A stretch of 37,134 nt of DNA from a virus. Lineage: Duplodnaviria > Heunggongvirae > Uroviricota > Caudoviricetes. The stretch is from IMG/VR virus record IMGVR_UViG_3300010429_001251, one strand, 5' to 3'. The notes beneath the pieces were generated by a model. It was not told where the DNA came from. It worked only from the letters and a program-made list of their open reading frames with translations, and searched no databases. Every line of letters starts with the position of its first letter. Positions within the stretch are counted from its first letter, which is position 1. Shown here in pieces: positions 1-37,134 of this stretch. The position numbers and the translations under genes were made by a program.

Positions 1-210
1 ATTTAATGGGGGAATATAATCTTTAAAATACCTGTATAAATTTACAGATATTCTACTACTTCTACTTTTTAGAAAAACTAATATAGCCTCTTGTCTAATG
101 TCATCCACATCTTGAAGGGGTAATCCTTTAGCTATAAGTTTACTTATATTTTTCTCAATAGTCTTAAAGTAATTAAAGTCTCTTATTTTATTTTCTTTTA
201 TTAGTTTCAT
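1..210 (-). CDS. Hypothetical protein, runs off left edge; weak sigma-factor region 2-like motif
   Basis: Hand translation from ATG at 210 (RBS AGGAACAACA): MKLIKENKIRDFNYFKTIEKNISKLIAKGLPLQDVDDIRQEAILVFLKSR..., no stop before position 1. DDIRQEAILVFLK resembles the EDLxQEAFL helix of ECF sigma factors; product call is weak. Confidence 0.6.
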   Translation of the reverse strand, partial: MKLIKENKIRDFNYFKTIEKNISKLIAKGLPLQDVDDIRQEAILVFLKSRSSRISVNLYRYFKDYIPPLN

Positions 211-227
211 TGTTGTTCCTATAATTA

Positions 228-286
228 GCTTTTAATTAAATACTTCTAACCCTTGAAGTATTTAGGAAAAAGCCCATAAAGGGCTA
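228..286 (-). repeat. Double-hairpin intergenic element, copy 1
   Basis: TAAATACTTC(237-246)/GAAGTATTTA(255-264) plus AGCCC(271-275)/GGGCT(281-285); TAG stop of the 284..649 ORF lies in the stem. Confidence 0.9.
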
Positions 287-649
287 TTCTTCTAAAAACA
301 TCTTTTGGTAGATATTTTGATTTAAAGTATCTAACTCTTTAGATATTTTCTGTAAATTATTATTTATATTTTCCAAAGATTCTAATTGAGAGTTTTCTAC
401 TTCTTCATCTATACCCCATTCTTGTAATAGAATTACAGCAGTTTGCTCACTAATAACTAATCTGGTAATTTCTTTTTCTCGGTCAGTTAGAATTAGAATA
501 TATTTTCCATCCTCAATAGTCATATCCAACTCAGCATCAAAATTGTTACCCTCTTCCATATTAAAATCAGGAAGAAAAGTAAGATTAAGTTTGGATTTGG
601 TGTGGGCACACCCCATTAAATGAGCTAAATTGTCTGCTAAAATATTCAT
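284..649 (-). CDS. Hypothetical protein (121 aa, acidic, C-terminal coiled coil)
   Basis: ORF track; RBS AAGGAGACAA before ATG. Confidence 0.85.
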   Translation of the reverse strand: MNILADNLAHLMGCAHTKSKLNLTFLPDFNMEEGNNFDAELDMTIEDGKYILILTDREKEITRLVISEQTAVILLQEWGIDEEVENSQLESLENINNNLQKISKELDTLNQNIYQKMFLEE

Positions 650-677
650 ATTGTCTCCTTTTCTGTTTAGCTTCTAC

Positions 678-726
678 TTTCAAGATACATTAGATATATC
701 TTGAAATAAGAAGCCCATTAGGGCTA
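678..726 (-). repeat. Double-hairpin intergenic element, copy 2 (hairpin B has a different sequence)
   Basis: TTTCAAGATA(678-687)/TATCTTGAAA(697-706) plus AGCCC(712-716)/GGGCT(721-725); TAG of the 724..1137 ORF in the stem. Confidence 0.85.
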
Positions 727-1137
727 TATATTTACCTTGATATAAGGCATTCCTCCCGGTAAAGCTTTCCACATTTCTTTTGGAAATGGGTAGCTTATTT
801 TATTTACTCCAATGCCTAAGACGACAAGCTGCTCCATTGTCTGGTGTAAATCTGTCCAGTTATTTCCATCTTTATCAGTACACATATTAAGGAATGTCCA
901 TCCGTCTTTAAATTCGGAGGGGAGTTCATTTAAAAGCTCGGCAATATCAGCAGCATTAGCATCTAACCTAGCTTTATTTAAACCGAATCTGCTCAATACG
1001 CCTTGAATGAGAGTAACCTTTTCTTCGTTTATAGTGTTACCATTAACAAAGGTATTATCTCTCGCTTCGTCTGAGGTCAGCAAACACTCTCCAAAGATTC
1101 GGTTTACTGTATCACTGTTTAATTTTTTTGGTGGCAT
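724..1137 (-). CDS. Conserved phage hypothetical protein (137 aa)
   Basis: RBS AGGAGGACAA; motifs GWTFLNMCTDKDGNNWTDLHQTMEQLVVLG and ALPGGMPY recalled from a widespread phage family of unknown function. Confidence 0.85.
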   Translation of the reverse strand: MPPKKLNSDTVNRIFGECLLTSDEARDNTFVNGNTINEEKVTLIQGVLSRFGLNKARLDANAADIAELLNELPSEFKDGWTFLNMCTDKDGNNWTDLHQTMEQLVVLGIGVNKISYPFPKEMWKALPGGMPYIKVNI

Positions 1138-1322
1138 TTGTCCTCCTTTAATAAATCTGCGCCGTGGTACATTACATTTAATCTTTCTACAAGGTAATTA
1201 CAAGCAAGCATAAACTGCTCTTTAACCTCAGAGGGAATATCAGCCTCTTGAATAGTATCTTTAAACTTGTTTATCCTATTCATATCATTAACTATTATTT
1301 GCTTTTGTTCCTCTAAGGTCAT
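1119..1322 (-). CDS. Hypothetical protein (67 aa)
   Basis: RBS AAGGAGACAAG; 19-nt overlap with the next gene. Confidence 0.8.
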   Translation of the reverse strand: MTLEEQKQIIVNDMNRINKFKDTIQEADIPSEVKEQFMLACNYLVERLNVMYHGADLLKEDKCHQKN

Positions 1323-1338
1323 CTTGTCTCCTTTATTG

Positions 1339-1395
1339 GCTTTTAATTAAATAACTCCAAATATGAGCTATTTAGGAAAAAGCCCGTATGGGCTA
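1339..1395 (-). repeat. Double-hairpin intergenic element, copy 3
   Basis: GCTTTTAATTAAATA and TATTTAGGAAAAAGCCC identical to copy 1; stems 1348-1357/1365-1374 and 1381-1385/1390-1394; TAG in the stem. Confidence 0.9.
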
Positions 1396-1575
1396 GGGGG
1401 ATATATCAGCCTTGCATGATAGTATTCCATTATTATCGACTATGTTTATAGCGTGGCAGGTAGCTCTAATACATTGGTTATTATAGGCGCTAGGGTTAGC
1501 AAAATGCGCCGCTGTATACAATACTAATAGCATTGCCCCTATAAATAGACCCGTTTCAAAATGTGATCTGGTCAT
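1393..1575 (-). CDS. Small membrane-anchored protein (60 aa, 3 Cys)
   Basis: Start re-called at 1575 (MTRSHFETG...) because AAGGAGAATACA precedes it; hydrophobic segment LFIGAMLLVLYTAA. Confidence 0.7.
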   Translation of the reverse strand: MTRSHFETGLFIGAMLLVLYTAAHFANPSAYNNQCIRATCHAINIVDNNGILSCKADISP

Positions 1576-1720
1576 TGTATTCTCCTTCCATAATTGCAAA
1601 TATAACAGCTTCCATAAAGATATCATGCTTAGTAAGCTCTAATAGCTCTCTTATGTAAGCAACATCTTCATTGTTTTGAATACCCCTCTCAGGTACATAA
1701 TCCAGTATAAATCCAAGCAT
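1556..1720 (-). CDS. Hypothetical protein (54 aa), absent from ORF track
   Basis: MLGFILDYVPERGIQNNEDVAYIRELLELTKHDIFMEAVIFAIMEGEYNDQITF; RBS GAGAGGACAC; lies downstream of the promoter at 1757-1785. Confidence 0.7.
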   Translation of the reverse strand: MLGFILDYVPERGIQNNEDVAYIRELLELTKHDIFMEAVIFAIMEGEYNDQITF

Positions 1721-1756
1721 ATTCCGTGTCCTCTCAGGTTATTAACCTTTATATTG

Positions 1757-1785
1757 ATTTTACCATATAAAACAATATAAAACAA
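1757..1785 (-). promoter_or_regulatory. Sigma70/sigmaA-like promoter PL2
   Basis: TTGTTT-17 nt-TAAAAT with TGn extended -10. Confidence 0.6.
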
Positions 1786-1812
1786 TATACAATAAATAGT
1801 ATATACTTTTTA

Positions 1813-1977
1813 TTACTTTTCAAGTATCAATGGAGGCAGCTTATATGTTAATTGTTTAGGCGCCTCTTTAGTCTGAGGGTGCTTTAATTGGGTATTAACG
1901 TAATTAAATACGCTAAACTGAACAAATAGCAATGCTATTAGATTCATTACACATAAAAGGCTAAATAGTTTCTTCAT
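1813..1977 (-). CDS. Small protein with N-terminal hydrophobic helix (54 aa), absent from ORF track
   Basis: MKKLFSLLCVMNLIALLFVQFSVFNYVNTQLKHPQTKEAPKQLTYKLPPLILEK; RBS AAGGAGAACT. Confidence 0.7.
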   Translation of the reverse strand: MKKLFSLLCVMNLIALLFVQFSVFNYVNTQLKHPQTKEAPKQLTYKLPPLILEK

Positions 1978-1991
1978 AGTTCTCCTTTCTT

Positions 1992-2050
1992 CTAATTAAA
2001 TAACTCCTATTGTATGAGTTATTTAAAAAGAAGCCCATAGGAATGGGCTA
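1992..2050 (-). repeat. Double-hairpin intergenic element, copy 4
   Basis: TAAATAACTC(1997-2006)/GAGTTATTTA(2016-2025) plus AGCCCAT(2032-2038)/ATGGGCT(2043-2049). Confidence 0.9.
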
Positions 2051-2054
2051 AGGA

Positions 2055-2120
2055 TTATCTGGGTAATGAGTGTCTGATTTTATTGGCTAGTAAGTATATC
2101 TTAAAAAACGTAAATGACAT
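2055..2120 (-). CDS. Possible 21-aa microprotein
   Basis: GGAGAATTAT then ATG; MSFTFFKIYLLANKIRHSLPR*; fills the gap before hairpin copy 4. Confidence 0.4.
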   Translation of the reverse strand: MSFTFFKIYLLANKIRHSLPR

Positions 2121-2129
2121 ATAATTCTC

Positions 2130-2390
2130 CTAAATTTTATAGCTTTTTATAGCTCTACTCAAATTATTATCTCTAACGGCATAGGATCTATAATACACTT
2201 GCACGTCCAAAGATGATTTAGAATAAAAGTTTCCAGTAATTCCACAAAAAACTCTATGAGCTACATTGATTGGCTCAAAAGTAGCAATCCCTAATCCAGA
2301 ACATTTTTTACATAATGGATTAACAGCCCTGTGAGGGGTCTCACACTCAAATTTAGATAAGCACTTAATACAAGTATTCCACTCTTTCAT
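2130..2390 (-). CDS. Hypothetical Zn-finger-like protein (86 aa)
   Basis: CIKC...CKKC pairs; RBS AAAGGAAA. Confidence 0.75.
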   Translation of the reverse strand: MKEWNTCIKCLSKFECETPHRAVNPLCKKCSGLGIATFEPINVAHRVFCGITGNFYSKSSLDVQVYYRSYAVRDNNLSRAIKSYKI

Positions 2391-2434
2391 AATAATTTCC
2401 TTTCCAGATAATCTTCTCTCTAAATAATTTGTAT

Positions 2435-2455
2435 AAGAAAGCCCATTAAGGGCTA
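2435..2455 (-). terminator. Hairpin element copy 5 (hairpin A only), terminator-like
   Basis: AGCCC(2440-2444)/GGGCT(2450-2454); TAG of the 2453..2671 ORF in the stem, followed by TTCTT on the minus strand. Confidence 0.75.
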
Positions 2456-2671
2456 ATCATTTGAAAAACTAAAATCTACTCCGTAAATACCAGAAACGGC
2501 TTCTAAAATATCATCTGTATAGCCAATAATGCCGTGATAACTTAGCCAAGTATTAAAGGCTTCCAATTTAGTTAGCTCTTTAACCTTTTCTTCTGGGTTC
2601 TCAGCGTCATTGGATAAAAAATAATCTAATAAATCGTCTAAAACGTTCTCAGGCAATGTAGAAATATCCAT
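2453..2671 (-). CDS. Hypothetical acidic protein (72 aa)
   Basis: RBS AGGAGATTAACT before ATG. Confidence 0.8.
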   Translation of the reverse strand: MDISTLPENVLDDLLDYFLSNDAENPEEKVKELTKLEAFNTWLSYHGIIGYTDDILEAVSGIYGVDFSFSND

Positions 2672-2957
2672 AGTTAATCTCCTATATTAAAAAGCTCACA
2701 TAGCTTTCTAATACAAGTTATTTTAGAGGAGTCCTTGGATCCAAAAAATTCGGGGCTAATTTTATATTTTTAGTTATGTGTAAAATATAAACACATAGTA
2801 GAAACATAAAGGGAAATAGCCATACCTTAATCCAAATACAAAAAGCTCTTTTTTAGTCAAAAAAGCGTCCTGTCTGATTGGCATAAAGAACTATAATTGC
2901 ATACTTCCAAGGATTTGAATTTTCAAGGATAGCCTTGTTCTTCAGGTTTTGGTCTTA

Positions 2958-3520
2958 ACTTGTTTCCCCCCTTGCAGGGTATGGGGATTCCATACCCGCA
3001 TTGAGCTATTGAATGCTTTTGAGCAGTTCGTCCCTTTGTTCTGGGGTTAGTTTTGCTATTTTGTCTGATAGAGTTTGGACAGTTTCCTTTTTTGGTTTTG
3101 GGGCTGTTTTAGGTTTATTGTTTTTAACTGTCTGATGTAACTCTATAACAGAATTCATAGTGTTATCCACCCAGTCCAAGAACTCTGGGTTTTCTACCAC
3201 ATCTGGAGTTTCTTCGGTTTTGGTATTCAACGCTTTTATTCCCTTTAAATCATCTCTGACTCTTCTTAGGAATGTAACCGTTGAAAAACCGCCGGGAATG
3301 GATACTCCATTAACTCTAGTAGAAGGGTTTTTAGCCTGTTTAGTAGCAACCTCTTTAACTTCCTCTTTTTCAGGTTGTTCATTTTCAAGGGTTTCTACTT
3401 GTTCGGCTTGTTCTAATACTGCTACGTTTTGTTTCTTGTTGCTCATGGTTTTTCTCCTTTTCTTTATTTACTACAATGCTGGGATATACAAGTGTATACC
3501 CTGCAAGGGGAGAAACAAGT
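2958..3520. repeat. 25-bp inverted repeat pair (2958-2982 and 3496-3520) flanking the 3006..3446 gene
   Basis: ACTTGTTTCCCCCCTTGCAGGGTAT versus ATACCCTGCAAGGGGAGAAACAAGT; 24/25 complementary. Confidence 0.95.
3006..3446 (-). CDS. Hypothetical protein (146 aa, Glu/Lys-rich, possibly DNA-binding)
   Basis: RBS AAGGAGAAAAACC; charged flexible linkers; no recognised family. Confidence 0.85.
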   Translation of the reverse strand: MSNKKQNVAVLEQAEQVETLENEQPEKEEVKEVATKQAKNPSTRVNGVSIPGGFSTVTFLRRVRDDLKGIKALNTKTEETPDVVENPEFLDWVDNTMNSVIELHQTVKNNKPKTAPKPKKETVQTLSDKIAKLTPEQRDELLKSIQ

Positions 3521-3827
3521 ATATGAATGTCCACGTCTAAGCCCTCAAAAAATCGGGGCCGGTTTTTACTAAGTGTTATATTGAATGTAAATAAATACAT
3601 AAGTAATAACATTAGGGAGTAGACTTTCATCCTTTTAACCAGTCTGTTAGTTATTCAATTTTCAAGGTACGTATTAACCCCTCTGGGTTATAGTTTTATT
3701 TTACCTCTTCTTTTATTTAACCCAGTGAGTTAATGCTACTTAGTGTAGTTTTAAGGGTTAAAATTGTATGTGTCGAGGTTGAACACAATCGAATTTTTAA
3801 AATTGATTTATTTAATTCGATATAAGT

Positions 3828-3857
3828 ATTCTAGCATGAAAAACCAATAAAAAACAA
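3828..3857 (-). promoter_or_regulatory. Leftward promoter PL1
   Basis: TTGTTT-18 nt-TAGAAT with TGn extended -10. Confidence 0.5.
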
Positions 3858-3982
3858 TATTTAACAATAAAAAATAATACGTTTAATGTAGTAATTTATA
3901 AACCTTTAAGCAGTAAGGGTTCCGCCTAAAAACTCATGTTTACATTACTTAACAATAGGGGGCTGGGTTAGTATACTATACA

Positions 3983-4099
3983 AGGGTTTACACCTTATTG
4001 TATATGTACACATCAACGCTGAGAGGGTTCTGCTGTACGTGTGTAGGGGTTTATTATATCAGGGTGTATTTATACCCTATGTTATAAGGTGTAAACCCT
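3983..4099. repeat. Perfect 16-bp inverted repeat enclosing two smaller hairpins
   Basis: AGGGTTTACACCTTAT (3983-3998) / ATAAGGTGTAAACCCT (4084-4099). Confidence 0.9.
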
Positions 4100-4472
4100 C
4101 ATACTATATGTGTATACAATACTATACAGTCTATTTAGTCTTTTTATTTTATTAGTCAGTATATATAACACAATTACACAATAGTGTTATAGTTGTTTAT
4201 CTAATTGTTGTTATAACAACCGGACCCCCTCATTAGTTCTATCCAGCATACTGGGCAGCCGGCGGAGGAGGGGTCAGCAACTCGCTGCCTCTTTTATGGT
4301 TGACTATTAAGAAATGTAACAAAATTGCTAAGGGTGAAGGAGGTGCAGGGGTGCCCGGCACAGTCATGCCAAGGGTTCCAGGGCTTCTATCGGATCTGAC
4401 ACACTTTGCTTCCAAATATACAGTGTAGACTTACAACATATAAGCATAGTATAATATTTGCAAAAAACCTTT

Positions 4473-4500
4473 TTGACATTATTTTAATTTGTATTATTAT
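4473..4500 (+). promoter_or_regulatory. Sigma70-like promoter
   Basis: TTGACA-16 nt-TATTAT; a second candidate TAGACT-18 nt-TATAAT at 4426-4455. Confidence 0.55.
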
Positions 4501-4524
4501 ATGAATAACGAAATGTGTTATAAA

Positions 4525-4553
4525 CCCTGTGTCCTTACACAGGGATTTCTTTT
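4525..4553 (+). terminator. Intrinsic terminator-like hairpin
   Basis: CCCTGTGT-cctt-ACACAGGG followed by ATTTCTTTTT. Confidence 0.65.
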
Positions 4554-4719
4554 TACATTATGTAATTTGGGTAGAAGGAATCCTCAAAAATTTTTTGCTT
4601 CTGGTTTCAAAATTGATTTAGCTATACAAATTGGTTTTATAGGAGTGTCAAAAAACGCCGGGAAAACACAAACCTTTGAGCAAAAAGGTGGTGTTTTAAT
4701 AGTATATTTATATAAAAAG

Positions 4720-4748
4720 TTGACAGTTTTAATTTTTTATTGTTTAAT
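4720..4748 (+). promoter_or_regulatory. Rightward promoter PR for the small-gene operon
   Basis: TTGACA(4720-4725)-17 nt-TTTAAT(4743-4748), 31 nt before the ATG at 4780. Confidence 0.7.
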
Positions 4749-4779
4749 ATTGTCATAGGGTAAGAAGACAGGATCGAAT

Positions 4780-5064
4780 ATGGGTAACGAAAAAATAAAA
4801 AAGAGTATTACTTTGAATAGGCTACAAACGGATAAGCTAATTGAACTAAGTAATTATTTAGGAATTAGTGAAAATGCTGTTGTTGCTGTTGCCCTGAATA
4901 CCTTTCATAAAGAAGTATTTAGCGGCGCAAAAATTTTTAATGTGAGCCATAATACTAAAGTGGATGTTGATGCGGTTAAAGATGCAATTACTAAAAGCAT
5001 GATGAATTATAATCCTATGTATTATAAGGAGTCAGGTCCTGATACTGAGCCGAGATTGGACTAA
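4780..5064 (+). CDS. CopG/Arc-like ribbon-helix-helix transcriptional regulator
   Basis: KKSITLNRLQTDKLIELSNYLGISENAVVAVALNTF matches the beta-strand/helix/G-x-S/helix pattern of CopG; first gene after PR. Confidence 0.75.
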   Translation: MGNEKIKKSITLNRLQTDKLIELSNYLGISENAVVAVALNTFHKEVFSGAKIFNVSHNTKVDVDAVKDAITKSMMNYNPMYYKESGPDTEPRLD

Positions 5065-5210
5065 TGAGTGAAGTTAATAAGAAATGCACTAAATTTCCAT
5101 TGGAAGATGTTACTAAATATGATGTGTGGTATTGTCCTAACTTTTCGGGTAGGATAGTGCCAGGAGATAGCTTGTGTGCTCATTGCATACATACTAAGGA
5201 AGAAGAATGA
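5064..5210 (+). CDS. Cys-rich microprotein (48 aa), absent from ORF track
   Basis: MSEVNKKCTKFPLEDVTKYDVWYCPNFSGRIVPGDSLCAHCIHTKEEE; TAATG and ATGA couplings on both sides. Confidence 0.75.
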   Translation: MSEVNKKCTKFPLEDVTKYDVWYCPNFSGRIVPGDSLCAHCIHTKEEE

Positions 5211-5629
5211 ATACTAAGGGTCGTTGTACTTTTAATAATTTTTGTACAGGGTATGGAACTGAAAAATGCTATGAATGTGGTTATTATAGGAGGACTAATA
5301 TGATAACATTTAACTTAACTGAAGAACATATTAAACTTGCACGAAGGATGAATGTGTATTGGGATGACGCTATGTATTTAGGCGCTCCTGCAATTGATAT
5401 GAAAAGACCTTATGGCAATTCAGATGTGTTGGAAGACATTTTAGAGATACTGGATGAAAAGCCGGTAGAGGACGTTGATGAGCGCATTTATACTAAGAAG
5501 CAATATAAAAAGGCGGAGGCTTTGCATAGGGAAATGGAAACCGCCTTGCAGGTAATACTTGCTGCAGGATCCTTTGAGCCCGGAGTTTATACAGCCGAAA
5601 AATATAGAAATAATTGGAGGAAATCGTGA
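5207..5629 (+). CDS. Conserved phage hypothetical protein; strong alternative start at 5300
   Basis: AGGAGG before ATG 5300; motif FNLTEEHIKL...GAPAIDMKRPYGNSDV recalled from phage hypotheticals. Confidence 0.8.
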   Translation: MNTKGRCTFNNFCTGYGTEKCYECGYYRRTNMITFNLTEEHIKLARRMNVYWDDAMYLGAPAIDMKRPYGNSDVLEDILEILDEKPVEDVDERIYTKKQYKKAEALHREMETALQVILAAGSFEPGVYTAEKYRNNWRKS

Positions 5630-5892
5630 GAGAATTTACTTTTGGGATGTCGAGAGCAAGACTTATAAAGACAACAGCTACTTTAGTTTTAGGCACTGAT
5701 ATTTCTAGGCTAGAAATGTTTGCGGATAATTGCGATCAGGTGTATTGTTATTGTCCTCAAGAGAAGATTGGAAAAACTCGAGAAGAAATGGAAAAGGCTT
5801 TGGGAATATATTCCAAAGAAGATTTAATAAAGCTTCTACTTGATATGGTGGATAACGGAGTCGGTGGTCGTAAATGTAGGGAGGTAAGATGA
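5626..5892 (+). CDS. Hypothetical protein
   Basis: GGAGG then GTG at 5626 overlapping the upstream TGA. Confidence 0.7.
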   Translation: MREFTFGMSRARLIKTTATLVLGTDISRLEMFADNCDQVYCYCPQEKIGKTREEMEKALGIYSKEDLIKLLLDMVDNGVGGRKCREVR

Positions 5893-6317
5893 ATCCTACA
5901 TATATATTAGAAGTAATGGCTGAGATGGCTGATAATAACAATCGTTATATCCAGTATTTGGAAAAACATATAGCCAGTCTTACCCGCCAAAAAATTGCTT
6001 TGGAAGAGAAGTTTAATGAACTGCTGCACGAAAAAGCTAAAGGCGTTACTGCAAAACAGATACTTGAAAAGACAGAAGAAGAATTAAAGGCAACTATCGA
6101 GACAAAGCCTAAAAGGAAATATGAACGGAGTGGAAAATTTAAAAAAATGCTCAAATATTTAGGAATAGTTTTAATACTTATAATAGTAAGCGTTTTATGC
6201 CTCCTTATACTCTGGAAGTGGGCGGGGTTATGCCAAAAATATGAATGGCTATTTCCCCTAACCCCGTTCGCTATTTTAATACTTACGTTTGCGTATCTAA
6301 TTTATAGTTGGTTGTAG
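5889..6317 (+). CDS. Coiled-coil protein with two C-terminal TM helices
   Basis: ATGA overlap, RBS GGAGGT; heptad-like N-terminal half, hydrophobic C-terminal half from MLKYLG. Confidence 0.7.
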   Translation: MNPTYILEVMAEMADNNNRYIQYLEKHIASLTRQKIALEEKFNELLHEKAKGVTAKQILEKTEEELKATIETKPKRKYERSGKFKKMLKYLGIVLILIIVSVLCLLILWKWAGLCQKYEWLFPLTPFAILILTFAYLIYSWL

Positions 6318-6327
6318 GAGAAGAAAA

Positions 6328-6525
6328 ATGATTGATAGAGATGGAAAAGTAATTGTTGTAAGATGTGATAATTGCTCTAATGAATTTAGTGAATCTCATA
6401 TCTTCGATTTTAGTGAGGCTATGAGGGCGGCTAAAGAGGAGGGCTTTATTAATCGTCAAGTAGACGGGGAGTGGAAGAATTTTTGTTGTAAGGAATGTTT
6501 TGAGGAGTATAAAAGTGGACACTAA
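6328..6525 (+). CDS. Zn-ribbon-like small protein
   Basis: CDNC...CCKEC; RBS AGGAGA. Confidence 0.8.
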   Translation: MIDRDGKVIVVRCDNCSNEFSESHIFDFSEAMRAAKEEGFINRQVDGEWKNFCCKECFEEYKSGH

Positions 6526-6826
6526 TATAAGTAGATTCCAAAAGCTAAAAACAGGGTTAATGATTATTGATGGCGCCTTAATGGGTTATGATTTTAAAGA
6601 TCCATTTATGTGTACTAATAGTGAGAATTGTGACGACCTATTAATCCTAATAGACGACTGTGATGAGTATACGGAAGAACAAATTGAAGAGACAGAGAAA
6701 AAGGTAAAACAAGCCTTTGAATCTCATTTTAGGCAATTAAAGGAGTTAGGCTTTAGGTATATATCAGGACCGGATGAGCTTAACGATGATGGGTATTTAT
6801 TAGGCTTTGGGTTTGAGTTAAGTTAG
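6515..6826 (+). CDS. Hypothetical acidic protein
   Basis: GAGGAG then GTG at 6515. Confidence 0.75.
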   Translation: MDTNISRFQKLKTGLMIIDGALMGYDFKDPFMCTNSENCDDLLILIDDCDEYTEEQIEETEKKVKQAFESHFRQLKELGFRYISGPDELNDDGYLLGFGFELS

Positions 6827-6834
6827 GAGGACTA

Positions 6835-7047
6835 ATGAGTATATTAATTGATGATTTAATAGATTTAAATCCTAAAGAAAATATGGTTGAGCTGGTAACT
6901 ATTAGTAGATGGGGTAGACAGGTTGGCTGGTATATTGCAAAACCTCTGCCTTTTTATAGCATCGGTGCCTTAATTGGAAGAATAGGAGATGCCTGGAGAG
7001 TGTTAAACGATAAATCACGAGCTTATCATTATAAGGAGGACGAGTGA
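6835..7047 (+). CDS. Hypothetical protein (70 aa)
   Basis: RBS AGGAGG. Confidence 0.8.
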   Translation: MSILIDDLIDLNPKENMVELVTISRWGRQVGWYIAKPLPFYSIGALIGRIGDAWRVLNDKSRAYHYKEDE

Positions 7048-7319
7048 GAATATTTAAAGCTATTTTAAAATTTAATAAAGACAATGAGGTTTACGACGCC
7101 GAAAATTTAGAGTATATGGATTTAAGTGAGGCATCACATACCTTTAAAAAACTAGTCCATACAAAAGAGATAAACGTTCCTGCTAATAAAAGACTTACAT
7201 CAATGCACGATGTAACTTTTATGGATGGGGAGAGATATAAATTTGTGTTAGGAAGAGATAACCTACGAGGTTTTAAATGTACTAAAGAATTCTTTCAAGA
7301 ATTTATGCTAATGTATTAG
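7044..7319 (+). CDS. Hypothetical protein (91 aa)
   Basis: GTGA overlap, RBS AAGGAGG. Confidence 0.8.
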   Translation: MRIFKAILKFNKDNEVYDAENLEYMDLSEASHTFKKLVHTKEINVPANKRLTSMHDVTFMDGERYKFVLGRDNLRGFKCTKEFFQEFMLMY

Positions 7320-7327
7320 GAGGTAAT

Positions 7328-7558
7328 ATGAACGAATTTTTAAAATGTGGCGCTAAAAGAAAATTTATAGTCTTAAATTTAGAACATATTTTTGAATATA
7401 TGGGCTATAACTTGTTAACCTTAAAACGTATCTTAAAAGAATATTATGAGATGAGCCTTCCTAAAGAAAAAGATCATGAATATTTAGTAATAAATACAGA
7501 TGAGCCTTATATTGACGAAGTTATAGAGGTATTAAAGAAACACGGGCATTGGGGTTAG
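7328..7558 (+). CDS. Phage hypothetical protein (76 aa)
   Basis: RBS AGGAGGT; C-terminal YLVINTDEPY...KKHGHWG motif recalled from phage hypotheticals. Confidence 0.8.
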   Translation: MNEFLKCGAKRKFIVLNLEHIFEYMGYNLLTLKRILKEYYEMSLPKEKDHEYLVINTDEPYIDEVIEVLKKHGHWG

Positions 7559-7559
7559 T

Positions 7560-7802
7560 ATGAAGTTAGGTGGAATACGATATACGCAGGCTAAAAAGAC
7601 TCCTCACAGACACGCTATCATGAATGGGGAAGAGTGGAAATTAGTTTTTGGAGAAAATACTAGAAAAGTAGAATTTATATTCAAAGCCAATGTTAACATG
7701 TTGGATAAGGTTTTAACAGCTGCTCAGTATGATAAAGTAAAAAAAGAATTTGGGCAAAAATTTATAAATTATATAAAGGTATACAAGGATGAAGGAAATT
7801 AA
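7560..7802 (+). CDS. Hypothetical protein (80 aa)
   Basis: ORF track, tight packing. Confidence 0.7.
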   Translation: MKLGGIRYTQAKKTPHRHAIMNGEEWKLVFGENTRKVEFIFKANVNMLDKVLTAAQYDKVKKEFGQKFINYIKVYKDEGN

Positions 7803-7998
7803 AAAAGAAGTTAAAACTTTTCAAATAAGTCTTGAATGTGATTGCGGTGGAGCCATAGTTTTTGATTCCAACAATGGGGTTAAGGATTCGAGATCAGACA
7901 AACCTACTTTTAAGCATATTTGCCTTAAATGCACTCGTGTAGAGTATTTAGAAAATATTTACCCTAGAGTTCATTACGAATATAAAGGAAAGAAATAA
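7789..7998 (+). CDS. Zn-ribbon-like small protein
   Basis: CDCGG...CLKC. Confidence 0.75.
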   Translation: MKEIKKEVKTFQISLECDCGGAIVFDSNNGVKDSRSDKPTFKHICLKCTRVEYLENIYPRVHYEYKGKK

Positions 7999-8219
7999 TG
8001 AATAACTGTTATAGTAGTAAAGATAGTATCCTACTGGCTAAATTTAAAGAGGTTCAGAGAGCTTTTGTGGAAGAGCATTTAAATATGTGTACAGAAGAAC
8101 AGATAAAATTCTTTCACGAAAAAGTCTTTCCCAAAGGCATAAACACAGACGAACAGTTTATAAATGCAATTAAAATAATTGAGAGGACTATACATAATAA
8201 TAAAAAAGGAGAAAACTAA
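7998..8219 (+). CDS. Hypothetical protein (73 aa)
   Basis: TAATG coupling, RBS AAAGGA. Confidence 0.75.
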   Translation: MNNCYSSKDSILLAKFKEVQRAFVEEHLNMCTEEQIKFFHEKVFPKGINTDEQFINAIKIIERTIHNNKKGEN

Positions 8220-8419
8220 TGCCTTATAATGAAGATATACTAATAAATTTAACTAATGCTTTAACCCTTTGCCAACAAAGATTTGAATTTTATGTTGAAC
8301 AGCATTCTAAAAAAGGTAAAGTAAAAAAGATGCTAAACAATCAACTTTATGCTGAAATGTGTAAAAAGGCTTTAAGAGGAGAAAAGGTAAGTGTTGAGGA
8401 TGTTAAGACACAAGATTAA
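8219..8419 (+). CDS. Hypothetical protein (66 aa)
   Basis: TAATG coupling, RBS AAAGGAG. Confidence 0.75.
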   Translation: MPYNEDILINLTNALTLCQQRFEFYVEQHSKKGKVKKMLNNQLYAEMCKKALRGEKVSVEDVKTQD

Positions 8420-8579
8420 ATTTGGAAAGTATTATGTAGAGGTGTGGTACTTATTAGCTCTTATTTTTGTTATAATTAGTATTATCCAAGACATTTGGTG
8501 CTTATTCTTTTTTGTGTTAGGATTATGGATAAATATGACAGTGAGGTTAATACAAAAGAAATGGAATTTACGAGAATAA
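8400..8579 (+). CDS. Small membrane protein (2 predicted TM helices)
   Basis: VWYLLALIFVIISII and IWCLFFFVLGLWI; start uncertain (8391 or 8400). Confidence 0.6.
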   Translation: MLRHKIKFGKYYVEVWYLLALIFVIISIIQDIWCLFFFVLGLWINMTVRLIQKKWNLRE

Positions 8580-8857
8580 TTGATACCGAGAAATTTCCAT
8601 ATACAGGCTTTGAAAGTGAGTTTAAATTAGACCCATCTACATTATATATACATCAAGTACAGGGCGGTTATATTATATTTTTTATATGTCCTTGCGGATG
8701 CGGTGAGGTAAGTAGACTATACCACGGTGTTATTGGACCTCCTCACGAATGGGATTTAGATCGTGAAACTATAACTATTAGCCCTTCAATAAATAATCCT
8801 AAAGAATGTAAAGCACATTATTTTATTAGAAATGGAAAAGTGGAGTGGTGCGGATGA
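8561..8857 (+). CDS. DUF6527-like protein, copy 1 (start 8525 or 8561)
   Basis: CPCGCG...W...ITISPSI...CKAHYFIRNGKVEWC. Confidence 0.75.
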   Translation: MEFTRIIDTEKFPYTGFESEFKLDPSTLYIHQVQGGYIIFFICPCGCGEVSRLYHGVIGPPHEWDLDRETITISPSINNPKECKAHYFIRNGKVEWCG

Positions 8858-9144
8858 TATACGAATTAAAACCCGAATTTATGCCAGAGTTTATGCCTAA
8901 AAGGGAAGAGTTAAAAGAAGGAATTCTGTATATTTCTTTGAAGTATGGTACAACTGCTCATTTATGCCCTTGCGGTTGTGGGCATAAGGTAAATGTTCCT
9001 ATAAATCTCGATGGTAAAGAAGGCTGGTGGGATTACACAGAAGAAAACGGAGAGGTTTCATTATCCCCGTCAATAGGTAATTTCCAAATACCTTGTAAAT
9101 CCCATTATTTTATAACTAAGAATAAAGTAGTATGGTGCCCATAA
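8854..9144 (+). CDS. DUF6527-like protein, copy 2
   Basis: EGILYISLKYGTTAHLCPCGCGHKV...VSLSPSIGNFQIPCKSHYFITKNKVVWC, the typical DUF6527 pattern; ATGA overlap. Confidence 0.8.
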   Translation: MIYELKPEFMPEFMPKREELKEGILYISLKYGTTAHLCPCGCGHKVNVPINLDGKEGWWDYTEENGEVSLSPSIGNFQIPCKSHYFITKNKVVWCP

Positions 9145-9371
9145 TGAGAACTATAACTTTTCAATACGAATCTACAATATTCATAGATAGCCCGTTTCCC
9201 GCAGATAACAAAGCCCGTGTTTTAGTTGACGGGCATGAACTTCCTTCTTTTATTTATCAAAATCAATTTATAATGGAAAAGTTAGCTCCTAATTTAAAAG
9301 CTATAGGAGAAAATGCTAAAGTCGTTATTGATAAGATAAAAGAAGTAACTATTGTACAGCCCGTAGAATGA
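9144..9371 (+). CDS. Hypothetical protein (75 aa)
   Basis: TAATG coupling at 9142-9146. Confidence 0.7.
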   Translation: MRTITFQYESTIFIDSPFPADNKARVLVDGHELPSFIYQNQFIMEKLAPNLKAIGENAKVVIDKIKEVTIVQPVE

Positions 9372-9443
9372 GCAGGATTGGTGTAATTGGCAGCATGACG
9401 GTCTCCAAAACCGTTGGTAGAGGTTCAAATCCTTTATCCTGTG
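9372..9443 (+). tRNA. trnW: tRNA-Trp(CCA), 3' CCA not encoded
   Basis: Cloverleaf: acceptor GCAGGAT/ATCCTGT, D-loop AATTGGCA, anticodon arm ACGGT-CTCCAAA-ACCGT (CCA at 9405-9407), T arm AGAGG-TTCAAAT-CCTTT, discriminator G. Confidence 0.92.
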
Positions 9444-9452
9444 TATAATAAA

Positions 9453-9477
9453 AAACTATAGGGTTGTCCTATAGTTT
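9453..9477. terminator. Terminator-like hairpin after the tRNA
   Basis: AAACTATAGG-gttgt-CCTATAGTTT. Confidence 0.7.
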
Positions 9478-9529
9478 AAATCTTGTTGTTGAAAAGGAGT
9501 TATAACATTTATATAATACTTCATATATA

Positions 9530-9557
9530 TTGACATTTCAATATTTTATTTTATACT
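9530..9557 (+). promoter_or_regulatory. Sigma70-like promoter upstream of the ORF-free structured region
   Basis: TTGACA-16 nt-TATACT. Confidence 0.65.
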
Positions 9558-9609
9558 GATTATTACATTAGTTTCTCCTAATTAATTATTTTACTAATTT
9601 TTTAAAAAT

Positions 9610-9925
9610 TGGCGCATGTGCGTGAAAACATTGACAGCTGGGAATAGACTAGTAGGGGTTGACTGTACCTCTTTTAACAAAAATTAGGATGATAACCTTA
9701 CACACATAAAGCCCTTTATGCTGTAACAATAATCCAAGAGAATCGGGTACTCCTACAAACTCTTGTAAAACAAAGTCCTAGTACAAGTCAACGAACTAGA
9801 TAACCTTGTAAAAACTTGTTCAAACGCTGAGGACATTATATAGATAGTTTAATGAAAACAGTCCTTAAACAAGACAGATGTGGGTAAAAGCCTACTCTAT
9901 ATAAAGCCAAAGCACCTGTGATTAC
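9610..9925 (+). ncRNA. Candidate large structured non-coding RNA, family unassigned
   Basis: No ORF; nested helices: GTTGACT-GTAC(9658-9668)/GTAC-A-AGTCAAC(9781-9792), TAGGAT/GTCCTA, TTACA..CATAAA/TTTATG..TGTAA, CAAGAG/CTCTTG, CTTGTT/AACAAG, TGAGGAC/GTCCTTA, ACAG..GTG/CACCTGT. Confidence 0.65.
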
Positions 9926-9966
9926 CTTTTTACTTTATTCATTTGACCTTCATTTTATTTGGTACT

Positions 9967-10004
9967 GAGAAGATAGGGATAAAACCCTATCTTCTTATAT
10001 TGTT
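9967..10004 (+). terminator. Intrinsic terminator closing the ncRNA unit
   Basis: GAAGATAGGG(9969-9978)-ataaaa-CCCTATCTTC(9985-9994) then TTATATTGTT. Confidence 0.7.
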
Positions 10005-10028
10005 TAATCTTGTTTTATATGTTATATT
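10000..10028 (+). promoter_or_regulatory. Promoter for the morphogenesis operon
   Basis: TTGTTT-17 nt-TATATT with TGn extended -10; closely resembles PL2. Confidence 0.55.
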
Positions 10029-10062
10029 GAGAGTGGGATGTGATTCTAATATGGGAGTTTTT

Positions 10063-10188
10063 ATGAAAATTCAATCTGTTATGTCTTTTAAGGGTAAAGC
10101 TGTTAATTGCCAACCTTTGAAGGGATTAAATGAAACAGTGATAAGACCTCTTCCGCCTAAAGATAAATTTGTGAAAAGTAATGCCTGA
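10063..10188 (+). CDS. 41-aa hypothetical protein before TerL
   Basis: GGAG then ATG 10063; overlaps the TerL start by 8 nt. Confidence 0.5.
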   Translation: MKIQSVMSFKGKAVNCQPLKGLNETVIRPLPPKDKFVKSNA

Positions 10189-11917
10189 AACTAAATATAC
10201 TATTGATTATCTAATTGAAGGTAGAAAGCAGTTATGGCTAACTACTGGAAATTTAGAGTCTGATAAAGAGTATATTAAAATTACAACTAAAGAAGTAACT
10301 AATAACCCCGAACTTTTACAAGAATTAGTCCAATACCCTGAAAAATTTATAGAACTGTTTTTCTACATTGTTAACAAAAGAAAGAAAACAGTTCCTTTCT
10401 TCTTGAATACTGTTCAACAGCACGTAATAGATAGACTTAATAAGGGAATGGAAGATTATAAGGCGGGTCGTAGAAATAGTCTTAAATTTAGATGTTTAAA
10501 GGGACGACAGCAGGGTGTTACCGCTTTAGTTACAGCCTATCAGTTAGCCTGCACTATCTTACATACTAACTTCTCAGGCTATACAATGGCTGATAACGGA
10601 GACAATGCGAGGGTTATATTAAACGATAAAGGTAAGTATCCTTATAGATACCTACCTAATATTTTTAAGCCCCACGAGAAATTTAACTCGGCGAATGAGA
10701 TATTTTTCGATAAGTTAAATAGTTCTTGGCGTATTGCATCTGCAGAATCAGGAGAAGCAGGTCGTTCCAGAACTTTAAACTTCTTTCATGGATCTGAAGT
10801 AGGATTTTGGGATAATTATTTAGGAATAATGGCAGCGTTAGATCCTGCTCTCACCGAAGACGCTATAATATTTGAAGAGTCCACCGCAAATGGGCATAAT
10901 GATTTTCATAGTAACTGGTTTGACGAAGATACAGATTATGAAAATATATTCCTAGTTTGGTGGTTAAGTTCTGAGTATAGAGCTAAGTTTGAGTCTGTTG
11001 AAAAAGAGGAAGAGTTTAAAAAAGCTGTTATCGAAGAGCTTACAGATTTCCATAAAAAATTAAATTTATTACGTACTAAGGAAAATTTAGATTGGAATCA
11101 GCTTTACTGGTATTGGGGTAAAAAGAAAGCTCTTAAAGATAAATTAGAGCAAGAGTTTCCATGTACTGAAGAAGAGGCATTCATTCACTCTGGTAAACCT
11201 TATTTTGATATTCAAGTAATACAGCAAAAAATGATTGAGTTAAAAGAATTTAAACCCTTAGAAATAAGATTAAATGGGGATGTAGTTATAGTCGAAAAAC
11301 CTATACCAGATGAAAAGTATTACATCGGAGCTGACGTAGCAGAGGGGTTAGAAAACGAAGATTACTCTCAGGCGTACATAATAAAGGGGTCTACCGCAGA
11401 AACAGTCGCTTGGATTAGAGGACATTTTAGTACAGATATGTTTGGAAATATTTTGGTGAAATATGCTAAAGAATACAATAATGCGTTTATTGCGCCGGAA
11501 AATAATAACCACGGGCATGCCGTTCTTAATACTATATACATTTATAATAGCTATAAGCATATCTACATTCAGCACCAATTTAATAGAACTCATGACAAAA
11601 AAGAAAAAGGTAAAAAATTAGGCTGGACAACTACAGAGGCTTCAAAATACTTAATGTTGGACGAATTAGATTCAGCTTTACGTGACGGAGATTTTCAAAT
11701 ATACGATGTTGAGTTTTATAAAGAGTGTGCTAAAGTATTAAGAGACGAAAAAGGTAAAGTTGCTATAAATGGATTAGATAGAGTTGCCGCTGCTGCTATT
11801 GCGTGGCAAATGAGAAAATATTATAATAAAAGAGATCCGGTTGCGAGTTATTATCAACAACTTGCTGAAGAACGTCAAAAAAGATTAGAAGAATCTGGTT
11901 TACGGGTCGTAAGTTAA
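10181..11917 (+). CDS. terL: Terminase large subunit
   Basis: Walker A LKGRQQGVT, Walker B FFHGSEVGFW, coupling motif FEESTANG, nuclease YYIGADVAEG, APENNNHG, GWTTT...SK. Confidence 0.95.
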   Translation: MPETKYTIDYLIEGRKQLWLTTGNLESDKEYIKITTKEVTNNPELLQELVQYPEKFIELFFYIVNKRKKTVPFFLNTVQQHVIDRLNKGMEDYKAGRRNSLKFRCLKGRQQGVTALVTAYQLACTILHTNFSGYTMADNGDNARVILNDKGKYPYRYLPNIFKPHEKFNSANEIFFDKLNSSWRIASAESGEAGRSRTLNFFHGSEVGFWDNYLGIMAALDPALTEDAIIFEESTANGHNDFHSNWFDEDTDYENIFLVWWLSSEYRAKFESVEKEEEFKKAVIEELTDFHKKLNLLRTKENLDWNQLYWYWGKKKALKDKLEQEFPCTEEEAFIHSGKPYFDIQVIQQKMIELKEFKPLEIRLNGDVVIVEKPIPDEKYYIGADVAEGLENEDYSQAYIIKGSTAETVAWIRGHFSTDMFGNILVKYAKEYNNAFIAPENNNHGHAVLNTIYIYNSYKHIYIQHQFNRTHDKKEKGKKLGWTTTEASKYLMLDELDSALRDGDFQIYDVEFYKECAKVLRDEKGKVAINGLDRVAAAAIAWQMRKYYNKRDPVASYYQQLAEERQKRLEESGLRVVS

Positions 11918-11929
11918 GAGGACAAAAAT

Positions 11930-12289
11930 ATGTTTTTTCGAGGACACACCCATGAAGATCTTCTAGTATTGAAGATCATGGACGAAATCAACACTATGCT
12001 CAATAACTGCCCTTTTAAGTATTTATTATTTTCGATAGGTATTGAGATAGAAGGACAAATTAAACCCTATAACTACATCATCAAAGAGGGTAAACTATAC
12101 TTAGACACAACTAACGCTATCAGCAATAAAGATTTAAACTTATTTAAGTATTGTTTTCATTTTAACGGCAAACCTAAAACATTTAGAGATTTAGAACATT
12201 ATGAATTTTTCTCAGAATATTTAGGAATGATAAAAAAAGCTTTTGAGGATAGTTTAAAGATAAAGAAAGAGTTGTATAGAATACGATGA
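11930..12289 (+). CDS. Hypothetical protein between terL and portal
   Basis: RBS AGAGGACA; ATGA overlap with portal. Confidence 0.75.
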   Translation: MFFRGHTHEDLLVLKIMDEINTMLNNCPFKYLLFSIGIEIEGQIKPYNYIIKEGKLYLDTTNAISNKDLNLFKYCFHFNGKPKTFRDLEHYEFFSEYLGMIKKAFEDSLKIKKELYRIR

Positions 12290-14580
12290 ATAAAACAGCA
12301 AAACCGTTATCAACAGCTATATCTACTACATATAGAGCAAAGCCTGACTTTGGCGGCGTATTTCCTGCAGCGGCTCCTTTTCCCAATAACGAACCTGAAA
12401 GGAAACAACCTAGAGCCTATACTGTAAGATCAGCTCAGAACATGGTTTTAGCTCCAAGGCAAGAAATGCCTAATCTAACTCCTTTTGATATATTAGATTT
12501 TGTAGCTAGGAGTACAGATGTAATTCAGATCGCAGAGAATATTCTTCTTAATCAGATTTCAGGTAGAAGATGGGATATACTTCCTGCAGATCCTGAGGAT
12601 AAAAGTGATTATAAAAAAGAAGAAAAAATATTAAAAGATTTTTTCAAAAAACCCGACAAAGAAAGAACATACAGTCAGTGGATCCGAAAAGCCCTTAAAA
12701 ATATGACACGTTATGATGCTTTTACGCTGTATAAACGTAAAAATAAAAAAGGCGGTTTATATGGATTAAATATAATAGATGGATCTACAATTAAAATAGT
12801 AGTTGATTCTAATGGAAATAAACCTACTCCCCCATACCCCGCCTTTCAACAGATAATATACGGCACTGTTAGGGGTAGTTGGAGTTTAGAGGAACTTGTA
12901 TACGCCCCTATGAGCGAGGAGCTAAAAGGAAATTATGGTGTAGGTCCTGTAGAAAGAATAATACAGGCTACTATGAAGTATTTACGTAAACAAAACTTTG
13001 ATTATGCCTATTATAAAGAAGGAGCCTATCCTGACGGTGGTTTATACGCTCTTAGACCTAATGACCAATCTCAATGGACTGCCGATGATATTATAAAATT
13101 TAATGCTTTTTGGATGGAAGATATGGCGGCTTATGAAAACCGTCAATCTTTAAAATTTGTACCAGATGGGCAGTTACATAGAACAAAAGAGTATAAATGG
13201 GATACATTACAAGAAGAATGGTTTGGAAGATTAGTTTGCGCCTCTATGGGCATTGATTTCCAAACATTTAATAAACAGGTTAATAGATCAACTGCAGAGG
13301 TTGATGACAGAAAACAAACAGATGTCGGTCTTAAACCGTATATTAGGCATCTTGAAGAGATACTTACAGAAATTATTCAAGTTGACTTTGGATTTGAAAC
13401 TTTAGCGTTTAAAATAATTGATGAAAAATTAGAAGATCAACAAGCTAAAGTTAATAAAAACGATAATTATCTTAAAAACGGTATATATAATAGAAATGAA
13501 ATTAGAAGAGAAGAGGGAAAAGAGCCTATTGTTAACGGAGATATCTATACTGTACAAGTAGGTAATGCTATAATCCCTCTAACTGATATAGACAAAGTTA
13601 TTACAACTGACAACAAGGAAGATGGAGCAGATCCTGAAGCTGCAAACAATGTAAAAGGAGCTAATATCAAAGCTAAAGATGTAAAAATGGACGCAGCTAA
13701 TAGACCTGTTATAACTGATAAGAAAACTTCTAAAAAGGAAACTAAAAGTAAAGAAGTTAAAAAAGCATTAGCTCATTATCAAAGTTTTTTAATTAAACGC
13801 TTTAAAGAAGGTAGATCATTAAAAGGTTATAACAACGAGAATGTTTCTGACGAGTTTATAGTTAAGGTAGAATCCTCAAATATTAGAAATATTGGTCAGA
13901 TAGTTGATATTTTTAAAGCAGAGGATGATAAAGAAGAGTACGCCTCTTTTTTAGCGTATTTAACTGAATACTTTAAAGATTTAAAAGGCGATTATGTAAA
14001 ATTTATAGAAGAAGCGTATAAAAAGGCTGATATAGAGTTTATTTTGGGCTTTTACTTCATAAATAAAGAAGATTTTGGTAAAAAACTAAAAAAATACTTA
14101 GAAAGTTCTTACGATAAAGGGCAAAGAGAAGGACTTTCTGAATTGAATAGGGTATTAGAGCAGAAAAATAAACCTTCTGTAGATATAAAACCTGAAATTA
14201 AAAATCAAGATACCTATGTTACTGATTTAACAAGTCAATTAGAACAAAGTACACAAACTATGTTAACTAATTCCTTCTCATCCGCTCTTGAAAAAGGATT
14301 AGACTGGGAATCTTATAGAAATGAGATTGAAAATTCTTACCCATTCTCAGCCATTAGAGCAAAAGTTATTGCTGACGTTGAAGGATTAAAACAGTATAAT
14401 GAAGGTGCCACCTTAACTTGGATTAAATCAGAATTAATAGATAAAGTTTATGTTTATGATGGTGACGGATGTCCTATATGCGCCGATTTAAATGGAACTA
14501 TACAAACACTTGAATGGGCTCATAATAATCCAATTCAACATCCAAACTGTGTTAGACAATTTACACCTTTAGTAGAATAA
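12286..14580 (+). CDS. Portal protein fused to a C-terminal MuF/SPP1 gp7-like minor head domain
   Basis: Portal motifs (IDGSTIK, YGVGPVE, NEIRREEGKEPIVNGD) then MuF-type ending CPICADLNG...HPNCVRQFTP. Confidence 0.88.
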   Translation: MNKTAKPLSTAISTTYRAKPDFGGVFPAAAPFPNNEPERKQPRAYTVRSAQNMVLAPRQEMPNLTPFDILDFVARSTDVIQIAENILLNQISGRRWDILPADPEDKSDYKKEEKILKDFFKKPDKERTYSQWIRKALKNMTRYDAFTLYKRKNKKGGLYGLNIIDGSTIKIVVDSNGNKPTPPYPAFQQIIYGTVRGSWSLEELVYAPMSEELKGNYGVGPVERIIQATMKYLRKQNFDYAYYKEGAYPDGGLYALRPNDQSQWTADDIIKFNAFWMEDMAAYENRQSLKFVPDGQLHRTKEYKWDTLQEEWFGRLVCASMGIDFQTFNKQVNRSTAEVDDRKQTDVGLKPYIRHLEEILTEIIQVDFGFETLAFKIIDEKLEDQQAKVNKNDNYLKNGIYNRNEIRREEGKEPIVNGDIYTVQVGNAIIPLTDIDKVITTDNKEDGADPEAANNVKGANIKAKDVKMDAANRPVITDKKTSKKETKSKEVKKALAHYQSFLIKRFKEGRSLKGYNNENVSDEFIVKVESSNIRNIGQIVDIFKAEDDKEEYASFLAYLTEYFKDLKGDYVKFIEEAYKKADIEFILGFYFINKEDFGKKLKKYLESSYDKGQREGLSELNRVLEQKNKPSVDIKPEIKNQDTYVTDLTSQLEQSTQTMLTNSFSSALEKGLDWESYRNEIENSYPFSAIRAKVIADVEGLKQYNEGATLTWIKSELIDKVYVYDGDGCPICADLNGTIQTLEWAHNNPIQHPNCVRQFTPLVE

Positions 14581-14596
14581 GAATGGAGAATAAAAT

Positions 14597-15433
14597 ATGG
14601 CTTTAACTACTCTTTTATCAGCACTAGGTATAGACCTAAGCAATGCTTCTAAAGACTATAAAGATTATGCTATAAATAAAGAAGCGGTTAAATTAGGTCA
14701 AAAAGCTTTAAATACTATGCTATTCTGGTCTAAATCTCAAACTATAACTAGACCAACTAATACCACGGCATACGCAAATACGGGAGAGGTAGTTTGTGGT
14801 CCTACCTATTCGGTAGTAGGAAATACTACAAACGGTAGTCCTACTATTTCAGGAATAAGCGCTTCTGATATCGCCAAGTGCTACGTAGGTCAGACTATAT
14901 CCGGAACAGGTATACCAGCTAACTCCAGCGTCATAGCTGTGGGGGCTACTAGTATAACCATAAATAACAATGCCAGCGCTGATGGCACTGGAATCACTTT
15001 AACACTATCTTCTGAATTTTTTATAATAAATTTAGCAAATAATTTACTTCCTGGCGGTCAAGCCGCCGTAGCTGGTCAGTATTTTAGATTAACAGAGGCT
15101 TTCGTAAGTTGTTCAAATGGAGCAGCTACAACTAAATTAAACGCTACCGTACTATTATTTTCAGCGCCTCCGTATCCTACAACATATACAGATAACTCAG
15201 CGTTGGCGTTATCCCAGGCTGAACTTATGTCCAAATTATGCGGAGCTGCGGAGGCTGTAAACTCTGCTTTTCCTTGTGGCGGTACTTACGTATCAAGACA
15301 AATAAATTTAAATACTATTTGTCATCTAGCCTCAAATTCTACAAAAGTGTATGCTATAGTATTAACAACTAACGCTATGTCCCCTGCAAGTGCAGAAACT
15401 ATCATATTGAATATTAAAGGACAACTATTATAA
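14597..15433 (+). CDS. Putative virion structural/decoration protein (beta-rich)
   Basis: Head-module position; RPTNTTAYA motif and a fibre-type repeat GNTTNGSPTISG...VGQTISGTGIPANSSV. Confidence 0.6.
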   Translation: MALTTLLSALGIDLSNASKDYKDYAINKEAVKLGQKALNTMLFWSKSQTITRPTNTTAYANTGEVVCGPTYSVVGNTTNGSPTISGISASDIAKCYVGQTISGTGIPANSSVIAVGATSITINNNASADGTGITLTLSSEFFIINLANNLLPGGQAAVAGQYFRLTEAFVSCSNGAATTKLNATVLLFSAPPYPTTYTDNSALALSQAELMSKLCGAAEAVNSAFPCGGTYVSRQINLNTICHLASNSTKVYAIVLTTNAMSPASAETIILNIKGQLL

Positions 15434-15457
15434 TAAAGATAAGGAGTAATAAATAAT

Positions 15458-17038
15458 ATGTTTTTAAAGATACAAAAAGCCGATGAAAAGGAACATACTA
15501 TTTATTTAGTCGCTACCAATGAGACTAAAGATAAATCTAATGAAATAATGGATTATGAAGGTAGTAAGCCTTATTTTGAAGATTGGATGAATTATTTTGC
15601 GACTGTGACAGATGGAAAGAGTTACGGCAATGTACGGTTACAGCATGACTATACAAAACCAATTGGAAAAGTTATAGCCCCTTTAGAGTTTATAGATGAA
15701 TACAAAGAAATTAGAATGGTTGTTCAGGTTTTGGATAAAACTACTTGGGAGTGGATTGAGGAAGGTGTACTTACTGGCGCCAGTATTGGTGGAAAACTAA
15801 TTAAAAAATGGTATGATACCGCTTCTGGAGCCTTTAGGTATATTGTTAAACCTTCCGAGATATCTTTAGTAGATACTCCTTGTAACCCCTCATCTAATTT
15901 TTTAATGGTTAAAGCTGATGGAACTGAAGAATTTAAAATATTTAAAACTATTGAAAGGACAGAAATTATGAGTAAAAAAGACATCATCAAAAGTTCAATT
16001 CCTTCTGAAATACAGAAAGTATTCCAAGGAACAGACAGTGAGAAAAGAGAAAGATTGTATGGCGCTTTAAATGAAAAAATTAAAGTTCCTCTATCTCTAG
16101 CAAACTCCGACCAACAATGTTATTATTGGATTATAGCTGTTTATGCTGATAGGGTTATCATAGAAGGAAATCTCGATGGAGATGGAGATTATGACAACTA
16201 TAGCATAAACTATACTATCACAGACGAAGGCGTAGTGAGTCTTGTAGGAGATTTAACTCAAGTTAGACAAGAATGGGTGCCTACAGTAGATGAACTTCCT
16301 GCAGCAGGTCACGCAGAAGAGCCGTCAATAGGTAAATCTGAACAAGTTGACGCCGAAAATGTACAGAAAACAGAAGAAACCCCTGAAAAAACAGTGGAAA
16401 AAGCAGAAGAAGTAACAGAAAAAACAGATAAAGGCAGTGGAGGTACTATGCCAGAAGAAAAAACCGAAAAAACTGAGACTGCTGAGGTAGAAAAAACCGA
16501 AATAACCTCAGAAGCACCCGTAGAAAAAACAGAAACAGTTGAAAAGACTGAAGAACCCGCAGCAAAAACAGAGGAAACAGTTGAAAAGACTGAAGAATCT
16601 ACAAATCCTGTACAAAAAGTAGAGGAAAATGATGTACAGAAGAGTGTAAACAATGCTAAAGATGATTTAGTTAAAGCTTTCCACAATCTAACAGAAATGG
16701 GAGTACAATGTACTTGCGAAAAATGTTCTAAAGTGTATAATAAAGATATAAACAAGGCAGAAGATGTAGAGAAAGCCTCTAACAAATCCGAAGATTTAGT
16801 AACAAAAGTTGAAGCATTACAGAAGACGATTGACGATCTTAGCGTTCAAAAAACTGAATTAGAGGATAGAGTTAAAAAACTTGAAGAAGCTCCAGCTGAT
16901 TCAAATGTTCCTGCAAATTATGCCATAGAAAAGAATTTAGGAACAGGAAACCAAGTAGAGAAAGCTGAGACCTTAACCCCTGTCCAGAAAATTAATCAAA
17001 CTTGGCAAAATATCCAACAAAATCCAGTAGTAAAATAG
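15458..17038 (+). CDS. Prohead serine protease fused to scaffold
   Basis: HK97-type protease motifs VRLQHD, GVLTGASIGG, SEISLVDTPCNP; acidic EKT-rich linker; C-terminal coiled coil. Confidence 0.9.
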   Translation: MFLKIQKADEKEHTIYLVATNETKDKSNEIMDYEGSKPYFEDWMNYFATVTDGKSYGNVRLQHDYTKPIGKVIAPLEFIDEYKEIRMVVQVLDKTTWEWIEEGVLTGASIGGKLIKKWYDTASGAFRYIVKPSEISLVDTPCNPSSNFLMVKADGTEEFKIFKTIERTEIMSKKDIIKSSIPSEIQKVFQGTDSEKRERLYGALNEKIKVPLSLANSDQQCYYWIIAVYADRVIIEGNLDGDGDYDNYSINYTITDEGVVSLVGDLTQVRQEWVPTVDELPAAGHAEEPSIGKSEQVDAENVQKTEETPEKTVEKAEEVTEKTDKGSGGTMPEEKTEKTETAEVEKTEITSEAPVEKTETVEKTEEPAAKTEETVEKTEESTNPVQKVEENDVQKSVNNAKDDLVKAFHNLTEMGVQCTCEKCSKVYNKDINKAEDVEKASNKSEDLVTKVEALQKTIDDLSVQKTELEDRVKKLEEAPADSNVPANYAIEKNLGTGNQVEKAETLTPVQKINQTWQNIQQNPVVK

Positions 17039-17074
17039 TTAAGTAGTAATTAGATAATATGAAAGGAAAGAAAG

Positions 17075-18529
17075 ATGCCTCCTTATACACAAGATGTAAA
17101 TGAACTTGCAAAAAAACAGGCTGATATGATTAATGATATTCAGTCTAAAGGACCGGAAGTAGCAAAATCTATCGCTATAGCTAACAACATCGTTGGTTAT
17201 AACCTTAGCCCATTGGTAACTTGTTTAGAACCAATGTGGGAACAGTACAACCTCTTCCTTAAAAAGATTCCTAGAGTACCTGCAACTGGTGCTAAAGCGG
17301 AATGGTGGCAGATAGACTCCGTTACAAACGGTATGTCCTCAACCTATGAAGGTGGACGAGCCACTGAAAACATCACCGTAAGAAACAAAAAAGAAGCTGC
17401 TTACAAGTCAATCGGTGTATACGACTATGTAACATACGAAGCTCAGGCTCAAGGTAAAGACTTCATGGATCCTGAGGCCACTTCAATAATCAGAGCTTTA
17501 AGAAAACTTAGACAAAAAGAAGAATACAAAATTATCGGCGGAAACATAACAGCCCTTACAACCCCTGCAGCACCGTCAGTAGCAGTATCCGCAGGTGGAA
17601 GTATAACAGCCGGCGCATACGATATTAAAATATGCCCACTTACCGCAGAATGCTTACAAAGTTTAATTCTTAATAAAAACCAAGGCGCATTAGCTTTAGT
17701 TCCTTATTTAGATGCAGACAATAATGCAATATCTGGTAGATTCTGGGGCGCAGGCGTTCCTTCAGCTGAAGTTCAAGCTACAACTACCTCAGCAAATAAA
17801 ACAATCACAGTAACAATTACTCCTACAGCAAATGCTTTTGCATACGCTATATTCGCAAAAACCGGAGCAGATGCATACACCCTTCAAATGATTTCCACAT
17901 ACAGTGTGGCAGTATTAACAAACTACTACACAACCGGAAATGCTATACCATCTGTAGAAGGATCAAACGATACACTAAGCTTTGACGGATTACTTCCTCA
18001 AATATTAGCCGCTGGAAACGCTTTCGGAAAAGATAACGCATACGCTCAGTTTACAGCAGATGAAACCGGCGTTGTGCAAATAAACGATGCCCTTGCTGGT
18101 ATATTCGATGCTTATAGAATAGTTGCAACAAACATCTACGTATCAGGCGATTTGAGAAACGTTATCACAAAAGCTAACATCCAAAAAGGTGCTGTTTACA
18201 ACTTAGTAGATACCCCTGAACTGGATAAAATGACAGTCGGTAGAGTTGCTGGTAAATACTTACACCCATCACTCGGCGCTCCTATAGACATAGAAACACA
18301 CCCTTACTTGCCAAAAGGAACCTGCATGATAATGACAGAACAAGTTCCAATCCCTGAATTAGAAGGTACATTAATGGAAATGCACGTATGTCAAGATTAC
18401 TTCCAGAGAGCCGTACCAACTGAAAAAAGAAGAAAAGCGTTTGAAATTTTCGCTAACGAAGCGCTTGGAATGAGAACCCCTCAATACTGTGCTGTTATCA
18501 AAAACGTAAGACCTGGACTTGCAACATAA
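17075..18529 (+). CDS. Major capsid protein with inserted beta-sandwich domain
   Basis: Position after protease; HK97-fold-like segments (LRQKEEYKIIGGN, IDIETHPYLPKGT); Ala/Thr-rich insertion about aa 165-300. Confidence 0.88.
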   Translation: MPPYTQDVNELAKKQADMINDIQSKGPEVAKSIAIANNIVGYNLSPLVTCLEPMWEQYNLFLKKIPRVPATGAKAEWWQIDSVTNGMSSTYEGGRATENITVRNKKEAAYKSIGVYDYVTYEAQAQGKDFMDPEATSIIRALRKLRQKEEYKIIGGNITALTTPAAPSVAVSAGGSITAGAYDIKICPLTAECLQSLILNKNQGALALVPYLDADNNAISGRFWGAGVPSAEVQATTTSANKTITVTITPTANAFAYAIFAKTGADAYTLQMISTYSVAVLTNYYTTGNAIPSVEGSNDTLSFDGLLPQILAAGNAFGKDNAYAQFTADETGVVQINDALAGIFDAYRIVATNIYVSGDLRNVITKANIQKGAVYNLVDTPELDKMTVGRVAGKYLHPSLGAPIDIETHPYLPKGTCMIMTEQVPIPELEGTLMEMHVCQDYFQRAVPTEKRRKAFEIFANEALGMRTPQYCAVIKNVRPGLAT

Positions 18530-18536
18530 TAAAATG

Positions 18537-18561
18537 GGGTAGCGTTAACTCGCTACCCTTT
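18537..18561 (+). terminator. Terminator-like hairpin after the capsid gene
   Basis: GGGTAGCG-ttaact-CGCTACCC-TTT. Confidence 0.7.
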
Positions 18562-18727
18562 AATCATGTGGTAAAAATACCCCATGATTAAAGGGTTCCC
18601 AGCAAAAATCGTCATTAACGGGGGTAAAAATATTTTTAGGTAGTAAACCATATAAATATTTTTTTAAACCCCTTAAAAACGTTGCTGCGTGTAACAAACT
18701 TGTAACATATATAAGAGGACAACAAAA

Positions 18728-19693
18728 ATGAGTGAAAAAATAGCTTTATTGTTTTTATCTGGGCCGAGTATCATCAAATATCATGATATGATTCCGGATC
18801 TAATGGAAATTTATAAGGAAAAAAATGATAGTAACTTTGTTACTGCTTCCGTTAATCATTTTCCTTATAAATTCGTTCAAATATTTAACCCAAAACCAGC
18901 CAATAAATACAGATCTTCCATGCCTGTAGATTATTGGTTCTTTTCTGACGTTGATTTAGCTCAAACCGTTGTAGATAATTATAAAGGACAAAAACTTGTA
19001 GTAAATGAGCGCATAGGAGAAGATAAATTTGAACTATTAAAAGAAGCTAAAGTAAATATAGCTACAACATTTTCTCCTATATACAAGTTAGAAGAAGATA
19101 CGGGCGAGAAAGAATATTTGTATGGTATGTATTCAACTTCTTTAAGAGCTATTCATTATTTTATAAAGAGAGGATATTCAGTTGTAATATTCGGAATGGA
19201 TAATTCGATTGATAACCAAGATCAATGGATGCATTTTTATGACCAGCCTCATTCTTTTACAAAAACATTAGATCAAGTTATAGATATAAAAATTCAAATC
19301 CATGAACTTAAAAAATTGGGTAAAATATATAAAGTAGATGAAACTAACAACATAGATGTAGATACAATAGATTTAACTTCTTTGATTAAGAAGCAAATCA
19401 AAGTAATTAAAGCAGCGGAGTTAAGTGTTAACCAAGATGAAATAACTGTAACGCTGGATACCCCTCAACTCGTTGATGCCGCTGAAATTGTTGAAAAAAT
19501 AGAAGAAAAATTAGAACAGGTGATTCTTGAAGATATAAAAAATAAAATAATCACACTACAGGTTCCTCCACATATAAAAGATGGTACACTATTTGTTGCT
19601 AATGGTGCCTATGATATAATGAATGGAGTAGTGAACGTTTCAGAAAACCATAGTTACTCTTTATTAGAACAAGGATTTAAGTTATATGGCTAA
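18728..19693 (+). CDS. Sialyltransferase/Maf (DUF115)-like glycosyltransferase domain plus a small C-terminal domain
   Basis: LFLSGPSI, ASVNH, VDYWFFSDV, YSTSLRAIHYFIKRGYSVVIFGMD, HFYD: motif order of the GT29/GT42/MptE-like Rossmann fold. Confidence 0.6.
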   Translation: MSEKIALLFLSGPSIIKYHDMIPDLMEIYKEKNDSNFVTASVNHFPYKFVQIFNPKPANKYRSSMPVDYWFFSDVDLAQTVVDNYKGQKLVVNERIGEDKFELLKEAKVNIATTFSPIYKLEEDTGEKEYLYGMYSTSLRAIHYFIKRGYSVVIFGMDNSIDNQDQWMHFYDQPHSFTKTLDQVIDIKIQIHELKKLGKIYKVDETNNIDVDTIDLTSLIKKQIKVIKAAELSVNQDEITVTLDTPQLVDAAEIVEKIEEKLEQVILEDIKNKIITLQVPPHIKDGTLFVANGAYDIMNGVVNVSENHSYSLLEQGFKLYG

Positions 19694-20258
19694 TTTTATA
19701 GTTGCGGCTGATTTAAAAGATTTAGGGTATAAGGATTATCCACCTGATAGTGTTTTAACTTCTATGTGTGATAAGGTTACAGCCTTTATTAATAATTTTT
19801 GTAATCAACCTATCTTAAAAACATTAACAACCGAATTTATAGATGTTAGGTTTTCAGCACGTGATCTTAATAAATTATTTCCATCATATCTTCCTCTAAT
19901 TTCAGTTGAAAGTCTTAAAATGTGTCCATCACTGCAGACTACAATTGATGTGCCTCTTACGAGTTATCAAATAGATAATAGACTAGGCTGTGTATTATTA
20001 GATAAAGGTTACTACGGAAGAATTAGAATAAGTTATTACAGCGGTTATGAAACAGTTCCTAACGATATAAAACAAGCTGCTATAATTATAGCGTCAAATT
20101 TAATAAGTGATTATATTAAACGTGAAAACATAAATATGGATGATGTTGTCAAAGTAAAAGACGAAAATCAAGAATTACAGTTCTCACAAGATATTAAATC
20201 AACAGATATATCTAGTGCAGCCCGTAAATTGTTACTAAATTATAGAAAAATAAGATAA
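19686..20258 (+). CDS. Head-tail adaptor (gp6-like)
   Basis: ISYYSGYETVPNDIKQAAIIIA...ARKLLLNYRK. Confidence 0.85.
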   Translation: MANFIVAADLKDLGYKDYPPDSVLTSMCDKVTAFINNFCNQPILKTLTTEFIDVRFSARDLNKLFPSYLPLISVESLKMCPSLQTTIDVPLTSYQIDNRLGCVLLDKGYYGRIRISYYSGYETVPNDIKQAAIIIASNLISDYIKRENINMDDVVKVKDENQELQFSQDIKSTDISSAARKLLLNYRKIR

Positions 20259-20629
20259 TGGCTTTTTTCACCAATGCTTACATAAAATTAGAAAGAAAAG
20301 TTTCTTCGGGGTATTCGGATCTAGGAGAAACTAACAGCTCTTTTGGATTAGTTAAAGATAAAATACCAGTTCAGATTATTAAAAAAGAATTTGCAGATGA
20401 TAACTCTCAATTATACTATGTAGAAGCGGGGCAAGTTGCTCCTCCCCTATATATAGTTACCTGTAATTCTTATTTTGATTTTAGACGTGAAGATAAAATA
20501 ACAGTAACTTCTACCCCTACAAACTCGCTTGTTTCTGTTGGGGATACTTATACGGTAATAGAGATTCCATATAAAGGAAATTTATTAAAGCATGTAAAAA
20601 TGTTTGCTAAGTTTGGGGTGGAAGAGTGA
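20258..20629 (+). CDS. Putative head closure/stopper protein
   Basis: Synteny; RREDKI...DTYTVIE pattern. Confidence 0.65.
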   Translation: MAFFTNAYIKLERKVSSGYSDLGETNSSFGLVKDKIPVQIIKKEFADDNSQLYYVEAGQVAPPLYIVTCNSYFDFRREDKITVTSTPTNSLVSVGDTYTVIEIPYKGNLLKHVKMFAKFGVEE

Positions 20630-21138
20630 CTACATTAACAAACACTGAAACAATTAAATCTAAAGTAGCCTCCTTGGTTAACCCTAATAGATTTGTAGGG
20701 ATAGCTAATAACATATCTTCTATGATATACGATGAGTTAATGAAAGATATAGCTTTATTAGATGGACATACTTTAAAAGTATTAGCTGAAATGGGACACC
20801 CTTATGCTACAGGTGAGTACTCTAATTTAGCTACAGGGCAGTTAATGAGAAAGGGTAGACTTACTCAGCAACCCTTACCCCACGTAGAACCTTTTATACA
20901 CAAGCAATCCGGTAATTTGGCCGATAATGTAGAAAGAGTTATTGATATTTCTAAATCAAGAATTGTTATGGGGGCTAAAGTAGATGAATCAAAAGTTCCC
21001 TATATTGCTTTTTTAGTTCATGGTACAACTAAGATGGTTCCCAGACCAGTTTTTATATATTGTTGGAGTCGTATAAAAGATAAAGTTTTAAAAAAATTAG
21101 AAGAAGAATTAAGAAACGCATTGAGAGTTACAAAATGA
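20626..21138 (+). CDS. Putative neck/tail completion protein (HK97 gp10-like)
   Basis: HKQSGNLADNV...PYIAFLVHGTTKMVPRP. Confidence 0.75.
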   Translation: MTTLTNTETIKSKVASLVNPNRFVGIANNISSMIYDELMKDIALLDGHTLKVLAEMGHPYATGEYSNLATGQLMRKGRLTQQPLPHVEPFIHKQSGNLADNVERVIDISKSRIVMGAKVDESKVPYIAFLVHGTTKMVPRPVFIYCWSRIKDKVLKKLEEELRNALRVTK

Positions 21139-21542
21139 TTTATTCAGATATAGAAGTTGAAATAAGAAAGAAATTAATCTCGGATTCTACTTTACAGTCT
21201 ATTCTAGGGGTTACAAATGAAGAAATAAAAGGTAGAATAAGAGTAGGGCATGTTAGTAATATAGACAACCCTGAATATCCTTGTATCACTTTTAAGTTAT
21301 CTTTAGCTAGTTTAGAAAAAAATGAATTTTCAGTCTCAGGAAAATTTCACATAAATGTCTGGACTAGGGATAGTATGGAAAAAGCGCAATTAATTTATGA
21401 AAGGATTAGGCAATTAATCAACCTAACCCAAGTAGATAAAGTAGCGTACCAGAGAGAAGGAAATTACGAAGAGTTATACGAGAAGGATACGAGAACGTTT
21501 CATATTTCAACATGGTATGTAGTCCAAGCAATAAATAGATAA
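21135..21542 (+). CDS. Tail terminator (DUF3168-like)
   Basis: Synteny; YPCITF...FHINVWT. Confidence 0.75.
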   Translation: MIYSDIEVEIRKKLISDSTLQSILGVTNEEIKGRIRVGHVSNIDNPEYPCITFKLSLASLEKNEFSVSGKFHINVWTRDSMEKAQLIYERIRQLINLTQVDKVAYQREGNYEELYEKDTRTFHISTWYVVQAINR

Positions 21543-21563
21543 TAAAGCAAAGGAGATTTAAAA

Positions 21564-22301
21564 ATGGCGGAATTATTTTCGATAGCAAAGGCTATAATTA
21601 AGCCGGCGAACTCAACAACTCCTATTGAATTGGGAGTATTACAGGAAGTCAGCATTGACTTTAACGTAGAAAAGAAAGAACTTTTAGGACAAAACAGATT
21701 CGCTCTTTTAACAGTTCAAGCTGGTGGATCTGTATCAGGTAAATGTAGCTATGCAAGATTCAACGCTGAATCTTTCGCAGCCTTACTCGGAGCTACAAAA
21801 GCTACCGGAACAAAGCTAGTTGGCGGTGGATCTGCTCAGGTAATTCCTACAACACCGTATCAGCTAACAATTACTCCTCCAAGTAGCGGCACGTTCAGTG
21901 TAGACTTAGGCGTTACTTTAGTAGGATCAAGTGAACTTTATAATGCTCCTATGACAAGAGTAACAGGAACTCCTACAACTGGACAATATTCAATGTCAAA
22001 CGGCGTTTACACATTTGCTGCCGCAGATGCTGGTAAATCAGTTATCATAGACTACGAATATACTTTAGCTACAGGAAACACAATAACCATTCCTAACCCT
22101 GTTATCGGATCAAGCTATCCGTTCCAGTTATGGGCAAAAACAGTTATTGAAAGTCAACAAACAATTATAAAATTCCCTAACGTTATCAGCGGTAAACTTT
22201 CACTTGCTTTAAAAAGAGGTGAGTTCGCTATGCCTGATTTTGACTTCGATATATTTGCAGATGGAGCAGGCAACATCGGTTATATGTACACCAGTTTCTA
22301 A
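21564..22301 (+). CDS. Major tail tube protein
   Basis: LGVLQEVSIDF...KKELLGQNRF; C-terminal FAMPDFDFDIFAD; inserted beta domain. Confidence 0.85.
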   Translation: MAELFSIAKAIIKPANSTTPIELGVLQEVSIDFNVEKKELLGQNRFALLTVQAGGSVSGKCSYARFNAESFAALLGATKATGTKLVGGGSAQVIPTTPYQLTITPPSSGTFSVDLGVTLVGSSELYNAPMTRVTGTPTTGQYSMSNGVYTFAAADAGKSVIIDYEYTLATGNTITIPNPVIGSSYPFQLWAKTVIESQQTIIKFPNVISGKLSLALKRGEFAMPDFDFDIFADGAGNIGYMYTSF

Positions 22302-22310
22302 TAATTAATT

Positions 22311-22401
22311 AAGTACGGGCTAGGATTCGTCCGAAAAGTGTGTGTCCTCTACACCTGCCCTTACTTATTTAGAGGACACGTATTAGTATAATAAGAGGAC
22401 A
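22311..22401 (+). promoter_or_regulatory. Structured RNA element with an anti-RBS loop upstream of the tail chaperone
   Basis: Stem AAGTA-c-GGGC-t-AGG / CCT-GCCC-t-TACTT; inner TGTCCTCT is complementary to AGAGGACA at 22371 and 22394. Confidence 0.65.
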
Positions 22402-22406
22402 AACAA

Positions 22407-22766
22407 ATGACAGAAGAAACAAAAGCTCCAGAAGTAGAACTTCAAGAAATCAATCATGAAGGAACTCCTATTAAAATAGGACAAAGAGAGTTCATACTTC
22501 CTCCCTTACCTGTAACTAAATTAGTTAAACTAGGATTTTACCAATTACAGAAATCTTTTTTACAAGCTCAGAAAAGTGAAGATGTAGAAACTATAGGTGA
22601 GCTTTCACTAAAACTTTTAGAATTAGTTTACCAAGCTCTACTAATGAATTATCCTAATCTTACAAGAGAAGAATCGGTAGAGTTACTACATACTAAAAAA
22701 CTTTACGAGCTTATTGCTTATCTAATTGATACAAAAGAAGGTTTAGAACAAGCAAAAAACGCCTAG
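22407..22766 (+). CDS. Tail assembly chaperone (G-like)
   Basis: Between tube and TMP; ends GCA AAA AAC GCC TAG. Confidence 0.85.
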   Translation: MTEETKAPEVELQEINHEGTPIKIGQREFILPPLPVTKLVKLGFYQLQKSFLQAQKSEDVETIGELSLKLLELVYQALLMNYPNLTREESVELLHTKKLYELIAYLIDTKEGLEQAKNA

Positions 22767-23101
22767 GTGCTGCTGATGAAGACGATGATGATTTCTGTAT
22801 AGAGTATCTTTATCATCAATTAGCAGCAGAGTTTGGTTACGATAGAATTTATGTTGATAGATACATAAATGCTCCTTCATTACGGTCTTTAATGAGATAT
22901 AGACAAGATTGCCCTCCTGCAGGATTAGTAATAAAAATGATTTTTAGCGATAAAAAATCAAGTACAAGTACGGGAATAAGAAAACGAAAAGGACAGACTA
23001 AGACTACAGGAATGTTAGGTGATAACCTAAATGCTCAAAAAGTTGAAAACCAAGAAATGCAGAAAATGTTAGACATCATAGATCGTAAACCCGACTATTA
23101 A
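22407..23101 (+). CDS. Tail assembly chaperone G-T fusion via programmed -1 frameshift (about 231 aa)
   Basis: Slippery heptamer A AAA AAC at 22754-22760 in correct phase; -1 frame open from 22760 to TAA at 23101 (the 22892..23101 ORF is its tail). Confidence 0.85.
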
Positions 23102-23110
23102 GGAAATACA

Positions 23111-26100
23111 ATGTCAGAAAATTTAGGAAATCTTGGTAATTATGGAGTAGGCATTGAGATTCATCTTGATGCCCTTACTGCTGCATTAGAGAAAATGACA
23201 GAGGCGGTCAATCAGGCCACCTCTGTTATGATATCTTCATTCGATAAAATGTCAGTGAAAGTAGCTAGTTCTACTAAAGTGGCGGCAGATAAAGCGGAAG
23301 AAAATCTTAAAAAAGTCTCAGAAGTTGCTAAACAATTATCTGTAGATTTTGGTAAGCCTTTAGAAAAGGTGAATGAAAATTTACACGATATAGTAGATAA
23401 TTCAAATAAGGTAAAAGAGGCTGTTAAGGGCTCAGAAGTCTCATTTACTCAAGCAACTAAAGCTATTAGAGAAACTGACAAAGAAATTGATGCCCAAAAT
23501 AAACTATTAAAAACTAATCTTGAATTGGTAACTAAACTTAGTAGTCAGGGTGGATTAGGCAGTAGTAAATATCAAAAAATGCTGGCTAATACTGCTCCTA
23601 CAGCTTCTACTAGTATGCCGGATTTAGGGGGAATGTTAGCTAATGCTTTAAACTCTTCTGGGTTAGTTAATGTTGAAACTTATACTAAAAAAGCATCAAA
23701 CGCTGTTAAAGTAGCTGCTATAGATTATCAAAAGGCGGCTGAGCGGATTAAACAAGCTGGTTTAGCTGAAAAGTCTACAATTCAAGAAGTAGTTAAAGCT
23801 TTAGAACTACAGGCTGAAAAAACAAAATTATTAAGTGAAGCTAGCCAAGCTTCTGGATCCTCCATATCTCAATTAAATTCTATGTTTAAAAACCAGGCTG
23901 AGGAAGTACAAAAAAATATAGGATTTTTTGAAAAATTAGGCAAGACAATGTTGACCACATTACGTTATATGCTCGCCTATAAAGCTATAAATATGTTTAC
24001 TAACTCTGTAGGAGAAACTTTTGACCTTTACAAAAATTTAGAACTAACGAATGTACAGTTTAAAGTCTTATTAGGAAATTCACAAGCTGCGACTGCATTA
24101 TTTGATTCCTTAGTTGAATATGCAAGAAATACTGTGTATGAAGTGGATAACGTAACAAAATCAGCTAATATACTGTTAGCCTCCGGATTATCGGCTAAAA
24201 ATATATTACCTGTTATGCAAAAATTAGGCGATTTATCCATGGGTAGTGGAGAAAAGTTGGAGGGGTTATCTCAAGCTTTTGGTAGAGTGGCTCTTAAGGG
24301 TAGAGCTAATATGATGCAGTTAAACCAATTCATATCCAGGGGTATTCCTATAATGGAAGCATTAGCTCAAGTTATGAATAAAACCACAGCTGAAGTTACT
24401 CAAATGAGTAGAAAGAATCAAATTGGTTTTTCTGATATGGCTAAAGCTCTCGACCTACTCACTCAAAAAGGCGGTAGATTTTATGGAATGACGAAAGAAC
24501 AAGGAGGCACTACTGCTGGTATTTTAAACCAGATAGGAGAAAACTCTAAACTAGCTGGAACATCATTATTAAACCTATTTGACCCTGCTATTAAAGTGGT
24601 TTTAAAATCATTATTAGATTTTGTTAACGCTGTAAAATCATCCACTGATTATTTAGTAGCCTACATAAAACAACATCCTAAAGTTATCGAAGCTACTAAG
24701 CTATTTGTAGAAGCTTTGGGAGTTCTTATAGCTACTCTAGTAATAGTGAAAACTCAAGCTTTAGCTGGCATGATAATGTCTCTTAAGAATTTGGCTGTAA
24801 CTATATGGACTGTAACCCTTCCGGCTATAGGAGCTTTTATAGCTTCTATTGGTTGGATACCTGCTCTTATAGCGGTTATAGCGGCATCATTGCCGTTAAT
24901 GTACGCAGCTTGGAAGAATAATTTTGGTAATATTCAAAATATAATAAAAGATGCGGGGCAAGTTCTTTACGACTTTGGACAAATACTCTGGGGTGTAGCT
25001 ACTCATGATTTTGATAAGATGAAAGAGGGCTATAACTCTTTAATGTGGGATGCTAATACCTTTGCAGATGACGCTTCTAGTGGGGCTGAGAAGGTTAAAA
25101 AATCCTTTAAAGGTTTGTTTGATGAGTTTAAAAAAGGTACTAAATTAGCCGCTCCTACGATACCGGATGCTAAGGGGTTAAATTTAGCTGAAATTGAAGA
25201 TGCTACTGGAGACGCTGGGGGTAGGGGTAAAAGAAATGCCTCATCCCTGACCTTTGACAAAACAGTAGAAAACATAAAAGAAGAATTACGTAAAAAACAT
25301 CAAGCTGCAATTGATGCTCTTGAGATAGCTGAAAAGACAGCCAATGAAGAAGATATAATACGTAAAAAGCTAATAGCCGACGGTATCTCAGAGTATAGTG
25401 ACTATTTTAAACAGCTATTATCCTTAATAATGGATAAAAAGAAAAAAGAGCAAGAGTTAGAAAAAGAAGCAGAAGAATTAAAAGTTTCTGAAACTAATAA
25501 AATTAACACAGAAGCTGAATTTAAAATTAGACAAATAAAAGAATCTAATCTAAAAAATCAAGCTGCGGCTATTGCCGAAATTGAAAAAAATAAAGCATTA
25601 GCTATCAAAAATACTGAAAAAACTATCTATAATAATTTACTAACTGAGAAAGAGGCTTTAAACAGCGCTCACTTGGCTAAAGTAGAGAGAATGAAAAAGG
25701 AGAGTAATAAAAAGATTGCTCAGGAAGAGCTTGATTTACAAATAAAGATAGATAGTATGAAGCTCAATAATGAAATAGACACTATTGAGAGTATAAATAA
25801 TTTTGCATTAGCTCGTGGAGCTATAACTCAGCAAGAGTTTTTACGTAGGGATTTAGAACTTCAAAAGAAACGCCAAGAACTGGCTTTATTAGAACCTACT
25901 AAAAGAATGGAAAATATTGAAAAAATAGATCCTAATTATAAAAACAATATTACTTATAAAAACCTAGAAGCAGAAAAGTCTAACATTACTCAACAAGAGG
26001 GCTTAAAAACTAAACAAATTGAACAGCAAATTTTATTAGAGCGTGATAGAAATTATAAAGAATTTTTTAATTCTATTAATGGTAGTTTTTCACAATCCAT

Positions 26101-27034
26101 AGGTAACTTTATAGCTGGTACTGAATATTGGACAGATACCGTAAGTAATTTATTCGGAAATTTACAACAAGCCTTCGCCAATCTTATAGCTAATATGATA
26201 AAAGATTGGATAGTAGGTCACGTTACTATGGATGCAATAACTTCATTCTTTACGGGTAAAAAGATAGCGGGCAATGCGGCTATAACAGCGAGTAATGCTG
26301 CTGTTACCAGTAGTAACGCTGCTGTGGCTGCCAGTGAAGCTGTAATAGGCTCCGCAGCAAGTGTCAGTAAGGAAGGTTTATCTGAATTAACTAAACAAAT
26401 GTGGGAATTAGCCGCAAGTAGTTTAATTTTAGCAGTTACTATGCCGCTGATAGCCATATCTACTCTAGTAATGGGATTATCTGCAATGATGGCTGCTCTA
26501 GGTATGTGGTTACTTGCAGGCGCTATGTCTACTTTGGTTCCATTATCCCTAATTTTTGTACCATTCGCTATATTAATGGCTGCTGAATTTGCCGTGATAG
26601 GTGTGGCGGCAGGTGTATTAGCTGTAATGACTATGATGGCAGCGGTTGCTTTCAAGGCGTTAGCGGTAGCCGCAGCAGCAGCGTCAGCAGCTATGATTCC
26701 ATTCGTTGGTTGGGCCATTGCACCCGCCGCTGCGATTGCAACGGGTGCTGCGATTTCTCTGGGGGCTCGTGTACCCGGATTTGACAAAGGTGCTATGCAA
26801 ATACCTAAAGATATGGTAGCGCAACTTCACCAGGATGAAACGGTTCTTCCAAAACCTTTCGCAGATGATTTTAGAGCCTCTTTAAAAGGTCAGGGTAATA
26901 AGAAACAACAAAAACAAACAGTTATAAATATGACGGTTAATGCTTTAGATGCTAAATCGTTTGAAAATAAAATAGATGATATGACCGATAGAATCGCTTA
27001 TAATTTAGGTAAAAGAGATAGAAGGTTTGTATAA
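23111..27034 (+). CDS. Tape measure protein (1307 aa)
   Basis: Tape-measure domain LELTNVQFKVLLGNSQAATALF..., coiled coils, hydrophobic C-terminus ending AQLHQDETVLPKPFAD. Confidence 0.93.
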   Translation: MSENLGNLGNYGVGIEIHLDALTAALEKMTEAVNQATSVMISSFDKMSVKVASSTKVAADKAEENLKKVSEVAKQLSVDFGKPLEKVNENLHDIVDNSNKVKEAVKGSEVSFTQATKAIRETDKEIDAQNKLLKTNLELVTKLSSQGGLGSSKYQKMLANTAPTASTSMPDLGGMLANALNSSGLVNVETYTKKASNAVKVAAIDYQKAAERIKQAGLAEKSTIQEVVKALELQAEKTKLLSEASQASGSSISQLNSMFKNQAEEVQKNIGFFEKLGKTMLTTLRYMLAYKAINMFTNSVGETFDLYKNLELTNVQFKVLLGNSQAATALFDSLVEYARNTVYEVDNVTKSANILLASGLSAKNILPVMQKLGDLSMGSGEKLEGLSQAFGRVALKGRANMMQLNQFISRGIPIMEALAQVMNKTTAEVTQMSRKNQIGFSDMAKALDLLTQKGGRFYGMTKEQGGTTAGILNQIGENSKLAGTSLLNLFDPAIKVVLKSLLDFVNAVKSSTDYLVAYIKQHPKVIEATKLFVEALGVLIATLVIVKTQALAGMIMSLKNLAVTIWTVTLPAIGAFIASIGWIPALIAVIAASLPLMYAAWKNNFGNIQNIIKDAGQVLYDFGQILWGVATHDFDKMKEGYNSLMWDANTFADDASSGAEKVKKSFKGLFDEFKKGTKLAAPTIPDAKGLNLAEIEDATGDAGGRGKRNASSLTFDKTVENIKEELRKKHQAAIDALEIAEKTANEEDIIRKKLIADGISEYSDYFKQLLSLIMDKKKKEQELEKEAEELKVSETNKINTEAEFKIRQIKESNLKNQAAAIAEIEKNKALAIKNTEKTIYNNLLTEKEALNSAHLAKVERMKKESNKKIAQEELDLQIKIDSMKLNNEIDTIESINNFALARGAITQQEFLRRDLELQKKRQELALLEPTKRMENIEKIDPNYKNNITYKNLEAEKSNITQQEGLKTKQIEQQILLERDRNYKEFFNSINGSFSQSIGNFIAGTEYWTDTVSNLFGNLQQAFANLIANMIKDWIVGHVTMDAITSFFTGKKIAGNAAITASNAAVTSSNAAVAASEAVIGSAASVSKEGLSELTKQMWELAASSLILAVTMPLIAISTLVMGLSAMMAALGMWLLAGAMSTLVPLSLIFVPFAILMAAEFAVIGVAAGVLAVMTMMAAVAFKALAVAAAAASAAMIPFVGWAIAPAAAIATGAAISLGARVPGFDKGAMQIPKDMVAQLHQDETVLPKPFADDFRASLKGQGNKKQQKQTVINMTVNALDAKSFENKIDDMTDRIAYNLGKRDRRFV

Positions 27035-27642
27035 TGTCACAGTTGGTTTTTCCAACATTACAGGGTAAAACTTGGAATATAATTAAAACACCGCAATGGA
27101 ATACAATTAAATCCACTGCTCAAAGTGGTATGGAAAATAGAATAAAACTCTGGAGCTACCCTAAGTATCAAATAGATCTAGAGTATTCATTTTTAACAAC
27201 TAAGCTGTATTCTGGTTCTCTTACAGCTAATGATCTTGAAAATATTATAAGTTTTTATAACAGTGTCGGTGGATCTTACGATGACTTTTTATACCTGGAT
27301 CCTCAAGAAAATTCAGTATCAGATCAACTAATAGGAGTAGCTAATAATTCAGCTACTCAATTCCAATTAAAAAGAAGTGTAGGTACATGGTCAGAGCCTG
27401 TATTTGGTTATTATAATACTCCGACTATAAAAGTGAATGGGGTTACAGTAAGTCCTGATGACTATACCTTATCTGATACTGGTTTAGTTACTTTTGATAC
27501 AGCTCCTGTGAGTGGGAATATTACTTGGACAGGAAATTATTATTTCAGATGCAGATTTTTAGAAGATAAAGCAGACTTTAAACAGTTTGCTTATAATCTT
27601 TATAGTTGTGAGCAATTAAGTTTAATTACGGTAAAAATATGA
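27034..27642 (+). CDS. Distal tail protein, DUF2460-like
   Basis: AQSGMENRIKLWSYPKYQ, FYNSVGGSYDDFLYLDP, TFDTAP...TWTGNYYFRCRF. Confidence 0.85.
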   Translation: MSQLVFPTLQGKTWNIIKTPQWNTIKSTAQSGMENRIKLWSYPKYQIDLEYSFLTTKLYSGSLTANDLENIISFYNSVGGSYDDFLYLDPQENSVSDQLIGVANNSATQFQLKRSVGTWSEPVFGYYNTPTIKVNGVTVSPDDYTLSDTGLVTFDTAPVSGNITWTGNYYFRCRFLEDKADFKQFAYNLYSCEQLSLITVKI

Positions 27643-28493
27643 AAACAGCAAGTCCTGAATTAGTAGCATTGTTAGCCTCAAATAGGCATTTTACAGTTTG
27701 TGATCTCTATACAATTGTTTTAACAAATGGAACAACTCTAAGACACACAAGCGCCGATATTAACGTGAATTATGGCGGTCATGTTTATTCTAAAAGTTTG
27801 AAAATAGATAGACAGGATATGAAGTTCGATAACGGAATAAGCGTAGATACCCTAAGAATGACCATTAGACCAAGTGAGTCCGACTTAGTTGGAACTATAC
27901 CTATGTTACAGGCTTTTAGAAATGGAACTTTCGATGGAGCCATTTTACAAATAGATAAAGCTTTTTTCACAAGTTGGGAAACAGCTCCATTGGTTTTAGA
28001 AAAATTATTTTTAGGAAAACTAGATGTTGAAGAAATAAATAGACACGAAGTATCTTTAGAAATTAAATCAATGACAGAGCTTCTAAATATAGACGTTCCT
28101 AAGGTAGTTTATCAGTCTAACTGTCCTTGGGTTCTGTATGATTCCCAAACATGTAAAGCTGATAAATCAGCAAATACGTTCTCAGGAACTATTCAAAATG
28201 GTTCAGATAAAACTACCTTAGTATGTAATCTAGCTCAAGCAAACGGTTATTTTGACCAAGGCGTTATTTTATTCAATTCAGGCGCTAATTTAAATGTTAA
28301 AAGAACTATAAAAGCATATACTACTGGAAATATTGTTTTAGTAACTCCATTGCTGTATAATCCGGTATTAGGAGATACATTTGTAGTATACAGAGGCTGC
28401 AACCGTAGTTTAACAGACTGCGCTAATAAATTTAGTAATTCGGTTAATTTTGGCGGAAAGCCTTATATACCAGTAACAGAAACGGTGTATTAA
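27639..28493 (+). CDS. Tail hub protein, DUF2163/BR0599-like with conserved Cys
   Basis: YQSNCPWVLYDSQTC...RGCNRSLTDCANKFSNSVNFGGKPYIP. Confidence 0.88.
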   Translation: MKTASPELVALLASNRHFTVCDLYTIVLTNGTTLRHTSADINVNYGGHVYSKSLKIDRQDMKFDNGISVDTLRMTIRPSESDLVGTIPMLQAFRNGTFDGAILQIDKAFFTSWETAPLVLEKLFLGKLDVEEINRHEVSLEIKSMTELLNIDVPKVVYQSNCPWVLYDSQTCKADKSANTFSGTIQNGSDKTTLVCNLAQANGYFDQGVILFNSGANLNVKRTIKAYTTGNIVLVTPLLYNPVLGDTFVVYRGCNRSLTDCANKFSNSVNFGGKPYIPVTETVY

Positions 28494-28948
28494 TGTTAGA
28501 TAAAGATTATATTTTAACACACGAGGATGAATTAAGAGAGGCTGTAATTGTAGAGGCTCGTAAGTGGTTAGGAGCCAATTATCACGTTATGGCTCAATTA
28601 AAATATAAAGCCTGCGATTGTATGACCCTCCTAATAGAAGTTTTTTCTGCTGTTGGCTTAATAGATTGGTTTAAAGCCCCTCATTACTCACCTGATTTTT
28701 TATTTCATAGAAGAGATGAAGTTTACTTAAATGGTCTTCTTGAAAGAAGTAGAAGAACAAATAAGTACGATAAGGGAAATATAATATTATATAAAATGGG
28801 AAGAATAGTTAGTCACTCGGCTATAATAGTTGATTATCCTCTTATAATACACGCCGCTGTTGAAAAAGGATGTATTTTAGATGATGCTGAGCAATCTTTT
28901 CTCAAAGATCATGAATTTTGTAAAATGTCATTATGGGAAGATAAATAA
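28493..28948 (+). CDS. NlpC/P60 tail-associated peptidase
   Basis: EARKWLGANYH...ACDCMTL...SHSAII...IIHA. Confidence 0.85.
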   Translation: MLDKDYILTHEDELREAVIVEARKWLGANYHVMAQLKYKACDCMTLLIEVFSAVGLIDWFKAPHYSPDFLFHRRDEVYLNGLLERSRRTNKYDKGNIILYKMGRIVSHSAIIVDYPLIIHAAVEKGCILDDAEQSFLKDHEFCKMSLWEDK

Positions 28949-31900
28949 TGGGCGGTTTATTTAAAAAGAAAAAAACTGAAGAGCCTATATCGAGAGAGGG
29001 GAATAGAGTTAATTCCCTTCAAATACAGCAATCCACCTATGGAGCCACTATACCCGTAGTTTACGGCACAACCAGAGTCGCCGGAAATATTATAGACTAT
29101 GTAGACTTTACCCCAATAGCTCATACTAAAGTTACACAGCAAGCTGGAGGCGGCGGGGGCGGAAAAGGCGGCGGGGGCGGTAGTTCTACGGTAAGTGAAA
29201 CAACCTACACATATAGAGCTAGATTTGTAATAGGCTTATGTATGGGAGCTATAGCTGGAATTGATAAAGTTTGGAAAGATAAAGAAGTAGTAACTTTATC
29301 TTCTTTAGGTTTGAGTTTCTTTCCAGGAAATACTTCACAATCTCCTTGGGGGGAGATGTTAACTAAGCATCCAGAAAGAGCTTTAAACTATAAATCATTA
29401 GCATACGTTGCCGGCAATTTAGACTTAGGAGATAACCCTTCATCCCCTAACTTTAACTTTGAGATTCAAGGAAAATTTATAATAGGTGGTGGAAAAAAAG
29501 ATGCTAACCCGAAAGATGTAATATACGATCTATTAACCAACACCGTTCATGGATCCGGATTTCCTCAAGCTTATATTGACGATTTATCCGATTTTTCAAA
29601 TTATTGTATAGCTAATGGATTCTTCATATCGCCAGTTTATGCTGAGCAGCAGCCTGCTCATCAAAGATTGAGTGACTTGGCTATAGCTACAAACTCGGCG
29701 TTTGTTTGGTCTCAAGGTAAATTAAAATTAGTACCGTTTGGAGATAAGGCAGTCACTGGAAATGATATAGTTTGGAGTCCTGATTTAGCTCCTGTTTATA
29801 ATCTCACTGAAGATGATTTTCTTGAAACTCCTATGGTATGTAAAAGATCAATTCAAGCCGATGTCTACAACTCGATAAAATTAGAATTTTTAAACAGAGA
29901 ACATAGCTATAACGTTGAAATAGTAGAAGTAAAAGATCAAGGTAATATCGAACTTTATGGAGAAAGACCCCGTACCCCTATAAAAGCTCATATGATTTGT
30001 GATCCACTAATTGCTAAAAAAGTGGCTCAAACTTTATTAGATAGAAGCGTGTCCTATAGAAACAGATACACATTTAAACTACCTATAAAATATATCTTAT
30101 TAGAGCCAATGGATGTGGTAACTATTACTGATAACGTTTTAGGGTTAGATCAGGAATTAGTTAGAATTTTATCTATTAAAGAAAGCGGTTCAGATGAGTT
30201 AGAGGTAGAAGTTGAGGAAATGCAGTTAGGGTCTGCTACAGCGGCTCTTTATGATAACCAAAACACGGATAGAACACAAATAGACTATAACGCAGATCCT
30301 GGGGATGTTAATCCAGTTATAGTATTCGAGCCTCCTTTTGAATTATGTCAAACAGAGTTACAGGCTTGGATCGGTGTTTCAGGATCCAATGAATTTTGGG
30401 GCGGTGCTGAATTATGGATATCTGAGGATGATATTACATATAAACGTATTGGAAATATACTAAACCCCATAAGACAAGGTGTTACAACCGCTGAATGTCC
30501 GTTCTTTTCAGGAGATCCTGATACGACAAGTACCCTATCCGTGGATATGACAAGTAGCCAAGCAGTGTTATTATCAGGTACTCAGACTGACGTAGATAAC
30601 TGGAATACATTATGCTACATGAATGGAGAATTCTTTGCATACAGGGATGCAACACTAACAGATGATTTCCAATACGACATAACTTATTTTCATAGAGGAT
30701 TATATAAAACTATAGTCCAAACACACGCAGTAGGTAGCGATTTTGTTAGGGTAGATAGTACAACATTCTTCAAATATAATTTTAGAAAAGAAGATATAGG
30801 TAAAAATATATACGTAAAAGCAGCATCCTTTAACGTATTTAATAACGCTGTTCAAGATTTATCAGAATTAACTCCCACAGTTTATAGACTAGCTGGAACA
30901 TCATTATCCAGTGTAGATATAGTAACTGTAGGAGATGTGGCTAACGATTTATCATCGGATGCATCTGTTAAAATACAAAAATATATAGACGATGCAAGCA
31001 TAGCTGCAAAATCGAGCCAAAATAGATCAGTTGTAATTGTTAGGGTTCCGGAAGGGGATTTTAGGTGTAATAATCAGATAACTGTAAAGCCTAATGTTTC
31101 TTTAAGAGTAGACGGCATGTTGCATAATTATATGTCCAATATTTATAATCCATTAATTATATTCCAAGCCGGCAGCCATTGTGATAAATTACAAATTTGG
31201 GGTAATGGTAAATCTGGAGTAGTATTTGGAGAAACTGGAGAGTATTGCGATATGCAAATAGGAGATGTACGTCTCTTAAATATAGGTGAGCAGTATTCAG
31301 GGCAACCTCAAATTGGAGTTAAATTTACAGGCTATAATTTTACTTGCGACTCTATAGACGTTGATGGCGGAAATGTTGGTGTAGATTTTAATACCTGTTC
31401 TGATGTAAGGATAGATAAAATAATATCCTTTACAGCTTCAACAGCAATACGAATTACATCCGCATGTGAGCATATATTTGTATCTCAGCTAGACATAGAC
31501 ACAGCCAATTATTTAGCTATGCAGATTGATACGTGTAATGATATAGAACTTCCATCTGTAACCATATTTAACAATGATAATGAGGGAGGAGCTTTAACCT
31601 CTGGTTACGCCATAAAAGTTGGACAATACTCCGCAGCTGATATAGTTGAAAATATTAGAATGAATGCTCGAATTACGAATACAGGCGGAACTGCTGTTTA
31701 TTTATCTAATATAGATGACGCTAAATTAGATTTTCAAATTAATAACGGAAATTTATATACAGGAAACACACACCCTATAGCTAATGGCATTGAATATGGA
31801 ACTGGTATTGGAGATTCTGTTCATATAACTGCTGAAATAGAAGTAGCAACCAGCAAAATTGTGGGTAATATAACAGGACGGCTAACTGTTCACGACAATA

Positions 31901-34404
31901 ATAAGACATATGAGAACAAAACTTATAAATACTTTGGCAAGAATACAGACAGCACTTACGATCTTCAAAAATTCTTAGATATTTTAGGAGGCGGGCATGT
32001 TGATGTTATAGCAGAACAGGATTATATTTATTTTAACGGTTCTTTGGATGTACCTTCAAATACTCACTTACATTTTAAATCCCCTGTTAAATTAGGATCT
32101 TATGGTCAGTTAAGAATTTATGGAAGTTTTTATGAATATCCTGACAACAACTTACCTAAAATTAGGCAAGATTTAACTGTAGGTGCTACAAGAATATATT
32201 GCGGCAGTCAAGCCGAATCATTAGCAAGTAATTATGCCGTAGGTAATAAGATTATTATAAGAGGTTTATCTGACGGAAATGGTAGAGCTATTGAGTATCA
32301 AGAATGTACAGTTACCGCTGTTAGCGCTGGTGGAAACTATATTGATGTGGCTGAACCACTGGAATATGCTTTTAAAATTCAATATCCCAATGGCGATTTT
32401 TATAATAATTATGGAGTAGTAGATTACACCTTCATAACTATAACAACATTTACTAAGCTAACAGGCAATGCTTCTCGTGGAGCTACTACAATAGCAGTAA
32501 CTTCAACATCTGGATTTGCTGTAGATGACTATGTATTTTTTGGAGATGGTAAAACCCCCGCAGCAATTGCCGGAACTTCAAACAATACCTATAGGCATGA
32601 AGTTAATAAAATAATAGCCATAAATAGCTTAACTATAACTTTAGAAAATGCGCTAAGTCATGATTATGAAACTTCTTATAATGCCTATATTATGAAAATG
32701 AATATGGCTGAAAATGCTAGTATAGATGGAGCTATTGTAAACTATTCAGCAGAACCCTATGAATTTACAACAAATGCGTTTACTATAGCCTATGCTAAAA
32801 ATTGCTGGATAAGCAATTGCGTAGTTGAAAATAAAGGAACTTACAAAAGCAAAGGGCACGGCTTCAGAATTGATAGGGCTATAAATTGTCATACATATAA
32901 CTGCGCTGTTTACCCTCCGGGGTTTGTTGACGCCGCTGAGGGGTACGGGTTCACGTTTTATAGGTGTAATCACTGCTCGCATACTAACGCATATGCTAGG
33001 GGATGTAGACACTCATTCTTATTTTTTAGAGGCGCAAGTTTTAATAGATTTAATAATGTTACTTCTATTGATTGTCGTAAATCCGATATTGATTTTCACG
33101 GCGGGGACGAGTATGGAAATATAGTTGATGGTTTTACTATTGTTGGAGGAGATTCAACTCAAATAGTTGGAACAATGATTGAAGCTATTAAATTTGGAAA
33201 TGAGAGCCACGTAGTAGGCGGTTATAATAATGTTGTTAAAAATGGAATAATTTCTGACTTTAAAGGTTACGGAATAACTTTTATACCACTATCTGCTAAT
33301 AATATAGTAGAAAATGTAGTATTTAGAAATATTGATAGGTTTGTTAGGGTGGTAGATTCCCCAGCCAGCGGTTCTTTAACGGTCAATGATAACGTGATTA
33401 GAAGTTGTTTTGTAGACAGCGTTGTCACAGATTTAGGGAATATAGATTCCACATCTAGTGGAGGAAGCGGACAAATAGTAGAAGGCCTGGTAATTGAGAA
33501 ATGTACCTTTAAAAATATAGCTACCTATTTTAAAGTATTTAAAAATACACTAAATTGTAGAATAATAAATAATACTTTCTTGGACGGAGTTAACAATGCT
33601 ACTGATCCTTGGATTTTAAAAGCCGTTAATGCCGATAACTTGGTGGTAAAAAACAACTACATAGAAAAAGGCACACGTTTTGTATCTATTCAAGATTGCA
33701 GCGGTTTTAAATGTAAAGATAATACTTTAAAAGACTTTTACGATACTATTGTTTTAGATGATGTTTCTAATAATGATTTCTATGAATTTGATTATAATGA
33801 GTTTATAGGCTTTGATGAAACCTACGCTGCAACTGGTGGAGGTTCTACGGTTGGTAATATTACAAATAAACATCAAGCCCACATGGAAGCATTTGTTTCT
33901 ACTAAACCCTTTCCTATCAATATCACCACCGTGCTTCCTGGGGATAATACAACCCCACTAATCTCAGAAGGCGATGAGATAATTGATTGGCAATACATAC
34001 CTAAAAATGCCAGATGTAAATTAAGGATTGAAGTTTATGTACCTGCGGTTTATTGTAGTAATACCACTACTGGAATGTCTTTAGCATTATTTAAAGATTC
34101 AACCTGTATAGCAGCTAATCTTATAAGAATCCCCACATCTGGAGCAAGTAACGCTATGCCCCTAAGTATTTCAGCTATAGTAGATATAACAAGTAAAACC
34201 CCTATTTCACTAAAAGCTAGATTAGGTCCTAAAGATAGTACAGGAAGCCCTATAATAGTCGTGGGTGACAGATTTAACGGTTTAGCTAAGCCTATGTTTA
34301 TTGTACAAGAAATAGCTTCAGGCTTTGAATCAGATCTAATTTTACAGGAAGATTTATCCGGGTTTGAATTAAATGAAGATAATGGATACACAAGATTGGA
34401 GTAA
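28948..34404 (+). CDS. Central tail fibre/tip protein (J-like) with tandem right-handed beta-helix regions
   Basis: QQSTYGATIPVVYGTTRVAGNII N-terminus; J-like core to about aa 650; pectate-lyase-like repeats beyond (VRVPEGDFRCNNQITV, ARGCRHS, DIDFHGG). Confidence 0.9.
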   Translation: MGGLFKKKKTEEPISREGNRVNSLQIQQSTYGATIPVVYGTTRVAGNIIDYVDFTPIAHTKVTQQAGGGGGGKGGGGGSSTVSETTYTYRARFVIGLCMGAIAGIDKVWKDKEVVTLSSLGLSFFPGNTSQSPWGEMLTKHPERALNYKSLAYVAGNLDLGDNPSSPNFNFEIQGKFIIGGGKKDANPKDVIYDLLTNTVHGSGFPQAYIDDLSDFSNYCIANGFFISPVYAEQQPAHQRLSDLAIATNSAFVWSQGKLKLVPFGDKAVTGNDIVWSPDLAPVYNLTEDDFLETPMVCKRSIQADVYNSIKLEFLNREHSYNVEIVEVKDQGNIELYGERPRTPIKAHMICDPLIAKKVAQTLLDRSVSYRNRYTFKLPIKYILLEPMDVVTITDNVLGLDQELVRILSIKESGSDELEVEVEEMQLGSATAALYDNQNTDRTQIDYNADPGDVNPVIVFEPPFELCQTELQAWIGVSGSNEFWGGAELWISEDDITYKRIGNILNPIRQGVTTAECPFFSGDPDTTSTLSVDMTSSQAVLLSGTQTDVDNWNTLCYMNGEFFAYRDATLTDDFQYDITYFHRGLYKTIVQTHAVGSDFVRVDSTTFFKYNFRKEDIGKNIYVKAASFNVFNNAVQDLSELTPTVYRLAGTSLSSVDIVTVGDVANDLSSDASVKIQKYIDDASIAAKSSQNRSVVIVRVPEGDFRCNNQITVKPNVSLRVDGMLHNYMSNIYNPLIIFQAGSHCDKLQIWGNGKSGVVFGETGEYCDMQIGDVRLLNIGEQYSGQPQIGVKFTGYNFTCDSIDVDGGNVGVDFNTCSDVRIDKIISFTASTAIRITSACEHIFVSQLDIDTANYLAMQIDTCNDIELPSVTIFNNDNEGGALTSGYAIKVGQYSAADIVENIRMNARITNTGGTAVYLSNIDDAKLDFQINNGNLYTGNTHPIANGIEYGTGIGDSVHITAEIEVATSKIVGNITGRLTVHDNNKTYENKTYKYFGKNTDSTYDLQKFLDILGGGHVDVIAEQDYIYFNGSLDVPSNTHLHFKSPVKLGSYGQLRIYGSFYEYPDNNLPKIRQDLTVGATRIYCGSQAESLASNYAVGNKIIIRGLSDGNGRAIEYQECTVTAVSAGGNYIDVAEPLEYAFKIQYPNGDFYNNYGVVDYTFITITTFTKLTGNASRGATTIAVTSTSGFAVDDYVFFGDGKTPAAIAGTSNNTYRHEVNKIIAINSLTITLENALSHDYETSYNAYIMKMNMAENASIDGAIVNYSAEPYEFTTNAFTIAYAKNCWISNCVVENKGTYKSKGHGFRIDRAINCHTYNCAVYPPGFVDAAEGYGFTFYRCNHCSHTNAYARGCRHSFLFFRGASFNRFNNVTSIDCRKSDIDFHGGDEYGNIVDGFTIVGGDSTQIVGTMIEAIKFGNESHVVGGYNNVVKNGIISDFKGYGITFIPLSANNIVENVVFRNIDRFVRVVDSPASGSLTVNDNVIRSCFVDSVVTDLGNIDSTSSGGSGQIVEGLVIEKCTFKNIATYFKVFKNTLNCRIINNTFLDGVNNATDPWILKAVNADNLVVKNNYIEKGTRFVSIQDCSGFKCKDNTLKDFYDTIVLDDVSNNDFYEFDYNEFIGFDETYAATGGGSTVGNITNKHQAHMEAFVSTKPFPINITTVLPGDNTTPLISEGDEIIDWQYIPKNARCKLRIEVYVPAVYCSNTTTGMSLALFKDSTCIAANLIRIPTSGASNAMPLSISAIVDITSKTPISLKARLGPKDSTGSPIIVVGDRFNGLAKPMFIVQEIASGFESDLILQEDLSGFELNEDNGYTRLE

Positions 34405-34407
34405 TAT

Positions 34408-34923
34408 ATGGCTAATCAAAAGAAATCTCAGTATACTAGAAGAACACCAGTTTATAATGACGATGTTAGTTTTATAGATGACCCCTCTGGTACACCTGCG
34501 GATAGTAAAGAAACTATTCAAAAGTTAGTTAAAGCTGGAGTTTCCCAAGGAGCTTTAGCCAACTTTGTGGATGCCCTACTAACCGCAAACAAAATGCTGG
34601 GATCTGATGCTAATGGACTTTTAATAGCGGTTAGCAATATTATCAGTTCAACCGCCAACGGGGCATTAGCTTTGGATGCCGTGTTAAGTACAGGTTTATC
34701 CGCATCATTTGGAATCTTAGTTGTTGCTTGTACTACAGATAACGTAACAGCAGTGTATAGAGTAGAAAATCAGACATTGGTAGCAATATCCGCTCACGCT
34801 AATTTTAGTATAGTAAAGGATACCGGCTCAAAGTATAATGTATATTGGGAGACAGATCAATTTAAGGTTCAAAATAAGATAACGGGTACGAAAACTATAA
34901 AAGTAGGATTTTTCGGAGTATAA
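34408..34923 (+). CDS. Putative minor tail/fibre protein
   Basis: Position; N-terminus MANQKKSQYT resembles fibre-attachment N-termini. Confidence 0.6.
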   Translation: MANQKKSQYTRRTPVYNDDVSFIDDPSGTPADSKETIQKLVKAGVSQGALANFVDALLTANKMLGSDANGLLIAVSNIISSTANGALALDAVLSTGLSASFGILVVACTTDNVTAVYRVENQTLVAISAHANFSIVKDTGSKYNVYWETDQFKVQNKITGTKTIKVGFFGV

Positions 34924-34927
34924 TATT

Positions 34928-35212
34928 ATGAGTTTACAAGCAGGTCAAAAAGTAATACTACATGCAGAATTTAGAGATAGGGATGATAATCTATTTGATC
35001 CTATAGAAAAAAGCATTAAAATTATACACCCTAACGAAATAACTATTATAGAAACCCTTACTACGGATATAACTAAAGTCAGTACAGGAATTTATGAGAG
35101 GGTGTACACCCTTCCTACTGGATATGATTATATATTTCATGAATGGACTGGAAAAGATGATGATAATGTTGTGGATTTAAAAAGACAACAAATAGACATA
35201 AATTACGTATAA
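34928..35212 (+). CDS. Ig-like/BppU-N-like small tail protein
   Basis: VILHAEFRDRDDNLFDP...KVSTGIYERVY. Confidence 0.55.
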   Translation: MSLQAGQKVILHAEFRDRDDNLFDPIEKSIKIIHPNEITIIETLTTDITKVSTGIYERVYTLPTGYDYIFHEWTGKDDDNVVDLKRQQIDINYV

Positions 35213-35227
35213 AAAGGAGATTAAATT

Positions 35228-35674
35228 ATGGCAATTACAATGAATGGTAAAATAGCCAACGCTGGAAACCTTAGAATGATTGACGGTTTATTTAGAAACC
35301 AAACAGCCGGATATACGGCTTTGTATATGGGTTTTATTGAAGGGGGAACGCCTCTAGATGATACCAGTACATTGGCAGGTATAGACGAGGCAGAAGGCCT
35401 ATTAAATTCCGGAAATAGATTAGATGTAACTTCTGCTTTTGGTAGTGCGGCTGCCTTAGACAGCGGCGTACCTACTATTAAAAACAGTGGAGCCATAAAT
35501 ACAGTTAACGCTACTGTAGCTGAAAATATAACAGGTTGGTTTATAACCAATGCTCAAACAGGCACTACTGGACTTATTTTAGCTTATGGTAATGTTTCTT
35601 CAGGCTCGTTAAATACAAACGTAGGAAGCCCTGTAACATTTGATGCTAATGCTATCACAATTACTGTAGACTAA
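35228..35674 (+). CDS. Tail-fibre-associated protein
   Basis: RBS AAGGAG; IKNSGAI...ITGWFIT...GLILAYG...VTFDANAITITVD pattern recalled from genes preceding long fibres. Confidence 0.65.
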   Translation: MAITMNGKIANAGNLRMIDGLFRNQTAGYTALYMGFIEGGTPLDDTSTLAGIDEAEGLLNSGNRLDVTSAFGSAAALDSGVPTIKNSGAINTVNATVAENITGWFITNAQTGTTGLILAYGNVSSGSLNTNVGSPVTFDANAITITVD

Positions 35675-37134
35675 TGGTTAAAGATATTGACATATCTGTT
35701 GGTAATTACAACAATAGTATTCTTACTACAAAAGAGTATAATGAGATATCTCTATTATTACAAAAATACAGCAATATCTCCCTAACCGTAGAAGAATATA
35801 CCCTCGTAGTTAAACTGTTTAACTTAATATCTAGATTAACAGGTACAACGGAAATTAACTCTATAGTTAGTACACTATCTAAAATATTAGGGGAGCTTAG
35901 TAATTCTACAGATGTCACCTCTTATCCAAAAGTGTATGTTAATCTTGAAGCAGCTTTATCTGAAAATTCTAATATAGTAGCTAATGTTAAAACATTAGCT
36001 AAAATTTTGTCGATAATACAAAATAATACCAGCAGCAAAGCCCAGATAGGCACTCTTTCAAAAATAATATCAGCATTAAATAGTGTATCCTACACTACCG
36101 CCACTATTACAACTTTAACTAAAGTAGTGAGCAATTTAACCAGTGTATCAGCAGTTACAGCGTATGCCTATGTAGGAGCTGCTTGGAATATTTCAGCAGC
36201 GGTTCGTACACTTTCTTCTACAACATCATCTTTATATACTCTTTGTAAAATTATAACAAGTGTACAATCAGGAACAAGTATTCAGGCTGTTGTATCTGTA
36301 CTATCTAAAATACTTTCTAGTTTAACTGGGAGCACTAGTTTAAATAGTTTTTTATACTCCGTGTCTAAAGTTAACTCTAATATCTCATCACATAGTTTAT
36401 CTCAAAGTGAATTAAATACTATTTCAAAAATATTATCTCAGATTATAAGTAACAGCTCTATAAACGGTATCTTATACACCATAAGTAAGGTTAATTCTAC
36501 AATTTCATCATCTACGTCAGCCACTAGTTCTGCTCGTATTCCATCAACAGAACCTTCCACTTATATTTTAGATGTTATAACCAATCTTGGTTATTCTGTT
36601 GATGTTATTTGTTCTTCTAGAAAAGTATCTTCAAGCAGTGTATATGCAGGTTTAATAACAGTTAATGCTCTTACAGATTATAAAGTAGCATGGGATACTG
36701 ACGGTTTTATATCAGCAACATCTAACTTACATAACGCTGATGACACTGTGGCAGGAACCATTCAAACTCTAATAGTTGATGCTAACGTAGCAGCTGTGTG
36801 GAAAACTTGGTATGATAATAAAGGGACTGGAACTCTTTATGATTACACACAAAACGTAGATACAGCTTATCCTTTACTTGCAGTTGCTGGAACTACAAAA
36901 GCAACGTTAAAAACTTTTGATGGAACACACGTTGCCCCTTATTTTGTAAATGCATCTAGACACTGTTTATACTCAACTCAATCCGTTGGCGCACAACCTA
37001 GAACTATTATTTGTTTAGCTAGGGATTGGGAAAGAGGCACTTTTGTTGCAGGATCAAATACAGCGGTTCCAGTCATTTCAAAAAATATGACGAATAATAA
37101 CATTGATTTTAGTAGTTGGGCAACTTTACTAGGA
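35674..37134 (+). CDS. Side tail fibre with 20-residue repeats and a ConA/LamG-like domain, truncated at right edge; absent from ORF track
   Basis: TAATG coupling; hand translation is stop-free for 487 codons; TLSKIxS repeats, then CSSRKV...VWKTWYDNKGTG (GH54/ConA-like pattern). Confidence 0.85.
   Translation, partial: MVKDIDISVGNYNNSILTTKEYNEISLLLQKYSNISLTVEEYTLVVKLFNLISRLTGTTEINSIVSTLSKILGELSNSTDVTSYPKVYVNLEAALSENSNIVANVKTLAKILSIIQNNTSSKAQIGTLSKIISALNSVSYTTATITTLTKVVSNLTSVSAVTAYAYVGAAWNISAAVRTLSSTTSSLYTLCKIITSVQSGTSIQAVVSVLSKILSSLTGSTSLNSFLYSVSKVNSNISSHSLSQSELNTISKILSQIISNSSINGILYTISKVNSTISSSTSATSSARIPSTEPSTYILDVITNLGYSVDVICSSRKVSSSSVYAGLITVNALTDYKVAWDTDGFISATSNLHNADDTVAGTIQTLIVDANVAAVWKTWYDNKGTGTLYDYTQNVDTAYPLLAVAGTTKATLKTFDGTHVAPYFVNASRHCLYSTQSVGAQPRTIICLARDWERGTFVAGSNTAVPVISKNMTNNNIDFSSWATLLG

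What the first reader, a model, noticed from the sequence alone, without database searches (positions are those of the whole stretch)
9530..10004. Large, ornate, unclassified structured RNA between the tRNA and terL, where a small terminase gene would often sit
A self-contained unit: promoter 9530-9557, no ORF, terminator 9969-9994. Domain 1 is closed by an 11-bp helix with one bulge (9658-9668/9781-9792, extendable by CTAGT/ACTAG). It encloses TAGGAT(9685)/GTCCTA(9775), an 11-bp hairpin 9698-9726 and CAAGAG(9735)/CTCTTG(9760). Domain 2: CTTGTT(9815)/AACAAG(9868) stacked on TGAGGAC(9828)/GTCCTTA(9861), whose loop TTATATAGA(9836-9844) can pair with TCTATATAA(9896-9904) as a pseudoknot into domain 3 (ACAG..GTG 9874-9882/CACCTGT 9913-9919). 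T-loop-like hairpins (CTGG-GAATAGA-CTAG, GTGGG-TAAAAG-CCTAC) and tRNA adjacency recall GOLLD/ROOL-class phage RNAs, but it is much shorter. No TerS is recognisable in the window, so a packaging-related role analogous to phi29 pRNA is a speculative possibility.
Basis: partly seen in the sequence, partly recalled or inferred. Interest (0 to 1): 0.8.

Follow-up and report, generated by a model that had tools for sequence, protein, structure and literature searches.

The report
Orphan phage RNA with tRNA-like module
Between a phage tRNA gene and the terminase gene lies a real non-coding transcription unit of about 430 bases. Its only statistically solid structures are a degenerate tRNA-shaped module and the terminator, its body has no relatives anywhere I could search, and so the proposed large ornate RNA and its packaging role remain unsupported.

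Summary
The sequence observation holds. The promoter (9530-9557), the absence of any ORF, the terminator (9966-9997) and every quoted motif sit at the stated coordinates.

What the tools add:
It has a CUUAAAC, Leu(UAA)-type loop on an anticodon stem two bases short, and non-canonical D and T loops.
- Domain 1 is the predicted fold, but it is barely better than shuffled sequence (z about -2 on both strands).
- The body 9605-9965 as a whole is not more stable than shuffles (z -1.3).

No homologue of the body turned up in phage, viral, genome or metagenome data. The closest relatives (TerL 82% and 58-63% identical) keep the promoter, a roughly 25-nt CU-rich 5' motif, a terminator and variable tRNA arrays at this site. 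Their RNA there is only about 100-150 nt long. Contigs from two RNA libraries match 9642-9947 exactly.

Best reading: a lineage-specific enlargement of a conserved small-RNA/tRNA island, carrying a tRNA-Leu-like relic or mimic. A phi29-pRNA-like packaging role is very unlikely. Covariation cannot be tested with present data. The scan had not noted this RNA on other DNA.

The parts
9372..9443 (+). tRNA-Trp(CCA), a canonical phage tRNA with 47% GC
   Evidence: ARAGORN; Rfam tRNA model 61.5 bits; GC content
9453..9477 (.). Hairpin terminator T1, which closes the tRNA-Trp / early transcript
   Evidence: Terminator scan; an 11-bp stem that scores on both strands
9492..9557 (+). Conserved promoter block holding two near-consensus sigma-70 promoters: 9489-9517 (TTGAAA-17-TATAAT) and 9530-9557 (TTGACA-16-TATACT)
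   Evidence: Promoter scan, 11 of 12 matches each. This is the only stretch of the intergenic region significantly alignable with relative L002 (score 51 against a shuffle maximum of 34).
9567..9603 (+). 5' end of the RNA. It holds the CU-rich motif TTTCTCCTAATTAATTATTTTAC (9572-9594) inside a weak ATTAG/CTAAT hairpin followed by T6. I read it as the counterpart of the relatives' roughly 100-nt small RNA, with a vestigial weak terminator.
   Evidence: Coordinates. Motif similarity to L009 p=0.004, L008 p=0.011, L002 p=0.049. The relatives' units fold as 5' hairpin, then an unpaired or only weakly paired CUCCU motif, then a strong terminator. The local fold here is weak, z -0.4.
9649..9799 (+). 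'Domain 1': a predicted four-helix domain consisting of a closing 7+4-bp helix with one bulge, TAGGAT/GTCCTA, the 11-bp hairpin 9698-9726, and CAAGAG/CTCTTG. It has no comparative support.
   Evidence: Three helices scored have pair probabilities 0.67-0.74 in the full transcript and 0.85-0.96 for 9640-9805 alone; the hairpin 9698-9726 appears in the MFE structure. z about -2 on both strands. No Rfam match. No homologue.
9836..9904 (+). tRNA-like module. It has a 7-bp acceptor stem (9 bp with an extension), a D arm GUUU/AAAC, a 3-bp anticodon stem with the 9-nt loop CUUAAACAA (Leu-UAA-type CUUAAAC), a T arm GUGGG-UAAAAG-CCUAC, and discriminator A. GC is 30%.
   Evidence: Rfam tRNA model 36.5 bits (gathering score 29), E 6e-6. 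ARAGORN calls it only at relaxed thresholds. z -3.8. Acceptor and T-arm probabilities 0.98 and 1.00.
9905..9965 (+). Trailer with no significant structure
   Evidence: z +0.3 for 9910-9965
9966..9997 (+). Strong intrinsic terminator T2: 13-bp stem, 6-nt loop, U-rich tail
   Evidence: Terminator scan; pair probability 1.00
10000..10028 (+). Second promoter P2 in front of the late operon: TTGTTT-17-TGT-TATATT, with an extended -10 and overlapping TATTGTT/TCTTGTT heptads. Equivalent extended -10 sites lie in front of terL in L002 and L009.
   Evidence: Read from the sequence. It falls below the threshold of the consensus scan.
10063..10188 (+). 41-aa ORF with a GGGAG Shine-Dalgarno sequence, overlapping the terL start by 8 nt
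   Evidence: called as a gene in public assemblies
10181..11917 (+). Large terminase (TerL), the first long gene of the structural operon
   Evidence: phrog_2 and phrog_24361; followed by the portal gene 12286-14580

Best explanation
The region is a lineage-specific, independently transcribed non-coding unit inside a fast-evolving tRNA and small-RNA island that this phage clade keeps between its early genes and terL.

A near-consensus host-type promoter (9530-9557) starts an RNA whose first roughly 35 nt carry a CU-rich, anti-Shine-Dalgarno-like motif. The same motif is found in the roughly 100-nt, terminator-ended small RNAs at the same site in several of the relatives.

In this phage the weak hairpin plus U6 after that motif is read through. 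The transcript continues for about 360 further bases to the strong terminator at 9966-9997. That extra body is cargo peculiar to this phage. It consists of an AT-rich segment that may fold into a four-helix domain (unproven), and a tRNA-derived module shaped like a class-I tRNA-Leu(UAA). The module's anticodon stem is two bases short and its D and T loops are non-canonical, so it is a relic or a mimic and not a decoding tRNA.

Shown: the unit boundaries, the lack of coding capacity, the tRNA-like module, the conservation of promoter and 5' motif, the absence of the body in relatives, and the presence of the sequence in RNA libraries.

Inferred: that the conserved 5' part acts as a trans-acting small RNA, that the tRNA-like module is cut by RNase P/Z like other tRNA-operon transcripts, and that most of the body is dispensable.
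For: - Unit boundaries and lack of ORFs.
- tRNA model hit of 36.5 bits against a gathering score of 29, E 6e-6, at 9838-9903. It is also called by relaxed ARAGORN.
- Many tRNA core features are visible in the sequence: U8, A14, A15/U48, G10-C25, A21, U33, G53-C61, U54/A58, A73.
- This module and the terminator are the only parts that beat shuffles clearly.
- UUA is the commonest Leu codon of the phage (320 of 552), so a Leu(UAA) tRNA ancestor makes sense.
- Relatives carry changing tRNA sets at this site:
  - L002: Trp.
  - L006: Asn, Asp, Met, Thr.
  - L007: Leu, Gln, Tyr, Thr, with one sigma-70-like promoter in front of tRNA-Thr, followed by a CU-motif trailer and a terminator.
  - L008: a CUA suppressor and Tyr.
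- Only the promoter block aligns with the 82%-TerL relative. The 5' motif is shared with L009, L008 and L002 (p 0.004-0.05).
- The relatives' units are short and fold like small RNAs (z -2.6 to -6.1).
- Contigs from two metatranscriptomic libraries of two studies are identical to 9715-9947 (233 nt, word depth 31) and 9642-9825 (184 nt, depth 4.2).
Against: - The stems of the tRNA-like module are all perfectly paired. This is more than expected for an old pseudogene and hints at selection on shape.
- Domain 1 is a coherent nested fold with high ensemble probability, so a functional structure cannot be excluded.
- No target for the CU-rich motif could be established. The best candidate pairing, with the start region of gene 6835-7047, is not beyond seed-preserving shuffles (7 of 40) and is not kept in the relative.
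- RNA-library contigs cannot show strand, ends or level, and DNA carry-over is not formally excluded.
- The rest of the 101-kb genome could not be read.
Confidence: 0.5

Rival explanations
1. The whole RNA of about 430 nt is a genuinely new large structured RNA, comparable in kind to GOLLD or ROOL. Domain 1 and the tRNA-shaped domain would act together, for example as a tRNA mimic or decoy, or as a scaffold for a phage or host protein.
For: - A coherent nested fold is predicted for domain 1.
- The tRNA-like stems are perfect, with z -3.8.
- The + strand folds better than the - strand over the whole unit.
- It is present in RNA-library contigs at a word depth of 31.
- According to earlier notes, the same genome invests in Ro60-like/Y-RNA-like RNAs with tRNA-like modules.
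Against: - The body is not more stable than shuffles (z -1.29), and domain 1 scores equally on both strands.
- No homologue in any collection.
- Absent from phages with 82% identical TerL.
- GC content is not raised above other intergenic DNA.
- No Ro60 handle motif.
Confidence: 0.15
2. It is the terminated leader of the late operon, as with lambda PR'-6S RNA-tR' (this comparison rests on my own knowledge). A strong constitutive promoter makes a short RNA that stops at T2 until a phage antiterminator lets RNA polymerase read into terL. The sequence of the leader body would then be irrelevant.
For: - A strong promoter, a non-coding leader and a strong terminator lie directly upstream of the structural operon and in the same orientation.
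- The same layout occurs in relatives, with a leader of free length and sequence.
- A conserved motif lies just downstream of the start site.
- An abundant leader RNA would fit the RNA-library contigs.
Against: - An extended -10 promoter with operator-like heptads lies between T2 and terL, here and in relatives. The late operon therefore need not depend on read-through.
- No Q-like or other antiterminator was recognised among the early genes.
Confidence: 0.15
3. 9838-9903 is a working but unconventional tRNA-Leu(UAA) gene with a long leader. It would supply the phage's commonest Leu codon, or escape host anticodon nucleases by means of its altered anticodon arm.
For: - Score above the tRNA gathering threshold.
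- A CUUAAAC loop with U33 and A37, discriminator A73, and intact acceptor, D and T stems (sequence).
- UUA accounts for 58% of Leu codons.
- Relative L007 has a Leu-anticodon tRNA of only 76 nt, too short for a typical long variable arm.
- Phage tRNAs with altered anticodon loops that evade host nucleases are documented (PMC10264068, PMC11555353; title and abstract seen).
Against: - A 3-bp anticodon stem with a 9-nt loop (or a 5-nt loop).
- A 6-nt T loop without UUC, and no G18G19.
- 30% GC against 47% for the phage's tRNA-Trp.
- Not called by default ARAGORN.
- In the ensemble, the D and anticodon arms are replaced by one long hairpin.
Confidence: 0.07
4. It is a packaging RNA that replaces or assists TerS, analogous to phi29 pRNA.
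For: - It sits where more distant relatives have a small terminase gene. L016 has a GP3_package TerS overlapping terL.
- No TerS was recognised in the window or in the 50-kb relative.
Against: - Relatives with 82% and 58-63% identical TerL lack the body.
- The TerL is an ordinary terminase (phrog_2), not a phi29-type ATPase.
- No pRNA match.
- TerS proteins are too diverse for non-detection to count, and about 54 kb of the genome was not searched.
Confidence: 0.02

Closest known systems
Phage T4 RNA C and RNA D, stable small RNAs transcribed from the tRNA gene region (PMC3014915)
   Same: Non-coding RNAs of unknown role, encoded in a phage tRNA region.
   Different: The T4 RNAs are much shorter (by my recollection about 120-140 nt). 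No sequence relation was tested or found. Here the RNA has its own promoter and terminator and is about 430 nt long.
Non-canonical phage tRNAs and tRNA-like candidates (PMC10264068, PMC11555353, PMC10690425)
   Same: A tRNA-shaped element in a phage tRNA island, with an altered anticodon arm.
   Different: The described cases keep a working 7-nt anticodon loop. This one has a stem two bases short, a 6-nt T loop and no GG in the D loop, and it is embedded in a longer transcript.
GOLLD and ROOL large phage-associated RNAs (Rfam)
   Same: A large non-coding RNA next to tRNA genes in a phage.
   Different: No match to any Rfam model even at E<=10. It is shorter, has no family and has no covariation support.
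Lambda PR'-6S RNA-tR' late leader (own knowledge)
   Same: A strong promoter, a short non-coding RNA and a terminator immediately in front of the terminase/structural operon. The body is free to vary.
   Different: A second promoter lies behind the terminator, and no antiterminator was recognised.
phi29 pRNA
   Same: A non-coding RNA near packaging genes.
   Different: No model match, a different kind of packaging ATPase, and no conservation among phages sharing this TerL.
YrlA-type Y RNAs and the Ro60-handle RNAs noted earlier in this genome
   Same: A phage RNA that contains a tRNA-like module.
   Different: The module is in normal, not permuted, order. There is no ACAGCAA handle, no Rfam YrlA match, and no adjacent Ro60-like gene.

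Membership tests
tRNA (Rfam RF00005) | Cloverleaf scoring at or above the family gathering score | tested here: met
   36.5 bits against a gathering score of 29, E 6e-6, 9838-9903. Seen only with permissive filters; missed in the gathering-mode scan of the window and in the larger permissive search of L023.
tRNA (Rfam RF00005) | 5-bp anticodon stem with a 7-nt loop | tested here: not met
   The arm is 15 nt instead of 17: GUC / CUUAAACAA / GAC (alignment).
tRNA (Rfam RF00005) | Canonical 7-nt T loop (UUCRANY) and G18G19 in the D loop | tested here: not met
   The T loop is UAAAAG (6 nt) and the D loop is AAUGA. Default ARAGORN does not call it.
GOLLD / ROOL | Match to the family covariance model | tested here: not met
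   No such hit at E<=10 in focused scans.
phi29 pRNA | Match to the pRNA model, and association with a phi29-type packaging ATPase | tested here: not met
   No hit. TerL is phrog_2 terminase.
phi29 pRNA (functional analogue) | Conserved in phages that share the packaging motor | tested here: not met
   The body is absent from L002 (TerL 82%), L009, L006, L007 and L008.
Ro60-partner / Y RNA (YrlA, handle RNAs) | Closing stem with the ACAGCAA-type handle, or a YrlA model match | tested here: not met
   No TACAGCAA or ACAGCAAA on the + strand within one mismatch in 9400-10100. No Rfam hit.
Group I / II intron remnant | Intron core model match and an interrupted host gene | tested here: not met
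   No Rfam hit. No split ORF or decayed ORF remnant.
Lambda-type late leader (promoter-leader-terminator with antitermination) | Promoter, non-coding leader and intrinsic terminator directly upstream of the late operon, in the same orientation | tested here: met
   the same layout occurs in relatives.
Lambda-type late leader (promoter-leader-terminator with antitermination) | A phage antiterminator, and no other late promoter | tested here: inconclusive
   None was recognised among the early ORFs. An extended -10 promoter lies behind T2.
Trans-acting small RNA with a CU-rich seed | Conserved accessible seed plus a complementary target | tested here: inconclusive
   The motif is shared and lies unpaired or only weakly paired in relatives. 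The best target is not significant and is not conserved.

The most novel reading that the evidence does not exclude
The roughly 430-nt RNA is a new kind of abundant phage RNA that couples a folded 5' domain to a tRNA-Leu(UAA)-shaped mimic. The mimic would have an intact acceptor/T-arm minihelix and a disabled anticodon arm. It would act as a decoy, a sponge or a processing handle against host tRNA-directed defence or for phage RNA-handling proteins. It would have arisen recently from a tRNA gene in the island upstream of terL.
Probability: 0.12. Interest if true: 0.65.

Novelty: new member of a known kind. Interest (0 to 1): 0.3.

Why it matters
If the body were a functional fold, it would be a new large phage RNA with a built-in tRNA mimic, in a phage already noted for unusual RNA biology.

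As it stands, the value is more modest:
- It documents a variable tRNA/small-RNA island in the place where related phages keep terS.
- It corrects a plausible-looking pseudoknot model into a tRNA-derived module.
- It shows that thermodynamic ornateness in AT-rich DNA is not evidence of structure.

The conserved promoter-motif-terminator small-RNA locus in front of terL may be worth a study of its own.

Tried and rejected
- **Homologue hunts for the body, all empty.**
  - blastn against 50,697 phage records found only tRNA-Trp.
  - Exact scans of IMG/VR with four segments found nothing.
  - An 18-mer scan of GTDB genomes gave four chance hits; the one I read lies in ordinary coding-like sequence, none aligns with window 5001-14000 and none overlaps a tRNA.
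  - The relative's 50-kb genome gave nothing.
  - There is no paralogue in 47 kb of this genome.
- **TerL-based locus searches.** They gave only 2 viral loci, 1 metagenome locus and 0 genome loci. The protein search found no relative between 82% and 100% identity, so no alignment for covariation could be built.
- **Motif scan.** An IMG/VR scan for the 5' motif hit four loci. In three near-identical contigs the motif is the reverse complement of an ordinary ribosome-binding site; the fourth hit was not characterised.
- **Target of the 5' motif.** A 17-bp duplex with the start region of gene 6835-7047 (-22 kcal/mol) looked attractive. It is matched by 7 of 40 seed-preserving shuffles and is not kept for the orthologue in L002. 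A 13-nt match at 20322 lies inside a gene.
- **Ro60-handle idea from earlier notes.** The motif is absent.
- **tRNA-like module as a recent copy of a relative's tRNA.** No alignment beats shuffles.
- **Decayed ORF remnant.** None found.
- **Flanks in the RNA runs.** The RNA runs show no contig over the flanking genes.
- **One script timed out** and was rerun on a smaller scale.

Full report
**Setting.** The window is part of a phage contig of about 101 kb, recovered from anaerobic-digester metagenomes. The sequence is identical in NCBI GCA_022711095.1 and in a JGI assembly. Small early genes, two DUF6527 genes and a 79-aa gene run on the + strand up to tRNA-Trp(CCA) at 9372-9443. TerL (10181-11917; phrog_2) and the portal gene follow. 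The finding covers the 740-nt gap between them.

**Observation.**
- The consensus scan finds TTGACA-16-TATACT at 9530-9557. It also finds a second near-consensus promoter at 9489-9517, a hairpin terminator after the tRNA (9453-9477) and a 13-bp terminator at 9966-9997.
- All six frames are broken by many stops.
- Rfam at gathering thresholds sees only tRNA-Trp.
- So a self-contained non-coding unit of about 430 nt (roughly 9564-9997) is real.

**Structure.**
- The whole unit folds better than shuffles on the + strand (z -3.3) and not on the - strand (z -0.9).
- Dissection shows where this signal comes from:
  - the body 9605-9965: z -1.29;
  - domain 1 (9645-9800): about -2 on both strands;
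  - the trailer: +0.3;
  - 9830-9910: -3.8;
  - the remainder of the signal is the terminator.
Domain 1 is therefore a fair prediction, but a statistically weak one.
- The domain 2 and domain 3 helices have probability 0.00, whereas TTATATAGA/TCTATATAA forms with probability 0.98 as an ordinary nested stem.

**The tRNA-like module.**
- A focused Rfam scan matches the tRNA model at 9838-9903 with 36.5 bits (gathering score 29, E 6e-6). ARAGORN calls it only at relaxed thresholds.
- The 'pseudoknot' is its acceptor stem, and the hairpin GTGGG-TAAAAG-CCTAC is its T arm.
- It keeps many tRNA core features: U8, A14, A15/U48, G10-C25, A21, U33, G53-C61, U54/A58 and A73.
- Its anticodon arm is two bases short (GUC/CUUAAACAA/GAC), its T loop has six bases without UUC, and its D loop lacks GG. 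Its GC content is 30%, against 47% for tRNA-Trp.
- The loop CUUAAAC is that of a Leu(UAA) tRNA, and UUA is the phage's main Leu codon.
- It is not a recent copy of any tRNA seen in relatives.
- I read it as a disabled tRNA-Leu-like gene or a tRNA mimic.

**Relatives.**
- TerL relatives were collected from IMG/VR, JGI, ENA, Logan and NCBI. In the clade with 58-82% identical TerL, the site upstream of terL holds a changing set of tRNAs:
  - L002: Trp.
  - L006: Asn, Asp, Met, Thr.
  - L007: Leu, Gln, Tyr, Thr.
  - L008: a CUA suppressor and Tyr.
  - L009: no tRNA in the 3 kb held upstream of terL.
- Each also has a sigma-70-like promoter that drives a non-coding RNA of about 100-150 nt ended by a strong terminator.
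- Between the window and the closest relative, only the promoter block aligns significantly.
- Within the transcripts, a CU-rich motif of about 25 nt (TTTCTCCTAATTAATTATTTTAC, 9572-9594) is shared with L009, L008 and L002 (p 0.004-0.05). In relatives it lies unpaired or only weakly paired in front of the terminator. In the window it lies in a weak hairpin followed by T6.
- The 360-nt body has no counterpart in these relatives or anywhere else I could search. No relative between 82% and 100% TerL identity exists in the protein collection, so covariation cannot be tested.

**Expression.** One contig from each of two metatranscriptomic libraries from different studies matches the stretch without a difference. 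One is 233 nt long (9715-9947, word depth 31) and the other is 184 nt long (9642-9825, depth 4.2). DNA runs from digesters hold scattered low-depth pieces of the whole stretch. Contigs cannot give strand, ends or level, and DNA carry-over cannot be excluded. I treat this as a hint that the RNA is made and is stable.

**Packaging idea.**
- More distant TerL relatives have a small terminase where the island lies here. L016 has a GP3_package gene overlapping terL, and L015 has a 150-aa ORF.
- No TerS was recognised in the window or in the 50-kb relative.
However, TerS proteins are very diverse, about 54 kb of the genome could not be read, and phages with near-identical motors lack the RNA body. 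A pRNA-like role is therefore very unlikely.

**Other readings.**
- A lambda-like late leader fits the layout and the free body. It is weakened by an extended -10 promoter with TATTGTT heptads behind the terminator, here and in relatives, and by the lack of a recognisable antiterminator.
- A trans-acting small RNA fits the conserved motif, which is the exact antisense of a typical ribosome-binding site, but no target held up.
- The Ro60-handle signature noted elsewhere in this genome is absent.
- No intron, GOLLD, ROOL, pRNA, tmRNA or Y RNA model matches.

**Verdict.** This is a real, probably expressed, orphan non-coding unit. Its conserved parts are the promoter, a short 5' motif and the terminator. 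Its large body is peculiar to this phage and contains a tRNA-derived module. The ornate fold and the packaging role are not supported, and a functional fold is not excluded.

Noticed in passing
L002:2818-2952; L009:2770-2907; L007:324-566; L008:420-530; L006:2619-2797: In every TerL relative of this clade for which the upstream DNA was held, a sigma-70-like promoter drives a non-coding RNA of about 100-150 nt ended by a strong terminator, just upstream of terL. Most carry an unpaired or weakly paired CUCCU-type (anti-Shine-Dalgarno) motif. There is no Rfam match (tested for L002, L003 and L006).
   Followed up: partly
window 10063-10188; L006:2861-3004; L009:2295-2447: Tiny basic ORFs of 41-50 aa share a C/YQPL motif. 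In the window and in L006 they overlap the terL start, which suggests translational coupling. The similarity is weak.
   Followed up: partly
L008:256-327: A relative carries a tRNA with the anticodon CUA (an amber suppressor type; ARAGORN labels it Pyl) next to tRNA-Tyr. Its terL translates normally under table 11.
   Followed up: no
L006:240-1100: About 900 nt without ORFs, packed with repeats of GGTTTAAACC / GGGTTTACA-like words, upstream of the tRNA array. It could be an iteron-type origin or a protein-binding array.
   Followed up: no
L016:2600-3004; L015:2385-2837: Phages with 47-48% identical TerL have a small terminase (GP3_package) or a 150-aa ORF directly upstream of terL. The window's clade has the tRNA/small-RNA island there instead, and no recognisable TerS.
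   Followed up: partly
L023:10735-10950 (about 85-300 nt left of the window start): A 71-aa protein with a Sigma70_r4 hit, a possible phage transcription regulator.
   Followed up: no
window 6805-6840 versus 9566-9585: The 5' end of the RNA can form a 17-bp duplex with one bulge across the Shine-Dalgarno sequence and AUG of gene 6835-7047. It is not significant against seed-preserving shuffles and is not conserved in L002.
   Followed up: yes
window 8495-9144: Two adjacent DUF6527 (BubE-like) genes, confirmed by Pfam (E 1e-17 and 1e-21).
   Followed up: partly
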